Assembly (NCBI GenBank): GCA_014802325.1
Contig: JAAVCK010000017.1
Coordinates: 50,128 to 114,127 of the forward strand
DNA from: Bacteroides sp.
Lineage (GTDB): Bacteria; Bacteroidota; Bacteroidia; Bacteroidales; Muribaculaceae
DNA: 64,000 nucleotides
Reading direction: 5' to 3'
In this document: piece after piece, positions 1 through 64,000 of the stretch
Position numbering within the stretch: the first letter of the stretch is position 1
Layout: every line of letters begins with the position of its first letter
Translations under genes and position numbers: made by a program
The notes under the pieces: model-generated
Databases searched by the model: none
What the model saw: the letters and a program-made list of their open reading frames with translations, nothing else
What the model was told of the DNA's origin: nothing

Positions 1-515
1 TCCGTGCCGTAGTCGAGTTTCTTGACGTAGATATTATTGTCTTCGGCCACGAATGCCACCATGCGGCCATCGGGCGAAAATAGGGGAGAGCGTTGCACGG
101 CATGATCGTCTGACAGGGGCGTGAGCATACGGGTGCGAATCTCGTAGACATAATAAGCTGCTGTAAACGAGCGTCGGTATATCATTTTCTTACCGGTGGT
201 CAGGAGGAGTTTCGATCCGTCGGGGCTGAGCGTGAATCCCTCGATGGATTTCAGCGACGTGCCGCGGGTATGGGTGAGATCCATCACGGTCTCCACTTCC
301 TTGTCGGTCTTGAGGTCAAATCGCTTCACGGCCATATCGTCGGGCATATATGCCAGATAGGTAGTGCCATCAGGGTCGAAAGTCATTTCGGCCGGCGATG
401 CAGCGGTATTGCCCGGGTATACGTAGGGAGCCATGCCGGTGTCGACCTTCACGGCCGATACGGCAGTGGCGCTTAGAGTGGAGAGTGATAGGATAGTAGT
501 CAGTATTTTTTTCAT
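1..515 (-). CDS. Dipeptidyl peptidase IV family (S9B) protein, N-terminal part, runs off the left edge
   Basis: Manual translation from ATG at 515: MKKILTTILSLSTLSATAVSA (signal peptide) ... MIYRRSFTAAYYVYE ... QRSPLFSPDGRMVAFVAEDNNIYVKKL, typical of the DPP-IV beta-propeller. Not in the ORF track because it has no stop in the window. Confidence 0.85.
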   Translation of the reverse strand, partial: MKKILTTILSLSTLSATAVSAVKVDTGMAPYVYPGNTAASPAEMTFDPDGTTYLAYMPDDMAVKRFDLKTDKEVETVMDLTHTRGTSLKSIEGFTLSPDGSKLLLTTGKKMIYRRSFTAAYYVYEIRTRMLTPLSDDHAVQRSPLFSPDGRMVAFVAEDNNIYVKKLDYGT

Positions 516-527
516 GAGTTGATAGCG

Positions 528-571
528 GCTGAATTTAGAAGAGTGAAAGGCTGAATTTAGAAGAGTGAAAG
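528..571. repeat. 22-bp perfect tandem duplication (GCTGAATTTAGAAGAGTGAAAG x2) overlapping the stop codon of the coiled-coil gene
   Basis: Read directly: 528-549 equals 550-571. Confidence 0.95.
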
Positions 572-2014
572 CTGTGCGTCGTTGTCAGGCACTACGGTGC
601 GCGGAGGTTCGTGGTAACCGAAATCGGGGTCAAACTTGCGTGAGCCTTCGGGCACATCGAGCCAGTCAGTGCTGTCGAGATTGCCGTCGATGGCGTCACG
701 CGTCTTGCGCGGACGTCCGCGGCGCTTGCGCTGAGGCGGGGCAGCTGAGGCGGGAGCGGGATCGTCAATGAGCCTCGGGGCAGCCTCGGCTTCCTGCAGG
801 CGCTCCTTGGTGCGGTCGAGTTCGGCACGCAGTTGCTTTATCTCCGAGCGGAGCTTCATCTCGGCGTTGGCCTGATTGTAAAGATTGGTCTCTATAGTGT
901 GGGAGAGCGATGCGTTTTCATCGCGCAGACGCAGGATTTCTTCCTCAGCGGCTTGAACGTCAGGAGCCGGAGCGGGCATATTTTCAATCTGTTCGGAGAG
1001 CTGCTTCACCTTAGCGGTAAGTTCGGTGATTTTAGCGTCTTTGCGTTTTTTGATTTCCTCAAAGAGTTCGAGTTTTTCCTGGATTTCGGCAGCTATGGCC
1101 AGATCGGATTCGGCTTTGGCAAGCTGCTCCCGGGCGCGCGATGCTTCAGCCTGAAGATTGTTGATCATACTGTCGCTCATAGTGGCTTTCAGTTCAAGCT
1201 GCTCGTTGAGAGTGCGGGCTTTGTTGACCTCGGCATCGAGCTGCTTGATGCGTGAGGTGAGCGACTCGATGTGAGAGTTTAGTTCTTCGATTTTCGCGTC
1301 CTTTTCGGCCGATTCGGTCGGGTCGACAGCTTGGAGCTGACTATGCTTGGTGCTGACTTGTCCCTTCTCGGCTATCAGTTTGCTCAGATGGGAGTCAAGT
1401 TCAGTGATCCGGTCGGTAAAAGCCTGTTTCTGCTGCTCGGCGCTTGTGCGCAGCGATAGCATTTCGTTGCGGAGAGCATCAGCCTCTTCCCGGGCTTGAT
1501 GGAGGGTGTCGATGAGTTGCCGGTGTTCAGTCATGTCAGCCGGAGTGGATACCCTGACCGCTACAGTGGAAGCAATGCGCGCGCGGAGCGAATCGCTGAT
1601 ATGGTCGTAGATATATTTACGCTGCGCTTCAGAGCTGAGCGACTTGGCTACAAACTCGGGCATCGTGGAGTTAAACAGCTCAATAATCGCGTCGAATATA
1701 TCACCCGGCAGATCGTCAGACGAAGTTTCTACTGTCTCTGAAACTATTTCGGCCTTTGTCTCGGCTTCAGCCTTTGTCTCGGCTTCAGCCTTTGTCTCGG
1801 CTTCAACCTTTACCTCGGGTTCGCTCTCAGCCACGGGTCCGGCCACGGGTTCGGTCTCAGCCTTGGGCGACGGAAGGCCGCGCATCACAGGCTTGATCTC
1901 CTCCTCGGGGCGTTCTACGGCATAGGTGGGAACCGATGAGTCGTATTCGTCGAAATCTTCTTCATCGGTAGGCCCGAATCCGAGCAGCTGCTTTATTTCG
2001 TTCCAGATTGACAT
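557..2014 (-). CDS. Hypothetical long coiled-coil protein with N-terminal amphipathic helix, AT-hook-like RGRPRK and C-terminal QLSLF
   Basis: 485-aa ORF in the codirectional run; heptad-rich E/K/Q/L segment over about 250 aa; KRRGRPRK near the C-terminus; ends in QLSLF. Confidence 0.85.
   Translation of the reverse strand: MSIWNEIKQLLGFGPTDEEDFDEYDSSVPTYAVERPEEEIKPVMRGLPSPKAETEPVAGPVAESEPEVKVEAETKAEAETKAEAETKAEIVSETVETSSDDLPGDIFDAIIELFNSTMPEFVAKSLSSEAQRKYIYDHISDSLRARIASTVAVRVSTPADMTEHRQLIDTLHQAREEADALRNEMLSLRTSAEQQKQAFTDRITELDSHLSKLIAEKGQVSTKHSQLQAVDPTESAEKDAKIEELNSHIESLTSRIKQLDAEVNKARTLNEQLELKATMSDSMINNLQAEASRAREQLAKAESDLAIAAEIQEKLELFEEIKKRKDAKITELTAKVKQLSEQIENMPAPAPDVQAAEEEILRLRDENASLSHTIETNLYNQANAEMKLRSEIKQLRAELDRTKERLQEAEAAPRLIDDPAPASAAPPQRKRRGRPRKTRDAIDGNLDSTDWLDVPEGSRKFDPDFGYHEPPRTVVPDNDAQLSLF
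1752..1805 (-). repeat. In-frame 18-bp tandem repeat x3 encoding (EAETKA)3
   Basis: GCCTTTGTCTCGGCTTCA repeated three times on the + strand. Confidence 0.95.
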
Positions 2015-2042
2015 TTGCTTCGTGTAGGTTTTGGCTTTAATG

Positions 2043-5015
2043 TTATAAAATATCAGGTTTCACCACCACACCCATTCCCTTTGTGCCGTCGATGCCGATG
2101 GCGAAAGGCTGCGGGATGGTGACTACTCTTACATGTTCGGTCTCGGCCACGGCGGGAAGACTGTCGAGGAAGTCCACGTCATATATTCCCTTGCCGGCGG
2201 CGGTGTCGACCGTAAAGTAGCCCACCCCCATAGATGTGAGGTTCTGGAAGAAGTGTGTACCCTGGCTCGGCTCGATTCGGTAGTTGGGCAGCGACGACTC
2301 CACGATCAGACGGGCACATGAAATAGCCGGCCATTTCACGGGAATACCCAGCGCGGTGTCAGACGAGCCCCACCTTCCGGGCCCAATCAGGATATAGTTT
2401 TCTCCCTGAGCTGTAAAGTTACGATTTATTTTTTCAATTTCGCGTGCTATGAGCGAATTATTTGCCGAAGAAAAGCATTCGGGACGCACATAAACGACAG
2501 AACGGACATTTTCAAACGTTCCGTGGCCTAAAGCGGTGGTGGATTTCAGCAGCAGTCGGTCGTCGGGCGTTTCCATCAGATGCGGGTCGACGGAGTCTTT
2601 CCGCTCCACGATGGGCCGTATCTGCAACCAGTAGAGTCGGCCTTTTCCGCGCTCGTTTTCGTCGATCATGCCGGCAAATTCTATTTCCACCGGTCGCGAC
2701 ATGGCTTTCTGCCCTGTGGTGAGCATGAAGTCGAGAGCATCGGCCAGCGGTAGCACTTTATGGCGGAGGATGTTATTGAAGGTCACCACGCGTCGGCCTT
2801 CGCCGCTCTCGTAGTCACGCAACACATTGTCGCGGAAATCGTAGGTCGACACCATGTAGCGCAGCGCGCCCTTCATGGCCACATCCTGCACTTTGAGGCG
2901 GGCGAGATTGAAGCTGTCGTCGATCTTGAAATCTTCGGGCACATTTACGGTGTCGAGTGCATAGAGGCGAGTCTGAGTGTCGCGAAGGGCAAGCTGTATT
3001 TCCGAAGTCTGAAGCACATTGTCGGGATGGCGGGGTGAGAACCTAAGTCCTACTCCTCCGTCGACAATGTATTTACCAAGCCCCACGGCTATCTCCACCA
3101 CTCCGTCTTCGGGTCGCTCATCGTTGATGGGATAGTAGTTGAGCGAACGGCCTACACCCGAAAACGACGGGAAGTAATAACCGTCGACATCCTTACCCAC
3201 TACCTCCTGAATTATGACGGCCATCTTCTCCTGATCAATGACATTGGAAGTGGCGGTCATATATGCTTTCGAGTCAGCATAGTATACCGAGGCATAGACG
3301 CTCTTGATAGCATCGGTGACCACTCCGAGCATCTGAGCCGGGTCGGCCAGCTTGGGCACCATGTAGGTGGAGTATATGCCGGCAAACGGCTGATAATGCG
3401 AGTCTTCGAGGAGCGACGACGATCGTATGGCCAGCGGACGGTCCACCACCTCAAAGAGGGCAAGCAGATCTTCCTTGATGGTGACAGGGAGTTTGGCTTT
3501 CAGAAAGTGTTCGAGTATTACGGAGTCGTCGGCATCAGAGAGCGCTATCGGGTAGAGATTGTTGGCCGACATAAATTCGTCGAAAATGTCGGTGCACAGT
3601 ACTACCGTGCGCGGAATGGTGATGGTGAGTCCGTCGAAATCATCGCATACGGGATTCTTCTTGATTATGGAGTCGATAAACGCCAGACCGCGCCCCTTGC
3701 CTCCGAGTGAGCCATCACCTATACGGGCGAAGTTGGAGTAATGATCGAAACGGTCTTTGCGGAACACAGCTACTACACCGCGGTTTTTCATCTTGCGGTA
3801 TTTCACTATGAGGTCAAAGAAAAACTTGCGTGCCTCGGGAGCATCTTCAAGTGACTTGAAGCGGTGGCGCTTGATGAGTTCGGCTATCGGAAACATGGCG
3901 CGGCTGTAGAGCCACCGCGATATGTCGTTGAACGACGCATGCCAGTAGAGCGATTCGGCCGGTATGTCGAATATATGATCCTGAAGATCTTTAAGCGATT
4001 TCAGGCGTATGATTTCCTCTCCGGTCTCGGGATTACGAATCACAAAGTCGCCGAAGCCGAAGTTGTCGGTGATGGCGCTTCCGAGGTCTACGGGAAATTT
4101 CTTGGAATTTTTGTCGATAAACGTGCATCCGAGTTCGGCCACGTCATCGGCATTGGATTTCTCCGACGACTCGATGATGATGGGCAGAAACGGGTCGCGT
4201 CCGCGCAGTTCACGGGCAAGTTTTACACCCGCCTTCGGGTCTTTGCGGCCATCGTGGTTAAACGATACGTCGGTGATCACACCCAGTATATGCTCATGAT
4301 AGCGGTCATAGAGTCGCATGGCTTCCTCATAGTCGCGAGCCAGCATCACTTTAGGGCGTCCGCGCATGCGCAGCATCTGCTCGTGCTCGTTGAGCGCTTC
4401 GGTCGAAAATTCGCGCGACTGCTCAAGCAGAAACTTATATACCTGAGGGAGGACTGAGGAGTAGAATCTCACCGAATCTTCTACCAGAAGTATCATCTGC
4501 ACGCCTACATCGTTGATGTCGTTGTCGGCGTTCATCTTGTCTTCGAGCAGCTTTATTATTGCCAGAAGCAGACCTACGTTGCCCAGCCAGCTGAAAACAT
4601 AGTCGATACCGGTGAAATCTTCGGCCGAAAGGCGACGCGACACTTCCTTGGAGAACGGAGTGAGCACCACTATAGGCAGGTCGGGATAAAGTGCCTTGAT
4701 GGTCCGGGCGCCGGTAAAAGTCTCGCTTATGTCGATGCCCGGCATTGTTATCACGAGGTCAAACTTGGTGGCGGCGAGTTTTTCGAGAGCTTCGGCAGTA
4801 TCAGTGACGCGAGTGACTCGCGGCGGCGACGAGAGATTGAGCGACACGTATTCAAAATACAGCTGCTCCTCCACGCGCCCGTCTTCCTCCATCATGAAGG
4901 CGTCGTATGGCGAGGCTATGAGCAGCACATTGAATATGCGCCGCTTCATGAGATTCTGAAATGCCGTGTCCTTAAGATAAAGACGGCTAAGCTCGTCTAC
5001 GCCGTGAGATTTCAT
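2043..5015 (-). CDS. PEP/pyruvate-binding (PPDK_N ATP-grasp) domain protein with N-terminal receiver domains, usually annotated PEP synthase-like
   Basis: 990 aa; GSLGGKGRGL, LAIRSSSLLEDSHYQPFAGIYST, MAVIIQEVVG, EIAVGLG and PVEIEFA...LQIRP are ATP-grasp motifs of the PEP synthase/PPDK N-domain; receiver-like LLVED...GVITD...IIESS...FIDK. Confidence 0.85.
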   Translation of the reverse strand: MKSHGVDELSRLYLKDTAFQNLMKRRIFNVLLIASPYDAFMMEEDGRVEEQLYFEYVSLNLSSPPRVTRVTDTAEALEKLAATKFDLVITMPGIDISETFTGARTIKALYPDLPIVVLTPFSKEVSRRLSAEDFTGIDYVFSWLGNVGLLLAIIKLLEDKMNADNDINDVGVQMILLVEDSVRFYSSVLPQVYKFLLEQSREFSTEALNEHEQMLRMRGRPKVMLARDYEEAMRLYDRYHEHILGVITDVSFNHDGRKDPKAGVKLARELRGRDPFLPIIIESSEKSNADDVAELGCTFIDKNSKKFPVDLGSAITDNFGFGDFVIRNPETGEEIIRLKSLKDLQDHIFDIPAESLYWHASFNDISRWLYSRAMFPIAELIKRHRFKSLEDAPEARKFFFDLIVKYRKMKNRGVVAVFRKDRFDHYSNFARIGDGSLGGKGRGLAFIDSIIKKNPVCDDFDGLTITIPRTVVLCTDIFDEFMSANNLYPIALSDADDSVILEHFLKAKLPVTIKEDLLALFEVVDRPLAIRSSSLLEDSHYQPFAGIYSTYMVPKLADPAQMLGVVTDAIKSVYASVYYADSKAYMTATSNVIDQEKMAVIIQEVVGKDVDGYYFPSFSGVGRSLNYYPINDERPEDGVVEIAVGLGKYIVDGGVGLRFSPRHPDNVLQTSEIQLALRDTQTRLYALDTVNVPEDFKIDDSFNLARLKVQDVAMKGALRYMVSTYDFRDNVLRDYESGEGRRVVTFNNILRHKVLPLADALDFMLTTGQKAMSRPVEIEFAGMIDENERGKGRLYWLQIRPIVERKDSVDPHLMETPDDRLLLKSTTALGHGTFENVRSVVYVRPECFSSANNSLIAREIEKINRNFTAQGENYILIGPGRWGSSDTALGIPVKWPAISCARLIVESSLPNYRIEPSQGTHFFQNLTSMGVGYFTVDTAAGKGIYDVDFLDSLPAVAETEHVRVVTIPQPFAIGIDGTKGMGVVVKPDIL

Positions 5016-5033
5016 GCGTTGCTATATCGTGGA

Positions 5034-6632
5034 TTATTTGAATATCTGGGAGTACTTGGTGAGGAGGGCTGAGAAGCGGGGATCGTTACGAAGGGGAGCC
5101 ACGTTGAGGTTTGCCTCGGAGTCGCGGGTCCAAGCGTGGAAATTGGCATAACCTTTCTCAAGCGACTTTTCCATGCAGGCAAATGCCTTGTCAAGATTGC
5201 CGTCCCAGGCGAAGAAGCAAGCGCCGTAGTAGTTGGTCAGTCCGTCGTAGTCCTCGGTAGTGGTGAGCACCTTGTTCATCCAGCGGCGGCCGTCGTCAGC
5301 GCGGTCAAGACCGAGCAAAGCGAATCCGCGGAGCGAGCGAACATTGTCGAAGTCATAGTCCATATCGAGAACACGTTCGTAGCTTGCACGTCCGTTTTTG
5401 GTGTTGTTGCGATACTTTTCGAGCACCCATCCGCGGAGTATATACAGCTCCGGGTCTTCGGGATTGTTCATGGCCGCTTCGCTGAGCGCTACCGATGCGT
5501 CGATATAGTTTTCAAGCGCTATGAGGGCGCGTGCGCGAGCTATGAGGGCTGCGTTGAGTTCAGGATCGGCTTCCACGGCCTTGTCGGCGCATGCCAGAGC
5601 GTTGTCGGGTTCGTTGAGCGCAAGGAGGATTTTAGATTTCAATACATTATAGTCGGCATTGTCGGGGGCTGCGCCTACGGCATAGTCGGCATTGAGCATG
5701 GCTTTCTCATATTCACCCAGTGCGTAGTAGCACTCTGCAAGGGCGGCATTAATGCCGGGATAGGAGTCGAGATGACCTTCGATGATCTTGTTGTAGTCGT
5801 CGATAGCGGCGGTATAGTTGCAGTGACCCTGGGCTATCATGGCGCGGATGTAGTAGAACATGCCGTTTTGGGGAGCCTGACGGATGGCGTTGGAAAGTCC
5901 GGCTATCACCACGGGATAGTCGGCGCGCGAGAGCATGACAAGGTAGGCGAGAGCGCGACCGGTGTTCTGCTCGTCGGTGGAGATGGCCATGATATAATCG
6001 TCGACAGCGCCCTGAGGATTACCCATCATGGTATGGACGTCGGCGCGGCGCATGTATACCTCGCTGTTGTTGGGCGAGAGGGTGAGAGCCTGATCGATAA
6101 GCTCGTTGGCAGTACCGAGATTGTTTTCCTTTACGGCTATTCGGGCCAGACCGAACACAGCTTCGAGGCTGCGCGAGTTCATCTGTTGAAGAATCTTGAA
6201 GTCGGTCTTGGCTTCGGCGTATCGTTCGAGATTATACAGGGCGGTGGCGCGCTGATAGAGCGTGGGATAGTCGCCGGGAATGAGAGTAAGCACCTCGTTG
6301 AAATCGGCGAGAGCCTTTTCGTAGCGCTGGCTCATCATCTGGATATTGCCGCGCAGCGAGTATGCCTGAGCGCGCACGTCGGGCTCTGAATCGGGTATGT
6401 ATTTTAAAGCCAGATCAATGTCGGCGAGCGCCTTCACATAGTCGTCGCGGCGGTAATATTCGTTGGCGCGGCGGAAGAGGGCTTCCCAGTCGTGGGGATC
6501 CTCGTCGAGCATGCTCGTATATGCTTTCATGAGAGCCTCGGAGAAGGGGTCGATTTCAGTCTGAGCGTTTGAGCCTAATGCGGTGGCGCATAGGAGCAGA
6601 CCGGGTATTATGATATGACGGATGAGTTTCAT
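5034..6632 (-). CDS. Tetratricopeptide repeat protein with signal peptide
   Basis: Repeated TPR motifs (A...RA..Y....Y..A..D...AL). Start moved from the track start at 6743 (inside kdsA) to ATG 6632, giving MKLIRHIIIPGLLLCATALGSNA. Confidence 0.85.
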   Translation of the reverse strand: MKLIRHIIIPGLLLCATALGSNAQTEIDPFSEALMKAYTSMLDEDPHDWEALFRRANEYYRRDDYVKALADIDLALKYIPDSEPDVRAQAYSLRGNIQMMSQRYEKALADFNEVLTLIPGDYPTLYQRATALYNLERYAEAKTDFKILQQMNSRSLEAVFGLARIAVKENNLGTANELIDQALTLSPNNSEVYMRRADVHTMMGNPQGAVDDYIMAISTDEQNTGRALAYLVMLSRADYPVVIAGLSNAIRQAPQNGMFYYIRAMIAQGHCNYTAAIDDYNKIIEGHLDSYPGINAALAECYYALGEYEKAMLNADYAVGAAPDNADYNVLKSKILLALNEPDNALACADKAVEADPELNAALIARARALIALENYIDASVALSEAAMNNPEDPELYILRGWVLEKYRNNTKNGRASYERVLDMDYDFDNVRSLRGFALLGLDRADDGRRWMNKVLTTTEDYDGLTNYYGACFFAWDGNLDKAFACMEKSLEKGYANFHAWTRDSEANLNVAPLRNDPRFSALLTKYSQIFK

Positions 6633-6678
6633 TGTAATAAATAGTGATAATGTGGGGATTGGCTGTAGGGATGGATAT

Positions 6679-7491
6679 TTAGAAATTGTTGACGACTTTC
6701 CTAAGCTCCACGAGCTGATGAAGCAGTCGGGGCAGGCGGTCAAGAGGCAGCATGTTGGCGCCGTCGCTCTTGGCTTTGCTCGGTTCGGGATGAGTTTCGA
6801 TAAACAGACCGTCGACGCCCACGGCTATACCGGCACGGGCTATAGTGTCGATGAGGTCGGGACGTCCGCCAGTGACACCCTTGGGCTGATTGGGCTGCTG
6901 GAGCGAGTGGGTGGCGTCGAGTATCACCGGCACGTTGAATTTCTGCATCTCGGGTATACCGCGGTAGTCCACTATAAGATCCTGATAGCCGAACGATACT
7001 CCGCGCTCGGTCACGGCCACATTGTCGTTGCCGGCATCGCGCACCTTGTCGATGGCGAAGGTCATGGCCTCGGGCGAGAGAAACTGTCCTTTCTTGATGT
7101 TGACGGCACGTCCGGTGCGGGCGGCCGCAAGGAGCAGGTCGGTCTGGCGGCAGAGGAATGCGGGTATCTGAAGCACGTCGACATATTCGGCTGCCATAGC
7201 GGCTTCCTCGGGTGAATGTATGTCAGTGACCACGGGCACGCCGAACTCTTTGTGCACCTTGGAGAGAATCTTCAGCGCTTCATGGTCGCCGATACCGGTA
7301 AACGAGTCGAGGCGCGAGCGGTTGGCTTTGCGATATGACCCTTTGAACACGTAAGGAATATTCAGCTCAGATGTGAGCTTGACGATGGTCTCGGCGATAT
7401 TCATGGCCATTTCCTCGCCTTCGATCACGCACGGACCGGCCAGGAGGAAGAACATGGGCTGAGAACTGTAGTTTTCAAACTTGAAATCCAT
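6679..7491 (-). CDS. kdsA: 3-deoxy-8-phosphooctulonate (KDO8P) synthase
   Basis: AGPCVIE, KGSYRKANRS, QIPAFLCRQTDLL, NIKKGQF, TERG, DATHSLQ, FIETHP motifs. Confidence 0.96.
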   Translation of the reverse strand: MDFKFENYSSQPMFFLLAGPCVIEGEEMAMNIAETIVKLTSELNIPYVFKGSYRKANRSRLDSFTGIGDHEALKILSKVHKEFGVPVVTDIHSPEEAAMAAEYVDVLQIPAFLCRQTDLLLAAARTGRAVNIKKGQFLSPEAMTFAIDKVRDAGNDNVAVTERGVSFGYQDLIVDYRGIPEMQKFNVPVILDATHSLQQPNQPKGVTGGRPDLIDTIARAGIAVGVDGLFIETHPEPSKAKSDGANMLPLDRLPRLLHQLVELRKVVNNF

Positions 7492-7500
7492 TGATATATC

Positions 7501-8220
7501 TTATATATTAATGTGGTTGATCTGATCTATAATATGGCAGGCCGATACGGCATAGAGGGCGGCAGTCTCGGTGCGCAGCCTGTTCTCGCCCAAAGTCACA
7601 GCTGTAAATCCTGCGGCGAGTGCCGACTCTATCTCGGCGGGAGTGAAATCGCCCTCCGGACCGATGAGGATAATTGTGTCGGAGGCCGGGCGATATACCG
7701 ACGTGAAGTCGGTGCGCCCCACGGCGTCGTCGCAGTAAGCCACGGCTTTGGTGTAGCCGTCGTAAGCACTGATAATACTGCTTATAGGTGTCATCGGTTC
7801 TATGACCGGCAGGGTGGCTTTGAGCGACTGCTTCATGGCCGAGACGGCGATTTTCTCAAGTCGTTCGGTCTTGATCTCCTTGCGCTCGGAGCGACCGCAG
7901 AGCATGGGGATGATGCGGTTGACACCTACCTCGGTGAGCTTTTCCACCATCCACTCCATGCGGTCAAGATGCTTGGTGGGAGCCACGGCCACTACTATCT
8001 GCTGACTCCACGGCAGAGCCTGCGGGTCACACGACAGTATCTCTACCGCAGCCCGCTTGGAATGAGCTTCGGTGAGGCGGCACTGATACACGTTGCCGCG
8101 ACCGTCGATCACCTGCATCATGTCTCCTTCGTGCATACGGAGCACCCTCACGGCATGAGCCGAATCACTCTCGGGCAGGCGGAGCGTATCGGCTATCTCA
8201 GGGGCATAAAACTGTATCAT
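7501..8220 (-). CDS. rsmE: 16S rRNA m3U1498 methyltransferase
   Basis: HAVRVLR, EKLTEVGV, IGPEGDFT, LGENRLRTETAA motifs. Confidence 0.95.
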   Translation of the reverse strand: MIQFYAPEIADTLRLPESDSAHAVRVLRMHEGDMMQVIDGRGNVYQCRLTEAHSKRAAVEILSCDPQALPWSQQIVVAVAPTKHLDRMEWMVEKLTEVGVNRIIPMLCGRSERKEIKTERLEKIAVSAMKQSLKATLPVIEPMTPISSIISAYDGYTKAVAYCDDAVGRTDFTSVYRPASDTIILIGPEGDFTPAEIESALAAGFTAVTLGENRLRTETAALYAVSACHIIDQINHINI

Positions 8221-8249
8221 GAGTGGGGTAGGGTGGTTGATAAAACGGA

Positions 8250-9620
8250 TTATTTTTCGAGGGGAGCGTCTACAAAACCGTCGGGCGCGGCTTGTTCGGC
8301 CACAGATGCTTTATCGCCGGCAGCGGGGCGCTTCTCCTTGAATATGATCATAAACATTATGGCCACGACCAGAGCGTAGGCGGCGAATATGGCCCAGCTT
8401 GTCTGCCAGCCGTGGAGGATAGCTTCGGGGTTATGCTGTATGGCCGGGTCATAGACGAGATTATTGACTACCACCGAGCCGGCAATGAGTGTACCCAGCG
8501 AAGCACCGATACCGTTGGTCATGAGCATGAACAGACCCTGAGCCGAACTGCGCTGAGCCGGAGGTGTCTGCGAGTCGACATACAGGCCACCCGATACATT
8601 GAAGAAGTCGAAGGCCACGCCGTAGACTATGCACGACATGATGAGGTAGCTCACGCCTGAGGGCGATGTATTGCCTATTGCGAAAAATCCGAAGCGGAGC
8701 ACCCAGGCAAACATGGCTATGAGCATCACGCCCTTGATGCCGTAGCGCTTGAGGCAGAAAGGAATGAGGAGTATGCACAGGGCCTCGGCGCACTGCGATA
8801 TGGAGATGAGAAATGTGGGGTTCTGAGCCCAGAATCCGCCTTCGTAGCCCGGCACGCTGTTGAACTGATATATGTAGCTTGAGCCGTAGCTGTTGGTGAT
8901 CTGAAGCGAAACACCGAGAAACATGCAGAATATGAAGAATATCGCCATCTCACGGCGCTTGAACAGGGCGAATGCCTTCACGCCCAGGCTGTCGGCCAGA
9001 GATTTGCCTGATGATTTCTTTACGGGGCAGTCGGGGAGAGTGAGGCAGTAGGCTGCAAGCACCAGACTGAGTGCTCCGGAGAGGTAAAACTGTGTGTAGC
9101 TGTGCTGAATCTCCACACCGCCGATCGATATGAAGTTGACAGCCAGTTCGGCCACTATGAAGCCCACGGTGCCGAACACTCGTATGGGCGGAAACTCTTT
9201 CACGGTGTCGAGCCGGTGCTGCTCAAGTACGTTGAAAGCCACGGAGTTGGACATGCCTATCGTGGGCATATAGAATGCTACCGATATGGCATAGAGGGTG
9301 AAGATGGAGGTAAACGGAAGTTGCTCGCCCGACACCGATGCCACGTAGCCGGTAGCTATCATGAATACACCGGCCAGCAGCTGGCAGAGGCTGAGTGTCT
9401 TCTGCGCCGGTATCCAGCGGTCGGCGATGATGCCTATGATAGCGGGCATGAATATCGACACGATACCCTGGGCGGTGTAGAACCAAAACACGTAGTTGCC
9501 GAGGCCGTGAGTGGCCAAATACATACCCATAGATATGAGATAGGCGCCCCAGATGGCGAACTCAAGAAAGTTCATCACCGTCAGGCGTGCTTTTATCTGA
9601 AACGGATTTGCAGGTGTCAT
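8250..9620 (-). CDS. MFS nucleoside:H+ symporter (NupG/XapB-like)
   Basis: About 12 hydrophobic segments; FLEFAIWGAY, IADRW, FPPIRVFGTVGFI, SQCAE, GVAFDFFN, SAQGLF..MTNG. Confidence 0.88.
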   Translation of the reverse strand: MTPANPFQIKARLTVMNFLEFAIWGAYLISMGMYLATHGLGNYVFWFYTAQGIVSIFMPAIIGIIADRWIPAQKTLSLCQLLAGVFMIATGYVASVSGEQLPFTSIFTLYAISVAFYMPTIGMSNSVAFNVLEQHRLDTVKEFPPIRVFGTVGFIVAELAVNFISIGGVEIQHSYTQFYLSGALSLVLAAYCLTLPDCPVKKSSGKSLADSLGVKAFALFKRREMAIFFIFCMFLGVSLQITNSYGSSYIYQFNSVPGYEGGFWAQNPTFLISISQCAEALCILLIPFCLKRYGIKGVMLIAMFAWVLRFGFFAIGNTSPSGVSYLIMSCIVYGVAFDFFNVSGGLYVDSQTPPAQRSSAQGLFMLMTNGIGASLGTLIAGSVVVNNLVYDPAIQHNPEAILHGWQTSWAIFAAYALVVAIMFMIIFKEKRPAAGDKASVAEQAAPDGFVDAPLEK

Positions 9621-9664
9621 AGCGTAATAAACAGTTGAAAAGTGGTATTGAAATGAATTTAAGG

Positions 9665-10378
9665 TTAGTCAGCAGTTTGTGGGTCAGCGTCGTTATCGCG
9701 TTGCTCACGCTTGCGGCGGAGTATGGCCATCACGCGGGCGGCTTCTTCATATTCCTCGCGCTCGGTGAGGCGGGCTATGGTGCGCTCAAGTTCCTCGATG
9801 GCATAATTTTCGAGTTTTGGCTCGCGGATATACGACGATACCTCTTCTTCCTCCTCCTGCTCCATGCCGGGAGCGAGGGCGTCGTCATCGTCGCTATCGT
9901 CATATGAGCCGAAATCATCGTCACCATCCTCATCGTCGTCACCGGCTTCGGCATTCTCGCCCTCGACTTCGAGCAGAAAACCGGTCTTGTCGAGGATTTC
10001 CTGAGTGGTGTAGATGGGCGATCCGGTGCGCATGGCTATGGCTATGCCGTCGCTGGTGCGGGCGTCGATCACCACGGTGCGGTCGCCGTCGGTGAAGGTC
10101 AGCTCACACGAAAATATTCCGTCTTCAAACTTGTAAATGAAAGCCTCCTTGAGCTTGACGCCAAACGTGTGGGCAAACGATACGAAGAGGTCGTGGGTCA
10201 TAGGGCGAGGAGGCTTGATGCTCTCCATGGCCATGGCTATTGACTGTGCCTCGGCCGGGCCTATCACCACCGGTATGCGGTAAGGGCCGTTGACCTGCGC
10301 CAGTATGAGAGCGTAGGCGCCCTGCTGAATCTGGCTGTAGGAGAGTCCGAGTACTTTCAATCTTATTCGTTGTTCCAT
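9665..10378 (-). CDS. Bifunctional nuclease (DUF151/BFN) domain protein with acidic linker and C-terminal UVR-like helix pair
   Basis: IGPAEAQSI, RPMTHDL, DARTSDGIAIA motifs; C-terminal ELERTIARLTEREEYEEAARV resembles the UvrB/C motif. Confidence 0.88.
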   Translation of the reverse strand: MEQRIRLKVLGLSYSQIQQGAYALILAQVNGPYRIPVVIGPAEAQSIAMAMESIKPPRPMTHDLFVSFAHTFGVKLKEAFIYKFEDGIFSCELTFTDGDRTVVIDARTSDGIAIAMRTGSPIYTTQEILDKTGFLLEVEGENAEAGDDDEDGDDDFGSYDDSDDDDALAPGMEQEEEEEVSSYIREPKLENYAIEELERTIARLTEREEYEEAARVMAILRRKREQRDNDADPQTAD

Positions 10379-10403
10379 ATATATTATATATGTGGTGAGA
10401 GAC

Positions 10404-11492
10404 TTAAATATTGATGTTGCCTCCCGTGATCACACCGCTGCCCAGGCACACGGTCTTTTCGGGATTGTATATCACGCCGAATTGGCCCGGGGCTATGCCC
10501 TGAACCTTTACGGCAGAGGAGATTACATATTCATGTTCTGTGCCGTGCACTCGCGATAGGGTGGCGGGCATGAACTCGGGTGTGTGGCGGTTTTTAAACG
10601 TGATGGCTACGTTGTCACATTCTTCGGGCCACGGATTGCGGGTGATCCAGTGCATTTCGGCCAAATGGAGTGTGTGGCCATACTGCTTTTCGGTGTCATA
10701 GCCCCGCGACACGTATATCACATTGTCGTGAACGTTTTTTCTGACCACATACCATGGGCCTCCCGACAGGCCGAGGCCTTTGCGCTGACCTATGGTGTGA
10801 AACCAAAATCCGCGGTGCTCGCCCAGCTTGCGGCCTGTTTCGAGTTCCACTATCGCACCGGGGCGCTCGCCGAGATAGCGGCGTATGAAGTCGTTGTAAT
10901 TTATCTTGCCGAGGAAGCATATGCCCTGACTGTCGCGGCGGAAAGCGTTGGGCATATTGGTCTCGATGGCTATTTCCCTTACGCGAGCCTTGGGCAGATC
11001 GCCTATGGGAAACATCAGATGCGAAAGCTGGTCGTAGGAAATCTGAGCGAGAAAGTCGGTCTGATCCTTTACCGGATCTACGGCTGTGCCAAGATACACC
11101 AGTCCGTCACTACCCTCCACTGTCGTGGCATAGTGGCCGGTGGCGGTGCGGTCAAACTCATGTCCCCAGCGCTGCTCGAAAAATCCGAACTTTATCATCT
11201 TGTTGCACATCAGGTCAGGGTTGGGCGTAAGACCTTCCTTCACGGTGCGGAGCGCATAGTCCATCACATTGTCCCAATATTCCTGATGGAGAGATACCAC
11301 GTCAAAGGGCAGTCCGTAGCGGCGGGCTATGAAGGTGCACATCTCTATGTCTTCATCGGCCGCGCAGTCACCCTCGCCGTTGTCAAGACCTATGCGTATA
11401 TAAAAGAGATGCAGGTCATGTCCTTGCTCCAGAAGCCGGTGCACGGCCACGGCGCTGTCTACGCCGCCTGATATGAGTACAGCTATCTTCAT
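10404..11492 (-). CDS. mnmA: tRNA 2-thiouridine(34) synthase
   Basis: SGGVDS PP-loop, [43 protein letters not shown]. Confidence 0.96.
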
Positions 11493-12001
11493 TATACTTC
11501 TTCGAGAACTTCTTCTTCCGACTTGCCGTTGCGGTCGATGATATAAAGTGATATGAAATAGTCAAGCGATATCTTGCCCGGGCCTACTATAAGGAGAAAC
11601 AGGTATATGCCGATAAACATGATGGGCAGATAGCCGGGATCGGTGCTGTCAAGACCGTGGACGGGCAGCTGCGGCACCATATCGTGGAGTATGTAATATT
11701 CGGCCGCTATCATTGCCACCATGGGCGGAATCACACTCATGCGTGTCAGGAATCCCACCATGATGAGCAGCGAGCATCCGAGCTCTATTATTATCATGAT
11801 GATCAGCGAGCACATGGGCGACATGTTGAGCACCGTGGGAAAGTCGGTGCACAGCATATTGAAATTCACCAGATGCCTGATGCCGAACTGCATCATCATC
11901 ACGCCCACAAACAGTCGCAGAAACAGTCGGCCCATATTCGGAAAACTGCGTCCGATGGAGTTGAGATAGAGATTTACTATCGAGTTGAGAAAACCTTTCA
12001 T
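11492..12001 (-). CDS. DoxX family membrane protein
   Basis: LFLRLFVG...[16 protein letters not shown]...GPGKISLDY pattern. Confidence 0.85.
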
Positions 12002-12033
12002 GTCTGTGAATAGATAAATCGGATGGAAAGAGA

Positions 12034-12918
12034 TTATCGTTTCTTAAGCTGTCGCATGATATCGAGCACCTGATTTATATCGAGATGCTTGAAGCGGATC
12101 TTGCCGTTGCGGTCGAGGATGTAAAACACGGGCATGTCGCCGCGAAGGTCGAGAGTCATGTCAATGTCGGGCGATGCACCCACGCTCCACTCGGCGGGAT
12201 AGCTTTCCACCTCGGAGCGCCACTTGTCGTCAGGGTCGGCCGGAGTCACAGCCACTATTTTAAGCACACCCTCGTTGATGAGTTCGCGTGTGTTCACGTC
12301 GGCCGAGAGGCGCACGCGAGCCATGCGACACGACGAGCAGTCGGGATCGTTGACATACAGGAGCACCACTTGAGCCGAATCTTTCGCCACGTCGCCCTGC
12401 GTACCGTCAGGACGGGTGTAGGGTATCGAGGGAATCTTATGTCCGGGCAGCGAATTGGCAAGCACTTCGGCCTGCTGGCGGAAGCGAGCTTTGTAGGCTT
12501 TCTGTATGCGCTTGTTGTTGACCACGGCGCGGGCAAACGGTATGTAGAGCTCGTCGGCCCACACTTTAGCCGTGTCGCTATACAGTTCGGCCTCGGCTAT
12601 CTCGGCAAGATACAGCAGGTCGTCGGGCTGCTTGTCGAGCCGACGGGCGAAGGTCTCTATGGCAGCGGTGGCTGAGTCGGGAGTGGCAAGCTGAAGTATC
12701 TCAAGATAACCGCGAAATTCATCGGCTACGCGTGCGCGCGACGAAAAAGCCTTTTTTAAGTCGCAGAAATCCCAGAAATGGCGGGCCTGATAGTCACATC
12801 GTCCGGTGAGAGTGGTGATACTGTCGGGCACTATCGGATACTGAAACAGTCCGTCGGCCTTGGCGCCAAATATCCCGGCAAGTATTGAGAAGAGCAATAA
12901 TATGCGGCGTATTTTCAT
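12034..12918 (-). CDS. DUF5106-like exported protein with C-terminal thioredoxin-like fold
   Basis: Signal peptide; HFWD motif; LYVNDPDCSSC (CxxC) and C-terminal thioredoxin-like strands. Confidence 0.75.
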   Translation of the reverse strand: MKIRRILLLFSILAGIFGAKADGLFQYPIVPDSITTLTGRCDYQARHFWDFCDLKKAFSSRARVADEFRGYLEILQLATPDSATAAIETFARRLDKQPDDLLYLAEIAEAELYSDTAKVWADELYIPFARAVVNNKRIQKAYKARFRQQAEVLANSLPGHKIPSIPYTRPDGTQGDVAKDSAQVVLLYVNDPDCSSCRMARVRLSADVNTRELINEGVLKIVAVTPADPDDKWRSEVESYPAEWSVGASPDIDMTLDLRGDMPVFYILDRNGKIRFKHLDINQVLDIMRQLKKR

Positions 12919-12948
12919 GATTGAATGCGTTAATTGGAAATTTAACTA

Positions 12949-12956
12949 CAAAGATA
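12949..12956 (-). promoter_or_regulatory. Bacteroidota sigmaA -7 box TATCTTTG driving the leftward run
   Basis: CAAAGATA on +, 30 bp upstream of the ATG at 12918. Confidence 0.7.
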
Positions 12957-12999
12957 GTGAAAAATCCTGAGATTTTGCTGTAAAGAAGAGGATTCTTTT

Positions 13000-13055
13000 T
13001 GATTCATGATTTATGATTCATGATTTATGATTCATGATTCATGATTTATGATTTA
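13000..13055. repeat. Heptamer tandem array TGATT(C/T)A x8
   Basis: Units in order: tgattca, tgattta, tgattca, tgattta, tgattca, tgattca, tgattta, tgattta. Confidence 0.95.
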
Positions 13056-13144
13056 GTTCGGTTAACGCTGTTTCGGGGCGCAAGAGCCGCGGGGCGGCGA
13101 TGTCGTGATAGTGGTTTAGTCGCAGTCACGCGCCTGCCGCTGCC

Positions 13145-13169
13145 GGGCGCTCCTGTGTAGCGCCCCTAC
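13145..13169 (-). repeat. GTAG-type REP-like hairpin
   Basis: Minus strand reads GTAG-GGGCGCT-ACACAGG-AGCGCCC: a GTAG tetranucleotide followed directly by a 7-bp stem. Only one copy was seen. Confidence 0.45.
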
Positions 13170-13253
13170 AGAATATGCAAAAACGTGTGTCAGCGCTGCG
13201 AATCTTTATTTTCCCTTTCAAAAATAAATTGAGCGATATTCGAAGAAATTTAG

Positions 13254-13261
13254 TATCTTTG
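13254..13261 (+). promoter_or_regulatory. -7 box TATCTTTG for yqeY-serS
   Basis: Exact TAnnTTTG 28 bp upstream of ATG 13290; supports the shorter start. Confidence 0.7.
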
Positions 13262-13289
13262 CGGATTGAAACACTCAACCAATGTGACT

Positions 13290-13742
13290 ATGGATCTTTT
13301 TGACAGAATATCGGCCGACATCAAGGCGGCCATGCTGGCCCGCGAGAAAGTGCGCCTCGAAACACTCCGCGGCATCAAGAAAGAATTTATCGAAGCCAAG
13401 ACTGCCGAGGGCAGCGACGGCACTCTGCCTGACGCACAGGCTCTTAAAATCCTCGCCAAGATGGCAAAGCAGCGCCGCGCCACAGCCCAGATCTACGACG
13501 AGCAAAACCGTATGGATCTGCGCGACAATGAGCTGGCCGAAGCTGCCGTGATAGAGGAATATCTCCCCAAACCCCTTACCGACGAAGAGCTCACCACCGC
13601 TGTGGCTCAGATTATAGAGCGCACCGGTGCCACCTCGATGAAGGAAATGGGCAAGGTGATGGGCATAGCTTCTAAGGAACTCTCAGGTAAGGCCGACGGA
13701 GCTGCAATATCAAAGAAAGTGAAGGAACTCCTCAACGCTTAA
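13290..13742 (+). CDS. GatB/YqeY domain protein
   Basis: MDLFDRISADIKAAMLAREK...KQRR...E.AVIEEYLPK...GATSMKEMGKVMG...GKADG. Start set at ATG 13290, downstream of the promoter box. Confidence 0.92.
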   Translation: MDLFDRISADIKAAMLAREKVRLETLRGIKKEFIEAKTAEGSDGTLPDAQALKILAKMAKQRRATAQIYDEQNRMDLRDNELAEAAVIEEYLPKPLTDEELTTAVAQIIERTGATSMKEMGKVMGIASKELSGKADGAAISKKVKELLNA

Positions 13743-13760
13743 AAATCATAATACAGCACA

Positions 13761-15032
13761 ATGCTTACTCTGCAACAAATCAAGGAAAATCCCGCCCACA
13801 TCGTGGAGCGCCTTGCCGTGAAAGGATTTGACGGCAAAGAGGTGATAGACAATATACTGGAACTCGACACTCAGCGCCGCTCGCTCCAGCATGATAATGA
13901 CGGCCGCGCCGCCGAACTCAAGAAGTATGCCGACTCGATAGGCCGACTGATGAAGGAAGGCAAACGCGACGAGGCCGAGCAGGCCAAGGCCGAGGTGGCT
14001 CGTCTGAAAGAAGAGCAGAAGGCTATAGCCGACCGTCTGGAAGAGGTGGAGCGCCGTTCGCTCGAATTGCTTCTGACTGTGCCCAATATCCCCTGCTCAG
14101 CTGTGCCCGAAGGCCGTACCGCTGCCGACAATGTGGTGGAAAAGACCGGTGGCCCGATGCCCGATCTGCCCGCCGATGCTCTCTGCCATTGGGATCTGGC
14201 CAAGAAATATAATCTTATCGACTTTGACCTGGGTGTGAAGATCACCGGTGCAGGTTTCCCTGTATATATAGGTAAGGGTGCGCAGCTTCAGCGCGCGCTC
14301 ATACAGTTTTTCCTCGATGAGGCCGGCAAGGCGGGCTATCTTGAGATCCAGCCTCCTTACGTGGTCAACGAGGCTTCGGGCTACGGCACAGGCCAGCTTC
14401 CCGATAAGGAAGGTCAGATGTATTTCATCAATGAGGATCGCCTCTATCTGATCCCCACCGCCGAAGTGCCCGTGACCAACATATATCGCGACGTGATCAT
14501 AGCCGGCGAGGATCTGCCCAAGAAAAACTGCGCTTACTCGGCATGTTTCCGCCGCGAGGCCGGAAGCTACGGCAAGGATGTGCGCGGCCTTAACCGCCTC
14601 CATCAGTTTGACAAGGTGGAGATAGTGCGCATAGAGAAGCCTGAAAACTCCTACGCCGCACTTGAGGAGATGAAAGATCATGTGCAGGGACTGCTCGAAA
14701 AACTCGGACTGCCCTGGCATATACTCCGTCTGTGTGGCGGCGACATGAGTTTCACCTCAGCCATTACATTTGACTTCGAGGTATATTCGGCAGCCCAGAA
14801 GCGCTGGCTCGAAGTATCGTCGGTGTCAAACTTCGAGACCTATCAGGCCAACCGACTGAAATGCCGTTACCGTGGCGAAGACAAGAAAACCCACCTATGC
14901 CATACACTCAACGGTTCGGCACTCGCGCTGCCCCGTATAGTGGCCGCACTGCTCGAAAACAATCAGACCCCCGAGGGTATCGTGGTGCCCGAATGTCTGC
15001 GCCGCTACACCGGATTTGACATCATCAACTGA
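13761..15032 (+). CDS. serS: Serine-tRNA ligase
   Basis: N-terminal coiled coil; LIPTAEVP, FRREAGSYG, GLNRLHQFDKVE, EVSSVSNF, TLNGSALALPR. Confidence 0.98.
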   Translation: MLTLQQIKENPAHIVERLAVKGFDGKEVIDNILELDTQRRSLQHDNDGRAAELKKYADSIGRLMKEGKRDEAEQAKAEVARLKEEQKAIADRLEEVERRSLELLLTVPNIPCSAVPEGRTAADNVVEKTGGPMPDLPADALCHWDLAKKYNLIDFDLGVKITGAGFPVYIGKGAQLQRALIQFFLDEAGKAGYLEIQPPYVVNEASGYGTGQLPDKEGQMYFINEDRLYLIPTAEVPVTNIYRDVIIAGEDLPKKNCAYSACFRREAGSYGKDVRGLNRLHQFDKVEIVRIEKPENSYAALEEMKDHVQGLLEKLGLPWHILRLCGGDMSFTSAITFDFEVYSAAQKRWLEVSSVSNFETYQANRLKCRYRGEDKKTHLCHTLNGSALALPRIVAALLENNQTPEGIVVPECLRRYTGFDIIN

Positions 15033-15063
15033 CGGACTGCCGTAAAGTAATCTGACACAATAC

Positions 15064-15120
15064 AACGACGTTGCAGCCCAGCCGAAAGAACTATTTCAGC
15101 CGCTGCAACGTTGTTTTCTT
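15064..15120 (+). terminator. Inverted repeat after serS, possible terminator
   Basis: AACGACGTTGCAGC (15064-15077) pairs with GCTGCAACGTTGTT (15102-15115) with one mismatch, followed by TTCTT; the loop is unusually long (24 nt). Confidence 0.5.
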
Positions 15121-15193
15121 AGAACACCCCGCAGGGGGCCACGAAAAGAAAACTAACAGTCAACATCAATTCTAAAAAAATCAGAAATTACTT

Positions 15194-15532
15194 ATGGAAT
15201 CAACCCGTCAAGCTAAAATATCGCGATTGCTGCAGAAAGAATTAAGTGAAATCTTCCGCACGCAGACCGCCAAGACCCACGGCACTATAGTGTCGGTGAG
15301 CGCCGTACGTGTGTCGCCCGACCTTTCGATAGCCAAGGCCTATCTATCAATATTCCCGTCAGAAAAATCGCAGGAAGTGCTCGAAAGCATCAAGCGGAGC
15401 GCCAAGACCATACGCTATGAACTCGCGCAGAAAGTGAGATTCCAGCTCCGCAAGACGCCCGAACTCTCGTTTTATATCGACGACTCGCTCGATTATCTCG
15501 AGAACATCGACCGCCTGCTCGAAGAGAAATAA
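15194..15532 (+). CDS. rbfA: 30S ribosome-binding factor A
   Basis: RQAKISRLLQKELSEIF, VRVSPDLSIAKAYLS, LRKTPELSFYIDDSL. Confidence 0.96.
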   Translation: MESTRQAKISRLLQKELSEIFRTQTAKTHGTIVSVSAVRVSPDLSIAKAYLSIFPSEKSQEVLESIKRSAKTIRYELAQKVRFQLRKTPELSFYIDDSLDYLENIDRLLEEK

Positions 15533-16759
15533 ATGCTCTCACTGAGAATAGCCCTCCGATACCTTTTCGCAAAAAAGAGCCACAGCGCTGTCAATGTGAT
15601 ATCCCTCGTGTCCATGGCCGGAGTGGCCGTGGCCGCGATGGCCATGATATGCGTGCTGTCGGTATTCAATGGCTTTTCTCATCTTGCACAGTCGCGTCTG
15701 TCGCTCGTCGACGCGCCTCTGCGGCTCACATCGGCCCGCGGCGCGGTGATAGAGAATGCCGACTCGCTGGCCGAAGTACTGGCATCGCTGCCGGGTGTCG
15801 GCGCGGTGTGCCGTGTAGTCGAGGGGCAGGCTATGGCGATAGCCGGCGACAAGCAGGTGCCTGTGATAATCCACGGCGTGCCTGACGATTACGGCCGTGT
15901 GTCGGACATAGCCTCTACGCTTATCGACGGCGAGATACGCCCTTCCGACGAGTTGGCTGACTACGCCACTCTCAGTGTGGGACTTGCTCTTGCACTCGAT
16001 GTGCGCCCGTCATACAACAGCCTTGTGCGCCTGCTCGTGCCCCGCCGCACCGGGCGCATCAATCCCGCAGCCCCTCTGGCATCGTTTCGCTCCGACACTC
16101 TCGTGGTGAGCGGAGTCTACGAGACTGACCAGCAGGAATATGATGCCGAACGACTCTTCATGCCGCTTGACCGTGCGCGCCGTCTGCTCGACTACACCAC
16201 TCAGGCCACGGCTATCGACATAGCTCCGGCCGAGGACGCTTCGGAAGCCGAAGTGGCGGCCGCTTTGGGTAGAGCCGCGGGAGAACAATACTGTGTGGCC
16301 GACCGCCTGGAGCAGGAGGAGACCTCTTTCAGGATGATCAATGTGGAGAAATGGGTCACTTTCCTCATGCTTGTGTTCATACTTGTCATGGCCTCATTTA
16401 ATATCCTCTCCACCATGTCGATGCTGATCATAGAGAAGCGACGCGGCATAGCTCTGCTTTCGGCCATAGGTGCCCCGGGGGGTATGATAAAACGCATATT
16501 CCTTGCGCAGGGATTTCTTGTGGCGGCAGTGGGAGGTATGGCCGGACTGGTAGCCGGAGTAATCCTGGTGCTTCTTCAGCAGCACTTCGGATTCATAGAA
16601 CTTGGCGGCGACCACTCCCAGATGTCGATAACCACCTATCCCGTGCGCCTCATGGGCGGCGACGTGGCGGTGGTGGCCGGAATAATAGCCGTGATAGGGC
16701 TTGCGGCAGGAGCCATATCGTCATGGCGTCTTGACACACGCCCATCGGTAAATACCTGA
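15533..16759 (+). CDS. LolC/E (FtsX-like) ABC transporter permease, lipoprotein-releasing type
   Basis: IALRYLFAKK...VLSVFNGF, MacB-like periplasmic region, ASFNILSTMSMLIIEKRR.I..L.AIG, YPV motif. Confidence 0.88.
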   Translation: MLSLRIALRYLFAKKSHSAVNVISLVSMAGVAVAAMAMICVLSVFNGFSHLAQSRLSLVDAPLRLTSARGAVIENADSLAEVLASLPGVGAVCRVVEGQAMAIAGDKQVPVIIHGVPDDYGRVSDIASTLIDGEIRPSDELADYATLSVGLALALDVRPSYNSLVRLLVPRRTGRINPAAPLASFRSDTLVVSGVYETDQQEYDAERLFMPLDRARRLLDYTTQATAIDIAPAEDASEAEVAAALGRAAGEQYCVADRLEQEETSFRMINVEKWVTFLMLVFILVMASFNILSTMSMLIIEKRRGIALLSAIGAPGGMIKRIFLAQGFLVAAVGGMAGLVAGVILVLLQQHFGFIELGGDHSQMSITTYPVRLMGGDVAVVAGIIAVIGLAAGAISSWRLDTRPSVNT

Positions 16760-16800
16760 ATATACAATCACAGTCAAATATACATATCAATATACATATC
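16759..16800 (+). repeat. Direct repeats AATATACATATC x2 plus one degenerate copy upstream of the prolyl oligopeptidase
   Basis: 16777-16788 equals 16789-16800; AATATACAATCA at 16759-16770. Confidence 0.8.
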
Positions 16801-16817
16801 AAGTAACTATTTTTTTT

Positions 16818-18989
16818 ATGTCACTTCACGCAAAACCTATACTCAGCCTCATGGCTGCTATCACAACTACATCGCTCCTGATCGGATGCGGCTCGGGCAG
16901 CGGCTCATTGGCAGGCAAATATCCCGTAGCTCCCTCGTCGGAGACAGTAGATACAATCCACGGTCTCGTGGTGGCCGACCCCTATCGTCCGCTCGAAGAC
17001 GATACCGCCGCACTGACACTCGAATGGGTAAAGCAGGAAAATGCCGTAACGCGCTCGTATCTCGATAAAATTCCCTTCCGCTCCGCAATTAAAGAGCGGC
17101 TCACCCGCCTCAACTCCTACGCCAAGCGCTCGCTCCCGTGGCGCGGTGAAGACGGAAAGTATTATTTCTATTTCAACGACGGCCTCCGGAACCAGTCGGT
17201 ACTCTATCGCGCGTCGACTCCCTACGGCGATGACGCCGAGGTATTTCTCGACCCCAATACACTCAGCGAGGACGGCACGGTGGCTCTCACAGGCGTGAGC
17301 CAAAGCCCCGACGGTAAGTATACTGCCTATACCATATCGCGCGCCGGATCTGACTGGACCGAAATATATGTGATGGAGACCGCTACCGGCAAGCTGCTCG
17401 ACGACCATATCAACTGGGCGAAATTTACCGGCGCCGAATGGACTCCCGACGGATTTTATTACAGCGCATATCCTCGTCCCGAGGCCGGAAAGGAATATTC
17501 GGTAGCCAACGAAAATCATCAGATATATTTCCACCGCATAGGCACCCCGCAGACCGACGACACCGTGGCCTATACCGACCCGGCTCACCCGCTGCACTTC
17601 CACACTGCGCAGGTAGCAGGTAAGAATCAGGAATACCTCTTTGTGCTCGACGGAGGCGAAGGCACAGGCGAGGGCATACGCATGCGCCGCGGAAACTCAT
17701 GGGTCACCGTGGAGCCTACGCAGGACTACAATCACTCGATACTCGGAGTGCTCGACGGTAAGATTTACATCCTGACATCCTACGGAGCGCCCCTGCGCCG
17801 AATCATGACGGCCGACGTGGCTCACCCCGAGCGTGAGAACTGGACCGAACTCATAGCCGAATCCGACGGTGTGATAGCCGACGCCGGCTTTTCGGGCGAC
17901 AATCTCGTAGTGGTGTATGAGCAGGATGCCGCAAATAAACTTGTGGTGTATGACAAGTCGGGTAAAAAGGTTGCGCAGCCCGAACTGCCTGCATCGCCGG
18001 CGTCGATAGCCATAAGCGTTGACCGCAAACATCCCGAAGACTTCTATGTAGGATGCACTACATTTACCTCGCCGCTGCGTGTATACAGTTTCGACGAGAC
18101 AAACGGCAAGGTGACCGACATCACTCCGGCCGAAGCTGACGACAGTGTGCTCGCCACTATCAATCCCGACGATTACGTGACCGAGCAGGTATTCTATCCC
18201 TCGGCCGACGGCACAAAGATACCGATGTTTCTTACCTATAAGAAAGGTCTGAAGCGCGACGGCAGCAACCCTGTATATCTCTACGGCTACGGCGGCTTCA
18301 ATGTGTCGCTCAACCCCGGCTATAGCCCCAACCGAATGCTGTGGCTCGAAAACGGCGGCATCTATGCGCAGACCAATCTGCGCGGTGGCGCCGAGTATGG
18401 AGAGAAATGGCATGAGGCCGGCACGAAGATGAACAAGCTCAATGTGTTTAACGACTTCATAGCCGCAGCCGAATATATGATTTCCGAAGGCTGGACCAAG
18501 CCCGAACTGCTCACGATAGAGGGCGGATCAAACGGCGGTCTGCTCGTGGGCGCGGTGACCAATATGCGTCCCGAGCTCTTCAAGGTGGCCATACCGCGCG
18601 TGGGTGTGATGGATATGATGCGCTACCACCTGTTTACTATCGGATGGAACTGGGCGTCGGACTACGGCACAAGCGCCGACTCGCCCGAGATGGCTGAATA
18701 TCTCTTAGGCTACTCTCCGGCCCATAATATAAAGAACGACGGCACGCCTTATCCCGCTATCCTCGTCACTACGGCTGACCACGACGACCGAGTGGTGCCC
18801 GCCCACTCGTTTAAGTACGCCGCCGCTCTCCAGGCAGCCGATACCGGCGACGCTCCCAAACTCATCCGCATCGACTCCAATGCCGGACATGGAGGCGGTA
18901 AGCCGGTGTCGAAAGTCATCGACGAGTACACCGATATTTATTCGTTTATCTATCAGAATCTCGGCATAACTCCCGATATAAAGAAATAA
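16818..18989 (+). CDS. Prolyl oligopeptidase (S9A), predicted lipoprotein
   Basis: DPYRPLED; catalytic motifs GGSNGG, DHDDRV, AGHGGG; lipobox-like LLIGC. Confidence 0.94.
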   Translation: MSLHAKPILSLMAAITTTSLLIGCGSGSGSLAGKYPVAPSSETVDTIHGLVVADPYRPLEDDTAALTLEWVKQENAVTRSYLDKIPFRSAIKERLTRLNSYAKRSLPWRGEDGKYYFYFNDGLRNQSVLYRASTPYGDDAEVFLDPNTLSEDGTVALTGVSQSPDGKYTAYTISRAGSDWTEIYVMETATGKLLDDHINWAKFTGAEWTPDGFYYSAYPRPEAGKEYSVANENHQIYFHRIGTPQTDDTVAYTDPAHPLHFHTAQVAGKNQEYLFVLDGGEGTGEGIRMRRGNSWVTVEPTQDYNHSILGVLDGKIYILTSYGAPLRRIMTADVAHPERENWTELIAESDGVIADAGFSGDNLVVVYEQDAANKLVVYDKSGKKVAQPELPASPASIAISVDRKHPEDFYVGCTTFTSPLRVYSFDETNGKVTDITPAEADDSVLATINPDDYVTEQVFYPSADGTKIPMFLTYKKGLKRDGSNPVYLYGYGGFNVSLNPGYSPNRMLWLENGGIYAQTNLRGGAEYGEKWHEAGTKMNKLNVFNDFIAAAEYMISEGWTKPELLTIEGGSNGGLLVGAVTNMRPELFKVAIPRVGVMDMMRYHLFTIGWNWASDYGTSADSPEMAEYLLGYSPAHNIKNDGTPYPAILVTTADHDDRVVPAHSFKYAAALQAADTGDAPKLIRIDSNAGHGGGKPVSKVIDEYTDIYSFIYQNLGITPDIKK

Positions 18990-18992
18990 GCC

Positions 18993-19901
18993 ATGCGCAG
19001 GATTCTCTCCATTGCGGCAGCGGCTTCAGCTACGCTCGCGCTCCACTCCTGTTTCACGGGAGTGGAGTCGACTCCGCGTATAGGAGCGGGCGAGGTGCGT
19101 AAGGAGACAGCATCTGCTCCGGTGGAGGACGCGGTGCTCGCCGGGGTCGTGCCCCAACCGTTTGAGCAGTGGACGCCGGGCAAGAGTTTTCTGGTGGAGG
19201 ATTCGAGAATCAGGTTGCTTTTCGGAATCACACTCCCTGCCGGAGCAGATCTGCGCGGCGATACACTATGCTATGCAGGAGCTGTGCGCACCACCGATTT
19301 CGCCGGTAAGCCCGTGACCATACTTAGGTTTAATGACCGCCGTCTCCCCGGCGATACGCTCGAATATCGCGTAGGATCCGAAGCGCGGATAGAACTTCCG
19401 TTTACCGTCGAACTGTCGGTAGTGGACTCGGCTCGCGCACTTCTCACCGGACGCACATTTTATCTGCTAACCCGCAGCCGGCGCGACAGTGCCGACAATA
19501 TAGTGTCGGGGCGCCGATACGTGCCGGTGACAGTGGACAGCGTGATGCCCGGCTCGGCGGTGAATCCCATAAAAATATCGTTTACCGACGACACCGGCTC
19601 ACGAGCATATCTATTCATGCCCGGAGGCGTGGCGGCGGCATCGCCGCGCCGCTTCGGAGCGGTGCTTTCGGTGGCCGATCCGCGCCGCAGGTATCAGCAC
19701 GTGACCGATGAGGTGTGGACCAATATCGTAGACGGAAAAGTAGCGCCCGGAATGACGCGCGACGAGTGCCGCCTGTCGCTCGGCAAGCCGGCATCGGTGG
19801 ACCGCGTGCCCGGATCGAGCTACCTCTACGAGCGGTGGACTTACGACAATGGTATTTATCTCATATTTGAAGATGGCGTGCTGACACAGTTTCGCCGCTG
19901 A
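18993..19901 (+). CDS. Hypothetical lipoprotein with a C-terminal GMT..E..LSLGKP...W.Y module
   Basis: Lipobox LHSC; operon context; C-terminal VAPGMTRDECRLSLGKP...ERWTYDNGIYLIFEDGVL. Confidence 0.75.
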   Translation: MRRILSIAAAASATLALHSCFTGVESTPRIGAGEVRKETASAPVEDAVLAGVVPQPFEQWTPGKSFLVEDSRIRLLFGITLPAGADLRGDTLCYAGAVRTTDFAGKPVTILRFNDRRLPGDTLEYRVGSEARIELPFTVELSVVDSARALLTGRTFYLLTRSRRDSADNIVSGRRYVPVTVDSVMPGSAVNPIKISFTDDTGSRAYLFMPGGVAAASPRRFGAVLSVADPRRRYQHVTDEVWTNIVDGKVAPGMTRDECRLSLGKPASVDRVPGSSYLYERWTYDNGIYLIFEDGVLTQFRR

Positions 19902-19916
19902 AATATCTGCTGAACG

Positions 19917-20696
19917 ATGATGCGACTTACATTTCTGGGCACCGGTACTTCTACCGGCGTACCTACTCCGGCCTGTCATTGCGACGTGTGCCGCTCGACC
20001 GATAGCCGCGACAAGCGCCTGCGAGCGTCGGCCCTCGTGGAGACCGGAGGGAAAAACATACTTATCGACTGCGGTCCTGATTTCCGCTATCAGGCGCTCA
20101 GAGCCGGAATAGAAAGTATCGACGCCGTGCTTGTAACCCATTCCCACTATGATCACGTAGGAGGATTTGACGATCTTCGGGCCTATTGTGCCAAACTGCC
20201 CGACAACCGCATGCCGGTATATTGCACGGCCGATGTGGCTGCGGATTTCCACGCCCGTATTCCATATTGTTTTGCCGAACACCCTTATCCCGGTGTGCCG
20301 AAATTTGACCTGCATATTATCGATACCGAGCCTTTCGGCATAGGTGGGGTAGAGGTGGTGCCTTTCCCTGTGATGCACCGCAATCTGGAGATTCGCGGTT
20401 ACAGGATCGGCCCTATGGCGTATATAACCGACTGTCTGACACTTCCCGAACGATCGCGCGAATTGGTGAGAGGCGTTGACACGCTTGTAATCAATGCGCT
20501 GAGATTTAAGCCTCACTATTCACACATGTCGCTCGCCGAGGCTCTCGCTTTGATAGCCGATTTGCATCCGCGGCGGAGCTATCTCACCCATATGAGCCAC
20601 GATATAGGCTTCCACCGCGATCTTGGCGCGTTGCTTCCTGAGAATGTCAGTCCCGCCTATGACGGTGAGACGGTGGAAATAGACGGTACAGACTGA
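19917..20696 (+). CDS. Metallo-beta-lactamase fold hydrolase (PhnP/YycJ-like)
   Basis: FLGTGTSTGVP, LIDCGPD, THSHYDHVGG, YITD, HMSL, THMSH, AYDG. Confidence 0.92.
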   Translation: MMRLTFLGTGTSTGVPTPACHCDVCRSTDSRDKRLRASALVETGGKNILIDCGPDFRYQALRAGIESIDAVLVTHSHYDHVGGFDDLRAYCAKLPDNRMPVYCTADVAADFHARIPYCFAEHPYPGVPKFDLHIIDTEPFGIGGVEVVPFPVMHRNLEIRGYRIGPMAYITDCLTLPERSRELVRGVDTLVINALRFKPHYSHMSLAEALALIADLHPRRSYLTHMSHDIGFHRDLGALLPENVSPAYDGETVEIDGTD

Positions 20697-20757
20697 TTAT
20701 TACGCACTTTTACACTCTTTTTTTATAAGAATTAGTGATTATATTTAAAAAATTTTT

Positions 20758-20765
20758 TAATTTTG
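20758..20765 (+). promoter_or_regulatory. -7 box TAATTTTG for the Hc1-like gene
   Basis: TAnnTTTG in an AT-rich spacer, 36 bp before ATG 20802. Confidence 0.55.
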
Positions 20766-20801
20766 CCGCATAATCCAATTTTTTTATAATAATCATTGAA
20801 A

Positions 20802-20978
20802 ATGAAAAATTTAGTTGAAAAGATCGCTACTCTTTGCGAAAACTTCGCAAAAGATGCAGTAGCCCAGGTAGAGAGCGGCAACAAAGCTGCCGGCGCCCGC
20901 GCCCGTAAGGTATCTCTCGAACTCGAAAAAGCTATGAAAGAATTCCGCAAACTCTCTATCGAAGAGTCTAAGAAATAA
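20802..20978 (+). CDS. Small histone H1-like (Hc1 family) basic protein
   Basis: 58 aa; GNKAAGARARKVSLELEKAMKEFRKLS matches the Hc1-type signature GNKAAG.RARK. Confidence 0.85.
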   Translation: MKNLVEKIATLCENFAKDAVAQVESGNKAAGARARKVSLELEKAMKEFRKLSIEESKK

Positions 20979-21010
20979 CTTTCTGATCCACACTCAATCC
21001 GTTATATCAT

Positions 21011-21056
21011 AGGGATAAGCCATCAAGAGGTCTCGGCCTCGGGTGGATGTATCCCT
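21011..21056 (+). terminator. Imperfect hairpin after the Hc1-like gene
   Basis: AGGGATA...GAGG-TCTCGG-CCTC...TATCCCT followed by a T-rich tract. Confidence 0.45.
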
Positions 21057-21070
21057 TGATTTGTGTTTGA

Positions 21071-21078
21071 TAGTTTTG
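21071..21078 (+). promoter_or_regulatory. -7 box TAGTTTTG for pyrK-pyrD
   Basis: TAnnTTTG 22 bp upstream of ATG 21101; argues against the TTG 21083 start. Confidence 0.55.
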
Positions 21079-21100
21079 AAATTTGACTGAATTGACTTCA

Positions 21101-21868
21101 ATGAAACAGATACGCGATTTTACGGTTGAGGCCGTGGAGCGTCACGGCGAGATGTATGCCATGCTTACGCTCCGCAGTGCCGACCGAAAGCCGATTCCCG
21201 ACTGCCAGCCCGGCCAGTTTGTGCAGGTGGCGGTGGAGACACCGGGGGTATTTCTGCGCCGCCCGATATCGATCAATTCCGTAGACTCTGCCGCAGGAGT
21301 GCTCACACTTCTGGTGCGCGATGCCGGTAAAGCCACCCACAAACTTATAAATATTACGCCCGGTGACACGGTCAATATAATACTGCCTCTCGGCAAAGGA
21401 TTTACAACCGATATAGCTGCCGGTAGCCGGGTGCTTCTTGCCGGTGGCGGTGTGGGAGTGGCGCCCATGTATTATCTCGGCACCGAACTCAAGCGACTCG
21501 GATTTAAGCCCGAATTTCTGCTCGGTGCCCGCTCGGCATCGCAGCTGCTGATGCTCGACGACTTCCGCAATCTCGGTACGGTGCATGTATGTACCGACGA
21601 CGGCAGCCTCGGCACTCACGGTGTGGTCACTGACCATGAAGTGCTGTCGACGCCGATCGACCGAATCTATTGCTGCGGTCCGGCTCCGATGATGAAAGCC
21701 GTGGCCCGCGTGGCCCGCGATAAGGGCATAGACTGCGAAGTGTCGCTTGAAAATATGATGGCTTGCGGCCTTGGAGCATGCTTGTGTTGCGTCGAGAAAA
21801 CGGTTAAGGGCAATGTGTGTGTGTGCACCGAGGGCCCCGTGTTTAATATTTCAGAACTCACCTGGTAA
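21101..21868 (+). CDS. pyrK: Dihydroorotate dehydrogenase electron transfer subunit
   Basis: PGQFV, LRRPISI, PLGKGF, AGGGVGVAP, CGPAPMM, MACGLGACLCC...CTEGPVF [2Fe-2S] motif. Confidence 0.94.
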   Translation: MKQIRDFTVEAVERHGEMYAMLTLRSADRKPIPDCQPGQFVQVAVETPGVFLRRPISINSVDSAAGVLTLLVRDAGKATHKLINITPGDTVNIILPLGKGFTTDIAAGSRVLLAGGGVGVAPMYYLGTELKRLGFKPEFLLGARSASQLLMLDDFRNLGTVHVCTDDGSLGTHGVVTDHEVLSTPIDRIYCCGPAPMMKAVARVARDKGIDCEVSLENMMACGLGACLCCVEKTVKGNVCVCTEGPVFNISELTW

Positions 21869-21871
21869 ATT

Positions 21872-22777
21872 ATGGCAAAACTTGAAGTAAAACTCGGACA
21901 GCTGACTATGAAAAATCCCGTGGCTACGGCTTCGGGTACTTTTGGTTACGGCGAGGAATATGCACCGTTTATCGACCTTTCGCGTCTGGGCGCGTATATA
22001 GTCAAGGGTACCACGCTGCTTCCGCGCGAGGGAAATCCTTATCCGCGTATGGTGGAGACTCCGTCGGGCATGCTCAATGCCGTAGGTCTGCAAAACAAGG
22101 GCGTGGACTACTTTATCGAACACATCTATCCGCGTATATGCGATGTTGACTCCCGCCTGATAGTCAACGTGTCGGGCTCGAAGATCGAGGACTATGTGGA
22201 GACCGCCCGTCGCCTTGCTCCGCTTGAGGGTGTGGCCGGTATAGAGGTAAATATCTCATGTCCCAACGTCAAGGAGGGTGGTATGGCTTTCGGCACTACA
22301 TGTGAAGGCGCTGCTGAGGTCACCGCCGCCGTCCGCAAGGCTTTTCCGCGTGAGATGATAGTGAAGCTGTCGCCCAACGTGACCAGTATAGCCGACATAG
22401 CACGTGCAGTGGAGGCTGAGGGAGCTGACTCGGTGTCGCTCATCAACACTCTCATGGGTATGGCGATAGATACTGAGCGCCGGCGTCCGTATCTTTCCAC
22501 CGTGACCGGTGGACTGTCAGGTGCGGCCGTGCGTCCGGTGGCTGTGAGGATGGTATGGCAGGTGAAGAAGGCGGTGAAAATTCCCGTGATGGGTCTTGGT
22601 GGTATAATGAACGGCCGCGACGCCATCGAGTTTATGCTTGCCGGAGCCACTGCCGTGCAGGTAGGTACGGCCAACTTCATCGATCCGGCCGTGACGGTGA
22701 AGATCGTGGACTATATCGACGACTGGTGCGAGCGCCACGGCGTGGCAGACGTCAATGAGATAGTCGGCGAAATTTAA
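21872..22777 (+). CDS. pyrD: Dihydroorotate dehydrogenase B catalytic subunit
   Basis: [55 protein letters not shown]. Confidence 0.96.
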
Positions 22778-22797
22778 AGAAATAAATTTTAGAATGG

Positions 22798-22851
22798 AGA
22801 ATTTAGAATGGAAAATTTAAAAAAAACTTTAAATTTTCCATTCTAAATTCT
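22798..22851. terminator. Perfect 24-bp AT-rich inverted repeat, probable bidirectional terminator between convergent pyrD and Fe-ADH
   Basis: AGAATTTAGAATGGAAAATTTAAA (22798-22821) is the reverse complement of TTTAAATTTTCCATTCTAAATTCT (22828-22851). Confidence 0.8.
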
Positions 22852-22867
22852 TTTCTATCTCATTTCA

Positions 22868-24037
22868 TTAAAGAGTGAGTTGGTAGATAAGTCGGGTTTC
22901 GGTGGAAGTGAGGGGATAATATCCGCCTATCACTGCACCCTTGTTGCGGTGGAGACGCTCTACGAGCAGGTCGATATCAGGCTCCTTGACGCCTAACTCA
23001 TCCATCGTAACGGGAAGACCAAGATCCTTGAAGAACTGCTTGAGTTTCATCACGCCTTCGATAGCCGCCTTATGATCGTCGGCTTCGGTCACACCCCATA
23101 TACGGCGTGCGAGCTGCGCACCTTTTTCAGGGTGATTCTTGGCCATGAATGTCATCCATGCAGGAAATACCACTGAAAGTCCGGCACCGTGAGCCACATC
23201 ATATACTGCGCTGATCTCATGTTCCATAGCATGCGATGCCCAGTCTTCCTTTCGGCCTGTGCCGCACACACCGTTGTGGGCCAGCGTGCCGCTCCACATT
23301 ATGTTGGCGCGGGCGTCGTAGTCGGTGGGATTGGCCATCACCTTGGGCGCTTCTTCTATTATAGCCATCAGCACACCCTCGGCCACACGGTCAGTGATCT
23401 CCACACAAGGTGTGTCGGAGAAATAGCGCTCGAAAATGTGAGCCATCATATCGGCTATGCCGCATGCGGTCTGGTAGGGAGGGAGAGTGAATGTCAGTTC
23501 GGGGTTCATCAGCGCGAATTTCGGTCGGAGAGCCACTTCGGTGCGGATAGATATTTTCACCTTACCGTCAATCTTGGTGATTACCGAGTTGCCCGATCCC
23601 TCGCTACCCGCGGCGGGAATAGTGAGTATGACACCCAGAGGCAGAGTATCGCCAATCTCGGCTTTACCTTCAAAGAAGTCCCAGAAGTCGCCCTCATAAG
23701 GCACTCCGGCAGCAATAGCTTTGGCCGTATCGATCACACTTCCACCGCCCACAGCCAGCAGCGCCTCAAGGCCGTCGGCACGCATCATTTCGATACCTTC
23801 ACGCACCTTGTCGTCGGTAGGATTGGGGCGTATGCCTCCGAGCTCTCTCCACTCTACATCAGCTTCGGTGAGCGACTCGCGCACACGGCCGAGCAGACCT
23901 GAAGCTTCGGCTGAGTGTCCGCCGTAGACTATCAAAACCTTGCGGGCAAGCATTGAGGCGGTCAGTTGACCGGCTTGCATCTCCACGCCGCGTCCGAACA
24001 CATATTTGGTCGGAGTCCAAAAAGTGAAATTTTCCAT
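22868..24037 (-). CDS. Iron-containing alcohol dehydrogenase (butanol dehydrogenase BdhA/YqhD-like)
   Basis: FWTPTKYVFG, GIRPNP, AVGGGSVIDTAK, TIPAAGSE, DMMAHIFE, HAMEHEISAVYDVAHGAGL. Confidence 0.93.
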   Translation of the reverse strand: MENFTFWTPTKYVFGRGVEMQAGQLTASMLARKVLIVYGGHSAEASGLLGRVRESLTEADVEWRELGGIRPNPTDDKVREGIEMMRADGLEALLAVGGGSVIDTAKAIAAGVPYEGDFWDFFEGKAEIGDTLPLGVILTIPAAGSEGSGNSVITKIDGKVKISIRTEVALRPKFALMNPELTFTLPPYQTACGIADMMAHIFERYFSDTPCVEITDRVAEGVLMAIIEEAPKVMANPTDYDARANIMWSGTLAHNGVCGTGRKEDWASHAMEHEISAVYDVAHGAGLSVVFPAWMTFMAKNHPEKGAQLARRIWGVTEADDHKAAIEGVMKLKQFFKDLGLPVTMDELGVKEPDIDLLVERLHRNKGAVIGGYYPLTSTETRLIYQLTL

Positions 24038-24047
24038 ATAATATTTA

Positions 24048-24563
24048 TTAATTAATTGCTAATTTTCCGTCGGCGTTAAGGTCGGGGCGACGTTTGAGAA
24101 CAGATGATATTATATCCGACACATCATCGCAGCCTATAAGATAATTCTTGCCATTACTGAGTTCTATCAGATAACAATTATCGGGATTACCGTAAAACGC
24201 CTGATATTTCCCCACTCTGCTATCCTTGAACTGTCCCCAAGTTCCCATCCAGTCGCGCGCTCCGAAAGGGGATTTGGCTGAAGGAGAAGGGACAAAATTC
24301 CTTATGCGTATTATTTCATCAAGAGGTACAGATATGCTCCGCAGAGGGCTCTTGAGACTGATGACGTTATCGGTGAGATGGATTGACACCGGAGAGAAAA
24401 ACAACATCATAATCACCATGAAAACTATCAAACCTAAGAAAATCCACAAATAGGCCATGTCGTCGCGACGCGATGCTCTGAGCCACGCTATGCAGGCGAC
24501 CACAATGATTGAAGCTAACGGTACAAGATAGCTTTTCAAGTTATAACTTACTCTTTTTTTCAT
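24048..24563 (-). CDS. Two-TM membrane protein with bacterial PH-like domain
   Basis: Two N-terminal hydrophobic helices, then SVPLDEI...FGARDWMGTWGQF...YQAFYGNPDNCYLIELSNGKNYLIGC. Confidence 0.7.
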   Translation of the reverse strand: MKKRVSYNLKSYLVPLASIIVVACIAWLRASRRDDMAYLWIFLGLIVFMVIMMLFFSPVSIHLTDNVISLKSPLRSISVPLDEIIRIRNFVPSPSAKSPFGARDWMGTWGQFKDSRVGKYQAFYGNPDNCYLIELSNGKNYLIGCDDVSDIISSVLKRRPDLNADGKLAIN

Positions 24564-24585
24564 AAATCAGTTAAATGCGTTTATG

Positions 24586-24593
24586 CAAAGTTA
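24586..24593 (-). promoter_or_regulatory. -7 box TAACTTTG for PH protein-ADH
   Basis: CAAAGTTA on +, 22 bp upstream of ATG 24563. Confidence 0.65.
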
Positions 24594-24628
24594 CAAATAT
24601 TTGTTGCCTGAAGCAAGTGAAAAATTAT

Positions 24629-24636
24629 TACCTTTG
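24629..24636 (+). promoter_or_regulatory. -7 box TACCTTTG for aspT
   Basis: 24 bp upstream of ATG 24661; supports the shorter start. Confidence 0.65.
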
Positions 24637-24660
24637 CCGGAAAATAAATCAGTTCATATC

Positions 24661-26361
24661 ATGCTCGATTACATTATAAACGTCCTGCGGGATAATCCTA
24701 CAGTACCTATTTTCTTAACGCTTGGAATAGGATTTTGGCTCGGAAATCAGAAATTTAAAGGGTTTTCACTCGGCCCGGTGACTGCTACGCTACTCGTAGG
24801 AGTGCTTATAGGACAGCTCGATATCGTGGTGGGTGAACCGCTCAAAACCGTGAGTTTCATGCTCTTTCTCTTCGCTATAGGTTACAGCGTAGGTCCGCAG
24901 TTTTTCCGCTCGCTCAAGGGCGAGGGGCTCATGCAGGTAGGATTGGCTGTGGTGGAGGGTCTGCTGTGTGTGGCCGTCACTGTGGCGGTAGCTAAAATCA
25001 TGGGCTACAATATAGGCACGGCTGTAGGACTTTTTGCCGGGTCGCAGACTTTCTCGGCGGTGATAGGTGTAGGAGGCGATACGATCAATGCCCTGCCTAT
25101 CGACGATAGTCTCAAGCAGAAATTCATATCCATGATACCTTCGAGCTATGCCGTGACATATATTTTCGGCACGATCGGTTCAGCGTGGGTGATAGCCAAT
25201 TTCGGCCCGATACTTTTAGGTGGCATGGATAAAACCCGACGCGAGATAGCTAAGATAGAGGAGGAGATGGATGAGGGCGAATTTTCGGCTCAGCCCGGAC
25301 TTATCGTCGCCAACCGGCCCATATCGTTCAGAGCCTATCGCGCCGACTCGGTGTATTTCAACCGCTCACGCACGGTCGAGGAAGTCGAGGAGCGGCTCGC
25401 ATCGCTCGGGCACAGGCTTTTCGTAGAGCGTCTCCGCGTGGGGGGCGAAGTGATCGATGCCGAGCCCGACGTGAAGGTACGCCGGGGCGATGTGTTAGTG
25501 ATAGGCGGCCGCCGCGAGACGGTAGTTGACGAGGCCGGAATCATAGGTCCGGAAGTGGTGGACCACGAGCTGCTCAACTTCGAGGCTGAGAATCTGCCTG
25601 TCACCGTGTCAAAGAAAGGCGCGGCCGGAATGACTCTCGGCGAGCTGCGAAAGCAGGACTACATGAGCGGTGTGATGATACGTAGCGTGGTGAGAGATGA
25701 TGTGGTGATTCCGCTCAAGGCACGCACCCGTCTGGAAAAGGGCGATGTGGTGACGCTCGTCGGGCGCCAGGATGAAGTGGCTGTGGCTGTGGGTGAGATA
25801 GGATTCCCTGACCGGCGCACGGAGACTACCGATGTCGTGTTCCTGTCGCTCGGTGTTGCAGTGGGCTGTTTCCTCGGAGCTCTGTGCTATCACTGGGGAG
25901 CGATACCGGTGTCACTCAGCATAAGCGGCGGCGGATTGCTTGCCGGCCTGTTTCTCGGGTGGCTGCGTAACCGCCGGCCTACGTTTGGCCGCATACCGCG
26001 CTCGGTAGTGTGGGTGATGGATAATATGGGACTTAATATGTTCATTGCCATCGTGGGTCTGTCAGCAGGCCCTACCTTTGTCAGCGGCCTGCAGGAGGCC
26101 GGCGTGGGACTGTTCTTCGCCGGAATAGTATGCACGACGCTGCCGCTCATACTCACCATGATCATAGGCAACAAGATATTCAAGTTTCCCATTGCCGTGA
26201 CGCTCGGCTGCGTGGCCGGAGGACGTAATGCCGTGGCCGCACTTGGTGCCATACAGGATAATGTGCAGAGCACGATTCCCGCAATGGGCTACACGGTGAC
26301 CTACGCCGTGGGCAACTTCGTGCTTATCTTCGCCGGAATCGCAGTTGCATTGCTCGTATAA
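24661..26361 (+). CDS. aspT: Aspartate-alanine antiporter (AAE/YidE family, two TrkA-C domains)
   Basis: IFLTLGIG..LG, FLFAIGYSVGPQF, GLFAGSQT, YAVTY.FG, central RCK_C repeats, GCVAGGRN..AAL, GYTVTYAVGN. Confidence 0.85.
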   Translation: MLDYIINVLRDNPTVPIFLTLGIGFWLGNQKFKGFSLGPVTATLLVGVLIGQLDIVVGEPLKTVSFMLFLFAIGYSVGPQFFRSLKGEGLMQVGLAVVEGLLCVAVTVAVAKIMGYNIGTAVGLFAGSQTFSAVIGVGGDTINALPIDDSLKQKFISMIPSSYAVTYIFGTIGSAWVIANFGPILLGGMDKTRREIAKIEEEMDEGEFSAQPGLIVANRPISFRAYRADSVYFNRSRTVEEVEERLASLGHRLFVERLRVGGEVIDAEPDVKVRRGDVLVIGGRRETVVDEAGIIGPEVVDHELLNFEAENLPVTVSKKGAAGMTLGELRKQDYMSGVMIRSVVRDDVVIPLKARTRLEKGDVVTLVGRQDEVAVAVGEIGFPDRRTETTDVVFLSLGVAVGCFLGALCYHWGAIPVSLSISGGGLLAGLFLGWLRNRRPTFGRIPRSVVWVMDNMGLNMFIAIVGLSAGPTFVSGLQEAGVGLFFAGIVCTTLPLILTMIIGNKIFKFPIAVTLGCVAGGRNAVAALGAIQDNVQSTIPAMGYTVTYAVGNFVLIFAGIAVALLV

Positions 26362-26648
26362 AAAATAAATGGCCGCTGCATCGCGCAGAAGCCATCTGAG
26401 GAAATTATAATCATCAATTCTAATTATCGGTATTTTCATGTGTGTATGAAGCGGAGGGCAATATCTCCGCCGGTGGATTCTTACCGAAAATCACATGGTT
26501 TTTCGATTTGACGGGCCTTGGTAAAAGGGCAGGAGAGAGTATTCATGAGGAGAGATACTTTTTACCGCTCGATTATTGCAGCCCGTCAGGTACAGATTCA
26601 GCGGGTAAATGAATAAAGACTGGAATATATTAATGGATATTGTGAGTG

Positions 26649-26656
26649 CAAAGGTA
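26649..26656 (-). promoter_or_regulatory. Orphan leftward -7 box TACCTTTG
   Basis: CAAAGGTA on +, divergent from the GH13 promoter, with no convincing CDS downstream. Confidence 0.45.
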
Positions 26657-26783
26657 GGGGGTTGTGTAATAATAAACAAGTGATTATGTGACATTTAACC
26701 ATGTATAAACAGGTTTTAATAAATACTTGGTTAAAACTTTGAAAAAGTTGGTAAAATTAACATTGAGTTTCACATATTATTCT

Positions 26784-26791
26784 TACATTTG
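26784..26791 (+). promoter_or_regulatory. -7 box TACATTTG for GH13
   Basis: 28 bp upstream of ATG 26820. Confidence 0.65.
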
Positions 26792-26819
26792 CGGTATCTT
26801 ACTTACAATAACCATACCG

Positions 26820-28253
26820 ATGAAAAAGATTATTTTATGTGTTTTGGCCGTGGCAGCCTCATTGGCAGTCATGGTGTCATGCAAAGGAAAATCTGCCGCC
26901 GGCGCAGCCGAACAGAAAGATTCCACCTACACCACAGTGATTCATCCCGAATGGTCGCGCGACGCGGTGATCTATGAAGTCAATGTGCGTCAGTTTACCG
27001 ACTCGGGCACTATCACCGCATTTGACAAGGAGCTGCCCCGCTTGAAAGAGTTGGGTGTGGATATATTGTGGTTCATGCCCATATATCCCATCAGCGAGAA
27101 AAACCGCAAGGGTGAACTCGGCAGTTATTATGCCGTGAAGGATTACAAGGCTTTCAATCCCGAATTCGGCACTCTCGATCAGTTTAAGGCCACCGTGGCC
27201 AAGGCTCACGAGCTGGGCATGAAGGTGATACTTGACTGGGTACCCAACCACTCCGGCTGCGACAACGCATGGGTTGAGGAACACCCCGACTGGTATGCCA
27301 AGGACTCGCTCGGCAATATGTATGGTCCCTATGACTGGACCGACGTATATAAGTTTGATTACTCTAATCCGGAGATGCGCGCTGCTATGGTGGATGCCTT
27401 CAAGTTTTGGCTCACTGAAGTGGGTGTAGACGGTTTCCGCTGCGACGTGGCCATGGAAGTGCCCGTGGATTTCTGGGACGAGAGCCGTCCACAGCTTCAG
27501 GCCGTTAAGCCCGAACTGTTCATGCTCGCCGAAGCCAGTGTTCCCGCGCTTCAGAAAAACGGTTTCGACATGGGCTACAACTGGCCGATGAAAGACCTCT
27601 TCAGCGAGATCGCCGCTACTTCGGGTCAATATACTTTTAAAAATGAGAAAGGCGAGGTTCGCACATTCCCCGCACGCAGAGCCGCCGACATCGACTCTCT
27701 TCTCGCTCAGCAGGCCGCCGCTTATCCGCGCGACACTTATCTGATGAACATGATCACGAATCATGACCTCAACTCGTGGGAGGGTACGGAATTTGAGCGC
27801 CTCGGAAATCTTACCGACGCATTTGCAGTACTGTCATACACGCTGCCCGGCATGCCCCTCATCTACACCGGACAGGAGACCGGTATGAACCGAGCACTTG
27901 AATTTTTCGTGAAAGACAAAGCTCCCGAGTGGGAACCGCGCAACGAGTATTTTGAGTTTTACAAGAATCTCAATGCCCTCAAGCACACGCAGGAAGCCCT
28001 GCGTGCCGGCGAGCAGGGAGGCGAAATGGTGCGATATATCACTGAAAGTCCTGACGTATATGTGTTCTCGCGCTCGAAGAATGATTCTCACGTGACGGTA
28101 ATGGTAAATCTCGGAGCAGAAGAGCAGGCCGTGACATTCACAGATGCTACTCCAGCCGTGGATGAAACCGTGGTAGACTACTTCACCGGCGAAACCGCCA
28201 CTATCCCCGCGTCGCTCAAACCCGGCGAATACCGAGTATTTGTAAAGAAATAA
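26820..28253 (+). CDS. GH13 alpha-amylase family lipoprotein
   Basis: Lipoprotein signal MKKIILCVLAVAASLAVMVSC; DWVPNH, GFRCDVA (nucleophile), MLAEA (acid/base), ITNHD, GMPLIYTGQE. Confidence 0.93.
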   Translation: MKKIILCVLAVAASLAVMVSCKGKSAAGAAEQKDSTYTTVIHPEWSRDAVIYEVNVRQFTDSGTITAFDKELPRLKELGVDILWFMPIYPISEKNRKGELGSYYAVKDYKAFNPEFGTLDQFKATVAKAHELGMKVILDWVPNHSGCDNAWVEEHPDWYAKDSLGNMYGPYDWTDVYKFDYSNPEMRAAMVDAFKFWLTEVGVDGFRCDVAMEVPVDFWDESRPQLQAVKPELFMLAEASVPALQKNGFDMGYNWPMKDLFSEIAATSGQYTFKNEKGEVRTFPARRAADIDSLLAQQAAAYPRDTYLMNMITNHDLNSWEGTEFERLGNLTDAFAVLSYTLPGMPLIYTGQETGMNRALEFFVKDKAPEWEPRNEYFEFYKNLNALKHTQEALRAGEQGGEMVRYITESPDVYVFSRSKNDSHVTVMVNLGAEEQAVTFTDATPAVDETVVDYFTGETATIPASLKPGEYRVFVKK

Positions 28254-28273
28254 GACATTTCCCATTAATAAAA

Positions 28274-28315
28274 TCACCCCTGCGAAGTAGTCAGCGAGCG
28301 ACTTCGCAGGGGTGA
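28274..28315. terminator. Bidirectional terminator between GH13 and fbp
   Basis: TCACCCCTGCGAAGT / ACTTCGCAGGGGTGA 15-bp perfect stem between convergent genes. Confidence 0.85.
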
Positions 28316-28346
28316 ATTATTTATCGATATTTCTCGTTAGGATTTC

Positions 28347-30341
28347 TCAGCGCTCGGGAATGAGACCGCTGCGATAGGCGTAGAGGAGTTCCATAAGCTC
28401 GTCGATCTGACTCTGGATTTCGCGGCCTTTGTCGGTATCGCGCACACGCATTCGGGCTGAACTCATCTCAACGATCTGATTGGTCGATACAATATCCGTG
28501 CCATATTGGATTGCATTCTCAGCCGAAGTGAAAGGTTCGTGCTGCACAAGTTCAAATCCACGCGAGTGAAACACAAGTGTGTAGCCGGCTATTCCGGTCT
28601 TATCGTGATAGGCTTTTGCAAAACCGCCGTCGATCATCATAAGTTTGCCGTCGGCCTTGATGGGATTTTCGCCATTGGAAGCCCTGACGGGGACGTGACC
28701 GTTGATGATATGCCGGTGGTGGCCGCTTACTTTGAATTCGTCAAGAATAAAATCACACACTTCGGGATTTTCACGCAGCGTGAAGTATAGTCCTTTTTCT
28801 TCCTTATGGGTCTCGGGATCATCAATGAAATATCGCTCGAAGGTAGCCATCTTTGACTTGTCGAAGAGCGGTGAATCGGGCCCGCACCACAGATACCAGA
28901 AGTAATCGGTCCCAAACTCCGACTCCTCGTGAGAGGAATTATCAATATTGAATGCCGATCTCACCACTCTGCCTATACGGTCAAACAATGCCGGGCCTGA
29001 AACCACCTCTCCACCCACGTCGATCTTGCGGAACGAGCGCGGACCGTCCATAGGCACGGAAGCGTGGAAAAGCAGATTGCCATTGTATACGCCGTACATC
29101 GCGCCGTGCGACAGCAATGCCTGAATGTGCTGAGACAGCTTATAGCTGACCATAAACGAGTGGCGGAGTTTTTCGATGAGCTCCCGTTCTTCGGCGGTCA
29201 ACCGGTAAGGATCAGCGGGGTCAATCGTAGGGAAATAAGTGTCGTTGAGCTGATAGGTCTTTCCGTCAATTACAATCGTTCCCGACTTGTAGTCGATAGC
29301 ATTGAGAAGTTTGCGGTCGGCCATTCCCCATTCGGGATACTTGTCAATCAGAGAGCCTTCAAGCTTGAACTGAATCACCGATATAGCCTTGTGCATCAGA
29401 GCCAGCCGGTGAAGGTCTTTCTCGTTGAAGGGGTCATCCTCCGGACTTATCTTGACTTTGAACCGTGTGCACGGATCGTCGGCATAGGTCTCCATGGCAA
29501 ATGTCACGAGAGGGACGAGATTGATACCGTAGCCTTCTTCGAGGGTGGTCATGTTGCCATAGCGGAGCGACAGGCGGAGTACGTTGGCGATACAAGCCTC
29601 ATTGCCGGCAGCTGCACCCATCCACAGTATATCGTGATTTCCCCACTGAAAATCATAATTGGGAAACTCTTTCAGAAGATCCATGATGAGGTGTGCGCCG
29701 GGGCCGCGGTCAAATATGTCGCCGAGTATGTGCAGCTGATCTATCGAAAGGCGTTGGATCACGTTTGCGATTGCTTCGATAAAGTCATCGGCCTGACCGG
29801 TAAGGATGATTGTCTCGATAATGCGGTTGAAGTAAGCCTGCTTCTTTACATCGTCGGGCGTCTCGTGGAGCAGTTCCTCTATTATATAGGCAAAGCTTTT
29901 CGGAAGTGCTTTTCTGACTTTTGAGCGGGTGTATTTGGCTGATACCGACCGTAATACCTTCACCAGATTGTTGAGCGATATTTTATAGAAATCATCGAGG
30001 TCGGATTCCTGTTCCTTGATTATCTCCAGCTTGGGTTTCGGGTAATATATCAGCGCACACAAATCCTTGATTTCCGACTCGCGCATTGTAGAGCCGAATA
30101 TCTCCGTGACCTTTCGCTTGATATTTCCCGAAGCATTCCTTAATATGTGCCTGAACGCCTCGTGCTCGCCGTGAATGTCAGCGACAAAATGTTCGGTACC
30201 TTTTGGCAAGTTCAGAATAGCTTCAAGATTGATGATCTCGGTGGAAGCTGCTCCGATGTTGGGAAAATTCTGTGAAAGTAGCTCAAGAATCCTGCGGTCT
30301 TTTTCAATCGTCAGGCTTTTATATTTTTTCAACTTGCTCAT
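28347..30341 (-). CDS. fbp: Fructose-1,6-bisphosphatase class III
   Basis: EIINLEAILNLPKGTEHF.ADIHGE, GDIFDRGP, QWGNHD, LWCGPDSPLF, INGHVPV, IDGGFAKAY. Confidence 0.95.
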   Translation of the reverse strand: MSKLKKYKSLTIEKDRRILELLSQNFPNIGAASTEIINLEAILNLPKGTEHFVADIHGEHEAFRHILRNASGNIKRKVTEIFGSTMRESEIKDLCALIYYPKPKLEIIKEQESDLDDFYKISLNNLVKVLRSVSAKYTRSKVRKALPKSFAYIIEELLHETPDDVKKQAYFNRIIETIILTGQADDFIEAIANVIQRLSIDQLHILGDIFDRGPGAHLIMDLLKEFPNYDFQWGNHDILWMGAAAGNEACIANVLRLSLRYGNMTTLEEGYGINLVPLVTFAMETYADDPCTRFKVKISPEDDPFNEKDLHRLALMHKAISVIQFKLEGSLIDKYPEWGMADRKLLNAIDYKSGTIVIDGKTYQLNDTYFPTIDPADPYRLTAEERELIEKLRHSFMVSYKLSQHIQALLSHGAMYGVYNGNLLFHASVPMDGPRSFRKIDVGGEVVSGPALFDRIGRVVRSAFNIDNSSHEESEFGTDYFWYLWCGPDSPLFDKSKMATFERYFIDDPETHKEEKGLYFTLRENPEVCDFILDEFKVSGHHRHIINGHVPVRASNGENPIKADGKLMMIDGGFAKAYHDKTGIAGYTLVFHSRGFELVQHEPFTSAENAIQYGTDIVSTNQIVEMSSARMRVRDTDKGREIQSQIDELMELLYAYRSGLIPER

Positions 30342-30412
30342 AATTACGGCAATATCAACCTTCTACTTGTTTGTAAGTTACAAATGATCCGTCAGGATTG
30401 TTTTAGGTGATA

Positions 30413-30420
30413 CAAAGATA
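30413..30420 (-). promoter_or_regulatory. -7 box TATCTTTG for fbp
   Basis: CAAAGATA on +. Confidence 0.6.
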
Positions 30421-30558
30421 ACAAATAATTGCAAATTTTCCAATAGAAATTTTCGACGACCGCATAATCGTAAGCCGGATCGAAAGCGAGATTTGACGTG
30501 GAGACTGAAGGTAAGATAGCACAGTGAAATAATATTTGTGTTTGCGATAAAAATTTGC

Positions 30559-30566
30559 TAAATTTG
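30559..30566 (+). promoter_or_regulatory. -7 box TAAATTTG for the ileS operon
   Basis: 34 bp upstream of ATG 30601, with TTTG further upstream at 30541-30544. Confidence 0.6.
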
Positions 30567-30600
30567 CGGAGTATTTAAGAAAATTATCAAGCCACTATAT

Positions 30601-33600
30601 ATGAGCACTCGTTTTCCCGAATATTCAGGCCTTAATCTGGCCGAAGTGAATCGTGATATTTTAGCGCAGTGGGCGCAACGAAGCGTGTTTGACTCTACGA
30701 TCACGGAGCGCAAGGGCGCGCCGTCGTTTGTATTTTTTGAAGGTCCCCCTTCGGCCAACGGTCGTCCGGGTATCCACCACGTGCTTGCGCGCACTATCAA
30801 GGATATATTCTGCCGTTACAAGACTATGCAGGGCTTTCAGGTGAAGCGCAAAGCCGGATGGGATACCCACGGTCTTCCCGTAGAGCTCGGCGTAGAAAAA
30901 AATCTCGGAATCACCAAAGAGGATATCGGCAAGAAGATTTCGGTAGACGAATATAATGCCGCATGTCGCGCCGAGGTGATGAAGTATACCCGCGAGTGGG
31001 AAGATCTGACCTCGAAGATGGGATATTGGGTGGATATGACCGATCCCTATATCACTTACGACAACCGCTATATCGAATCGGTGTGGTGGCTCCTGGGTCA
31101 GCTGCACACTAAGGGATTCCTCTACAAAGGCTATACCATTCAGCCCTATTCGCCGGCAGCCGGTACAGGTCTGAGTTCTCACGAGCTCAACCAGCCCGGA
31201 TGTTACCGCGACGTGAAGGATACCACTTGCGTGGCTCAGTTTAAGGTAGATACCGCTGACTTCTCGCAGGAAAACGAGATACTCGATATTTTCCGCTCGC
31301 TTGAAGCCTCGTGGGGTACTCCCTATTTCCTGGCATGGACCACTACTCCCTGGACTCTGCCCTCCAACACCGCTCTTGCCGTAGGCCCGTCGATCAAATA
31401 CAATATCGTGCGTACCTACAACCCATACAGCGGTAAGCCTATCGCTGTGGTGGTGGCCGACGCTCTGATGAGCTCGCTCTTCAATCCCAAAGCTAAAGAC
31501 CTCGCTCTTACCGACTACAAGAAGGGCGATAAACTCATACCCTACGAAGTGGTGGCTACCCGCGAGGGGCGTGACTTTGTAGGTATACACTATCACCAGC
31601 TCCTGCCCTGGGTTAATCCCGGCGAAGGTGCGTTCCGTGTCATCCCCGGTGACTACGTGACCACCGAAGACGGTACGGGTATAGTACATATAGCCGGTAC
31701 GTTCGGTGCTGACGACCAGCGAGTGTCGCGTCAGAACAATATACCGCCGCTCCACCTCATAGACCGCGACGGCAACATCCGCCCGATGGTTGACCTTCAG
31801 GGTAAATTCTATAAGCTCGACGAGCTTGATCCGAAATTCGTGGAGGAGATGGTCGACGTGGAGGCTTACAAACCTTGGGAAGGCGCCTATGTCAAGAACG
31901 CCTACGATCCCGATGCCACCGACGAAACGGAGACTCTCGACGTGAAGATTTGCATGGAGCTCAAGGCTACCGACAAGGTATTCAAGATCGAGAAGCATGT
32001 GCATAATTATCCCCACTGCTGGCGTACAGACAAGCCGGTGCTTTACTATCCGCTCGACAGCTGGTTTATCCGTACCACCGCCGTGCGCGAGCGTCTGATG
32101 GAACTCAACGATACCATCAAGTGGAAGCCCGCTGCCACCGGTACAGGACGCTTCGGCAAGTGGCTGGAAAATCTTCAGGACTGGAATCTCTCGCGCAGTC
32201 GCTACTGGGGTACACCGCTACCTATATGGCGCACTGACGACGGTAGCGAAGAAATCTGTATCACTTCGGTAGAGCAGCTCTACAATGAGATGGACCGCGC
32301 CGTTGAGGCCGGCTTTATGGCTGAGAATCCCTATCGCAAGGCAGGTTTCGTGCCCGGCGATTACTCTAAGGAAAATTACGAGAAGATCGACCTCCACCGT
32401 CCGTATGTCGACGATATTTTTCTTGTGTCGCCCTCGGGCAAGAAGATGACACGCGAAAAAGACCTTATCGACGTGTGGTTTGACAGCGGCTCTATGCCTT
32501 ACGCTCAGATCCACTATCCGTTTGAAAACAAAGAGGCATTCGAGAATCGCGAGGTATATCCCGCCGACTTCATAGCCGAAGGCGTGGATCAGACGCGCGG
32601 ATGGTTCTTCACCCTCCATGCCATTGCCGGTATGGTGTTCGATACCAATTCTTACAAAGCCGTGGTGTCAAACGGCCTCGTGCTCGACAAGCATGGCAAC
32701 AAGATGTCGAAGCGTCTTGGCAACGCCGTGGATCCATTCGGACAGATTGAGACCTATGGCGCCGATCCCGTGCGCTGGTACATGATCTCCAACTCGTCGC
32801 CCTGGGATAACCTTAAATATGACGAGAAAGGCGTGCAGGATACCGCCCGCAAGCTCTTCTCGACGCTCTATAACACCTACTCGTTCTTCGCACTGTATGC
32901 CAACGTAGACGGGTTTGACCCCGCTGCACCTCAGGTGCCTGTGGAGAAGCGTCCCGAAATCGACCGCTGGATACTCTCGCTCCTCAACACTCTGGTCAAG
33001 AATGTGACCAACGACCTTGAGGACTATGAGCCTACCCGCGCTGCCCGTGCGATAGGCGACTTCGTAGGCGATAATCTCTCCAACTGGTATGTGCGACTCA
33101 ACCGCAAGCGCTTCTGGGGCGGCGAGATGAACGACGACAAGCTTGCCGCTTATCAGACACTCTATACATGTCTGCGCACCGTGGCCGTGCTTATGGCACC
33201 GTTCGCACCCTTCTTCGCTGACCGTCTCTATCTTGACCTTACAGGCGCTGAAGGCGGCGACTCAGTGCACCTCGCAGCCTATCCCAAGCCCGATGAAAGC
33301 CTGATAGATCCGGCACTCGAAAGCCGCATGAAACTCGCTCAGGACATCACCTCGATGGTGCTCGCTCTGCGTCGAAAAGTCAATATCAAGGTACGTCAGC
33401 CGCTTACGGCCATCATGGTACCGGTGACCGACGAGTCGCAGCGCGCGGCGCTCGCGGCAATCGACGAACTGGTTAAGAATGAGACGAATGTCAAGGAAAT
33501 CAAGATAGTAGGCAATGAAGACGGTATACTTGTCAAGACCGTGAAGCCCGACTTCAAGAAGCTCGGTCCGAAGCACGGTAAGAATATGAAAGCTGTGGCC

Positions 33601-34068
33601 GAGGCTATCAAGAATCTTGATTCGCATGCCATTGCCGCCTTCGAGCGCGACGGACAGATCACGATAGATGTCAACGGCACTTCCGCCACCGTGGATTTGG
33701 CCGACGTGGAGATCATCTCCGAGGATATTCCCGGATGGCTCGTTGCCAACGAAGGCGCTCTCACCGTGGCTCTTGACATCACCGTAACTCCCGAGCTCCG
33801 CAACGAGGGTATCGCCCGTGAGATCGTCAACCGTATCCAGAACATCCGTAAGAGCCGTGACTATAACATCACTGACCGCGTGACGCTCGTATTCGCTCCC
33901 CACGAAGCTACCGATGGCGCTATACGCGAGTTTGGCGACTATATATCGCGTCAGGTTCTCGCCCGCGACATCCGCATAGAGCCTGTGGCTGCTGATGCTC
34001 CCGGTGTGGAGACGCTGAATATCGACGACATTGATCTGACAGTGACCGTCAACAAGGCCGACAAGTAA
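30601..34068 (+). CDS. ileS: Isoleucine-tRNA ligase, type 2 (long form)
   Basis: FFEGPPSANGRPGIHH, GWDTHGLPVE, WTTTPWTLPSN, DWNLSRSRYWGTP, EGVDQTRGWF, KMSKRLGN. Confidence 0.98.
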   Translation: MSTRFPEYSGLNLAEVNRDILAQWAQRSVFDSTITERKGAPSFVFFEGPPSANGRPGIHHVLARTIKDIFCRYKTMQGFQVKRKAGWDTHGLPVELGVEKNLGITKEDIGKKISVDEYNAACRAEVMKYTREWEDLTSKMGYWVDMTDPYITYDNRYIESVWWLLGQLHTKGFLYKGYTIQPYSPAAGTGLSSHELNQPGCYRDVKDTTCVAQFKVDTADFSQENEILDIFRSLEASWGTPYFLAWTTTPWTLPSNTALAVGPSIKYNIVRTYNPYSGKPIAVVVADALMSSLFNPKAKDLALTDYKKGDKLIPYEVVATREGRDFVGIHYHQLLPWVNPGEGAFRVIPGDYVTTEDGTGIVHIAGTFGADDQRVSRQNNIPPLHLIDRDGNIRPMVDLQGKFYKLDELDPKFVEEMVDVEAYKPWEGAYVKNAYDPDATDETETLDVKICMELKATDKVFKIEKHVHNYPHCWRTDKPVLYYPLDSWFIRTTAVRERLMELNDTIKWKPAATGTGRFGKWLENLQDWNLSRSRYWGTPLPIWRTDDGSEEICITSVEQLYNEMDRAVEAGFMAENPYRKAGFVPGDYSKENYEKIDLHRPYVDDIFLVSPSGKKMTREKDLIDVWFDSGSMPYAQIHYPFENKEAFENREVYPADFIAEGVDQTRGWFFTLHAIAGMVFDTNSYKAVVSNGLVLDKHGNKMSKRLGNAVDPFGQIETYGADPVRWYMISNSSPWDNLKYDEKGVQDTARKLFSTLYNTYSFFALYANVDGFDPAAPQVPVEKRPEIDRWILSLLNTLVKNVTNDLEDYEPTRAARAIGDFVGDNLSNWYVRLNRKRFWGGEMNDDKLAAYQTLYTCLRTVAVLMAPFAPFFADRLYLDLTGAEGGDSVHLAAYPKPDESLIDPALESRMKLAQDITSMVLALRRKVNIKVRQPLTAIMVPVTDESQRAALAAIDELVKNETNVKEIKIVGNEDGILVKTVKPDFKKLGPKHGKNMKAVAEAIKNLDSHAIAAFERDGQITIDVNGTSATVDLADVEIISEDIPGWLVANEGALTVALDITVTPELRNEGIAREIVNRIQNIRKSRDYNITDRVTLVFAPHEATDGAIREFGDYISRQVLARDIRIEPVAADAPGVETLNIDDIDLTVTVNKADK

Positions 34069-34113
34069 CCCCCAAATTCTTACTCAATTCATACTCTCTA
34101 ATCACAAACCGAC

Positions 34114-34497
34114 ATGAGCGAAAAGACCCGCTATTCCGACGAAGAACTCCAGGAGTTCAAGGAACTAATTCTTGATAAACTTGCCGTGGCTCAGAAGGAA
34201 TATGATCTTCTGCGTGGTACCGTCAATAATACCGACGGTAACGACATAGCCGATACATCGCCTACATTCAAGGTGCTTCAGGAGGGAGCCAACACTCTCT
34301 CCAAGGAGGAGGCAGGGCAGCTCGCGCAGCGGCAGATGAAATTCATACAGCATCTGCAGAATGCACTGATCCGCATCGAGAACAAGACCTATGGTATCTG
34401 CTGCGAGACAGGCGAATTGATTCCGAAGGAGCGCCTGCGCGCTGTGCCTCATGCCACCCGCAGCGTGGAAGGTAAAAACCAGCAGAAAAAGAGATGA
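34114..34497 (+). CDS. TraR/DksA family protein
   Basis: Coiled coil then ALIRIENKTYGIC.ETGELIPKERLRAVPHAT. Confidence 0.88.
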   Translation: MSEKTRYSDEELQEFKELILDKLAVAQKEYDLLRGTVNNTDGNDIADTSPTFKVLQEGANTLSKEEAGQLAQRQMKFIQHLQNALIRIENKTYGICCETGELIPKERLRAVPHATRSVEGKNQQKKR

Positions 34498-35144
34498 AGT
34501 TTTCACGAGCAAAACTTGCCATAATCATCTTCACGGCCATCGTCGTAATCGACCAGGTCGTGAAGATTTGGGTTAAGACCCACTTTTATCTCGGCGAGGA
34601 TGTGAGAATCCTCCCATGGTTTCACCTGCTCTTTATCGAGAACAACGGTATGGCGTTCGGCATGGAGCTGGGAAGCAAGCTGTTTCTCACCCTGTTCAGA
34701 ATCGTGCTTGTGGCATGGCTGATATGGTATGTGGTGAAAATCAGTGATATCCGTCGCATTGCTACGGGATATTTCGTGAGTCTTGCACTTATAATAGCCG
34801 GTGCGGCCGGCAATATTTTCGACTGCCTTTTCTATGGATTGATATTTAATAATCCTTATCCTCCCGAGGTGGCCGTGATGTTTCCTGCCGGCGGTGGTTA
34901 TGCCCCGATGTTTTTCGGGCGTGTAGTCGACATGCTCTATTTTCCGCTCTTCACCTTCACGTGGCCCTCATGGTTGCCTGTGGTGGGTGGCAGGGAATTT
35001 CTGTTTTTTCAGCCTGTATTCAATATAGCCGACTCGGCTATATGTATAGGCGTAGGGCTGCTCATATTGTTTTATTCAAAGTATATCCTTACGCCCTCCG
35101 CTCTGCGTAGGCGTGCTGCGGGATTGGATAATTCGGCTGAATAA
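34494..35144 (+). CDS. lspA: Lipoprotein signal peptidase II
   Basis: DQVVKIWV, ENNGMAFG, AGAAGNIFD, GRVVDM, VFNIADSAI. Confidence 0.94.
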   Translation: MKFSRAKLAIIIFTAIVVIDQVVKIWVKTHFYLGEDVRILPWFHLLFIENNGMAFGMELGSKLFLTLFRIVLVAWLIWYVVKISDIRRIATGYFVSLALIIAGAAGNIFDCLFYGLIFNNPYPPEVAVMFPAGGGYAPMFFGRVVDMLYFPLFTFTWPSWLPVVGGREFLFFQPVFNIADSAICIGVGLLILFYSKYILTPSALRRRAAGLDNSAE

Positions 35145-35935
35145 TGAGAAAAATGCCGGTGTATATGGCTATCTTGGCGGCTGCTTTTCTGGCGGCCTGC
35201 AGCAAGACGCCTTCATATGTGATAGCACCCGACGAGATGGCTCTGCTGATGGCCGATATTCATACAGGTGAGGCAGTGGCCGACAACTCAGGGTCTTTTC
35301 GGTCAGATTCGCTCCGCCAGATGCTGAAGCAATCTATTCTCGCCCGTCACGGAGTGTCGAGCGAGACTTTCGATACTTTGCTTTACTGGTACGGACGCCA
35401 TGTGGACGTCTATATGGAAGTCAATGAGAAGACCATCGATATATTGCAGAACCGACTCACCGAAGCCGAAAAAATAGGAGCTACGGAGGCCAACGTGCGC
35501 CTCATATATACGGATTCCGACTCGGCGGTAGTGTGGAGTTCGCCTTCGATGATCCGATTCAGCGCCAGGTCGCCTATGTACACATCCACGTTCAATCTGC
35601 GCAGCGATCGCGGATGGGAGCGAGGCGACGCTTATACTCTGTCGCTTCGCCCGGTCAAGCCTGTCGCTCCGATAAGTGCGGTAGTGGCGGTGAGCTACGA
35701 TGACGGATCGGTGGAATATGTAGATACCACTTTCCCTTCAGATGCCGAAGGATTGCAGCAACTCACTCTGTATCTCGACTCCACCCGTGTAGCCCGTCAG
35801 ATCTATGGAGCACTTACGGTGCCTCGCCTCGAAAGCGGCGCCATGTATGTCGACTCGATATCACTGCTGCGTACCCGCACTCGCTCACGTGCGCTCTACA
35901 ATGGAGCTTCGCAGCATAGAGTGTCGCTAAGGTGA
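35144..35935 (+). CDS. DUF4296-like lipoprotein
   Basis: Lipobox LAAC; KTPSYVI.PDEM..LMADIH.GEA...ILARHGVS.ETFDT.LYWY pattern. Confidence 0.78.
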   Translation: MRKMPVYMAILAAAFLAACSKTPSYVIAPDEMALLMADIHTGEAVADNSGSFRSDSLRQMLKQSILARHGVSSETFDTLLYWYGRHVDVYMEVNEKTIDILQNRLTEAEKIGATEANVRLIYTDSDSAVVWSSPSMIRFSARSPMYTSTFNLRSDRGWERGDAYTLSLRPVKPVAPISAVVAVSYDDGSVEYVDTTFPSDAEGLQQLTLYLDSTRVARQIYGALTVPRLESGAMYVDSISLLRTRTRSRALYNGASQHRVSLR

Positions 35936-36222
35936 TGGCAGGGAATATCCGCAATATATTGTGCCGAGCATTTGTGGCCCCGGGGTCTGTGACAGTCAAC
36001 GCACTTGTCACTTACCGCGAAGACACGATGGAACTCATGTGCGCGCAACCTTTTGAGTATGAAACAGCATCGACAAGCCATTTTGACGGAATCGTCATAA
36101 ATGGCCTGCCGATGGAAAATGCAGAGTTGAAAATTTCAGTAAGCGATTTCAGAGCACGGCTGGCAGAAATAGCCGGATCGATAAGCGAGAGCAGGAGTAT
36201 TATTCTTGTGCCTCTTTGCTGA
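35932..36222 (+). CDS. Small hypothetical protein
   Basis: 96-aa ORF with 4-bp translational-coupling overlap to the upstream gene; fills the gap to phoH; no motif recognised. Confidence 0.5.
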   Translation: MMAGNIRNILCRAFVAPGSVTVNALVTYREDTMELMCAQPFEYETASTSHFDGIVINGLPMENAELKISVSDFRARLAEIAGSISESRSIILVPLC

Positions 36223-37192
36223 CGTCAGGTTCAGCAGTCGTATCGGCGGTTTCGCCTTTCTTGTCGGCGCTCTCATAGGCTTCGACAATGCGCTGCACCA
36301 GCGGATGGCGAACGATGTCTTTCTTGCCGAACTCTATGCGCCCTATTCCCGGCACACCTTTCAGCACTCTGAGAGCCTGAACAAGACCTGAACCCACGGA
36401 ACGGGGTAGATCGATCTGGGTCACGTCGCCGGTGATGATCATCTTGCCGTTCATGCCCAGACGGGTAAGAAACATCTTGATCTGATGGGTGGTGGTGTTC
36501 TGTGCCTCGTCGAGCACAATCACCGCATCGTTGAGTGTGCGGCCGCGCATGAATGCGAGGGGTGCTATCTGAATCACTTTGGTGTCAAGATACTCTTTCA
36601 GTTTCACGGCCGGTATCATATCTTCAAGTGCGTCATAAAGCGGCTGGAGATACGGATCTATCTTATCTTTCATATCTCCGGGCAGAAAGCCGAGCTTTTC
36701 TCCGGCTTCCACCGCCGGGCGCGAAAGGATTATCTTCTTTACCTCTCGATTTTTCAGAGCTTTCACGGCGAGAGCTATGGCTATATAAGTCTTACCCGTA
36801 CCGGCCGGTCCGAGGGCAAATGTGAGGTCATTGTCGCGAAACGACTTCACCATCTTGACCTGATTGGCGTTGCGTCCGGAGATGGGCTTTCCGTTGATGC
36901 CATAGATAATCACGTCGTCGAGCTTGGGCTCGTCGGGTGTCTTACCTTTTACTATGTCGAGGATCACATCCTCGGTGAGTTTGTTGAACTTCGAGCAATA
37001 CTCTTCGAGTTCCTTAATTTTCTTTTCAAATTCGGCGGTCTCGGCGTCATCACCTATCACCTTTATCACCGAGCCTCGCGCCGTGACGCGGAGTTTCGGG
37101 AAAAGATTGCGTATGAGCTGCATATTGGAGTTGTTGACTCCATAGAAACTGACCGGATCAACCGAGTCGATAATTACTATACGTTCTATCAT
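36200..37192 (-). CDS. PhoH family ATPase
   Basis: GPAGTGKT Walker A, LSRPAVEAGEKLGFLPG, APLAFMRGRTL, DEAQN, GDVTQIDLP, DIVRHPLV. Confidence 0.94.
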   Translation of the reverse strand: MIERIVIIDSVDPVSFYGVNNSNMQLIRNLFPKLRVTARGSVIKVIGDDAETAEFEKKIKELEEYCSKFNKLTEDVILDIVKGKTPDEPKLDDVIIYGINGKPISGRNANQVKMVKSFRDNDLTFALGPAGTGKTYIAIALAVKALKNREVKKIILSRPAVEAGEKLGFLPGDMKDKIDPYLQPLYDALEDMIPAVKLKEYLDTKVIQIAPLAFMRGRTLNDAVIVLDEAQNTTTHQIKMFLTRLGMNGKMIITGDVTQIDLPRSVGSGLVQALRVLKGVPGIGRIEFGKKDIVRHPLVQRIVEAYESADKKGETADTTAEPDVSKEAQE

Positions 37193-37206
37193 GTTATGTT
37201 AAAAGT

Positions 37207-37965
37207 TCAAGTGTTAAGGCCTATGTCCATCCTGGTCCACAGGCTTGAAGGTATCATGCTCCACAGGGAAGTGATGATTCGCCACCGCCAGTCGACGGTA
37301 GCCACACGCTTGCGCTTGAGCACGGCGGCTTCGATGAGCTTCGACGCATACTCCACGTCCATCTCCATGATGTAATCGGTGGCACCGTCGAGGAGGGGCG
37401 TGCGGATAAATCCGGGCCGTATGTCGGTGAAAGCTATGTCGACACCTTGCTTGCGTGCAAGCTGCGAGAGCGCTTCCAGATAGTTTTGCTGAAAGCGTTT
37501 CGACGCGCTATAGGCAGCAGCTACACCGATGCCTTTTGTTCCCGCTACCGAGGTAATGGCGGCGATCTGTCCCGGGGTGGTCGCGTTGGGGCAGTCGCGA
37601 TAGTAGCGATAGGCAGCCGTGATGATGCGGGCAAATCCCACTACATTGGTTTCAAGCATATTCATCTCCTTTCCCATATCGAGGGCGGGATTCTGAAACC
37701 CCACACCCGATGCGAGCAGCAGGGTGTCCATGCCACCGAGTTTTTTGATGAGGCCGAGCAGGCGCGATGCGGCGTCGGGGGCGGTAACGTCGATAAGCGC
37801 ATACTCCACCATATCGGGGTTAAGATCGCGGAGGGCTTTAAGCGGTGCTTCGGAGCGCGCTGCCATGCCTACCTTGAACCCCATGTTGATAAAATCACGC
37901 GCAACGGTGTTGCCTATGCCCGATGATGCGCCTACTATTATGATACGTCGTGTATTATCCATCAT
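37207..37965 (-). CDS. Short-chain dehydrogenase/reductase
   Basis: IVGASSGIG, ITSVAG, YSASK (YxxxK), DIRPGFIRT. Confidence 0.92.
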   Translation of the reverse strand: MMDNTRRIIIVGASSGIGNTVARDFINMGFKVGMAARSEAPLKALRDLNPDMVEYALIDVTAPDAASRLLGLIKKLGGMDTLLLASGVGFQNPALDMGKEMNMLETNVVGFARIITAAYRYYRDCPNATTPGQIAAITSVAGTKGIGVAAAYSASKRFQQNYLEALSQLARKQGVDIAFTDIRPGFIRTPLLDGATDYIMEMDVEYASKLIEAAVLKRKRVATVDWRWRIITSLWSMIPSSLWTRMDIGLNT

Positions 37966-38858
37966 TCAGTTGATTCGTTTGAAGAAATATTGTCTTCAAT
38001 ATCAACCGCCGCCGGGCGCTTTTTGTTTAGAGGCAGTGTGTACGTTATCATCAGGTTACCGGTAAGTTCGGTGGAGCGGGTGCCGTATCCGGGGATATAC
38101 ATCGGTTTGCCGTAAGGCGCATCAGATTCGTGGATTATGGAGTGGAATCCCACCGCCCATCCGAGCGAAAGATTTCTTACGATTTTCACGTTAAGTCCCA
38201 GAAGCAGCTCGAAATACCCTGCCGTAGCGCTACGGCGCGGTATGGAGAAGGTGGTCGAGGTGTCCCAGTAGCCGTTGTCAACCGTCACATTGTCTATCGA
38301 ATAGCGGTAAGGCGTGAAGCAGTAGCGCACACCGGCGTAGAGCTGATAGGCTTCAGATGAGTTATATAGAAAATTGTAGTTGGCGCCTATCTTGAAATAG
38401 GGAGCCATAGGAGTCTTGAAAGTGAAGTTGGCCGACGATGGAGTGATGTTGGCCATACCGATACCGGCTTCAAAATAGGGGAAATATCTGTTGTGGATAG
38501 ACAGAGCCGCCCACACGCTGCCGGCACCGTAGTGTTGTCCGAATATACGCATGGCAGCATCCCAGATGTTCACACCTACCTGCAGGCCGTTGATGGCGGG
38601 GTAGACCATCTTTGCTGACGTGCGTATGGCGGTGGAGTCGATATACTCGCGGCCTGAAATCGTGTCGACAAGAATAGTGTTGCCTTTCGAATCGAGCTGC
38701 TCCACTATTCCGGCCGGTCGCACCGAGTCAGTCTTCTCGCGGTGTGATGTGCCGGCGGCCGGCACGCCTACCGGGGTGATACGGCGCTGTGCTGACGCCG
38801 GAATCACAGTCAGAAGTGCGGCCGCTAATATAATAATGTGGAAAATGTGTCGCATCAT
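37962..38858 (-). CDS. DUF6048-like exported protein, possibly an outer-membrane beta-barrel
   Basis: Signal peptide; alternating aromatic/hydrophobic beta-strands (YFKIGANYN, YAGVRY, LGWAVG, YIPGYG). Confidence 0.7.
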   Translation of the reverse strand: MMRHIFHIIILAAALLTVIPASAQRRITPVGVPAAGTSHREKTDSVRPAGIVEQLDSKGNTILVDTISGREYIDSTAIRTSAKMVYPAINGLQVGVNIWDAAMRIFGQHYGAGSVWAALSIHNRYFPYFEAGIGMANITPSSANFTFKTPMAPYFKIGANYNFLYNSSEAYQLYAGVRYCFTPYRYSIDNVTVDNGYWDTSTTFSIPRRSATAGYFELLLGLNVKIVRNLSLGWAVGFHSIIHESDAPYGKPMYIPGYGTRSTELTGNLMITYTLPLNKKRPAAVDIEDNISSNESTE

Positions 38859-39391
38859 TTATCGTCTCCTTCCTCCTGATCGTCATTGTCGCGCAGGAAT
38901 ATGTGGATGGTCTCTATGTCGAAGTTCGTAATCAGCGAGTCCACTATTTCCACGCGGTCTATCACGCGTGTGGTATATTCGAGTTTGTCGATATGGTAGC
39001 GATACATCGCGCCGCAGTCTTCTGACGCAAACCAGGGTGTGGCCGTGTACTCGAAGGTGATTTCATCCACACCCGCAGCGCCTGATTGCGGATCGGTGGG
39101 GTCGGAGAAGGACAGCTGATATGCAGTCACGTTGTCGCGGGCGCGCAGCGGCATGTATATCTGGCTCAGAGTCTCCGACGAGGTGTAGAGCAGAGAGTCG
39201 GAGGGCGCACCAACACCCATCACCGAAAGCCCGGTGACGGATATGGCTTTGCCGGTCGACGCGGAGTAGAATCCGGCCAGCGGCAGTGAGTTGCGGTTTT
39301 GCAGACAGCCTGTGGTGTTGCATCCGCTCAGCAGTATCGTGGCGAGCAAAGCTACCGACGCCACAGTCGGTAAGGTCAGAATTTTCCCCAT
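38855..39391 (-). CDS. DUF6452-like lipoprotein
   Basis: Lipobox LSGC; C..GCL.NRNSLP, ITFEYTATPWFASEDCGAMYRY. Confidence 0.72.
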   Translation of the reverse strand: MGKILTLPTVASVALLATILLSGCNTTGCLQNRNSLPLAGFYSASTGKAISVTGLSVMGVGAPSDSLLYTSSETLSQIYMPLRARDNVTAYQLSFSDPTDPQSGAAGVDEITFEYTATPWFASEDCGAMYRYHIDKLEYTTRVIDRVEIVDSLITNFDIETIHIFLRDNDDQEEGDDK

Positions 39392-39915
39392 CGGAGGATT
39401 TCGGTTAGATTTTTACGTTTTTTAGGCGTCAGCGTCAGTCCGTCGGCCGGATAGCCGAGGGGTATGAGTGCTATAGGTTCAACGTCGTCAGGCATGTTGA
39501 AGGCCTTGGCTACGGCTTCGGCATCGAAATTGCATACCCAGCACGACCCGAGTCCGAGCGACGTGGCGGCAAGACAGAGATGTTCTACGGCTATGGCTAC
39601 GTCTACATCGGTATGATCCTTTCCGTCAGTAGGACGATGCCACGCCTCGGAGTGGAGTCCGCAGGCCACTATGAATACCGGAGCGGCGGCAAACCATTCG
39701 CGGGGATAGCTTTCAGCCACGGCCTGACGCAACTCGGGGGTATCGGCCACCACAAACAGCCAGGGCTGACGGTTGCAGGCCGACGGGGCGAGGCGGGTGG
39801 CGTCGATCACCGAAAGTATCAGAGCCTCGTCGATAGCATCGGGCTTGAAACTGCGGCATGAGAAGCGGTCTTCGCTGAGTGAATAAAAGCGGGGATATGT
39901 GTCGAGGCGTGTCAT
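39376..39915 (-). CDS. Nitroreductase family protein
   Basis: RFSCRSF, RLAPSACNRQPW, AATSLGLGSCWV, IPLGYP, RKNL. Confidence 0.92.
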   Translation of the reverse strand: MTRLDTYPRFYSLSEDRFSCRSFKPDAIDEALILSVIDATRLAPSACNRQPWLFVVADTPELRQAVAESYPREWFAAAPVFIVACGLHSEAWHRPTDGKDHTDVDVAIAVEHLCLAATSLGLGSCWVCNFDAEAVAKAFNMPDDVEPIALIPLGYPADGLTLTPKKRKNLTEILRWGKF

Positions 39916-40865
39916 TTTATTTCTTCTTTGATTTCATATTTATTGCGGTCAGATGAGTTGCGCACCACAAGTTCGCCGATGAATCCACTAAGAAACAGCT
40001 GAGTGCCGAGTATCATCATCGTGAGCGCTATGTAAAAGTAGGGTGAGTCGGTGACCAATATGTAGGGAGCGCCCGAGTACATGTGGTAGAGTTTCATAGC
40101 CCCTACGGTCACGATGGCTATGAAGCCTATGATAAACATCAGTGAGCCGAGAAGGCCGAAGAAGTGCATGGGCTTTGCTCCGAATTTACCGGTGAACCAT
40201 AGTGTGGCCAAGTCGAGATAACCGTTGACGAAGCGGTCGAGGCCAAACTTCGTAGAGCCGTATTTGCGAGCCTGATGATGCACCACTTTTTCGCCGATGC
40301 GGTTGAATCCGGCATTTTTCGCCAGATAGGGTATATAGCGGTGCATGTCGCCATAGACTTCGATATGCTTCACCACTTCGTTGCGGTAGGCTTTGAGTCC
40401 GCAGTTGAAGTCGTGGAGATTGCCGATGCCTGACACGAGTCGAGCCGTGGCATTGAAGAGTTTGGTCGGAATCGTCTTCGAAAGGGGGTCATAGCGTTTC
40501 TGCTTCCATCCCGATACGAGGTCAAATCCGTCGGCGGTGATCATCCGGTAGAGTTCGGGTATCTCGTCGGGGCTGTCCTGTAGGTCGGCGTCCATAGTTA
40601 TCACCACATCGCCCTGCGCACGGGTAAATCCGGTGTGGAGAGCGGGCGACTTGCCGTAGTTGCGGCGGAATCTTACACCTTTGAAAGCTTTGTTGCGTGA
40701 TGAGAGCGAGGTTATCACGTCCCACGACTTGTCAGTAGAGCCGTCGTCGATAAAGAGCACTTCATAGCTGAAGTCGTTTTCAGTCATTACGCGCTCTATC
40801 CATTCGGCGAGTTCGGGTAGAGATTCTTCTTCGTTGTAAAGCGGTATGATTACCGATATATCCAT
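39912..40865 (-). CDS. GT2 glycosyltransferase (DPM1/GtrB-like, C-terminal TM helices)
   Basis: SVIIPLYNEE, IDDGSTD, RNYGKS, MDADLQD, DFNCGLKAY, two C-terminal TM segments. Confidence 0.93.
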   Translation of the reverse strand: MDISVIIPLYNEEESLPELAEWIERVMTENDFSYEVLFIDDGSTDKSWDVITSLSSRNKAFKGVRFRRNYGKSPALHTGFTRAQGDVVITMDADLQDSPDEIPELYRMITADGFDLVSGWKQKRYDPLSKTIPTKLFNATARLVSGIGNLHDFNCGLKAYRNEVVKHIEVYGDMHRYIPYLAKNAGFNRIGEKVVHHQARKYGSTKFGLDRFVNGYLDLATLWFTGKFGAKPMHFFGLLGSLMFIIGFIAIVTVGAMKLYHMYSGAPYILVTDSPYFYIALTMMILGTQLFLSGFIGELVVRNSSDRNKYEIKEEIK

Positions 40866-40886
40866 AGTGAATGATGATATTATTCG

Positions 40887-41420
40887 TCAGTAACTTGATT
40901 TCTTGTTTCCTCCTGTGATGGCGATTATGGCGCTCAGCACCATAGAGAGCAGCGAGCCGGATACCACGCCGAGCAATATGAATTCTATCACCATATCGAT
41001 AGCGCGGGGTATCATGCCTGCGTCGAGAATCTGGCGAGCCATCTCTTTCGACTGGCTGAGAAATTCGGTGGACTCGTCGATCTTGAGGGTGGCGAGATAT
41101 TCGAGCTGCGAACTGAAAAAGTCAGGGTTGATCCATCGCAGATATATGTACAGCATGGCACACGCTATGGTGCTCCCGCAGGCGAATATCACCAGCCCTT
41201 GCATCCACAGCATCGAGAAACTCGACGCCGCTCCCAGCCTGACGGCATAGCGCTTCATCATCATGAATATCACCACCGGCACACCGGCTATCATTATAAG
41301 AGCCGGAAATCCGAGCAGCGGAAACTGTTGGGAGAGCACCGTGGCGTAGAAAAGTACGGTGAGATAGATTCCGAAAATGAGGCCGTCTTCGGCGCCACGA
41401 CGGTAGGGTGACTGTATCAT
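40887..41420 (-). CDS. DUF4199-like membrane protein
   Basis: Four hydrophobic segments; Y..WINPDF motif; head of the GT2 operon. Confidence 0.75.
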   Translation of the reverse strand: MIQSPYRRGAEDGLIFGIYLTVLFYATVLSQQFPLLGFPALIMIAGVPVVIFMMMKRYAVRLGAASSFSMLWMQGLVIFACGSTIACAMLYIYLRWINPDFFSSQLEYLATLKIDESTEFLSQSKEMARQILDAGMIPRAIDMVIEFILLGVVSGSLLSMVLSAIIAITGGNKKSSY

Positions 41421-41480
41421 GGATAAAGAGATGATGAACTGATTATGATGTCCGCGTCATGCGTGCGCGATATTAATGTG

Positions 41481-41488
41481 CAAAGTTA
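41481..41488 (-). promoter_or_regulatory. -7 box TAACTTTG for the DUF4199-GT2 run
   Basis: CAAAGTTA on +. Confidence 0.65.
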
Positions 41489-41624
41489 CAAAAAAATCCT
41501 CGCAAAAGCAATATGATAATCGGGTTGATGTGATGTGATAATTATATTACAAATTTTAATATGTGTAGTGATTGGATTTTTTAATATTTTTACGAATTTA
41601 CTTGTGATTTAAAATTGAAAAGAC

Positions 41625-41632
41625 TAATTTTG
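41625..41632 (+). promoter_or_regulatory. -7 box TAATTTTG for the large T9SS cargo gene
   Basis: 42 bp upstream of ATG 41675; the track's TTG 41615 start lies upstream of it. Confidence 0.55.
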
Positions 41633-41674
41633 TGCAAAATTTATAATCACACACACTATTATCACAGTGCTATT

Positions 41675-44600
41675 ATGAAAAAATCTTTAATCTTTGCATC
41701 ACTTTTAGCGTCGTTATGCATCACAGCGACGGCGCAACAAGCGGTGACACGCACGATGACTAACAGCGGTCGCGCGCTCAAGCAGCTAAATGCGGAATCG
41801 CATCGCAAAACGCTGTCTCCTGCCAAAGCCCGGGTTCAGGCTATGGCCGATGACGAAATCCCAGCTGACGCTGTTAACGCTCCTTTCAGCCATGACTTAG
41901 GTAAGAACAGCTCGGAAGTTGAAACAGTAAAAAAATACATTTCGATTGATGCCAACAACGACGGACGGTCATGGAAAATTGCGACCGTCAATAACTATTC
42001 GGCATGTATGCCGCCCAATGCTGAGGATGTGGAAGCGGCTGACGACTGGATGATTTCAGTCCCCGTACTTCTTCAGCAGGGTACATATAATGTATCCGTC
42101 GATCTTGGAATCATGGGATCATCAGCAACCGGTATCAATGTGCAGCTGATGATGGGAACAGCTCCCACCGCCGAGGCTATGACCATAGAGGTGTCTCCCG
42201 TGATAGAACAGACGGAAAAAGATCAGACCAAACATACATTCTCTGTCGATGTTTCTGCCGAAGGCTACTATTATATCGGTCTGCACAACACTACGACCAA
42301 GGCTCAGAATGGCACGGTGAAATATTTCAACCTGGCGGTCGACAAGGCTCCCGACAATGCCATCAAGACTCCTTTCAGCCACGACATGGGTAAAAACGGA
42401 GCGGATGCCGCTATAGTGAATAATTATACGGTAATTGATGCCAACGAGGATAGCCGCACCTGGAAGCTCGCCGGAATGGGTGACTACACTCCGTGTATGG
42501 CTCCTAATGCCGAGGATATTACTGCGTCTGACGACTGGATTATCACCGTCCCCGTATATATGACGGCCGGTAATTACACCGTAGCCGCCGATCTCGCCTA
42601 CCTGGGCTCAGGTGCTACCGGAATGACAGTGGAACTCAAGCTCGGCACCGCGCCCACTGTAGAAGGTATGATCGCTGAAATCGCTCCGGCTACAGTGCTC
42701 ACTTCCAAGGACCGCACCACCTACGAGTATCCCTGTGCTATCCCTGCTGACGGATATTATTACATCGGCCTCCACAATCTCACTACCAAGGAGCAGAAAG
42801 CCACAGTTAAGTTCCACAAACTGAGTGTGACTCCCGGCGAAGTAGTGAAAATCGATCCCCCGGCGGCCGGTGAGCTCTCATGGGTGGTAGCCCCCAAGGG
42901 TGAGCTGAAAGCTACCGTTACCTACACTGCCCCCACCAAGACAGTGTCGGGCGATGATCTGAAAGAAATCTCAAAGGTTGTGCTCACTTCCCGCTGGGGC
43001 GTGGATACTTATACCTTCACCGATGTCACCCCCGGTCAGGTTATCACTCAGGAAGTGGATATGTATGCCGGATTCAACAATCGCTTCACAGGCGTGGCAT
43101 ACGTAGAAGACGTTGCCGGTGAGCAGGTGGAATACAAGAGTATCTTCTGCGGGCCCGACTGTCCTCTCGCTCCTACCGATGTCACTCTCACTGTGGCCGA
43201 TGATTATAAATCTGCCACGCTCACATGGACTGCACCCGGAGAAACTGGTGAGAATGGCGGATACGTCGATACCGACAATCTTACCTATTATATCTTCGAT
43301 GCGTTCGGTACATACTACGATCCCGCTATCGCCACCACATCGGAGACTTCCTACACCATTAACTATTCCGATCTTGACGGTCAGGACTTCTTCGCCTACC
43401 AGGTGACAGCCGGCGTGGGCGATAATTACTCTCTCGACGGAGTATCCAACATCATCACTGCCGGAGAGCCCGCACCGATGCCTTTTAACGAATCATTCGT
43501 CGACGGATATTACGATGGTGTATGGATGTCGGAATCTGACGGAAAGAACCTCATGCAGCAGTATGGCACAATGGATGATTCTTACTTTGAATCAATTATC
43601 GATCCCGAAGATCCCGAAGCACCCGCACCTCTGAAATCTCGCGACGGTGATAATGGCTTCTTCTATTGGCTTCCTGTTGACAAGGATGCGCTCTTCGGTC
43701 TCATCTCCGTGCGCACTGATATATCAAAGGCTGCTGAGCCTGCTCTCGAATTCTGGTATCAGGGTCAGGGCAGCACTATCGACGTGCTCGTAGCAGGTGG
43801 TACCGATGAACTGTCGGTAGTGAAGACTATCGACCTCAAGGAAAATCCTGTCAAGGAATGGACTCTCGCTCAGATATCGCTTGACGACTATAAAGCCAAG
43901 GGTGCCGTGCAGTTTGAGATCCGCCTCCTCGCTAATCACAATGATGACGAATATACCTGGAGCGTACCCCTCGACAATATCTGCATCCGCGATCTGGCCG
44001 GCAACGCTCTCCGCGTATTCCCCGTCAACTCTCCTGCCAAAGCTAAACCCGGAACTGAAGTTAAACTCTCTGCTCAGGTTGAGAACGTAGGCAAGGTGGC
44101 TGTAGCCCCCGTAGCACAGCTCTTCTTAGGCGAAGAATTAATTGAGTCGAAAGAGCTGGCTTCTCTTGAACCCCGCGCTATGGCTACTGTTGATTTCGGC
44201 TACAACGTGCCTCTCATCGCTGCCGAACAGCTCGATTTCAAAATTACATTTAGCGCTGAGGGTGTAGCTACCGACGCTGAAAATTCTACTTCAGCAACCG
44301 TCGAAGTTGTTTATCCAATATATCCCTCCATCACCGAACTCGCAGGCTTAGCCGACAGTGACAATAATGTAAGACTCTCATGGACCGCACCCAACTGGGA
44401 TGAGCTCAAGGAGCCCTCTACTGTCGAGGAAAGCTTTGAAAGCGAAGACTATACTCCGCTCAGCATTAACGGAGCGGGCGAATGGACCGTATACGATGGC
44501 GATAAATCTAAGACCTACAACGTATTCCGTGAGCTCAACAATCCCTACCAGACTGCCCCCATCGGATTCCAACTCTTTAACCGCGAAGTAGCCGAGGTGC

Positions 44601-45337
44601 AGCCTCAATACTGGGAAGACGCTGCAGCTCACAGTGGTGAGAGCTTCATGCTTGCACCCAGCGCAGCAGGGACTCTCAATGATAACTGGCTCATTTCGCC
44701 CCGCCTCTCAGGTCGCGAACAGACTATTACCTTCTGGGCTAAGGGATTCAGTATTGCTTGGCCTGAATCATTCAAGGTTTATTACTCTACTACCGGCAAT
44801 ACAGTAGATTGCTTCACTGAGGTTATCGCCGAAGCCACCGGACTTTCTTCAACCGATATTCCTGAAGAGTGGACCATGTATACTTACACTCTCCCCGCCG
44901 GTGCCACCTATTTCGCAATCTGCCATGACTCTTACGATTCGTTAGCTCTCTTCGTTGACGACGTGACCTACGAAGGCTCATCAGCCGTGCCCGACGACCT
45001 TGAGGTTACCGGCTACCATGTGTTCCGCGACGGTCAGCAGCTCACCGACGAGCCCGTGAAGGAGACCGAATATGTTGATGCACTCCCCACAGACAAGCCC
45101 GGCACGTTCAACTATGACTACGCCGTAGTCCCCGTCTACAATCACGGCACAGCACGCGCAACTCACGCTAATGTCTCCGTCTCAGTATCGGGTATCGAAG
45201 AAATCTCGATCGAGGCACTGACCGGAGCCGAAACCATCTACAACCTCTCAGGTATGAAGGTTGACCGCAAGAACATCATCCCCGGTGTCTATATCATTGC
45301 GACTCCCGAGCGAGCCAAGAAAGCTTTCCTCAAATAA
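41675..45337 (+). CDS. Large secreted protein with cleaved-adhesin-like modules, FN3-like domains and a T9SS-type C-terminal domain
   Basis: Signal peptide MKKSLIFASLLASLCITATAQ; IDAN.D.R.W...DDW.I modules; NDNWLISPRL...TFWAK...F.VYYS cleaved-adhesin motif; LTWTAP/LSWTAP FN3 motifs; tail SGIEEI...IYNLSGMKV...PGVYII...KKAFLK. Confidence 0.85.
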   Translation: MKKSLIFASLLASLCITATAQQAVTRTMTNSGRALKQLNAESHRKTLSPAKARVQAMADDEIPADAVNAPFSHDLGKNSSEVETVKKYISIDANNDGRSWKIATVNNYSACMPPNAEDVEAADDWMISVPVLLQQGTYNVSVDLGIMGSSATGINVQLMMGTAPTAEAMTIEVSPVIEQTEKDQTKHTFSVDVSAEGYYYIGLHNTTTKAQNGTVKYFNLAVDKAPDNAIKTPFSHDMGKNGADAAIVNNYTVIDANEDSRTWKLAGMGDYTPCMAPNAEDITASDDWIITVPVYMTAGNYTVAADLAYLGSGATGMTVELKLGTAPTVEGMIAEIAPATVLTSKDRTTYEYPCAIPADGYYYIGLHNLTTKEQKATVKFHKLSVTPGEVVKIDPPAAGELSWVVAPKGELKATVTYTAPTKTVSGDDLKEISKVVLTSRWGVDTYTFTDVTPGQVITQEVDMYAGFNNRFTGVAYVEDVAGEQVEYKSIFCGPDCPLAPTDVTLTVADDYKSATLTWTAPGETGENGGYVDTDNLTYYIFDAFGTYYDPAIATTSETSYTINYSDLDGQDFFAYQVTAGVGDNYSLDGVSNIITAGEPAPMPFNESFVDGYYDGVWMSESDGKNLMQQYGTMDDSYFESIIDPEDPEAPAPLKSRDGDNGFFYWLPVDKDALFGLISVRTDISKAAEPALEFWYQGQGSTIDVLVAGGTDELSVVKTIDLKENPVKEWTLAQISLDDYKAKGAVQFEIRLLANHNDDEYTWSVPLDNICIRDLAGNALRVFPVNSPAKAKPGTEVKLSAQVENVGKVAVAPVAQLFLGEELIESKELASLEPRAMATVDFGYNVPLIAAEQLDFKITFSAEGVATDAENSTSATVEVVYPIYPSITELAGLADSDNNVRLSWTAPNWDELKEPSTVEESFESEDYTPLSINGAGEWTVYDGDKSKTYNVFRELNNPYQTAPIGFQLFNREVAEVQPQYWEDAAAHSGESFMLAPSAAGTLNDNWLISPRLSGREQTITFWAKGFSIAWPESFKVYYSTTGNTVDCFTEVIAEATGLSSTDIPEEWTMYTYTLPAGATYFAICHDSYDSLALFVDDVTYEGSSAVPDDLEVTGYHVFRDGQQLTDEPVKETEYVDALPTDKPGTFNYDYAVVPVYNHGTARATHANVSVSVSGIEEISIEALTGAETIYNLSGMKVDRKNIIPGVYIIATPERAKKAFLK

Positions 45338-45378
45338 GATATAGACCGCTACTTGCTCTGATAGAGCTTAAAATCCCA

Positions 45379-45411
45379 CAACACCCTCGGAACTCAACTC
45401 CGAGGGTGTTG
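45379..45411 (+). terminator. Rho-independent terminator
   Basis: CAACACCCTCGGA / TCCGAGGGTGTTG 13-bp stem followed by CGTTTTATTT. Confidence 0.8.
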
Positions 45412-45470
45412 CGTTTTATTTAGCAAAAGATATTATTTATCTGAAATTTTGATATTAACGGAAAATTTTG

Positions 45471-45478
45471 TATCTTTG
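45471..45478 (+). promoter_or_regulatory. -7 box TATCTTTG for thrS-infC-rpmI-rplT
   Basis: 56 bp upstream of the thrS ATG. Confidence 0.7.
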
Positions 45479-45492
45479 CCAGCTGAAAAAAT

Positions 45493-45510
45493 GGGCCGTC
45501 CGTATGGCCC
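45493..45510 (+). promoter_or_regulatory. Hairpin in the thrS 5' leader with a CGU-containing loop
   Basis: GGGCC-GTCCGTAT-GGCCC, ending 24 nt before the ATG. Confidence 0.5.
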
Positions 45511-45534
45511 GACAAACCAAATCTGATTATACCA

Positions 45535-47472
45535 ATGATTAAAATCACTTTCCCCGACGGCAGTGTACGTGAGTACGAAAAAGGCGTCACTCCGTTGCAG
45601 ATAGCAGAAAGTCTGAGCTCACAGCTCGCGCGCGACGTACTTGCCGCATCGGTCAACTCTCAGGAGTGGGACGTGACCCGTCCTATCGAGGAGGATGCCG
45701 AGGTGCGTCTATATAAGTGGGACGATCCCGAAGGCAAGCATGCTTTCTGGCACTCAAGCGCCCACCTTCTCGCCGAGGCTCTTCAGGAGCTTTTCCCCGG
45801 AGTGAAATTCGGTATCGGTCCGGCCATTGAAAACGGCTTTTATTACGATATCGATCCGGGCGAACACTCCATCACCGCGGCCGATTTCCCCCGCATCGAA
45901 AAGAAGATGCTCGAACTCGCTCAGAAGAAAAATGCCATCGTGCGCGAGGATATTTCCAAGGCCGATGCCATGAAGCTCTTCGGCGACCGAGGCGAAGAAT
46001 ATAAATGTGAACTTATATCCGAACTTGAGGACGGACATATCACCACCTACACCCAGGGTGCGTTTACCGATCTCTGCCGCGGCCCGCATATCGCCAACAC
46101 CGCTCCTATCAAGGCAGTGAAGATCACTTCGCTCGCAGGTGCGTTCTGGCGCGGCGACGAGAAGCGCAAGCAGCTTGTCAGAGTCTACGGTATCACCTTC
46201 CCCAAGAAGAAGATGCTCGATGAGTATCTGACCCTTCTCGAAGAAGCCAAGAAGCGCGACCACCGCAAGCTCGGTAAGGAGATGGAACTCTTCGCATTCT
46301 CGCAGAATGTAGGCGCCGGTCTGCCTCTGTGGCTCCCGAAGGGTACAGCTCTGCGCGACCGCCTGGAGCAGTTCCTCCGCAAGATTCAGAAGCAGTATGG
46401 TTACCAGCAGGTGATCACTCCCCATATCGGTAACAAAAACCTCTATGTGACTTCGGGTCACTATGCCAAGTACGGAAAGGATTCATTCCAGCCTATCCAT
46501 ACCCCCGAGGAAGGCGAGGAGTATCTGCTCAAACCCATGAACTGCCCTCACCACTGCGAGATATTCCGTGCGCTGCCCCGCAGCTACCGCGACCTGCCTC
46601 TGCGTCTGGCAGAGTTCGGTACTGTATACCGCTACGAGCAGTCGGGTGAGCTTCACGGTCTGACCCGCGTGCGCGGTTTCACGCAGGATGATGCTCATAT
46701 CTACTGCGCCCCCGATCAGATCAAAGGCGAGTTCCTCAAGGTGATGGATATTATCTTCTATATCTTCAAGGCACTCAAATTTGACAACTTCGAGGCTCAG
46801 ATCTCACTCCGCGATCCCGCCCACAAGGAAAAATATATCGGTAGCGACGAAAACTGGCACCTTGCCGAACAGGCCATCATTGAGGCTTGTCAGGAAAAGG
46901 GTCTCAACGCTCGCACCGAACTTGGCGAAGCTGCATTCTATGGACCCAAGCTCGACTTCATGGTCAAGGATGCCCTCGGTCGCCGCTGGCAGCTCGGTAC
47001 CATTCAGGTAGACTATAATCTGCCCGAACGATTCGAACTTGAATACACCGGTAGTGACAATGCCAAGCATCGCCCTGTGATGATTCACCGTGCCCCCTTC
47101 GGTTCGATGGAGCGATTCGTGGCAGTGCTTCTCGAACACACTGCCGGCCGCTTCCCCCTCTGGCTCGCACCTGATCAGGTAGCCGTGCTCCCGATTTCGG
47201 AGAAGTTTAATGACTATGCCGCCCACGTGGCTGCCGAACTCGCCAAGAGCGACATCCGCGCCGTGGTCGACGACCGAAACGAGAAAATCGGTAAGAAAAT
47301 CCGCGACAATGAGCTCAAACGAATCCCCTATATGCTCATCGTAGGTGAAAAAGAAGCAGAAAATGGTGAAGTTTCTGTAAGAAAACAGGGCGAAGGTGAT
47401 AAAGGTTCGATGAAAATTGCTACCTTTGCAGACGAATTGACTCGCGAAGTCCATCAAATGATTAATCAATAA
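45535..47472 (+). CDS. thrS: Threonine-tRNA ligase
   Basis: TGS domain, [70 protein letters not shown]. Confidence 0.98.
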
Positions 47473-47481
47473 CCCCTCTGA

Positions 47482-48084
47482 ATGGAGAAAAAACCTTATA
47501 TGCCTCCCAGGCCCCGTCCCGCAGCCGGTAATAACGGTGGCCAGCGCCGCGGTAATAACCCCGGCCGTCCTAACGACAAGGACCCCTACGCTATCAACGA
47601 TCAGATACGTGCCCGTGAGGTACGTCTGGTAGGTGATAATGTGGAGACAGGTATCTACACCATCCAGCAGGCTCGTGCCATAGCTGAGGAGCAGGGTCTT
47701 GACCTGATAGAAATATCACCCAATGCCGCTCCTCCCGTGTGCAAGATCCTTGATTATCAGAAATTCCTCTACCAGCAGAAAAAGCGTGCCAAAGAGCAGA
47801 AAGCAAAGGCTACCAAAGTGGTGGTGAAGGAAATCAGATTCGGACCTCAGACTGACGATCACGACTATAACTTCAAGCTCAAGCATGCCATAGGCTTCCT
47901 CCAGGAAGGCGCCAAGGTGAAGGCTTACGTGTTTTTCAAAGGTCGCTCCATCCTCTTCAAGGAGCAAGGCGAGGTGCTTCTGCTCCGTTTTGCCAACGAC
48001 CTTGAGGAATATGGGAAAGTTGACCAGATGCCAGTGCTCGAAGGCAAGAGGATGATCATCATGCTCAGCCCCAAGAAAAAATAA
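47482..48084 (+). CDS. infC: Translation initiation factor IF-3 with N-terminal P/R/G/N-rich extension
   Basis: [20 protein letters not shown]...[27 protein letters not shown]; synteny with thrS and rpmI. Confidence 0.95.
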
Positions 48085-48154
48085 AGAAATCCCGCGGTAC
48101 GTGATACCGCAGGAAATCAATATAACTCGAATTAAAATCTTAAAAAACTAAACA

Positions 48155-48352
48155 ATGCCCAAGATTAAGACTAATTCCGGTGCCAAAAAGAGGTTCGCCC
48201 TTACCGGATCAGGAAAGATTAAGAGAAAACATGCTTTCAAGAGCCACATCCTTACCAAAAAGACCAAGAAGCAGAAGCGCAATCTTACTCACTTCGCTCT
48301 CGTGTCAGGTTCTAACGAGAAGGCCGTAAAGGAACTCCTCGCCATGAAGTAA
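48155..48352 (+). CDS. rpmI: 50S ribosomal protein L35
   Basis: [22 protein letters not shown]...HILTKK. Confidence 0.97.
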
Positions 48353-48418
48353 GTTTCAGGCTTGGACAGCATACTTTTCTTTAAATTAATTCGTGATTTA
48401 TAATTTCATTTTTTAACC

Positions 48419-48456
48419 GAATGGTCAGCACCCAAGTGCAACTGCCGCTGACATTC
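48419..48456 (+). promoter_or_regulatory. Structured element in the rpmI-rplT spacer, candidate L20 leader
   Basis: GAATGGTCAGC pairs with GCTGACATTC (one bulge); an alternative inner hairpin GCAC-CCAA-GTGC; ends 16 nt before the rplT ATG. Confidence 0.45.
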
Positions 48457-48472
48457 ACAAATCATTACTTCA

Positions 48473-48820
48473 ATGCCAAGATCAGTAAATCATGTAGCTT
48501 CAAGAGCTCGCCGCAAGAAAATCCTTAAACTCACCCGTGGTTACTTCGGTTGCCGTCGCAATGTGTGGACCGTTGCCAAGAACACCTGGGAAAAGGGTCT
48601 TACCTACGCTTACCGTGACCGCAAGGACAAGAAGCGCAACTTCCGCGCTCTCTGGATTCAGCGTATCAATGCAGCCGCTCGTCTTGAAGACCTTTCTTAC
48701 TCAAAGCTCATGGGTCTTATCCACAAGGCCGGTATCGAGATCAACCGTAAGGTTCTCGCCGACCTCGCGCTCAACAATCCCGCCGCTTTCAAGGCTATCG
48801 TTGACAAGGTGAAGGCTTAA
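48473..48820 (+). CDS. rplT: 50S ribosomal protein L20
   Basis: MPRS...[16 protein letters not shown]...YAYRDR..KKR.FR.LWI.RINAA...[10 protein letters not shown]. Confidence 0.98.
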
Positions 48821-48843
48821 TTGACGATTTTTATTGACACTAA

Positions 48844-48888
48844 GAGGTTTCACTGCACGCACTCAGCAGCAGTGAAACTTCTTTTTTT
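48844..48888 (+). terminator. Rho-independent terminator after rplT
   Basis: GAGGTTTCACTGC / GCAGTGAAACTTC stem plus T7 tract. Confidence 0.88.
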
Positions 48889-48897
48889 ATTCGCGAT

Positions 48898-49848
48898 ATG
48901 AAAAACATACTGATTATCCCTGCGATAATATTGCCGTTGTGCGTACGTGCCGAAATTCCATCTAAGTTCAACGGATTGAGCGGAGCCACGCTGCGCGCTG
49001 CCATTTCCGCTGAGTATCAGCCGGCTGTAACGGTTGAAAAAATTGTGGATATGCGAGGCGGCACGGACGTAGGACGCTACTATGATATATTCTCCGGGAC
49101 GGTGGCCGACGTATCAGAATTGAGAGCAAGTGATATAGTACCATCCGAATGGTTTTATTCGGTATATCCGTCAGACTGCTATAATACGCTTCTTATGAGC
49201 GAAGAGGCTTATGATACGAGACGCGACCTACCGCTTGGGGTCGTTGAGAGTGTGACTTATGATAATGGCATATGGCGCGCCGGAACTACTTCGGTGTCGG
49301 GTATTCCGGTAGGATTTTACCGGCCGCCGGCAGAGTTTCGCGGCGATATGGCTCGTGTGTTTTTCTATTATGTCACTATCTATTCACCGGAGGCACTGAA
49401 TCCGCGCGGATACATGATGCTTGACGCCACTGCATATCCGGCCCTCACGCCTTATGCCCGTGAAGTGCTTATGGAATATCATAAGGCCGACCCTGTGAGC
49501 GACGATGAGATAGCAAGAATGAAAGTGATAGCGGCAGCTCAGGGCAACATTAATCCATTTGTGGAGTATCCTGAACTTGCCGATTATCTGTGGGGAGAAA
49601 AAGCCGGCGAGACGGTGGTGATACCCGGCCAACCCGTTCCGCTGCGCGGTGAATATCTGCTCACCGATGAGCGGATAGATCTTGTGAGCGACTATGTACC
49701 ATCCGATGCCGAATGGACAGTCGACGGCCGTCGGGTCACGGAGGCCTATCTTGTGCCCTCGAAATTGGGTGTGGGTAATCATCAGTTGCGCTATTCCTCC
49801 CGGTCAGGCGCGGCAGGAATGCTTACCATAAAGATTTCAGAAAAATGA
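48898..49848 (+). CDS. Secreted endonuclease I (EndA-like) homologue with apparently degenerate active site
   Basis: Signal peptide; RGDMARVFFY, DPVSDDEIAR, QGNINPFVEYPELADYLW match the family C-terminal half; no EH.VP / H.L motif. Confidence 0.75.
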   Translation: MKNILIIPAIILPLCVRAEIPSKFNGLSGATLRAAISAEYQPAVTVEKIVDMRGGTDVGRYYDIFSGTVADVSELRASDIVPSEWFYSVYPSDCYNTLLMSEEAYDTRRDLPLGVVESVTYDNGIWRAGTTSVSGIPVGFYRPPAEFRGDMARVFFYYVTIYSPEALNPRGYMMLDATAYPALTPYAREVLMEYHKADPVSDDEIARMKVIAAAQGNINPFVEYPELADYLWGEKAGETVVIPGQPVPLRGEYLLTDERIDLVSDYVPSDAEWTVDGRRVTEAYLVPSKLGVGNHQLRYSSRSGAAGMLTIKISEK

Positions 49849-50291
49849 GAGCGATAGCATTGATAGCTGTGGTGTGCGCCTTGATGGTGGCATGCGACAG
49901 AAACCGTGATGAGGCAAGCGGCGGAGGCACGGATGTTCCGCCCTCGGGTTTAGGCTCCGGGGAGCGTCCCGGCGCAGGAAATCCTACTGATGAAGATGTG
50001 ATGCTCACCGACGGCGTGGCTCGTTACATAAGCGACGAGCTGTCCCTGCGCGCCGACGAACCGGGTGTGTTGGTCAAGGTAGATGAGAATGGGAATTACA
50101 CATTCGTGAATCTTGACACTCGTAAGCAAGTCGACATATCATCGCCCGGATTACCCGACATGGTGATAGTGGAGTGTGGAAAAGAGATTCGCCCCGACGC
50201 AGTCACTGTGGTGGCCGACGACGGGACGAACAGATGGATAGCAGTGGAGTGTGGCGAAAACCGCTGCGCGGTGGTGTTGCCTTATTTCTGA
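49845..50291 (+). CDS. Hypothetical lipoprotein
   Basis: Lipobox MVAC followed by DRNRDE and a G/P-rich linker; 4-bp overlap with the upstream gene. Confidence 0.7.
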   Translation: MRAIALIAVVCALMVACDRNRDEASGGGTDVPPSGLGSGERPGAGNPTDEDVMLTDGVARYISDELSLRADEPGVLVKVDENGNYTFVNLDTRKQVDISSPGLPDMVIVECGKEIRPDAVTVVADDGTNRWIAVECGENRCAVVLPYF

Positions 50292-53119
50292 GCAAGTGCC
50301 AGCTCCTGGCGCAGATACTCAGCCGTAGGTGAGTCGGTGGCGGCTACCTCTTCGGGAGTGCCGATGGCTATAATCGAGCCTCCGTTCTTTCCTCCTCCGG
50401 GGCCCATATCCACCACCAGGTCAGCGCTCTTGATCACGTCGAGATTATGCTCGATCACTACTACCGTGTTGCCTTTCTCCACCAGCCGCTGCAACACACT
50501 GAGAAGCACGCTTATATCCTCGAAGTGAAGACCGGTAGTGGGCTCGTCGAGTATGAAGAGGGTGCGCCCGGTGTCGCGTCTTGACAGCTCGGTGGCGAGT
50601 TTCACACGCTGATTCTCTCCACCCGACAGAGTAGACGACGGCTGGCCGAGCTTGATATATCCGAGGCCAATATCCTGCAATACCTTAATTTTATTGATAA
50701 TAGAGGGGATGCCGGCAAAAAATTCCACAGCCTGATTGATAGTCATGTCAAGCACATCGGCTATTGACTTACCCTTGAATCTAACTTCGAGAGTCTCGCG
50801 GTTGTAACGCTTGCCGCCACACGTCTCGCAGGGTACGAGCACGTCGGGCAAGAAGTTCATCTCGATGGTCTTGTAGCCGTTACCGTTGCAGGTCTCGCAT
50901 CGGCCGCCTGCTATGTTGAAAGAGAATCGGCCCGGACGGTATCCGCGTATCTTGGCCTCCGACAGGTTGGCAAACAGGTCGCGGATGGCCGTGAATACTC
51001 CGGTATACGTGGCCGGGTTGGAGCGGGGTGACTTGCCGAGGGGCGACTGATCCACGGTCACAACTTTGTCGATATGTTCAAGTCCCTCGATGGAGGAATA
51101 GGGCAGCGGCGACGTGGTGCTTCGGTAAAGCTTCTGGCTCAGAATGGGCTGGAGGGTGGCATTGATGAGCGATGACTTTCCGCTGCCCGACACACCGGCC
51201 ACGCATACGAATGTGCCCAGGGGTACGTCGAGTGTCACGTCGCGAAGATTATTGCCCGATGCGCCGCGAAGTATCAGATGCTTGCCGTTGCCCTCGCGTC
51301 GTTTGGCAGGTATGGCGAGCGCCCGCTTGCCGTTGAGGTAGCTTGCGGTGAGGGTATCAGACTTCAGCATTTTGCGGGGAGTGCCCGCAAATACTACTTC
51401 TCCGCCCTTGCGACCGGCTTTCGGTCCGATGTCGACCACGTAGTCTGCTTCAAGCATCATATCCTTGTCGTGTTCGACCACGATGATGGAGTTGCGGGCG
51501 TCGCGCAGACGCTTAAGCGAGTTGATGAGTCGCAGATTGTCGCGCTGGTGCAGACCTATCGACGGCTCGTCGAGTATATACATCACGTTTACGAGCTGGC
51601 TTCCGAGTTGTGTGGCGAGGCGGATGCGCTGACTTTCGCCGCCCGACAATGTAGCCGAGCCGCGTGAAAGCTGCAAATAGTCGAGACCCACATCGACCAG
51701 AAAACTCAATCGCGAGCGAATTTCCTTCATTATCTCGCGGGCTATGATGAGCTGCGTGGGCGACAGACGGTCCTCAACGGTCATAGACCATTGGTAAAGT
51801 TCGCCTATATCCATTCGGCACAGGTCGGCTATAGTCTTTCCGTCGATGTAGTAGTGGAGTGCCTCCTTGTTGAGGCGGTCGCCATTACATTCCGGACACA
51901 CCGCGCGAGTGAAGAAGCCTTCGCTCCATTTCTTGGCCGCTGCCGACGAATCGTCGTCGCGGTTCATCTCGATATACTTCACCAGACCTTCGTAGAGCTG
52001 AAAATAGTTGTAGGTGGCCATAGTGGCGTTCTCGATAGAGAGACGCTCGTTAGTGCCGTTGAGTATATCGTTGATAGCTTCCTCGCTAAGCTGCGATATT
52101 GGAGTCTTGAGTGTAAAGCCGTACTTCTTGCAGATAGCGTCGATCTGCCAGAAGATCATCGAGTCGCGAAACTTTCCAAGCGGGGTGATACCTCCCTGAT
52201 AGATCGAAAGCGATGGGTTGGGTATGATCTTTTCGCGGTCGATGAGATTTACCGTGCCCAGTCCTTTACAAACCGGACATGCTCCGAGCGGCGAATTAAA
52301 TGAAAAATTGTGGGGCGCGGGGTCGCGATACGACAATCCGCTCACAGGATCCATGAGTGTCTGCGAGAAGTGAGCCACCGAGTCGGTGTCTACATCGTAG
52401 ATCATCAGCTGCTTGTCGCCCTGCTTGAGAGCGTCGGCCACCGTGGCGTCGAGGCGGGTGAGATCTTTATCCGATACTTTCAGGCGGTCAACCACCAGTT
52501 CGATGTCGTGATTCTTGTATCGGTCAACTTTCATGCCCGGCACAAGAGCGCGGATCTCACCGTCGACTCTCACGTTGAGAAACCCTTTCTTGCGCAGCGA
52601 CTCAAAGAGGTCTTTGTAGTGACCCTTGCGGTTTTTCACTACCGGAGCGAGGATATAGACCTTATGACCCGCGTATCGCTCCACGACGAGATTCACTATC
52701 TGTTCGCGCGAGTATTTGACCATGGGCTGTCCGGTGATGTAGCTTACTGCCGTGCCTATGCGGGCATAGAGCAGTCGCAGGAAGTCGTAGACCTCGGTGG
52801 TGGTGCCTATGGTGCTTCGCGGGTTACGGTTGGTGGTCTTCTGCTCTATGGCTATGACGGGGCTGAGCCCCGAGATTTTATCCACGTCTGGGCGCTCCAG
52901 ATTGCCTATCATATTTCGGGCGTAGGAAGAGAATGTCTCTATATAGCGGCGCTGCCCTTCGGCGAAGATGGTGTCAAATGCGAGCGACGATTTGCCCGAG
53001 CCGCTCAGTCCGGTGATGACGGTAAGTGTGTTGTGTGGTATATCTACATCTATATTCTTGAGATTGTGCACGCGGGCGCCGAGCACACTCAACTTGTCGG
53101 TTGTTGCTATGCTGTTCAT
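50282..53119 (-). CDS. uvrA: Excinuclease ABC subunit A
   Basis: [68 protein letters not shown]. Confidence 0.98.
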
Positions 53120-53149
53120 TTTTGCCTTTTAAGTAAAGGCCGTGGACGA

Positions 53150-54088
53150 TCAGTCGACAGTCCAGGCCGGGTTGTAGACGGTGGTGTTCTGTTTCTTGCG
53201 GGAGAGAGACTGTTCGAGCGGTATGCGCACCTTGTAAGTTTTGCCTGTCTTGTTAGGCATGCTCTTGGCGCGTATCCATTGATTGTGCTCACGCAGGGTG
53301 AGGTAATCTATGCCATGCTTTTTAGCCCATGTAGGCCAGTCTTCCACAGGGGTGTCGACAGTCACGGTGCGGTATTCCACAGGCTGATAGAGCTGCGACT
53401 TGTGGAGGGTGAATCCGTAGGCGCGGGGATTTTCCATGATGAGTTTCGTGGCCATAATGCGGAAAATGTAGCGCATGGTTTCGTCGGCCAGATACAGATT
53501 AAAGGCCGAGCGCTGCTGCTGCTTGTCGAGCTCCGATGATATGCGACCCATACCTCCGTTGTAGCTTGCCGCTACCGACTCCCAGTTGCCGTATTTCTCA
53601 AAAGCCTTACGGAAATACCGACAAGCGGCTTCGGTGGCTTTCTCGGTATTGTAGCGCTCGTCGACATACTCGTTTACCTCCAGACCGTATTGTTTGGCCG
53701 TCTCGGGTATAAACTGCCACAGGCCGGCGGCTTTGGCTGCCGAGTAAGCGCGCGGATTGAGGGTGCTTTCCACGCAGGCGAGATAGAGCAGGTCGGCCGG
53801 AATACCGTTGCGCTTCAGTATCGGTGCCAATTCTGGGAATAATTTATTGGCTCGCTTTATGGTGAGCAGAGTATTGGTGTGGGAATACGACATACCGGTC
53901 AGTTCGCGGTCAAGGCGCTCTGCCATAAGGGTGTTGTCAAGGTCAACGGCTTTGCCGCAGAATGTCATTTCCACGGGTGTGTAAGGTGACACTACTGGTG
54001 AGAATACGGCTGAAGCGTCGATGGCCGAAGCCGAGAGTGCTGAAGCCGCAAGTGTGGCGGCCAGTGTTGTGGTATATATGAAGTTCAT
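53150..54088 (-). CDS. Lytic transglycosylase (SLT domain, MltD-like)
   Basis: YLACVESTL (catalytic Glu), AAGLWQFIP, DERYN..KAT.AA, ASYNGG, ET..Y. Confidence 0.9.
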   Translation of the reverse strand: MNFIYTTTLAATLAASALSASAIDASAVFSPVVSPYTPVEMTFCGKAVDLDNTLMAERLDRELTGMSYSHTNTLLTIKRANKLFPELAPILKRNGIPADLLYLACVESTLNPRAYSAAKAAGLWQFIPETAKQYGLEVNEYVDERYNTEKATEAACRYFRKAFEKYGNWESVAASYNGGMGRISSELDKQQQRSAFNLYLADETMRYIFRIMATKLIMENPRAYGFTLHKSQLYQPVEYRTVTVDTPVEDWPTWAKKHGIDYLTLREHNQWIRAKSMPNKTGKTYKVRIPLEQSLSRKKQNTTVYNPAWTVD

Positions 54089-54101
54089 GATTTTATACTG
54101 T

Positions 54102-55409
54102 TTACTTATAATTTACTATGTTGATGTCGCCTGAGAGATTATATTTCTTGCCGTCGGCTCCGGTGGCCTTGATGACGTAGTAATATACGCCGGCAGGCAC
54201 AAGTTTTCCGTTGTAACGACCATCCCAGCCCTGCGACGGGTCAGTGAACGATGTCATTTTCACTCCCAGACGGTTGAAGATGTGACACTCGAAGTCGACA
54301 ATCGAGGAGTAGCTTACTTTCCACTCGTCGTTGACACCCTCACTCGCGCCGGGTGAGAATGCGTTGGGGCAGAGGAGTGTCGACTGACCGATGGATACTT
54401 CGTAGACAGTGCCCGTGTACTCACATGTACCGGCATCGTTGGCACACACAAACCGCACATAAGTAGTACCCTGTTCGCGGAACGTATATGAAGTGACGGG
54501 GTCGGAGATACGGAGTTGGATATCGTCGAAATCCGGGTAGGTCGAGAATTGCCATTCGGTGAAAATGGCGGCGTCGGTCACGGCTGCATAAAAGTCCACT
54601 TCAGCGGGAGCCGATCCTCCGAGACCCTCGTTGCCGGCCCCTGTCTCATTGGCGTTGTCGCGTGACTGCTGCGTGGCCGAGGTGTAGGCCTCAACGGCTA
54701 TGGCCTGAGTGGTGACAGATACCACAGTCTCCGCCATGCCCCACTCGGCAAGAAAGCGATCGCCCTCAAGCACAAATTCAGTATCGCACAGCGGTGCGGG
54801 AGCATGTATCACAGCCGACAGGTGAGCGAAATTCACATCGGTCTGATCCACCCGGTAGGTCTTCGAGTCGTCATCAAGCATCATCGTGGCGTAGCTGAGG
54901 GTTATGCCACGGTCGAGCTCCACGGAGCGGCCGTTGATGGTATAATAGTTGATGGCGGCAGCCGAGCCGGTGACGTCGAGCGACACCTGACCGCAATCCT
55001 GCTCGGCGCTCGGGGCTATAGCAGTGACATCGTAGGGATGCGCGGCGTAGTCCACCACATAGAAATAGTATCGGTCAGTGCCATCCTCGATTATAAATCC
55101 GCTGTCGCCTGACCCGAGAGTGAGCGACGTGGTAGCTCCGGCACGGGTAAGTCCTTCCACCTCTTCGGCAAAACCACCCCCAAGCGAGCCGTAGCTCATC
55201 CAAGTGACCCCGGTGTTTCCCGACGGCGACGTGTAGCTTGCCGTGACGCCGGCAGCATCGTAGATCACATATACAGCATCGAGTCCCGTAGACGCGGCAG
55301 GAGTCTCGGTAATCACTGAATGGCTGTGGCCTGAAAAGGAAATCTGTGCCACGGCTTGCGGAGCGACGGCCATGGCGCACAGGGATAATGATAATATGAA
55401 GCGGTTCAT
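54102..55409 (-). CDS. PKD-like domain protein with gliding-motility-associated (type B T9SS, CHU_C) C-terminal domain
   Basis: C-terminal CPNAFSPG.SEGVNDEWK...IFNRLG...GWDGRYNGKLVPAGVYYYVI is the type B CTD pattern; GGSAPAEVDF...YTF PKD-like segment. Confidence 0.88.
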   Translation of the reverse strand: MNRFILSLSLCAMAVAPQAVAQISFSGHSHSVITETPAASTGLDAVYVIYDAAGVTASYTSPSGNTGVTWMSYGSLGGGFAEEVEGLTRAGATTSLTLGSGDSGFIIEDGTDRYYFYVVDYAAHPYDVTAIAPSAEQDCGQVSLDVTGSAAAINYYTINGRSVELDRGITLSYATMMLDDDSKTYRVDQTDVNFAHLSAVIHAPAPLCDTEFVLEGDRFLAEWGMAETVVSVTTQAIAVEAYTSATQQSRDNANETGAGNEGLGGSAPAEVDFYAAVTDAAIFTEWQFSTYPDFDDIQLRISDPVTSYTFREQGTTYVRFVCANDAGTCEYTGTVYEVSIGQSTLLCPNAFSPGASEGVNDEWKVSYSSIVDFECHIFNRLGVKMTSFTDPSQGWDGRYNGKLVPAGVYYYVIKATGADGKKYNLSGDINIVNYK

Positions 55410-55438
55410 GAAAATCCGGAGTGAAAAGTCTTAATTTA

Positions 55439-55446
55439 CAAAGATA
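55439..55446 (-). promoter_or_regulatory. -7 box TATCTTTG for the CHU_C-SLT-uvrA run
   Basis: CAAAGATA on +, 29 bp upstream of ATG 55409. Confidence 0.68.
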
Positions 55447-55534
55447 CGAAATTTTCGCGTGATTTCCCGCCGGGTTAAGAAAAATTCACTAATTACAAGT
55501 ATATATGCAGCGGCTGTAATATATATAAAACAAG

Positions 55535-55563
55535 CAACGGCCGGAGAAGTGCTCCGGCCGTTG
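55535..55563 (-). terminator. Terminator after the PKD T9SS gene
   Basis: CAACGGCCGGAG / CTCCGGCCGTTG 12-bp stem; T-rich tail on the minus strand. Confidence 0.8.
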
Positions 55564-55601
55564 GGGTTGAAAGAGGTTGTGTACTTAAGAGTGTGAGAGT
55601 G

Positions 55602-57956
55602 TTATTTCTTGATGGCTTTAACCGTAGATGATCCGTCGGTGAACAGAACTACTCCGCAGGGGAAAGAATCAGCGTTGATTTCCACCATGCCTTCTGCACT
55701 GACAGTACCCTGCCAGAGCAGCGTGCCTGACACGGTGTAGGCCGAGGCTACAGTGCCGGCATTGAGACCATATACACGCACCACGTCAGTAAACTGCGAG
55801 GGGAATGCCACGGGTTTGCTTACTTCAAGCGCCACATTGGTGATTGACGAAGAGCCTGACTGCTCTACGAGAATATCGAGCGATGAAGCGCCGTCGGTCA
55901 CCGTGAGCTTGCCGGTGCGGTGGGTTACGCCTGCTGGCATCGGATCACACTCTACATGGATATCGTCTACGGTCATATTGTTGGGTGTGCCGGTGGCGCG
56001 AAGCCATTCGCTGTCAGATTCCACGGGGGTGTTGTAGCCGAGGTAGCTGAATATAGGATAGTCAACTGTGCCACCCTGCGAGCCGAATTTCACTACCTGA
56101 TGATCTTCGTCGGCCAGCGATGACATTACCGAATGAGCTACCGAGGGATAGATCATGAAAGAGGTGTGGTTAGCTCCGGCGGGGAAGTAGTCCTCACACG
56201 ATATCCACTGACCGTCCTTAAGCATGTAGGCGGTGTTGCCTTCGCTGCGGAATTTGGCTTTGGCAAACGATACGCAGCAGGTCTCTGTGTATTCGGGCAG
56301 ACCGTCAACGACGATAAAGAATTCATCGTCGACGAAGGGAGCTTCGGTGAAGGGGAACGACGTGCCGAGGATTTCACCGGCGGTAGAGCTTATGTCAAGC
56401 TCGAATACCGACCACCAGAACGAATCGAGTCGCTTGCCGGGAAGGCCGTTTTCGCTTGTGTAGAGATGCACGCCCACGTTGGCTATCTGATCCACCACTT
56501 CTTCGGCTTCGGCACGGTTGAAGAACACGTAGGCGCCGGTGATCATGACGGGTACTGACGGTGCCGAGAAGCACTCGGCGTAAGCAGTGATTTTGCGGGT
56601 GTTTGAGCCGGGGAATATGCCCCAGTCATCCATATCAAAGGTATCGGCGGAGTCATCGGGACGCAGGTTGGTGACGGTGCCGGAGTATTCGGCGGTGACT
56701 TCGGCCACGTCAGCGGAAGCACCGTGCTCGTTGCCTACGGCCAGACCTACGGTCTTATCATGAAGATAAGCAAACGATACTACAGCCTCTTCACCGCTGA
56801 TGGTGGTCACTTCATCGGGATCGGAGGTGACGTGCATGAATGCCCATTCGTGCTCGGTCGGGAAGCCTGATGAGCCATCGCGGAATGTCACGGGCGCCAT
56901 AGGAGCCACCAGGGGAAGACGGTTGGTGGTGAGACGGAACGTGGCTGGCGGGATGATCTTGGCTACCGGCTCGGTTCCGGTCACGGTGACGAGTCCGGCG
57001 CAAGTCTTGGTGGAAGTGGCGCCTGAAGCGTCGGTGACGGTGAGCGATATGTCGTAAGTGCCGTCGGTGGTGTAGTATACCGAGGGATTGGCCTCGGTGG
57101 ATGTGGCCGGTACGGCACCGGGCATCGACCATGAGTAGGAAGCTACCTCACCTTCCGAGAGATTGACGAGGTTGATCACGTCGCCGGTCATTACAGAAAT
57201 ATTCTCGATAGCAGCCTGACCGCTGAGTGTGAAAGCATCTACTGCGAAGTCGGCCATGTAGCCGCCGGTGCCGAATGTATCGGCTGTGCCGGGACCGTAG
57301 GTGAAGCGGAACTGCACGTTCTGACCGGCAAATGCAGCCATATCCACGGTGATATAGCGCCATGCCCAGGGCTTTTCGCCGGACTGAGTGGTGCTGTTCC
57401 ACAGTTCGGTAGATGTCTCGAAACCGTCGGTCGACACCGAGAGTACGAGCGAAGCCATATCGTTGTAGTTGAGCGAATAGCCTACGTATAACGAAAGTAT
57501 ACCGCTTGCGGGCACTTCCACTTCGGGTGAAGTGAGTGAGCTGATGGCACGCTTATAGGCCTGATATGGTCCTTCTACATAGAGCGAGGCTGCATCACCT
57601 TCCTCCACTGTGGAGAAACTCTTGTCGCCGCTCAGATTTTTGGTGGTCCATGTGATATCGGTCGAAGCAGACTCTACGCTCCAGCCATTGATACCGTTGT
57701 CGAAACTTTCTTTGTAAGCCGTGACGAGCGACTCAACGCCGCTGATGGTAAAATCGGCTTTAACTGATGTGCTTTCTGCCGCACGAGGAGCTTTGACCAC
57801 ACCTGCAAACGACTCTACAGGAGCCGCGGGAGCTTTGGTGAAGAGCGCCTGACGAGGAGCAGCGGCACGGGATGCTGTCTCAGCGTGGCCGGGAGCTGAT
57901 ACTCCCATCGCCACGACCGTGCCTAAAAGATAATGAAATAGTTTTGCAGTTTTCAT
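55602..57956 (-). CDS. Secreted PKD-domain protein with lectin/MAM-like domain and T9SS-type C-terminal domain
   Basis: Signal peptide; ESFDNG.NGW...LTSPEV...VQFRF jelly-roll; SYSWSMPGA.P.TST..NP.V.Y...GTYDISLTV PKD motif; BACON-like tail; CTD ending KAIKK. Confidence 0.82.
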   Translation of the reverse strand: MKTAKLFHYLLGTVVAMGVSAPGHAETASRAAAPRQALFTKAPAAPVESFAGVVKAPRAAESTSVKADFTISGVESLVTAYKESFDNGINGWSVESASTDITWTTKNLSGDKSFSTVEEGDAASLYVEGPYQAYKRAISSLTSPEVEVPASGILSLYVGYSLNYNDMASLVLSVSTDGFETSTELWNSTTQSGEKPWAWRYITVDMAAFAGQNVQFRFTYGPGTADTFGTGGYMADFAVDAFTLSGQAAIENISVMTGDVINLVNLSEGEVASYSWSMPGAVPATSTEANPSVYYTTDGTYDISLTVTDASGATSTKTCAGLVTVTGTEPVAKIIPPATFRLTTNRLPLVAPMAPVTFRDGSSGFPTEHEWAFMHVTSDPDEVTTISGEEAVVSFAYLHDKTVGLAVGNEHGASADVAEVTAEYSGTVTNLRPDDSADTFDMDDWGIFPGSNTRKITAYAECFSAPSVPVMITGAYVFFNRAEAEEVVDQIANVGVHLYTSENGLPGKRLDSFWWSVFELDISSTAGEILGTSFPFTEAPFVDDEFFIVVDGLPEYTETCCVSFAKAKFRSEGNTAYMLKDGQWISCEDYFPAGANHTSFMIYPSVAHSVMSSLADEDHQVVKFGSQGGTVDYPIFSYLGYNTPVESDSEWLRATGTPNNMTVDDIHVECDPMPAGVTHRTGKLTVTDGASSLDILVEQSGSSSITNVALEVSKPVAFPSQFTDVVRVYGLNAGTVASAYTVSGTLLWQGTVSAEGMVEINADSFPCGVVLFTDGSSTVKAIKK

Positions 57957-57981
57957 GTAATTATACGAAGAAAATAAATAT

Positions 57982-60897
57982 TTATTTTACAAAGATTTTG
58001 GCTGTTGATGCAGAGCCGTCGGCGCCTTGCCATGCAGCGATGTAGACACCTGAAACCAGACGTACTGCTACGGAGCGACCATCGGTCGATGCGGTAGCCA
58101 CCATATTACCGGCGGGGTTATAGACGGTCAGCACACCGGCTCCGGGCACGGTGACATATCCGTCGGCGTAAGCGATAGCGGTGTTGTGGTCGGAGTTGAC
58201 TGTGTCAACACCGGTGGTTACAGTCATCTGCTCCACGTCGGTCTGATAGATATAAAGTGACCAGTTGTTGGTTTCCTGGCGGAAAGCTATGTAGTATCTG
58301 CCGGCGTCGTAGACGGTGGCTTTCGATTCGTTGACTGAAGGAAAGCTTACACTTTCCACGTGGGGAGTGTCAATGATGCTTACTATGTCGAGATCGGCGG
58401 GATCATCGTTCTTGCAGAGAAGAATCTGGAAATCCTCGGTATAGCGTGCGTTGTAGCAGGTAGCTTTCCATTTTACACTGATCTCGCCGGCGTCCATATC
58501 AAGCGGGGGAGTGATCATGACAGCGTTGCTTGCTCCGCACTCCATGGCGCCTTTCGATGAGTTCCAGGTCCACTGATCTCTGCCGGTGTTAGGATTTTTG
58601 CTGATGGTGAAGAGGTCACGGATCGAAGCATCGGCAAGGTCGGGGGTGAAAGGAAGTTCGATGGCGTCGCCGAGTTTGATGGCAGGAGCATCGGTGTACT
58701 CCGAAGTGTTTTCACCGTCAGATGCAGCTACGGAGTAAGTATAGATGGCAAGCGGAAGCTCGGTGTCTTCGTCAACGAAGGGACTTGCCGTGCAGTCGTC
58801 GGTAAGAGTGTCGTCGTTGCGCTTCACTATGTAGACGATCTTGGCAGGGTCTACGTATCCTCCGTTTACTCCCTCGGTCACTTCGGTGAATGTGACTTCA
58901 ACGCCATTGTCCACCGCTTTTGCCTCGACAGTCTCGGGAGCCTTAGGTATGTCGTAGCCTACCCATGCGGATGTGACTTCGGTGGCTTCTCCGGCTTCCT
59001 CGCCGAGATAAGGAATGATGCTGTAGGAGTAAATGCCTGCTTCATCCACGGTGTCTTCATACGAACCTTCAGCACCTCCGGCGAGGTTTTCGAGCGTAGC
59101 CACTACGTCAGAGCCGCGGAGCACTTCGATTTTTTCGATAATGTCAAGTGTCTCGCCGGCGGTGGTTTCAGACGAATTGATCCAGCTCAGAGCTACTTTC
59201 AGCTCACCTGCGGCAGCCGGAGTGGCTTTCAGATCGGTCACGGGTTTGGGAGTGGCGACTACTTCGGCAATGCTCAGATCGTCGACATAGAGGTCGTTGG
59301 AGTCTGATGGGCCGAAGCAGTGGAATGCGATGTAATATTCACCGTCCTCCTGCACCGAGAAAATCTGCTTGACGGTGACGTAGGCAGCTGACGAGATGGT
59401 CTCGGTCCATAATTGCTCGGACAGACCGTCAGCTGTAGGCACGAGTCCTATGTTCACACCAAGATTTTTCGGCGAGTTGACTGTGTTAACTCTGGTGGCA
59501 AACGTAAGTTCGTAGGCCTTACCTTTTTTAAGATTGAATTTGGGCAGACAGGCGTATGCGTCGGCCGGTGAGCCCCAATAGTTCAGAGCTGATGAGCTGA
59601 CATTCCAGTCGCGTTTACCATCTTCGGTATGGAACAGAGTGAAAAGTTCTATAGAACTTGCTGACGAGAAGTCGTTAGAGTAGGGCAGTGTGGCGCATCC
59701 GCCGGTAACTACCTTATTAGACTTCGCTCCGCTGAACGAGGTAGAGCCGTTGAATACGGTATAGACCTGGTATTCGTAAGAGCCTAATTCTGTAATAGTG
59801 TCATCGATATAGGGGAGCTGGCCTTGCCATGCATCAGCAAGAGTTACAGTATTGCCGTTGGAAGAGCGGGTGATTTTGTAGGCCACGTCGGCGGGGTCGA
59901 AATATCCGTTTGTAGGAGCCGGCTGGGTGAAGGTCAGTGTGACAGAAGTGTTGCTGTCAGGTACGGGCTCGGCTATTACATCGGTTACACCGGGCACTGA
60001 GGTAGCCATACCGATGTAGGGGCTCTCTACTCCGGTGCAAGCAGCTCCGGTGCCTTCGCTGTTATATGCGGCTATACGATAATAAAATGTACCTGATGAT
60101 GGTACTGATTCATCGGTCCATGTGACTTCCTGACCGGGAGTGGGAGCGGCAACAGTTCCCACGAGGTTACTCTCGTTGACGGAGAAGAAAGAAGTGCTTC
60201 CACGGTAAACGTAAGCACCAGTCAGATCAGAAAGTGTGCCGCCAAACTTATCGACATCGGGTTGTTTCCATGTGATGGTAGCAGAGAGTGCTCCCTTTTC
60301 GCCGGCTACGATGCTTAGATCGGTAGGTGTGCCGGGTGTGGCAGCTACTTTCTCGATATCAAGATACTGGATTGCCGTACCTCCAGCGTAGGATTTGGTG
60401 ACAACGTGTATGCCGAAATATACCGGGCCTGTGGCAGTAGCGGTGTATGTGCCGGTGTTGTCGGTAGTTGTAAAATATTTGGAATTCAGATTTTCATTGC
60501 TGAAGATCTGTGTGGTGAGTGCGTCGACTTCGGGCGCGTTACCGGCGTATAATTTTATGGCTGATTTATCGGATGAGAACGATGAAACGTTTTTAGCGTA
60601 TATAGTTATATTGTAGGTGGTACCGGCGGTGACATTTACGGCCGGAGATACAAGCCAGTAATCTGATACGGCTTTTTGATTCTGCGCTACTTCGGCAGCC
60701 TCATCAGTGCTGTTGTAGTGAAAGTCATAGTTGGCATCTCCCGAGGAATTGATGTTTGTCCACTGGTCGAAAGCCTCCTGACTATTGATTTCGAGCTTGA
60801 CGGGAGCCGTGTATTCGGCATCCTGAGCATAGGCTTCGAGTCCGGACAGCGCAAGGGCTATTGCTGCTCCTGCGAATGAGTAAAACTGTCTTTTCAT
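57982..60897 (-). CDS. Large secreted protein with cleaved-adhesin-like and FN3-like modules and T9SS-type C-terminal domain
   Basis: Signal peptide; DYWLVSPAV, YACLPKFNL, VMITPPL adhesin-like motifs; GELKVALSW, YYRIAAYN FN3 motifs; tail TGVDTV...TVYNPAG...SGVYI...KIFVK. Confidence 0.83.
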   Translation of the reverse strand: MKRQFYSFAGAAIALALSGLEAYAQDAEYTAPVKLEINSQEAFDQWTNINSSGDANYDFHYNSTDEAAEVAQNQKAVSDYWLVSPAVNVTAGTTYNITIYAKNVSSFSSDKSAIKLYAGNAPEVDALTTQIFSNENLNSKYFTTTDNTGTYTATATGPVYFGIHVVTKSYAGGTAIQYLDIEKVAATPGTPTDLSIVAGEKGALSATITWKQPDVDKFGGTLSDLTGAYVYRGSTSFFSVNESNLVGTVAAPTPGQEVTWTDESVPSSGTFYYRIAAYNSEGTGAACTGVESPYIGMATSVPGVTDVIAEPVPDSNTSVTLTFTQPAPTNGYFDPADVAYKITRSSNGNTVTLADAWQGQLPYIDDTITELGSYEYQVYTVFNGSTSFSGAKSNKVVTGGCATLPYSNDFSSASSIELFTLFHTEDGKRDWNVSSSALNYWGSPADAYACLPKFNLKKGKAYELTFATRVNTVNSPKNLGVNIGLVPTADGLSEQLWTETISSAAYVTVKQIFSVQEDGEYYIAFHCFGPSDSNDLYVDDLSIAEVVATPKPVTDLKATPAAAGELKVALSWINSSETTAGETLDIIEKIEVLRGSDVVATLENLAGGAEGSYEDTVDEAGIYSYSIIPYLGEEAGEATEVTSAWVGYDIPKAPETVEAKAVDNGVEVTFTEVTEGVNGGYVDPAKIVYIVKRNDDTLTDDCTASPFVDEDTELPLAIYTYSVAASDGENTSEYTDAPAIKLGDAIELPFTPDLADASIRDLFTISKNPNTGRDQWTWNSSKGAMECGASNAVMITPPLDMDAGEISVKWKATCYNARYTEDFQILLCKNDDPADLDIVSIIDTPHVESVSFPSVNESKATVYDAGRYYIAFRQETNNWSLYIYQTDVEQMTVTTGVDTVNSDHNTAIAYADGYVTVPGAGVLTVYNPAGNMVATASTDGRSVAVRLVSGVYIAAWQGADGSASTAKIFVK

Positions 60898-60952
60898 TAT
60901 GATGGGATTGTTAATAAGTTACAAAATTGCACGAAAATTGGATATTTGACGA

Positions 60953-60960
60953 CAAAAATA
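60953..60960 (-). promoter_or_regulatory. -7 box TATTTTTG for the tandem T9SS genes
   Basis: CAAAAATA on +, 55 bp upstream of ATG 60897. Confidence 0.45.
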
Positions 60961-61087
60961 CTGCTTTTTCGTCGACTATGCAATGTTTTGGCTCATAAAC
61001 ATTCAAAAATTGTGTCAATTTATATTCTTTGAGTGTGACATGTGGCAGTCGCGAGGCATATAATTTGTTATTTCGGGGAATTTACAC

Positions 61088-61095
61088 TAAATTTG
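61088..61095 (+). promoter_or_regulatory. -7 box TAAATTTG for DUF5606-hemerythrin-LuxR
   Basis: 47 bp upstream of ATG 61143. Confidence 0.6.
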
Positions 61096-61142
61096 TAGTC
61101 GAAATAAACTTGTCACATAACATAAATAAATTACTATCAATC

Positions 61143-61574
61143 ATGCTTAAGACTATTCTCTCTATATCCGGCCGTCCCGGCCTGTTCAAACTCGTCAACC
61201 GTGGCAACAACATGCTCATCGTGGAGTCGCTTGCCGATGGTAAACGTGTGCCCGCCTATACCCGCGACAAAGTGATATCGCTCGGTGAGATCACCATGTA
61301 TACACTCGATGGCGACACCCCTCTGTCAGACGTACTCGAAAGCCTAAAGACCGTGGCCGAGGGCAAGCCCGTGGATGTGAAAGCCATAGGCAAGGATGCT
61401 GATATCCGCGAATATTTCGGCAAGGTCCTTCCCAATTATGACCGCGAGCGCGTATATACATCCGATATCAAGAAACTTATCTCATGGTATAATATACTCA
61501 TCAACGCCGGCATTACCGAGTTCAAGGAAGCTGAAGAGGCTGCTGCTGAGCCAACTGCCGAAGCCGGAGAATAA
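61143..61574 (+). CDS. DUF5606 family protein
   Basis: MLKTILSISGRPGLFKL...IVESL...VISLGEITMYT...LPNYDRERVYTSDIKKLISWYN; start moved to ATG 61143. Confidence 0.88.
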   Translation: MLKTILSISGRPGLFKLVNRGNNMLIVESLADGKRVPAYTRDKVISLGEITMYTLDGDTPLSDVLESLKTVAEGKPVDVKAIGKDADIREYFGKVLPNYDRERVYTSDIKKLISWYNILINAGITEFKEAEEAAAEPTAEAGE

Positions 61575-61578
61575 TCCC

Positions 61579-62280
61579 ATGCCTACAGCCCGCAGATTCA
61601 GCGCCACCGACCGCGTGACCGACCTGGTGATGGAGGATTACAATATCCTGCCCGTACTGAGTCGGTTTTCGCTGCCGCTGGGCTTTGACAACAAGACTAT
61701 AGGCCAGCTGTGTGGCGAGGCAGGTATCGATACCGAGGGCTTCCTGCTGATTATCAACTTCTTGATGTCGGGGCGCATAGACGAACTTCCTGCCGGAATG
61801 TCGCCTATGGTGATTGTGGACTTCCTCCGCAACAGTCACGACTATTTCATCACCTATAAATTTCCTCATATCCGTGCCAATCTGATAGCCGCGCTCGATG
61901 AATCGCACTCCGACATAAATCCCATCATAGTGAAATTCTATGATGACTACATCGCGCAGGTCAGAAAGCACTTCGCCTATGAGGAGGAGACGGTGTTTCC
62001 CTACATCGAGGCGCTGACTTCCGGACGGTCGTCGGAATACAATATCGATATATTCCGTCGCCATCACGATGAGGTGGGCGACCGACTGGCCGAGCTCAAA
62101 AACATAATACTGCGCTATTATGCCACGTCGATGCCCTACAGGATGTATGATGCACTGGTGGATATATTCAACTGCGAGGAAGATCTCGAATCGCATGCCG
62201 ACATAGAGAATCATATCCTCATACCGCTCATAGCATCGATGGAACGGCGCAACGACACGCATAATCACGCCAAGATCTGA
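61579..62280 (+). CDS. Hemerythrin/RIC (ScdA/YtfE-like) di-iron domain protein
   Basis: N-terminal ScdA-like region; SHDYF, KHFAYEEETVFPY, HHDEV, HADIENHILIP supply His/Glu ligands; start at ATG 61579, 4 bp after the DUF5606 stop. Confidence 0.88.
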   Translation: MPTARRFSATDRVTDLVMEDYNILPVLSRFSLPLGFDNKTIGQLCGEAGIDTEGFLLIINFLMSGRIDELPAGMSPMVIVDFLRNSHDYFITYKFPHIRANLIAALDESHSDINPIIVKFYDDYIAQVRKHFAYEEETVFPYIEALTSGRSSEYNIDIFRRHHDEVGDRLAELKNIILRYYATSMPYRMYDALVDIFNCEEDLESHADIENHILIPLIASMERRNDTHNHAKI

Positions 62281-62287
62281 ATCAGTC

Positions 62288-62878
62288 ATGAAGCCGCCGG
62301 TCATAGTAGTAATATCATCTTCATCCGTGGTGGCAGCAGGGCTGACAGCTTTGGTGCGCAGTCAGGCTATAGCTCCGGGGGCTACGGTGGTGGAAGCTGT
62401 CCCGGCAAATATTGCAAGCGAAGTGGCCGAACGTCACGTCGATATTGTGGTGGGTGACCAGTGGTCGCTCGACGCCGCTACGGTCACCGCCGTGCGCGAT
62501 GCCGCCGACGGACCTGTAGCCGTGGTGGCTCTTATATGGTCAGCCATGCCCGAGCAGTCAACCGCTCTCTACGATGCCACTCTGAGTATCTGCGACTCTC
62601 CTGCCAAGATAGCCGACACGATTGCAAAGTGCTGTCCCGGTCCGGATGAGGAGGCGCGTAAAGAGTTGAGCCCGCGAGAGAAAGACGTGATAATAGGTGT
62701 GGTGAAGGGGCTTAGCAACAAAGAGATAGCCGACAGTCTCAACGTATCGACCCACACCGTGATGACTCATCGGCGCAACATTGCGTCGAAACTCCAGATA
62801 CATTCGCCTGCCGGACTTACCATCTATGCCATAGTGAGCCATCTGGTCAACCTTGACGAGGTGAAGGATATGATATGA
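62288..62878 (+). CDS. LuxR family regulator with degenerate receiver-like N-terminal domain
   Basis: LSPREKDVI..VVKGLSNKEIADSLNVSTHTV.THRRNI..KL LuxR HTH. Confidence 0.93.
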   Translation: MKPPVIVVISSSSVVAAGLTALVRSQAIAPGATVVEAVPANIASEVAERHVDIVVGDQWSLDAATVTAVRDAADGPVAVVALIWSAMPEQSTALYDATLSICDSPAKIADTIAKCCPGPDEEARKELSPREKDVIIGVVKGLSNKEIADSLNVSTHTVMTHRRNIASKLQIHSPAGLTIYAIVSHLVNLDEVKDMI

Positions 62879-62946
62879 TCTCAAGCCTCCGGCCTGAGAT
62901 TACCCCCTGTATTTTTAAGAATCTAAAACCATAATAAACAATATTC

Positions 62947-64000
62947 ATGTTTCAACGCACTACTATTTCACTCGCCGTGGCAGCCATGTGTATGGCTGTG
63001 ACCGCCCCTAAGGCTCTTGCCGCCGACGGCTACGAGAGCTATTACAAGAATCTTCCCATCGAGCTTCCGGCTGTGACTGCTCCCGTGATACCCGACTATA
63101 CGGTGTCGATAGCTGATTTCGGAGGCGTAAACGACGGAGTGACACTCAACACCGAAGCTTTCGCAAAGGCTATGGCTCATCTTGCCGAAAAGGGCGGTGG
63201 CCGACTCAATGTGCCCGAAGGCATCTGGTACACCGGCCCCATATGTCTGGAAAGCAATGTGGATCTCCACCTTGACCGCGGAGCTCTGGTGCTTTTCAGC
63301 GAAAATCTTGCCGACTATCCCGTAGTGGCTTCTGATTGGGAAGGCCTTTCGACCCACCGCGCCACTTCGCCTATCTCGGCCCGCAACAAAACGAATATTG
63401 CCATAACCGGCGACGGCACTTTCAACGGTAACGGCCAGTGCTGGCGTCCCGTCAAGAAAGCCAAACTCACCGCCGACCAGTGGAACAAACTCAACCGAGG
63501 CGGCGCTGCAAATGCCAAGGGTGATATATGGTATCCCAACGAGCGCATACGTGAAGTGTCGGAAAGCCCGGTGCTGAAGAGAGCCGTACACCGCACTTCG
63601 GCCGACACACTCGAATATGTCCACGACTTCCTCCGCCCCGTGCTTGTGTCGCTCATCGGCTGCAAGAATGTGTTGCTCAAAGACGTGACATTTGAAAATT
63701 CACCAGCGTGGAATGTACATCCTCTGCTGTGTGAAAACATCATACTCGACAACCTCAACGTGCGCAATCCCTGGTATGCGCAAAATGGCGACGGCCTTGA
63801 CCTCGAATCATGCACCAACGCGCTGGTGATCAACAGCCGCTTCGATGTAGGCGACGACGCCATATGTATCAAATCGGGTAAGGATAAGGACGGTAGGGAG
63901 CGCGGTATCCCGTGCAGCAACGTAGTGATCGACGGTTGCACCGTATATCATGGCCACGGCGGCTTTGTGATCGGCTCGGAAATGTCGGGCGGCTGCAAGG
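62947..64000 (+). CDS. GH28 polygalacturonase family glycoside hydrolase, runs off the right edge
   Basis: Manual translation: signal peptide MFQRTTISLAVAAMCMAVTAPKALA; SIADFGG..DG.TLNT.AF..A; NPWYAQNGDGLDLESC, DVGDDAICIKSG, YHGHGGFVIGSEMSGG. Not in the ORF track. Confidence 0.94.
   Translation, partial: MFQRTTISLAVAAMCMAVTAPKALAADGYESYYKNLPIELPAVTAPVIPDYTVSIADFGGVNDGVTLNTEAFAKAMAHLAEKGGGRLNVPEGIWYTGPICLESNVDLHLDRGALVLFSENLADYPVVASDWEGLSTHRATSPISARNKTNIAITGDGTFNGNGQCWRPVKKAKLTADQWNKLNRGGAANAKGDIWYPNERIREVSESPVLKRAVHRTSADTLEYVHDFLRPVLVSLIGCKNVLLKDVTFENSPAWNVHPLLCENIILDNLNVRNPWYAQNGDGLDLESCTNALVINSRFDVGDDAICIKSGKDKDGRERGIPCSNVVIDGCTVYHGHGGFVIGSEMSGGCK

Follow-up and report, generated by a model that had tools for sequence, protein, structure and literature searches.

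How bacteria place the replisome and newly made DNA with respect to their envelope has long been asked, and membrane attachment was reportedly included in the replicon model of 1963. The tethers between DNA and membrane that are known to us (Noc, RocS, RicO and RacA) all recognise DNA sequence. If a protein read the sliding clamp instead, attachment to the membrane would be linked directly to replication, and the question raised by this locus is whether the protein encoded by ORF 557..2014 could work in that way. The ORF lies in a window of 64,000 nucleotides, the whole stretch of DNA analysed, from a genome of the Bacteroidales, whose chromosome biology is almost unexplored, that of the abundant and little-studied Muribaculaceae especially. 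A preliminary description had proposed that the protein could link membrane, DNA and clamp-loaded forks, and the ORF together with all the motifs listed there was found in the sequence. The conserved motifs at its two ends suggest that DNA-loaded replication clamps may be tied to the cell membrane by this protein. The features of the ORF are given below, with the evidence for each part in brackets.

557..2014, minus strand: whole ORF, 485 aa plus stop, with the stop codon at 557-559.
1976..2014, minus strand: amphipathic helix ending in G-F, residues 1-13 (AF2, hydrophobic moment, conservation).
1922..1975, minus strand: acidic run and YDxxxPTYA motif, residues 14-31 (family conservation).
1721..1921, minus strand: disordered acidic linker of variable length, residues 32-98 (pLDDT, alignment occupancy).
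1550..1720, minus strand: small four-helix domain, residues 99-155 (pLDDT about 90, conservation).
788..1549, minus strand: coiled coil of three long helices, residues 156-409 (AF2, heptad period, conservation).
704..739, minus strand: AT-hook-type basic cluster PPQRKRRGRPRK, residues 426-437 (sequence, conservation).
659..691, minus strand: short linear motif IDxxLDxTDWL, residues 442-452 (conservation).
599..625, minus strand: short linear motif DFGYHEPPR, residues 464-472 (conservation).
560..574, minus strand: pentapeptide QLSLF of the beta-clamp-binding type, residues 481-485 (sequence, conservation).

The product is a real, conserved and unnamed protein of gut Bacteroidales. It belongs to an uncharacterised family of 429 clusters at 50% identity, the representatives of which are relatives at E<=1e-3 and all of which are labelled "hypothetical"; a word-index search with the protein gave 191 matches. 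Scans of Pfam and NCBIfam with the protein and six of its distant homologues returned sub-threshold coiled-coil families only, and a search of the ESM Atlas returned coiled-coil look-alikes only. Neither the full model nor the isolated helical domain had a Foldseek match in the PDB at E<=0.001, and profile searches of PDB sequences, run separately for the helical domain and the tail, gave nothing at E below 0.8. The family was found in some families of the Bacteroidales only (Muribaculaceae, Barnesiellaceae and Coprobacter; about 7 of 148 sampled), and this narrow range argues for an accessory and not a core role. Outside the order the full-length profile matched only coiled-coil regions of SMC-sized proteins, and searching 400 genomes of the phylum with the tail profile yielded no credible match. 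A secreted protein was ruled out by the lack of a signal-peptide-like hydrophobic core and by the acidic run after residue 13.

Conservation was counted over 126 diverse full-length aligned members of the family. In this alignment the last five residues have a majority-residue fraction of 0.79 and the first 13 one of 0.64, compared with 0.11-0.15 in the linkers. Only four columns are invariant, Q481 and L484 among them, and these two are also found among the six invariant columns obtained with the deepest branches added. The expectation that the ends would be kept together while the middle diverged was borne out for the N-terminal amphipathic helix and the terminal Q-phi-x-L-[F/W] on the one side, and for the linkers and much of the coiled coil on the other. 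It failed for the 57-aa helical domain and for the segments LSAERQKRAL and TIETNLYNQA, which are strongly conserved and therefore point to further interaction surfaces in the family.

As the preliminary description had stated, the protein ends exactly in QLSLF, the stop codon following immediately after its codons at nt 560-574. The pattern Q-[LM]-x-L-[FW] is found in 125 of the 126 members, with Q and the leucine of position 4 invariant, L (67), M (58) or once P at position 2, S, T, L or V at position 3, and F (73) or W (53) at position 5. The rule measured for clamp motifs is Q-phi-x-L-F, in which positions 1, 4 and 5 are essential, position 2 is aliphatic and position 3 is irrelevant (bioRxiv 10.64898/2026.05.27.728225). 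The family pentapeptide agrees with clamp-binding motifs in its consensus and, as judged from the alignment, its position-by-position constraint matches the published importance profile. The terminal motif is also more than chance. Of the genome's 3855 ORFs with 80 aa or more, ORF 557..2014 is the sole one to finish in Q[LM]x[LM][FWL], and Q[LM][SDTNG]L[FW] pentapeptides occur only twice anywhere in those ORFs. In five other genomes QMSLW followed by a stop codon was found once per genome, and in this family only.

In 114 of the 126 members the chain stops at the last residue of the pentapeptide, and in 12 it is followed by one to three further residues. The motif can thus do without a free carboxylate at the chain end, in which it resembles internal clamp motifs and departs from SSB-tail mimics; an SSB-tail mimic was ruled out by the invariant Q and by these 12 members extending beyond the aromatic residue. 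In the AF2 model the tail (residues 410-485) is of low confidence and mostly non-helical, and the pentapeptide lies in a flexible exposed segment. The known clamp partners (Pol II, IV and V, PolC, MutS, Hda and CrfC) likewise have the consensus pentapeptide in a flexible tail, under the same constraints. They differ from the family protein, which has no polymerase, repair, AAA+ or dynamin domain, and in which the motif is joined to a coiled coil and a putative membrane anchor and has W at position 5 in half of the members. No documented clamp motif with W at that position, as in 53 of the 126 members, was found in the literature. With the family, the clamp-motif repertoire would gain a natural variant ending in tryptophan, a point of consequence where clamp interactomes are predicted from motifs. 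The W variant was not seen to co-vary with other clamp partners: in genomes with QM[S/K]LW members the UmuC-like polymerases still have F or Y there (QMNLF, QTNLF, QTRLF and QLGLY).

At the other end the protein begins with MSIWNEIKQLLGFG, and an acidic run, DEEDFDEYD, comes next at residues 17-25. The family pattern is M-S-h-h-x-x-h-K-[RK]-A-[FL]-G-[FL], with G12 invariant; the helix ends in F-G-F and about 10 acidic residues come next, positions +3 to +12 past the conserved G being mainly D/E throughout the family. The helix stands at a fixed distance from Met1 in 111 of the 126 members, has a mean hydrophobic moment of 0.58 (0.34 in shuffles) and is modelled as helical by AF2 at residues 3-10. 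It is an amphipathic terminal helix of the kind that marks membrane-targeting sequences, which are a functional class and not a homology family, and a cationic face is typical of the family. In 77 of the 126 members the helix has a net charge of +2; in the ORF 557..2014 protein it is 0, less cationic than the family norm, which counts against a membrane anchor.

The likeness to SepF that had been suggested holds for the N-terminal peptide and goes no further. SepF has a similar short amphipathic helix, F/G-rich turn and acidic residues, while no SepF, Noc, RacA or MatP domain was found with Pfam; PF04472, the FtsZ-binding domain of SepF, gave no match at E<=1, and the protein is not a member of that family. 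In Noc a 10-residue N-terminal amphipathic helix is a proven membrane anchor (bioRxiv 10.1101/2021.02.11.430593). The linker that follows the acidic run (residues 32-98) has pLDDT below 50 in the AF2 model and an alignment occupancy of 0.46, and a tandem repeat of 18 bp x 4.2 at 1748-1822 encodes its AETKAE units.

The middle of the protein is helical. The four-helix domain has the pattern LPxDLFDAVIxLFNxxQPEFV...AQRxYL, in which F114, N115, P119, F121 and Q131 are conserved in at least 90% of members and N115 and P119 are invariant, deep branches included. The coiled coil announced by the preliminary description is confirmed by the long AF2 helices (158-227, 236-345 and 351-409, pLDDT mostly above 90) and by a hydrophobic period of 3.51 residues in 156-409, with a power of 3.15 against 1.66 for the 95th percentile of shuffles. 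Two of its segments are highly conserved, one at about residues 190-207 (family consensus LSAERQKRALxDRxxDLE) and the other at residues 367-395 (ENASLxxTIETNLYNQAxSE). The ESM-Atlas neighbours of the protein are crescentin-like rods, a likeness of coiled-coil features only. Tethering of clamps to the membrane would leave three conserved surfaces unexplained, namely the helical domain, LSAERQKRAL and TDWL/DFGY.

The basic cluster, placed earlier at about nt 701-730, is present at nt 704-739, with its RGRP core at nt 710-721. KRRGRPRK (residues 430-437) has a G-R-P core flanked by R/K in a disordered surrounding (pLDDT 35-47), like the RGRP flanked by K/R in disordered regions of AT-hook proteins with the HMGA-type R-G-R-P core; it differs from these in that the family has a single hook, partially conserved, and plain K/R clusters elsewhere. 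RGR is invariant among 20 close relatives. GRP is present in 35 of the 126 members, in a Muribaculaceae-like clade and scattered others, and RGRP is thus conserved in part of the family only. Elsewhere its position is taken by a plain K/R cluster, except in the deepest branches, which have neither; at least five of eight residues at the RGRP position are K/R in 106 of the 126 members. The cluster ends a median of 17 residues ahead of the conserved W of the next motif, the family form of which is [D/N]-W-[L/F/M]. Here D443 is conserved in 91% and W451 in 95% of members, and the W is kept in deep branches. In the second short motif, with the family form DFGYxEP, F465, G466 and Y467 are at least 98% and P470 100% conserved in the alignment; this motif is absent in the Barnesiella/Coprobacter-type branch. 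That the AT-hook is confined to part of the family, and that the deepest branches are without the basic cluster and without DFGYxEP, counts against a tether.

Our leading interpretation, to which we would give close to but short of an even chance, is that the ORF 557..2014 protein is a peripheral-membrane coiled-coil adaptor binding DnaN on DNA; we infer its binding to membrane, DNA and DnaN, and its role, from these conserved parts. It would be a cytoplasmic and probably dimeric adaptor, without a catalytic domain, anchored to the inner membrane face by its N-terminal amphipathic and usually cationic helix in the manner of SepF and Noc. Its tail would present in order a basic DNA-contacting cluster (the RGRP AT-hook in this clade), the two short motifs and the terminal Q-phi-x-L-[F/W], and this last peptide would insert into the hydrophobic cleft of the DnaN sliding clamp. 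Clamps are known to build up on DNA behind forks (PMC4284645), and those remaining on newly replicated DNA could capture the tail. The basic cluster may steady the tail on the DNA beside the clamp while the N-terminal helix would keep the whole clamp-tail-DNA assembly at the membrane. In this way the envelope would hold DNA that is being or has just been replicated, which could serve the organisation of the chromosome, its segregation or its coordination with division.

The same logic of an amphipathic membrane helix joined to a DNA-directed module is found in Noc of Bacillus, RocS of Streptococcus and RicO of Staphylococcus. The helix of Noc is at the extreme N-terminus, like that of the family, whereas those of RocS and RicO are C-terminal. 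All three bind DNA at specific sites by folded domains of the ParB/HTH type; Pfam and NCBIfam found no ParB CTPase or HTH domain in the ORF 557..2014 protein, and its AF2 model consists of helices and coiled coil only. Unlike theirs, the DNA-directed end of the family is disordered, a tail bearing both a basic cluster and a clamp motif, and it would therefore be targeted by replication and not by sequence. A clamp-binding oligomer acting in nucleoid partition is known in CrfC of E. coli (PMC6374313). The likeness is that of an oligomeric non-polymerase clamp binder, proposed for CrfC to hold nascent sister DNA (PMC6374313). CrfC differs in being a dynamin-like GTPase of another taxon without sequence similarity to the family protein, in which no dynamin GTPase domain was found by Pfam and NCBIfam. 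No paper was found on the family, nor on a protein joining a clamp motif to a membrane-targeting sequence, in agreement with the earlier view that the combination is undescribed.

It is a more tentative proposal, and one that we hold with some doubt, that in a gut clade of the Bacteroidales (Muribaculaceae, Barnesiellaceae, Coprobacter and related groups) a tether has evolved that is dedicated to joining replisome and membrane and works by clamp capture. If this were true, anchoring of the nucleoid to the membrane would depend on replication instead of sequence, and possible roles would be the separation of sister chromosomes and the blocking of division over replicating DNA.

The conservation of the clamp motif would serve equally for a soluble clamp-binding regulator with the logic of YabA or Hda, which we consider unlikely. 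Here the N-terminal helix and acidic run would be protein-binding or autoinhibitory, with DnaA, FtsZ/FtsA or others as possible partners, and the protein would regulate initiation, clamp recycling or partner access. This would suit a helix that is uncharged overall in the ORF 557..2014 protein and a long acidic run placed right after it, which anionic lipids would repel. Also in its favour, we know of no described Hda or YabA in the Bacteroidota. YabA offers a precedent, being an oligomeric coiled-coil protein with DnaN and DnaA as binding partners (PMC4705661). Against such a regulator, the helix spacing, the position relative to Met1 and the cationic face are typical of N-terminal membrane-targeting sequences, and SepF and Noc too carry acidic residues behind the N-terminal helix. 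YabA (PF06156) resembles the family protein in its oligomeric coiled coil, flexible linker and clamp-directed C-terminal end, and differs in its length of about 120 aa, its zinc-binding C-terminal domain and its lack of a membrane helix; a YabA or Hda domain was not matched in the ORF 557..2014 protein by Pfam or NCBIfam, which also argues against this possibility.

The neighbouring genes bear on another explanation, and are the following.

2043..5015, minus strand: receiver plus PPDK_N dikinase-like protein of 990 aa, upstream neighbour, 28 nt away.
3..515, minus strand: N-terminus of a DPP-IV-type S9 peptidase, downstream neighbour, running off the window.

At all family loci examined the family gene stands between the receiver/PPDK_N gene and DPP-IV, with a gap of 12-100 nt to the former. 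This tight and conserved synteny would fit a divisome, cytoskeletal or segregation scaffold, also improbable in our estimate, whose tail motifs would have some partner besides DnaN in its place (FtsZ/FtsA, ParB, SMC or the dikinase-like neighbour, for example) and would resemble clamp motifs by convergence. The undocumented W at position 5, the several further conserved surfaces, which point to multiple partners, and the crescentin-like neighbours in the ESM Atlas, reflecting coiled-coil features only, are in keeping with a scaffold. Against it, the pattern of invariance is exactly that of clamp motifs and no divisome-family domain was detected: EzrA (PF06160) scored E=0.68 and 8.6 bits against a cut-off of 39.6, the protein having no transmembrane segment, and DivIC E=0.044, far under the Pfam cut-off. 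The synteny is also weakened as an argument, since 182 of 201 Bacteroidales genomes have the receiver/PPDK_N gene; in 20 of the genomes that lack the family an unrelated gene lies downstream of it, and it is therefore independent of the family protein. A strict functional module of the two genes was ruled out on these grounds. Conserved in the neighbourhood are genes for a dikinase-like regulator, a peptidase and MiaA, with no replication or division genes among them, and dnaN (128196-129326 on the same contig as ORF 557..2014) is 76 kb off; both observations speak against a tether. A generic coiled-coil or structural protein with chance terminal motifs and no specific function, although compatible with domain searches that gave nil beyond coiled-coil noise, is very improbable, the termini being the best-conserved parts across more than 400 clusters.

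The adaptor reading makes the family a concrete and easily testable entry point, with partners predicted for three short peptides and with hosts available in culture (Barnesiella propionica, Coprobacter tertius and Muribaculaceae isolates). In favour of clamp binding by the tail, known clamp partners encoded in the genome studied here carry canonical motifs, QLSFF in MutS and QPDLF in a UmuC-like polymerase, and the genome also has a canonical DnaN.

The minus-strand ORF 557..2014 encodes 485 residues in the window translation, and direct translation confirmed all the motifs listed in the preliminary description. The protein starts with MSIWNEIKQLLGFG, carries the acidic run DEEDFDEYD at residues 17-25 and finishes with QLSLF as its final five residues, followed by TAA. 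The basic motif PPQRKRRGRPRK is also present (residues 426-437), although the coordinates first attributed to it (nt 701-730) were slightly off, since it occupies nt 704-739, on the minus strand, with the RGRP core at nt 710-721. The AlphaFold2 model, built with an alignment of 126 sequences, predicts the following segments:

Residues 3-10: short helix
Up to residue 98: disordered acidic segment
Residues 99-155: compact helical domain (pLDDT about 90)
Residues 158-227, 236-345 and 351-409: three long helices
Residues 410-485: low-confidence tail

The hydrophobic residues in 156-409 recur with a period of 3.51 residues, well above shuffles, and therefore the coiled coil suggested earlier is real, in agreement with the long predicted helices. 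Within the disordered linker, AETKAE repeats are encoded by an 18-bp unit present in 4.2 copies (window 1748-1822). The 97%-identical relative P0002 has 479 aa; the loss of 6 aa would fit one 18-bp unit fewer.

Among the 3855 ORFs of 80 aa or more in this genome, 557..2014 is the only one ending in Q[LM]x[LM][FWL]. In the alignment of 126 diverse full-length family members, positions 1 (Q) and 4 (L) of the terminal pentapeptide are invariant (126/126), position 2 is L in 67, M in 58 and P in 1, position 3 varies among S, T, L and V, and position 5 is F in 73 and W in 53. The pentapeptide is the exact C-terminus of 114 members and is trailed by 1-3 residues in the other 12; moreover, only six columns stay invariant once the deepest branches are included, and Q481 and L484 are among them. 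The rule that recent peptide-binding work gives for motifs binding the beta sliding clamp DnaN, Q-phi-x-L-F, holds positions 1, 4 and 5 essential, position 2 aliphatic and position 3 irrelevant (bioRxiv 10.64898/2026.05.27.728225). Judged from the alignment, the constraint profile of this putative clamp motif matches that rule position for position. The same genome has a canonical DnaN, encoded 76 kb off on the same contig, and canonical clamp motifs in two known clamp partners, MutS (QLSFF) and a UmuC-like polymerase (QPDLF). Two further proteins of this genome end in sequences resembling near-terminal clamp-binding motifs, namely a topoisomerase IV/gyrase A-type protein (C4:30193-32901, L107; ...GQQRLFE) and a PcfK-like conjugative-element protein (C24:30321-30773, L108; ...QPSLFDF). 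PF07733 (DNA_pol3_alpha) had zero matches in the assembly, which is 91% complete, and dnaE therefore probably lies in the unassembled part.

The two ends of the protein were expected to be co-conserved around a divergent middle. The majority-residue fraction is 0.64 for the first 13 residues and 0.79 for the last five, against 0.11-0.15 for the linkers, the least conserved parts, and therefore the prediction holds for both ends. Met1 lies exactly 11 residues ahead of an invariant G in 111 of the 126 members, and the family pattern M-S-h-h-x-x-h-K-[RK]-A-[FL]-G-[FL] is followed by about ten D/E residues. Across the family the N-terminal helix has a mean hydrophobic moment of 0.58 (0.34 for shuffles) and a net charge mostly of +2, the window's protein having 0. 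Divergence of the middle was true of the linkers but not of the 57-residue helical domain (F114, N115, P119, F121, Q131), the coiled-coil segment LSAERQKRALxDRxxDLE, the segment TIETNLYNQAxSE or the motifs IDxxLDxTDW[LF] and DFGYxEP, all strongly conserved. Neither the helical domain nor the tail had any PDB match by sequence profile or fold. The AT-hook appears by alignment to be clade-specific: RGR is invariant among the 20 close relatives, whereas GRP occurs in only 35/126 members family-wide. The more general feature is a K/R cluster at its position, with 5 or more basic residues out of 8 in 106/126 members and ending a median of 17 residues ahead of a conserved tryptophan. The Barnesiella/Coprobacter-type branch is without the cluster; there, a helix rich in K and E separates the W motif from a terminal QMSLW.

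The model that we tentatively favour, while granting it somewhat less than even chances, is a coiled-coil adaptor bound peripherally to the membrane. Via the terminal pentapeptide the disordered tail would bind DnaN, the adjoining basic cluster would touch DNA, and clamp-marked, newly replicated DNA would thus be held at the membrane. The sequence, its conservation and the predicted architecture are what the analysis establishes, and we infer all the binding activities and the cellular role. Precedents exist for every part of the model: Noc has a proven 10-residue N-terminal amphipathic membrane anchor (bioRxiv 10.1101/2021.02.11.430593), clamps build up on DNA behind forks (PMC4284645), CrfC is a clamp-binding partition factor (PMC6374313), and RocS and RicO are DNA-to-membrane tethers. 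Counting against the tether are the uncharged helix of the window's protein, gene neighbours that are not replication genes, the narrow taxonomic range and three conserved surfaces outside its account. The W at position 5 also counts against it, as no documented clamp motif in the literature searched has this residue and, in the genomes concerned, other clamp partners lack it. A scaffold whose tail has a partner other than DnaN is an unlikely reading, as is, to the same degree, a soluble regulator of the YabA/Hda kind that binds the clamp and uses its N-terminal peptide to contact a protein. Chance occurrence of the motifs is very improbable, being contradicted by the conservation data.

Pfam and NCBIfam scans of the protein gave only sub-threshold coiled-coil noise, and membership of SepF, Noc/ParB, YabA, EzrA or CrfC was rejected because their defining domains are absent. 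The protein can be likened at once to clamp-motif clients and to amphipathic-helix membrane tethers. Full-text searches found no protein that joins a membrane-targeting sequence to a clamp-binding motif, nor any paper on the family, which is therefore rated a new variation on known kinds. The family has no detectable homology to characterised proteins.

A word-indexed search returned 191 relatives and an exhaustive one 429 cluster representatives at E<=1e-3 (232 at E<=1e-10), all the named ones being "hypothetical protein" with one automatically mislabelled "Smc". Of the 201 Bacteroidales genomes sampled, 12 carried the family (about 7 of 148 GTDB families), and a scan of 400 genomes from the phylum yielded no others when coiled-coil-only matches were discounted. 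The carriers that have names are Duncaniella and other Muribaculaceae, Barnesiella (B. propionica WP_147549126.1) and Coprobacter tertius (WP_255025499.1). Public MAG records (L002, L004, L005, L006, L115, L118) bear the titles "uncultured Staphylococcus sp.", "Lachnoclostridium sp." or "Clostridium sp." despite clear Muribaculaceae-type gene copies, and these labels look wrong. One metagenome bin holds two different members (L050 and L051, contigs CALATP010000003 and CALATP010000026): the two are paralogues, or else the bin is mixed.

In all family loci examined the order is a receiver/PPDK_N gene (about 990 aa), the family gene, a DPP-IV-type peptidase, an unknown protein of ~440 aa and MiaA. 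The upstream intergenic gap is short (28 nt in the window), and a coding-strand scan, which does not model Bacteroidales promoters, found no terminator-like sites between the genes. The first gene is:

2043-5015, minus strand: receiver + PPDK_N ATP-grasp protein, 990 aa

This protein is near-universal in Bacteroidales, since it was found in 182 of the 201 sampled genomes at about 45-80% identity, and in 20 genomes without the family its downstream neighbours are unrelated. The two genes were for these reasons not adopted as a functional module, and the family seems to have been inserted into a gene string that is older. The last four codons and stop are spanned by a perfect tandem duplication of 22 bp (2.0 copies, window 527-571), which repeats them just past the stop and leaves the protein unaffected; replication slippage may have left it as a scar in the gap of 41 nt that precedes the DPP-IV gene.

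Follow-up and report, generated by a model that had tools for sequence, protein, structure and literature searches.

A receiver-bearing PPDK_N-type protein family of gut Bacteroidales with a probable divergent phosphohistidine domain

Introduction

The window, a 64,000-nucleotide stretch of DNA from a Bacteroides sp. genome (Muribaculaceae), encodes P0001, in which two receiver domains precede an ATP-grasp domain and a C-terminal tail that carries a candidate phospho-carrier histidine. This combination raises the question of where a phosphoryl group held by the tail would go, and what the receivers contribute. The initial annotation of the locus proposed a phosphorelay within one polypeptide, from the tail histidine to the protein's own receiver, or alternatively a receiver that regulates a dikinase of unknown substrate. 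Public names of homologues include 'phosphoenolpyruvate synthase'. Our literature search returned no paper on the family, on DUF5752 or on a link of the family to glutamate dehydrogenase (GDH), and no biochemical evidence for any member. The family is uncharacterised.

Gene context and domain architecture of P0001

The gene and its closest neighbours are arranged as follows.

2043..5015, minus strand: P0001 gene, a single 990-aa open reading frame with the order REC'-REC-linker-ATP-grasp-His tail
5034..6743, minus strand: upstream, co-directional gene of a TPR protein, separated from the P0001 start by 18 nt
557..2014, minus strand: downstream, co-directional gene of a 485-aa protein, starting 28 nt past the P0001 stop

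The TPR gene and the P0001 gene are probably co-transcribed. The downstream 485-aa protein belongs to no Pfam family and is conserved as the +1 neighbour in 19 related loci. We recovered the reading frame and the His921 codon at the positions first reported, together with the receiver motifs FDLVITM (residues 85–91), LLVED (176–180), GVITD (245–249), IIESS (280–284) and FIDK (299–302) and the tail motifs ISCARLIVE (898–906) and SQGTHFFQ (917–924). The proposed succession of pseudo-receiver, intact receiver, ATP-grasp domain and His tail was likewise found, with a helical linker in between. The AlphaFold2 model of the whole protein has a pLDDT of 86.4 and a pTM of 0.78. A Pfam scan of P0001 identified PPDK_N at residues 436–815 (E 1.9e-39) as well as two stretches with weak Response_reg matches. 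HisKA/DHp and HATPase_c were absent from the same scan, so that P0001 does not qualify as a sensor histidine kinase.

2571..3710, minus strand: PPDK_N-type ATP-grasp domain (Pfam PF01326), residues 436–815, catalytic residues intact

The ATP-grasp domain scores 136 bits against PF01326, where the cut-off is 27, and contains the nucleotide- and Mg-binding residues of the PpsA/PPDK superfamily (the GGK Lys, the RSS Arg, ExE and QxR). Across 43 full-length homologues, drawn mostly from different 50%-identity clusters with a few closer relatives among them, K440, R531, E537, D538, E777, E779 and Q798 are invariant and R800 is present in 42. The best PDB matches of the whole model in Foldseek are RPH (5hv1, 6.9e-13), followed by HpeI (9goj, 5.5e-11) and PPDK.

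That P0001 could be a conventional PEP synthase (pyruvate, water dikinase), as the public homologue names have it and as weak NCBIfam matches to PEP synthase models would suggest, is barely credible. Those matches cover the ATP-grasp domain only and all fall far under their cut-offs (e.g. 56 bits vs 883). Pfam finds no PEP-utilizers_C TIM barrel (PF02896), and the chain stops at residue 990, 69 residues past His921; the initial annotation was thus correct in describing the pyruvate-binding barrel as missing. A canonical PPDK of 914 aa is moreover encoded separately in the same genome. Since P0001 lacks the barrel and a separate PPDK is present, it is not an ordinary PEP synthase, an assignment that its architecture contradicts. 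The 'PEP synthase' label of family members is a misannotation.

Two receivers, one of them degenerate

4521..4940, minus strand: pseudo-receiver, residues ~26–165, with Met91 at the phospho-acceptor position
4062..4508, minus strand: intact receiver, residues ~170–318, with E179/D180, D249, S283, K302 and a Response_reg match
4269..4271, minus strand: codon of Asp249, the predicted phospho-acceptor of the intact receiver
3720..4058, minus strand: linker, mostly helical in the AlphaFold2 model and DUF5752-like, residues ~320–432

The first receiver has a weak Response_reg match (66–124) and the (βα)5 secondary-structure pattern in the model. Its acceptor column at the end of β3 is occupied by M, L, T, V, I or F and never by Asp in the 43 full-length proteins, and by Met in 71 and Ile in two of 73 Bacteroidales orthologues. 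With Met91 in place of the acceptor Asp of PF00072, the domain is a pseudo-receiver. The second receiver holds all five canonical residues at the expected positions, while its single-domain Pfam score of 20 bits lies below the gathering cut-off of 30.2. E179 is found in 43/43 diverse homologues, D180 in 41/43, S283 in 39/43 (with Thr in two more) and K302 in 41/43; among the Bacteroidales orthologues, S283 and K302 are each present in 73/73 and D180 in 72/73. Conservation of the receiver Asp, which had been put forward as a check, was borne out, with D249 kept in 40/43 diverse and 73/73 Bacteroidales proteins. In Foldseek, the tandem receivers match those of PleD. The linker has no Pfam match in P0001 itself; a weak DUF5752 match was obtained in 15/43 homologues and in L121.

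The C-terminal tail

2046..2570, minus strand: C-terminal tail, residues 816–990 (175 aa), very probably a divergent swivelling phosphohistidine-type domain, unnamed in family libraries
2253..2255, minus strand: codon of His921, candidate phospho-carrier, invariant and at the N-terminus of helix 921–928
2358..2384, minus strand: GPGRWGSSD loop, residues 878–886, a family-specific near-invariant motif with an invariant R881

The initial annotation had aligned the tail by eye with the GG.TSHAAI signature of phosphohistidine domains. At the level of sequence statistics, this alignment found no support. Pfam returned no match to the isolated tail at E<=10, PF00391 included, and a profile built from 63 tails produced chance matches only (E >= 0.06) against all PDB sequences. 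Comparing the tail profile with 27 PEP-utilizers domains from genomes of the phylum in hhalign gave a probability of 0.6% (P 0.09); the His-to-His alignment that it returned has a structurally implausible register and was not used. The tail lacks the GG.[TS][SC]H signature of PF00391, its motif SQG[ST]HFFQN differs from GG.[TS][SC]HAA, and the loop leading to the histidine has ~8 more residues.

The predicted fold, by contrast, is consistent with the by-eye reading. The AlphaFold model of the tail (pLDDT 91.5) displays a swivelling β/β/α fold directly after the ATP-grasp domain, with His921 at a helix N-terminus, and the strand-loop-His-helix-strand order around His921 is the same in the models as in the canonical phosphohistidine domain. 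The top structural matches are the His domains of RPH, PPDK and Enzyme I. The best single match is the C-terminal domain of a pyruvate kinase (2e28), and the other entries among the best 50 are mostly of what we take to be the same swivelling fold in SCOP. The fold check therefore succeeded on the side of the model, but Foldseek yielded no PDB match for the tail, and hhalign did not support it either; an AFDB cluster search with the tail retrieved members of its own family only, some of them at no more than 17–25% identity.

H921, S917, G919, F922, N925, R881 and E906 are invariant in the 43 full-length proteins. H921 is also invariant in the 63 tails and in 73/73 Bacteroidales orthologues, and is kept across clusters down to 38% identity with the P0001 tail, as the earlier reading of a cryptic swivel histidine had required. 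The conservation of the tail and receiver positions is far above chance. Together with its place in the modelled fold, the invariant His921 supports that reading, and we conclude from the models that the ATP-grasp domain is very probably followed by a divergent phosphohistidine-type domain of the swivelling kind.

Alternatively, the tail could be a relic of the swivel fold that carries no phosphate and serves a regulatory or ligand-binding role, leaving the ATP-grasp domain to act alone as a kinase, ligase or nucleotide sensor. The match to 2e28 recalls the additional domain at the C-terminus of pyruvate kinase from Geobacillus, no canonical GG.TSH signature is present, and further invariant polar residues (R881, D886, E906, S917, N925, Y933) suggest that the tail has its own binding pocket. 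We nevertheless consider this unlikely, given that the histidine persists at such distances and in both halves of tandem proteins, and that His921 occupies the topological position of the catalytic His. Moreover, PPDK_N domains use a His carrier in all characterised relatives (PMC4844700, PMC13400623).

Receiver-less relatives and the fate of the phosphoryl group

The family is very large, falling into 1658 clusters when grouped at 50% identity, and nearly all gut Bacteroidales have it. In species-representative genomes, 600 stretches or more match the pattern S[QL]G[TS]HFF[QH]N. In each of nine architectures scanned, the His tail follows PPDK_N. The module of ATP-grasp domain and His tail also exists without any receiver, as a stand-alone protein of 588 aa and as tandem proteins of 1523–1654 aa in which the histidine is present in both halves. 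These receiver-less forms have the His motif and the GDH linkage of their receiver-bearing relatives, and contain an extra nucleotidyltransferase domain. The gene call of the homologue P0148 is 5'-truncated at a contig edge, and it was not counted as an independent receiver-less architecture.

These relatives bear directly on the proposed one-polypeptide relay, in which the ATP-grasp domain would phosphorylate His921 and His921 would pass the phosphoryl group to Asp249 of its own chain or of a dimer partner, dispensing with a histidine kinase and giving a conformational or partner-mediated output. An invariant His carrier and a conserved receiver Asp do coexist within one polypeptide. We identified no cognate histidine kinase for P0001, and no cognate histidine kinase gene is conserved beside the gene in 79 loci, although orphan receivers are common in Bacteroidales, which makes a missing neighbour kinase weak evidence. 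Against the relay, forms with the same motif and GDH linkage but no receiver imply that, in these proteins at least, the acceptor is something other than the receiver. In known His-to-Asp transfer the donors are four-helix-bundle DHp or HPt domains, and we know of no case that uses a swivel domain. Transfer from His921 to the protein's own Asp249 is hence improbable, and this central claim of the initial annotation is not supported. Its alternative, a receiver regulating a dikinase, fits better, because relatives without receivers retain the histidine and the receiver is then more likely a regulatory input.

We therefore favour, at a probability of roughly 0.55, a reading of P0001 as a phosphotransfer enzyme that works by a PpsA/PPDK/RPH type of mechanism under response-regulator control, with a phospho-His carrier and a regulatory receiver. 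In this scheme, the ATP-grasp domain would take up ATP, and His921 of the mobile tail would accept the β-phosphoryl group with release of AMP and Pi, as in dikinases. The phosphoryl group would then pass from His921 to an acceptor outside the P0001 polypeptide. A separate histidine kinase would phosphorylate Asp249 and thereby switch the enzyme on or off, and the pseudo-receiver may serve as an adaptor, as in PleD. If this mechanism is true, it would represent a third route by which phospho-His chemistry enters bacterial signalling, next to those of classical histidine kinases and of the PTS, built on a carrier domain that is invisible to sequence libraries. It would also provide a concrete candidate for post-translational control of GDH.

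Linkage to glutamate dehydrogenase

GDH is the chief ammonium-assimilating enzyme of the dominant gut anaerobes. In an evenly drawn sample of the phylum, a GDH gene is immediately adjacent to the family gene in 10 of 14 tail-bearing genomes, and in 23/79 Bacteroidales loci one lies within ~10 kb. In loci from Phocaeicola, Bacteroides, Prevotella, Parabacteroides and Tannerellaceae, the GDH gene lies directly upstream in divergent orientation; next to the genes of the distant homologues P0254, P0142, P0143 and P0148, it directly adjoins in the same direction. Phocaeicola coprocola is among the species with an adjacent GDH gene. One co-directional array reads GDH-X-GDH-X-GDH with gaps of 3–265 nt. 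Neither in this genome nor in the Muribaculaceae loci examined does a GDH gene lie near the family gene. The initial annotation had suggested both that gdhA often flanks homologues and that it is absent here, and was right on both counts. The present genome encodes a clade-A GDH on contig C2, unlinked to the P0001 gene, which is the candidate partner of P0001.

A functional link between the family and GDH is reasonably likely, and because GDH genes adjoin the family gene in most relatives, the family may provide ATP-driven control of nitrogen assimilation. The gene neighbourhoods suggest GDH or a GDH-bound factor as the putative acceptor or working partner in the favoured mechanism. Direct phosphorylation of GDH by the family enzyme is doubtful. 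Predicting the complex of the ATP-grasp domain and tail of P0148 with the adjacent GDH gave a score of 0.01, which counts neither for nor against an interaction.

A more specific and rather unlikely extension is that the family, gated by a signal and driven by ATP, covalently modifies its cognate GDH or serves it as an obligate partner for ATP coupling, with transfer from His921 to GDH or a GDH-bound intermediate and with each paralogue serving the adjacent GDH. The nucleotidyltransferase domain of the receiver-less versions could then be likened to GlnE, which acts with glutamine synthetase. Bacteroides GDH was reportedly found in the 1980s to be reversibly inactivated in vivo. Were the GDH-modifier reading true, it would constitute a new post-translational control of ammonium assimilation and might account for that inactivation.

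Comparison with known systems

The favoured enzyme reading places P0001 beside several systems that combine an ATP-grasp domain with a His domain. When comparing P0001 with rifampin phosphotransferase (RPH-Lm, 5hv1; PMC4844700), there is a clear difference in architecture. Whereas RPH carries a rifampin-binding domain between its ATP-grasp and His domains, has a canonical His-domain sequence and lacks receivers, P0001 has no such insertion, a divergent tail and two receivers. The NCBIfam RPH model gives P0001 a score of 20 bits, with its cut-off at 999. PpsA and PPDK (1vbg, 1dik, 5jvl) possess the TIM-barrel PEP/pyruvate domain; P0001 lacks the barrel, its carrier is unrecognisable by sequence, and it bears N-terminal receivers.

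The two-component small-molecule kinases HpeHI/MarK (9goj; PMC12167813, PMC12624787) resemble the mechanism proposed for P0001 in that a PPDK_N-type ATP-grasp domain and a swivel His phosphorylate an acceptor other than pyruvate. However, their substrates are aromatic ketones, they consist of two polypeptides, and they have neither receivers nor GDH linkage.

The receiver half of P0001 is reminiscent of PleD-type regulators (1w25, 9g85; Foldseek E ~3e-7), in which tandem canonical and degenerate adaptor receivers likewise precede an enzymatic output. The output is GGDEF in PleD and a dikinase-type module in P0001, and the receiver order is reversed, the pseudo-receiver coming first in P0001.

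A precedent for the favoured mechanism is VadK (Rv1127c) of M. tuberculosis, which combines an ATP-grasp domain with a His domain in the absence of a TIM barrel, phosphorylates itself on His422 and controls metabolic enzymes (PMC13400623). Compared by description rather than by sequence, VadK is a truncated PPDK relative that consists of an ATP-grasp and a phospho-His domain alone, a pairing that P0001 probably shares, and VadK is a regulator rather than a PEP-forming enzyme (PMC13400623). By the same description, VadK differs from P0001 in its recognisable PEP-utilizers His domain, its lack of receivers and its link to the methylcitrate cycle rather than to GDH.

Gene, motifs and domain architecture of P0001

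P0001 is encoded by a single uninterrupted ORF flanked by co-directional genes, and all the motifs picked out in the initial annotation are found in it in the order described, with the His921 codon at window 2253–2255.

P0001 gene and its neighbours in the window
557–2014 (−): gene for a 485-aa protein matching no Pfam family; begins 28 nt past the P0001 stop
2043–5015 (−): P0001, 990 codons
5034–6743 (−): gene for a TPR-repeat protein; separated from the P0001 start by 18 nt
6679–7491 (−): DAHP_synth_1 (KdsA-like) gene

Motifs of P0001, by residue
85–91: FDLVITM
176–180: LLVED
245–249: GVITD
280–284: IIESS
299–302: FIDK
898–906: ISCARLIVE
917–924: SQGTHFFQ

No terminator-like hairpin was found in either the 18-nt or the 28-nt gap. 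The listed TTG start of the TPR gene overlaps the end of the DAHP_synth_1 gene by 65 nt, and the true start therefore probably lies farther downstream. Conservation of the 485-aa protein and a DPP-IV peptidase as neighbours is confined to close relatives: in 19 related loci, mostly Muribaculaceae, a homologue of the former is the +1 co-directional neighbour, followed by the peptidase.

Pfam assigns residues 436–815 to PPDK_N (E = 1.9e-39) and finds two stretches of receiver similarity, both weak. It matches neither the PEP-utilizers mobile domain nor PEP-utilizers_C, the latter bearing out the proposed lack of a TIM barrel. The NCBIfam models for PEP synthase, rifampin phosphotransferase (RPH) and PigC/RedH match the ATP-grasp only, far under their cut-offs. 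In the full-length model, predicted with confidence (pLDDT 86.4, pTM 0.78), the N-terminal half matches PleD-type tandem receivers and the C-terminal half matches RPH (6.9e-13), HpeI and PPDK, with a mainly helical linker at residues 320–432; DUF5752 is weakly matched by this region in 15 of 43 homologues. The genome encodes a canonical PPDK of 914 aa, so that a PEP synthase role is not needed from the P0001 gene. The public annotation of the family as "phosphoenolpyruvate synthase" is functionally wrong. The names given to close homologues assign the organism to Muribaculaceae, near Duncaniella.

The tail has a predicted swivelling-domain fold

The 175-aa tail (residues 816–990) had been proposed to be a PEP-utilizers-like swivelling domain. 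Its predicted fold and the topology around the histidine support this proposal, whereas sequence methods do not detect it: the isolated tail has no Pfam match at E ≤ 10, a 63-sequence tail profile matched no PDB chain, and hhalign against 27 genuine PEP-utilizers domains gave a probability of 0.6%. At the structural level, seven of the eight best matches are the following.

Structural matches of the tail, with score
Geobacillus pyruvate kinase, PEP-utilizers-like C-terminal domain (2e28): 7.3
RPH His domain, residues 759–867 (5hv1): 7.1
Maize PPDK central domain, residues 389–511 (1vbg): 6.7
Isolated PPDK phosphoryl carrier domain (2fm4): 6.5
Three Enzyme I N-terminal domains: 6.0–6.2

Most of the others in the top 50 are aconitase domain 4/LeuD, GroEL apical domains, PA domains and putative cyclases, joined by RraA-like proteins, an LD-carboxypeptidase C-domain and a diol-dehydratase reactivase; we take these to share the "swivelling beta/beta/alpha" fold of the SCOP classification. 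The matches cluster on the single domain expected at that position of a dikinase. In the model, strand 901–907 leads through a loop to His921 at the N-terminus of helix 921–928, followed by strand 932–937. This local order is that of the canonical His domain, but the loop preceding the histidine is about eight residues longer and the signature reads S-Q-G-[ST]-H-F-F-Q-N rather than G-G-x-[TS]-[SC]-H-A-A.

In AFDB, the tail fold is restricted to proteins of the P0001 family, at identities down to 17%. Two cluster representatives named 'histidine kinase' (A0A7X8QVR3 and A0A2H0DQ44; 721 and 949 aa) have the same tail fold at 42–44% identity. Fusion to a classical sensor-kinase module may thus occur in part of the family.

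Catalytic and receiver residues are conserved

Searching 1.84 billion cluster representatives with the tail alone retrieved 1658 clusters, and PPDK_N precedes the tail in all nine architectures scanned. Among 43 aligned full-length proteins, mostly from different 50% clusters, the ATP-grasp residues K440, R531, E537, D538, E777, E779 and Q798 are invariant (R800 in 42), as are R881, E906, S917, G919, H921, F922 and N925 of the tail, whose GPGRWG..D loop is almost invariant. Both residues singled out for a conservation check thus hold, His921 without exception and the receiver aspartate D249 within a second-receiver quintet (E179, D180, D249, S283, K302) conserved at 91–100% per position. The acceptor position of the first receiver is never Asp and mostly Met, which marks this domain, from the alignment, as a pseudo-receiver throughout the family. 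These residue patterns recur in 73 orthologues from Bacteroidales.

Genes of many relatives are linked to glutamate dehydrogenase genes

Flanking of homologues by gdhA, noted in the initial annotation, was confirmed by two neighbourhood surveys. Across 79 Bacteroidales loci collected via the tail motif, the most widely distributed neighbouring family is glutamate dehydrogenase (GDH; Pfam ELFV_dehydrog), present in 23; in Phocaeicola, Bacteroides, Prevotella, Parabacteroides and Tannerellaceae loci it lies directly upstream and divergent, with gaps of 30–356 nt. In an even phylum sample of 61 genomes, 14 carry the tail: GDH is immediately adjacent in ten and about 4 kb away in one, and three, including the genome studied here, have none nearby. 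As also anticipated, GDH is missing near the P0001 gene; the two GDH genes of this genome lie on contigs C2 and C26. All four individually checked distant homologues have an adjoining, co-directional GDH gene.

Distant homologues and multi-gene loci
P0254: 988 aa
P0142 and P0143 (L119, 8001–12965): tandem, of the receiver-less class of the P0001 family
P0148: truncated gene call, receiver-type
L121 (G037:C34:13000-25500), 1389–11838 (−): five co-directional genes, GDH-X-GDH-X-GDH, X being a receiver-dikinase paralogue
L122 (G041:C15:427000-437000), 733–7066: GDH, 588-aa protein, 1063-aa protein

The alternating L121 array (446, 1009, 470, 1021 and 417 aa; gaps of 64, 14, 3 and 265 nt) suggests cognate GDH-X pairs. 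At L122, which likewise represents the receiver-less class, both proteins combine ATP-grasp and His tail; the 588-aa protein lacks a receiver and the 1063-aa protein ends in a nucleotidyltransferase (NTP_transf_2) domain. Proteins of 1523–1654 aa in other organisms are fusions of these two types, with the His motif in both halves.

The C2 GDH is an orthologue (80–82% identity) of the gene-adjoining GDH in Phocaeicola, Bacteroides and Parabacteroides, and the C26 GDH falls in a second paralogue clade. At three Parabacteroides and Bacteroides loci (L085, L108, L063), both clades flank the receiver-dikinase gene, one GDH 0.2–5 kb upstream and the other 3–5 kb downstream.

A putative receiver-regulated dikinase

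Given the architecture, residue conservation, fold and gene linkage established here, we propose that the ATP-grasp of P0001 would bind ATP, that His921 on the mobile tail would ferry a phosphoryl group to an acceptor, and that phosphorylation of the receiver at D249 would gate this transfer. The initial annotation had also envisaged a one-polypeptide His-to-Asp relay. Receiver-less members retain both the histidine and the GDH linkage; in these members at least, the acceptor must therefore be something other than the cis receiver, which argues against the relay and favours its alternative, a receiver-regulated dikinase. For such a dikinase, the gene neighbourhoods point to GDH, or a ligand on GDH, as the candidate partner, because paralogues repeatedly pair with their own GDH genes. 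The nucleotidyltransferase domain of the receiver-less class, which recalls covalent-modification enzymes such as GlnE, points the same way.

Our literature search found no paper on the P0001 family, which is huge, present in dominant gut bacteria and open to direct experiment on GDH control. VadK of M. tuberculosis likewise combines an ATP-grasp and a His domain without a TIM barrel; it becomes autophosphorylated at His422 and controls enzymes of the methylcitrate cycle (PMC13400623). By analogy, VadK is the closest experimental precedent for the mechanism proposed for P0001.
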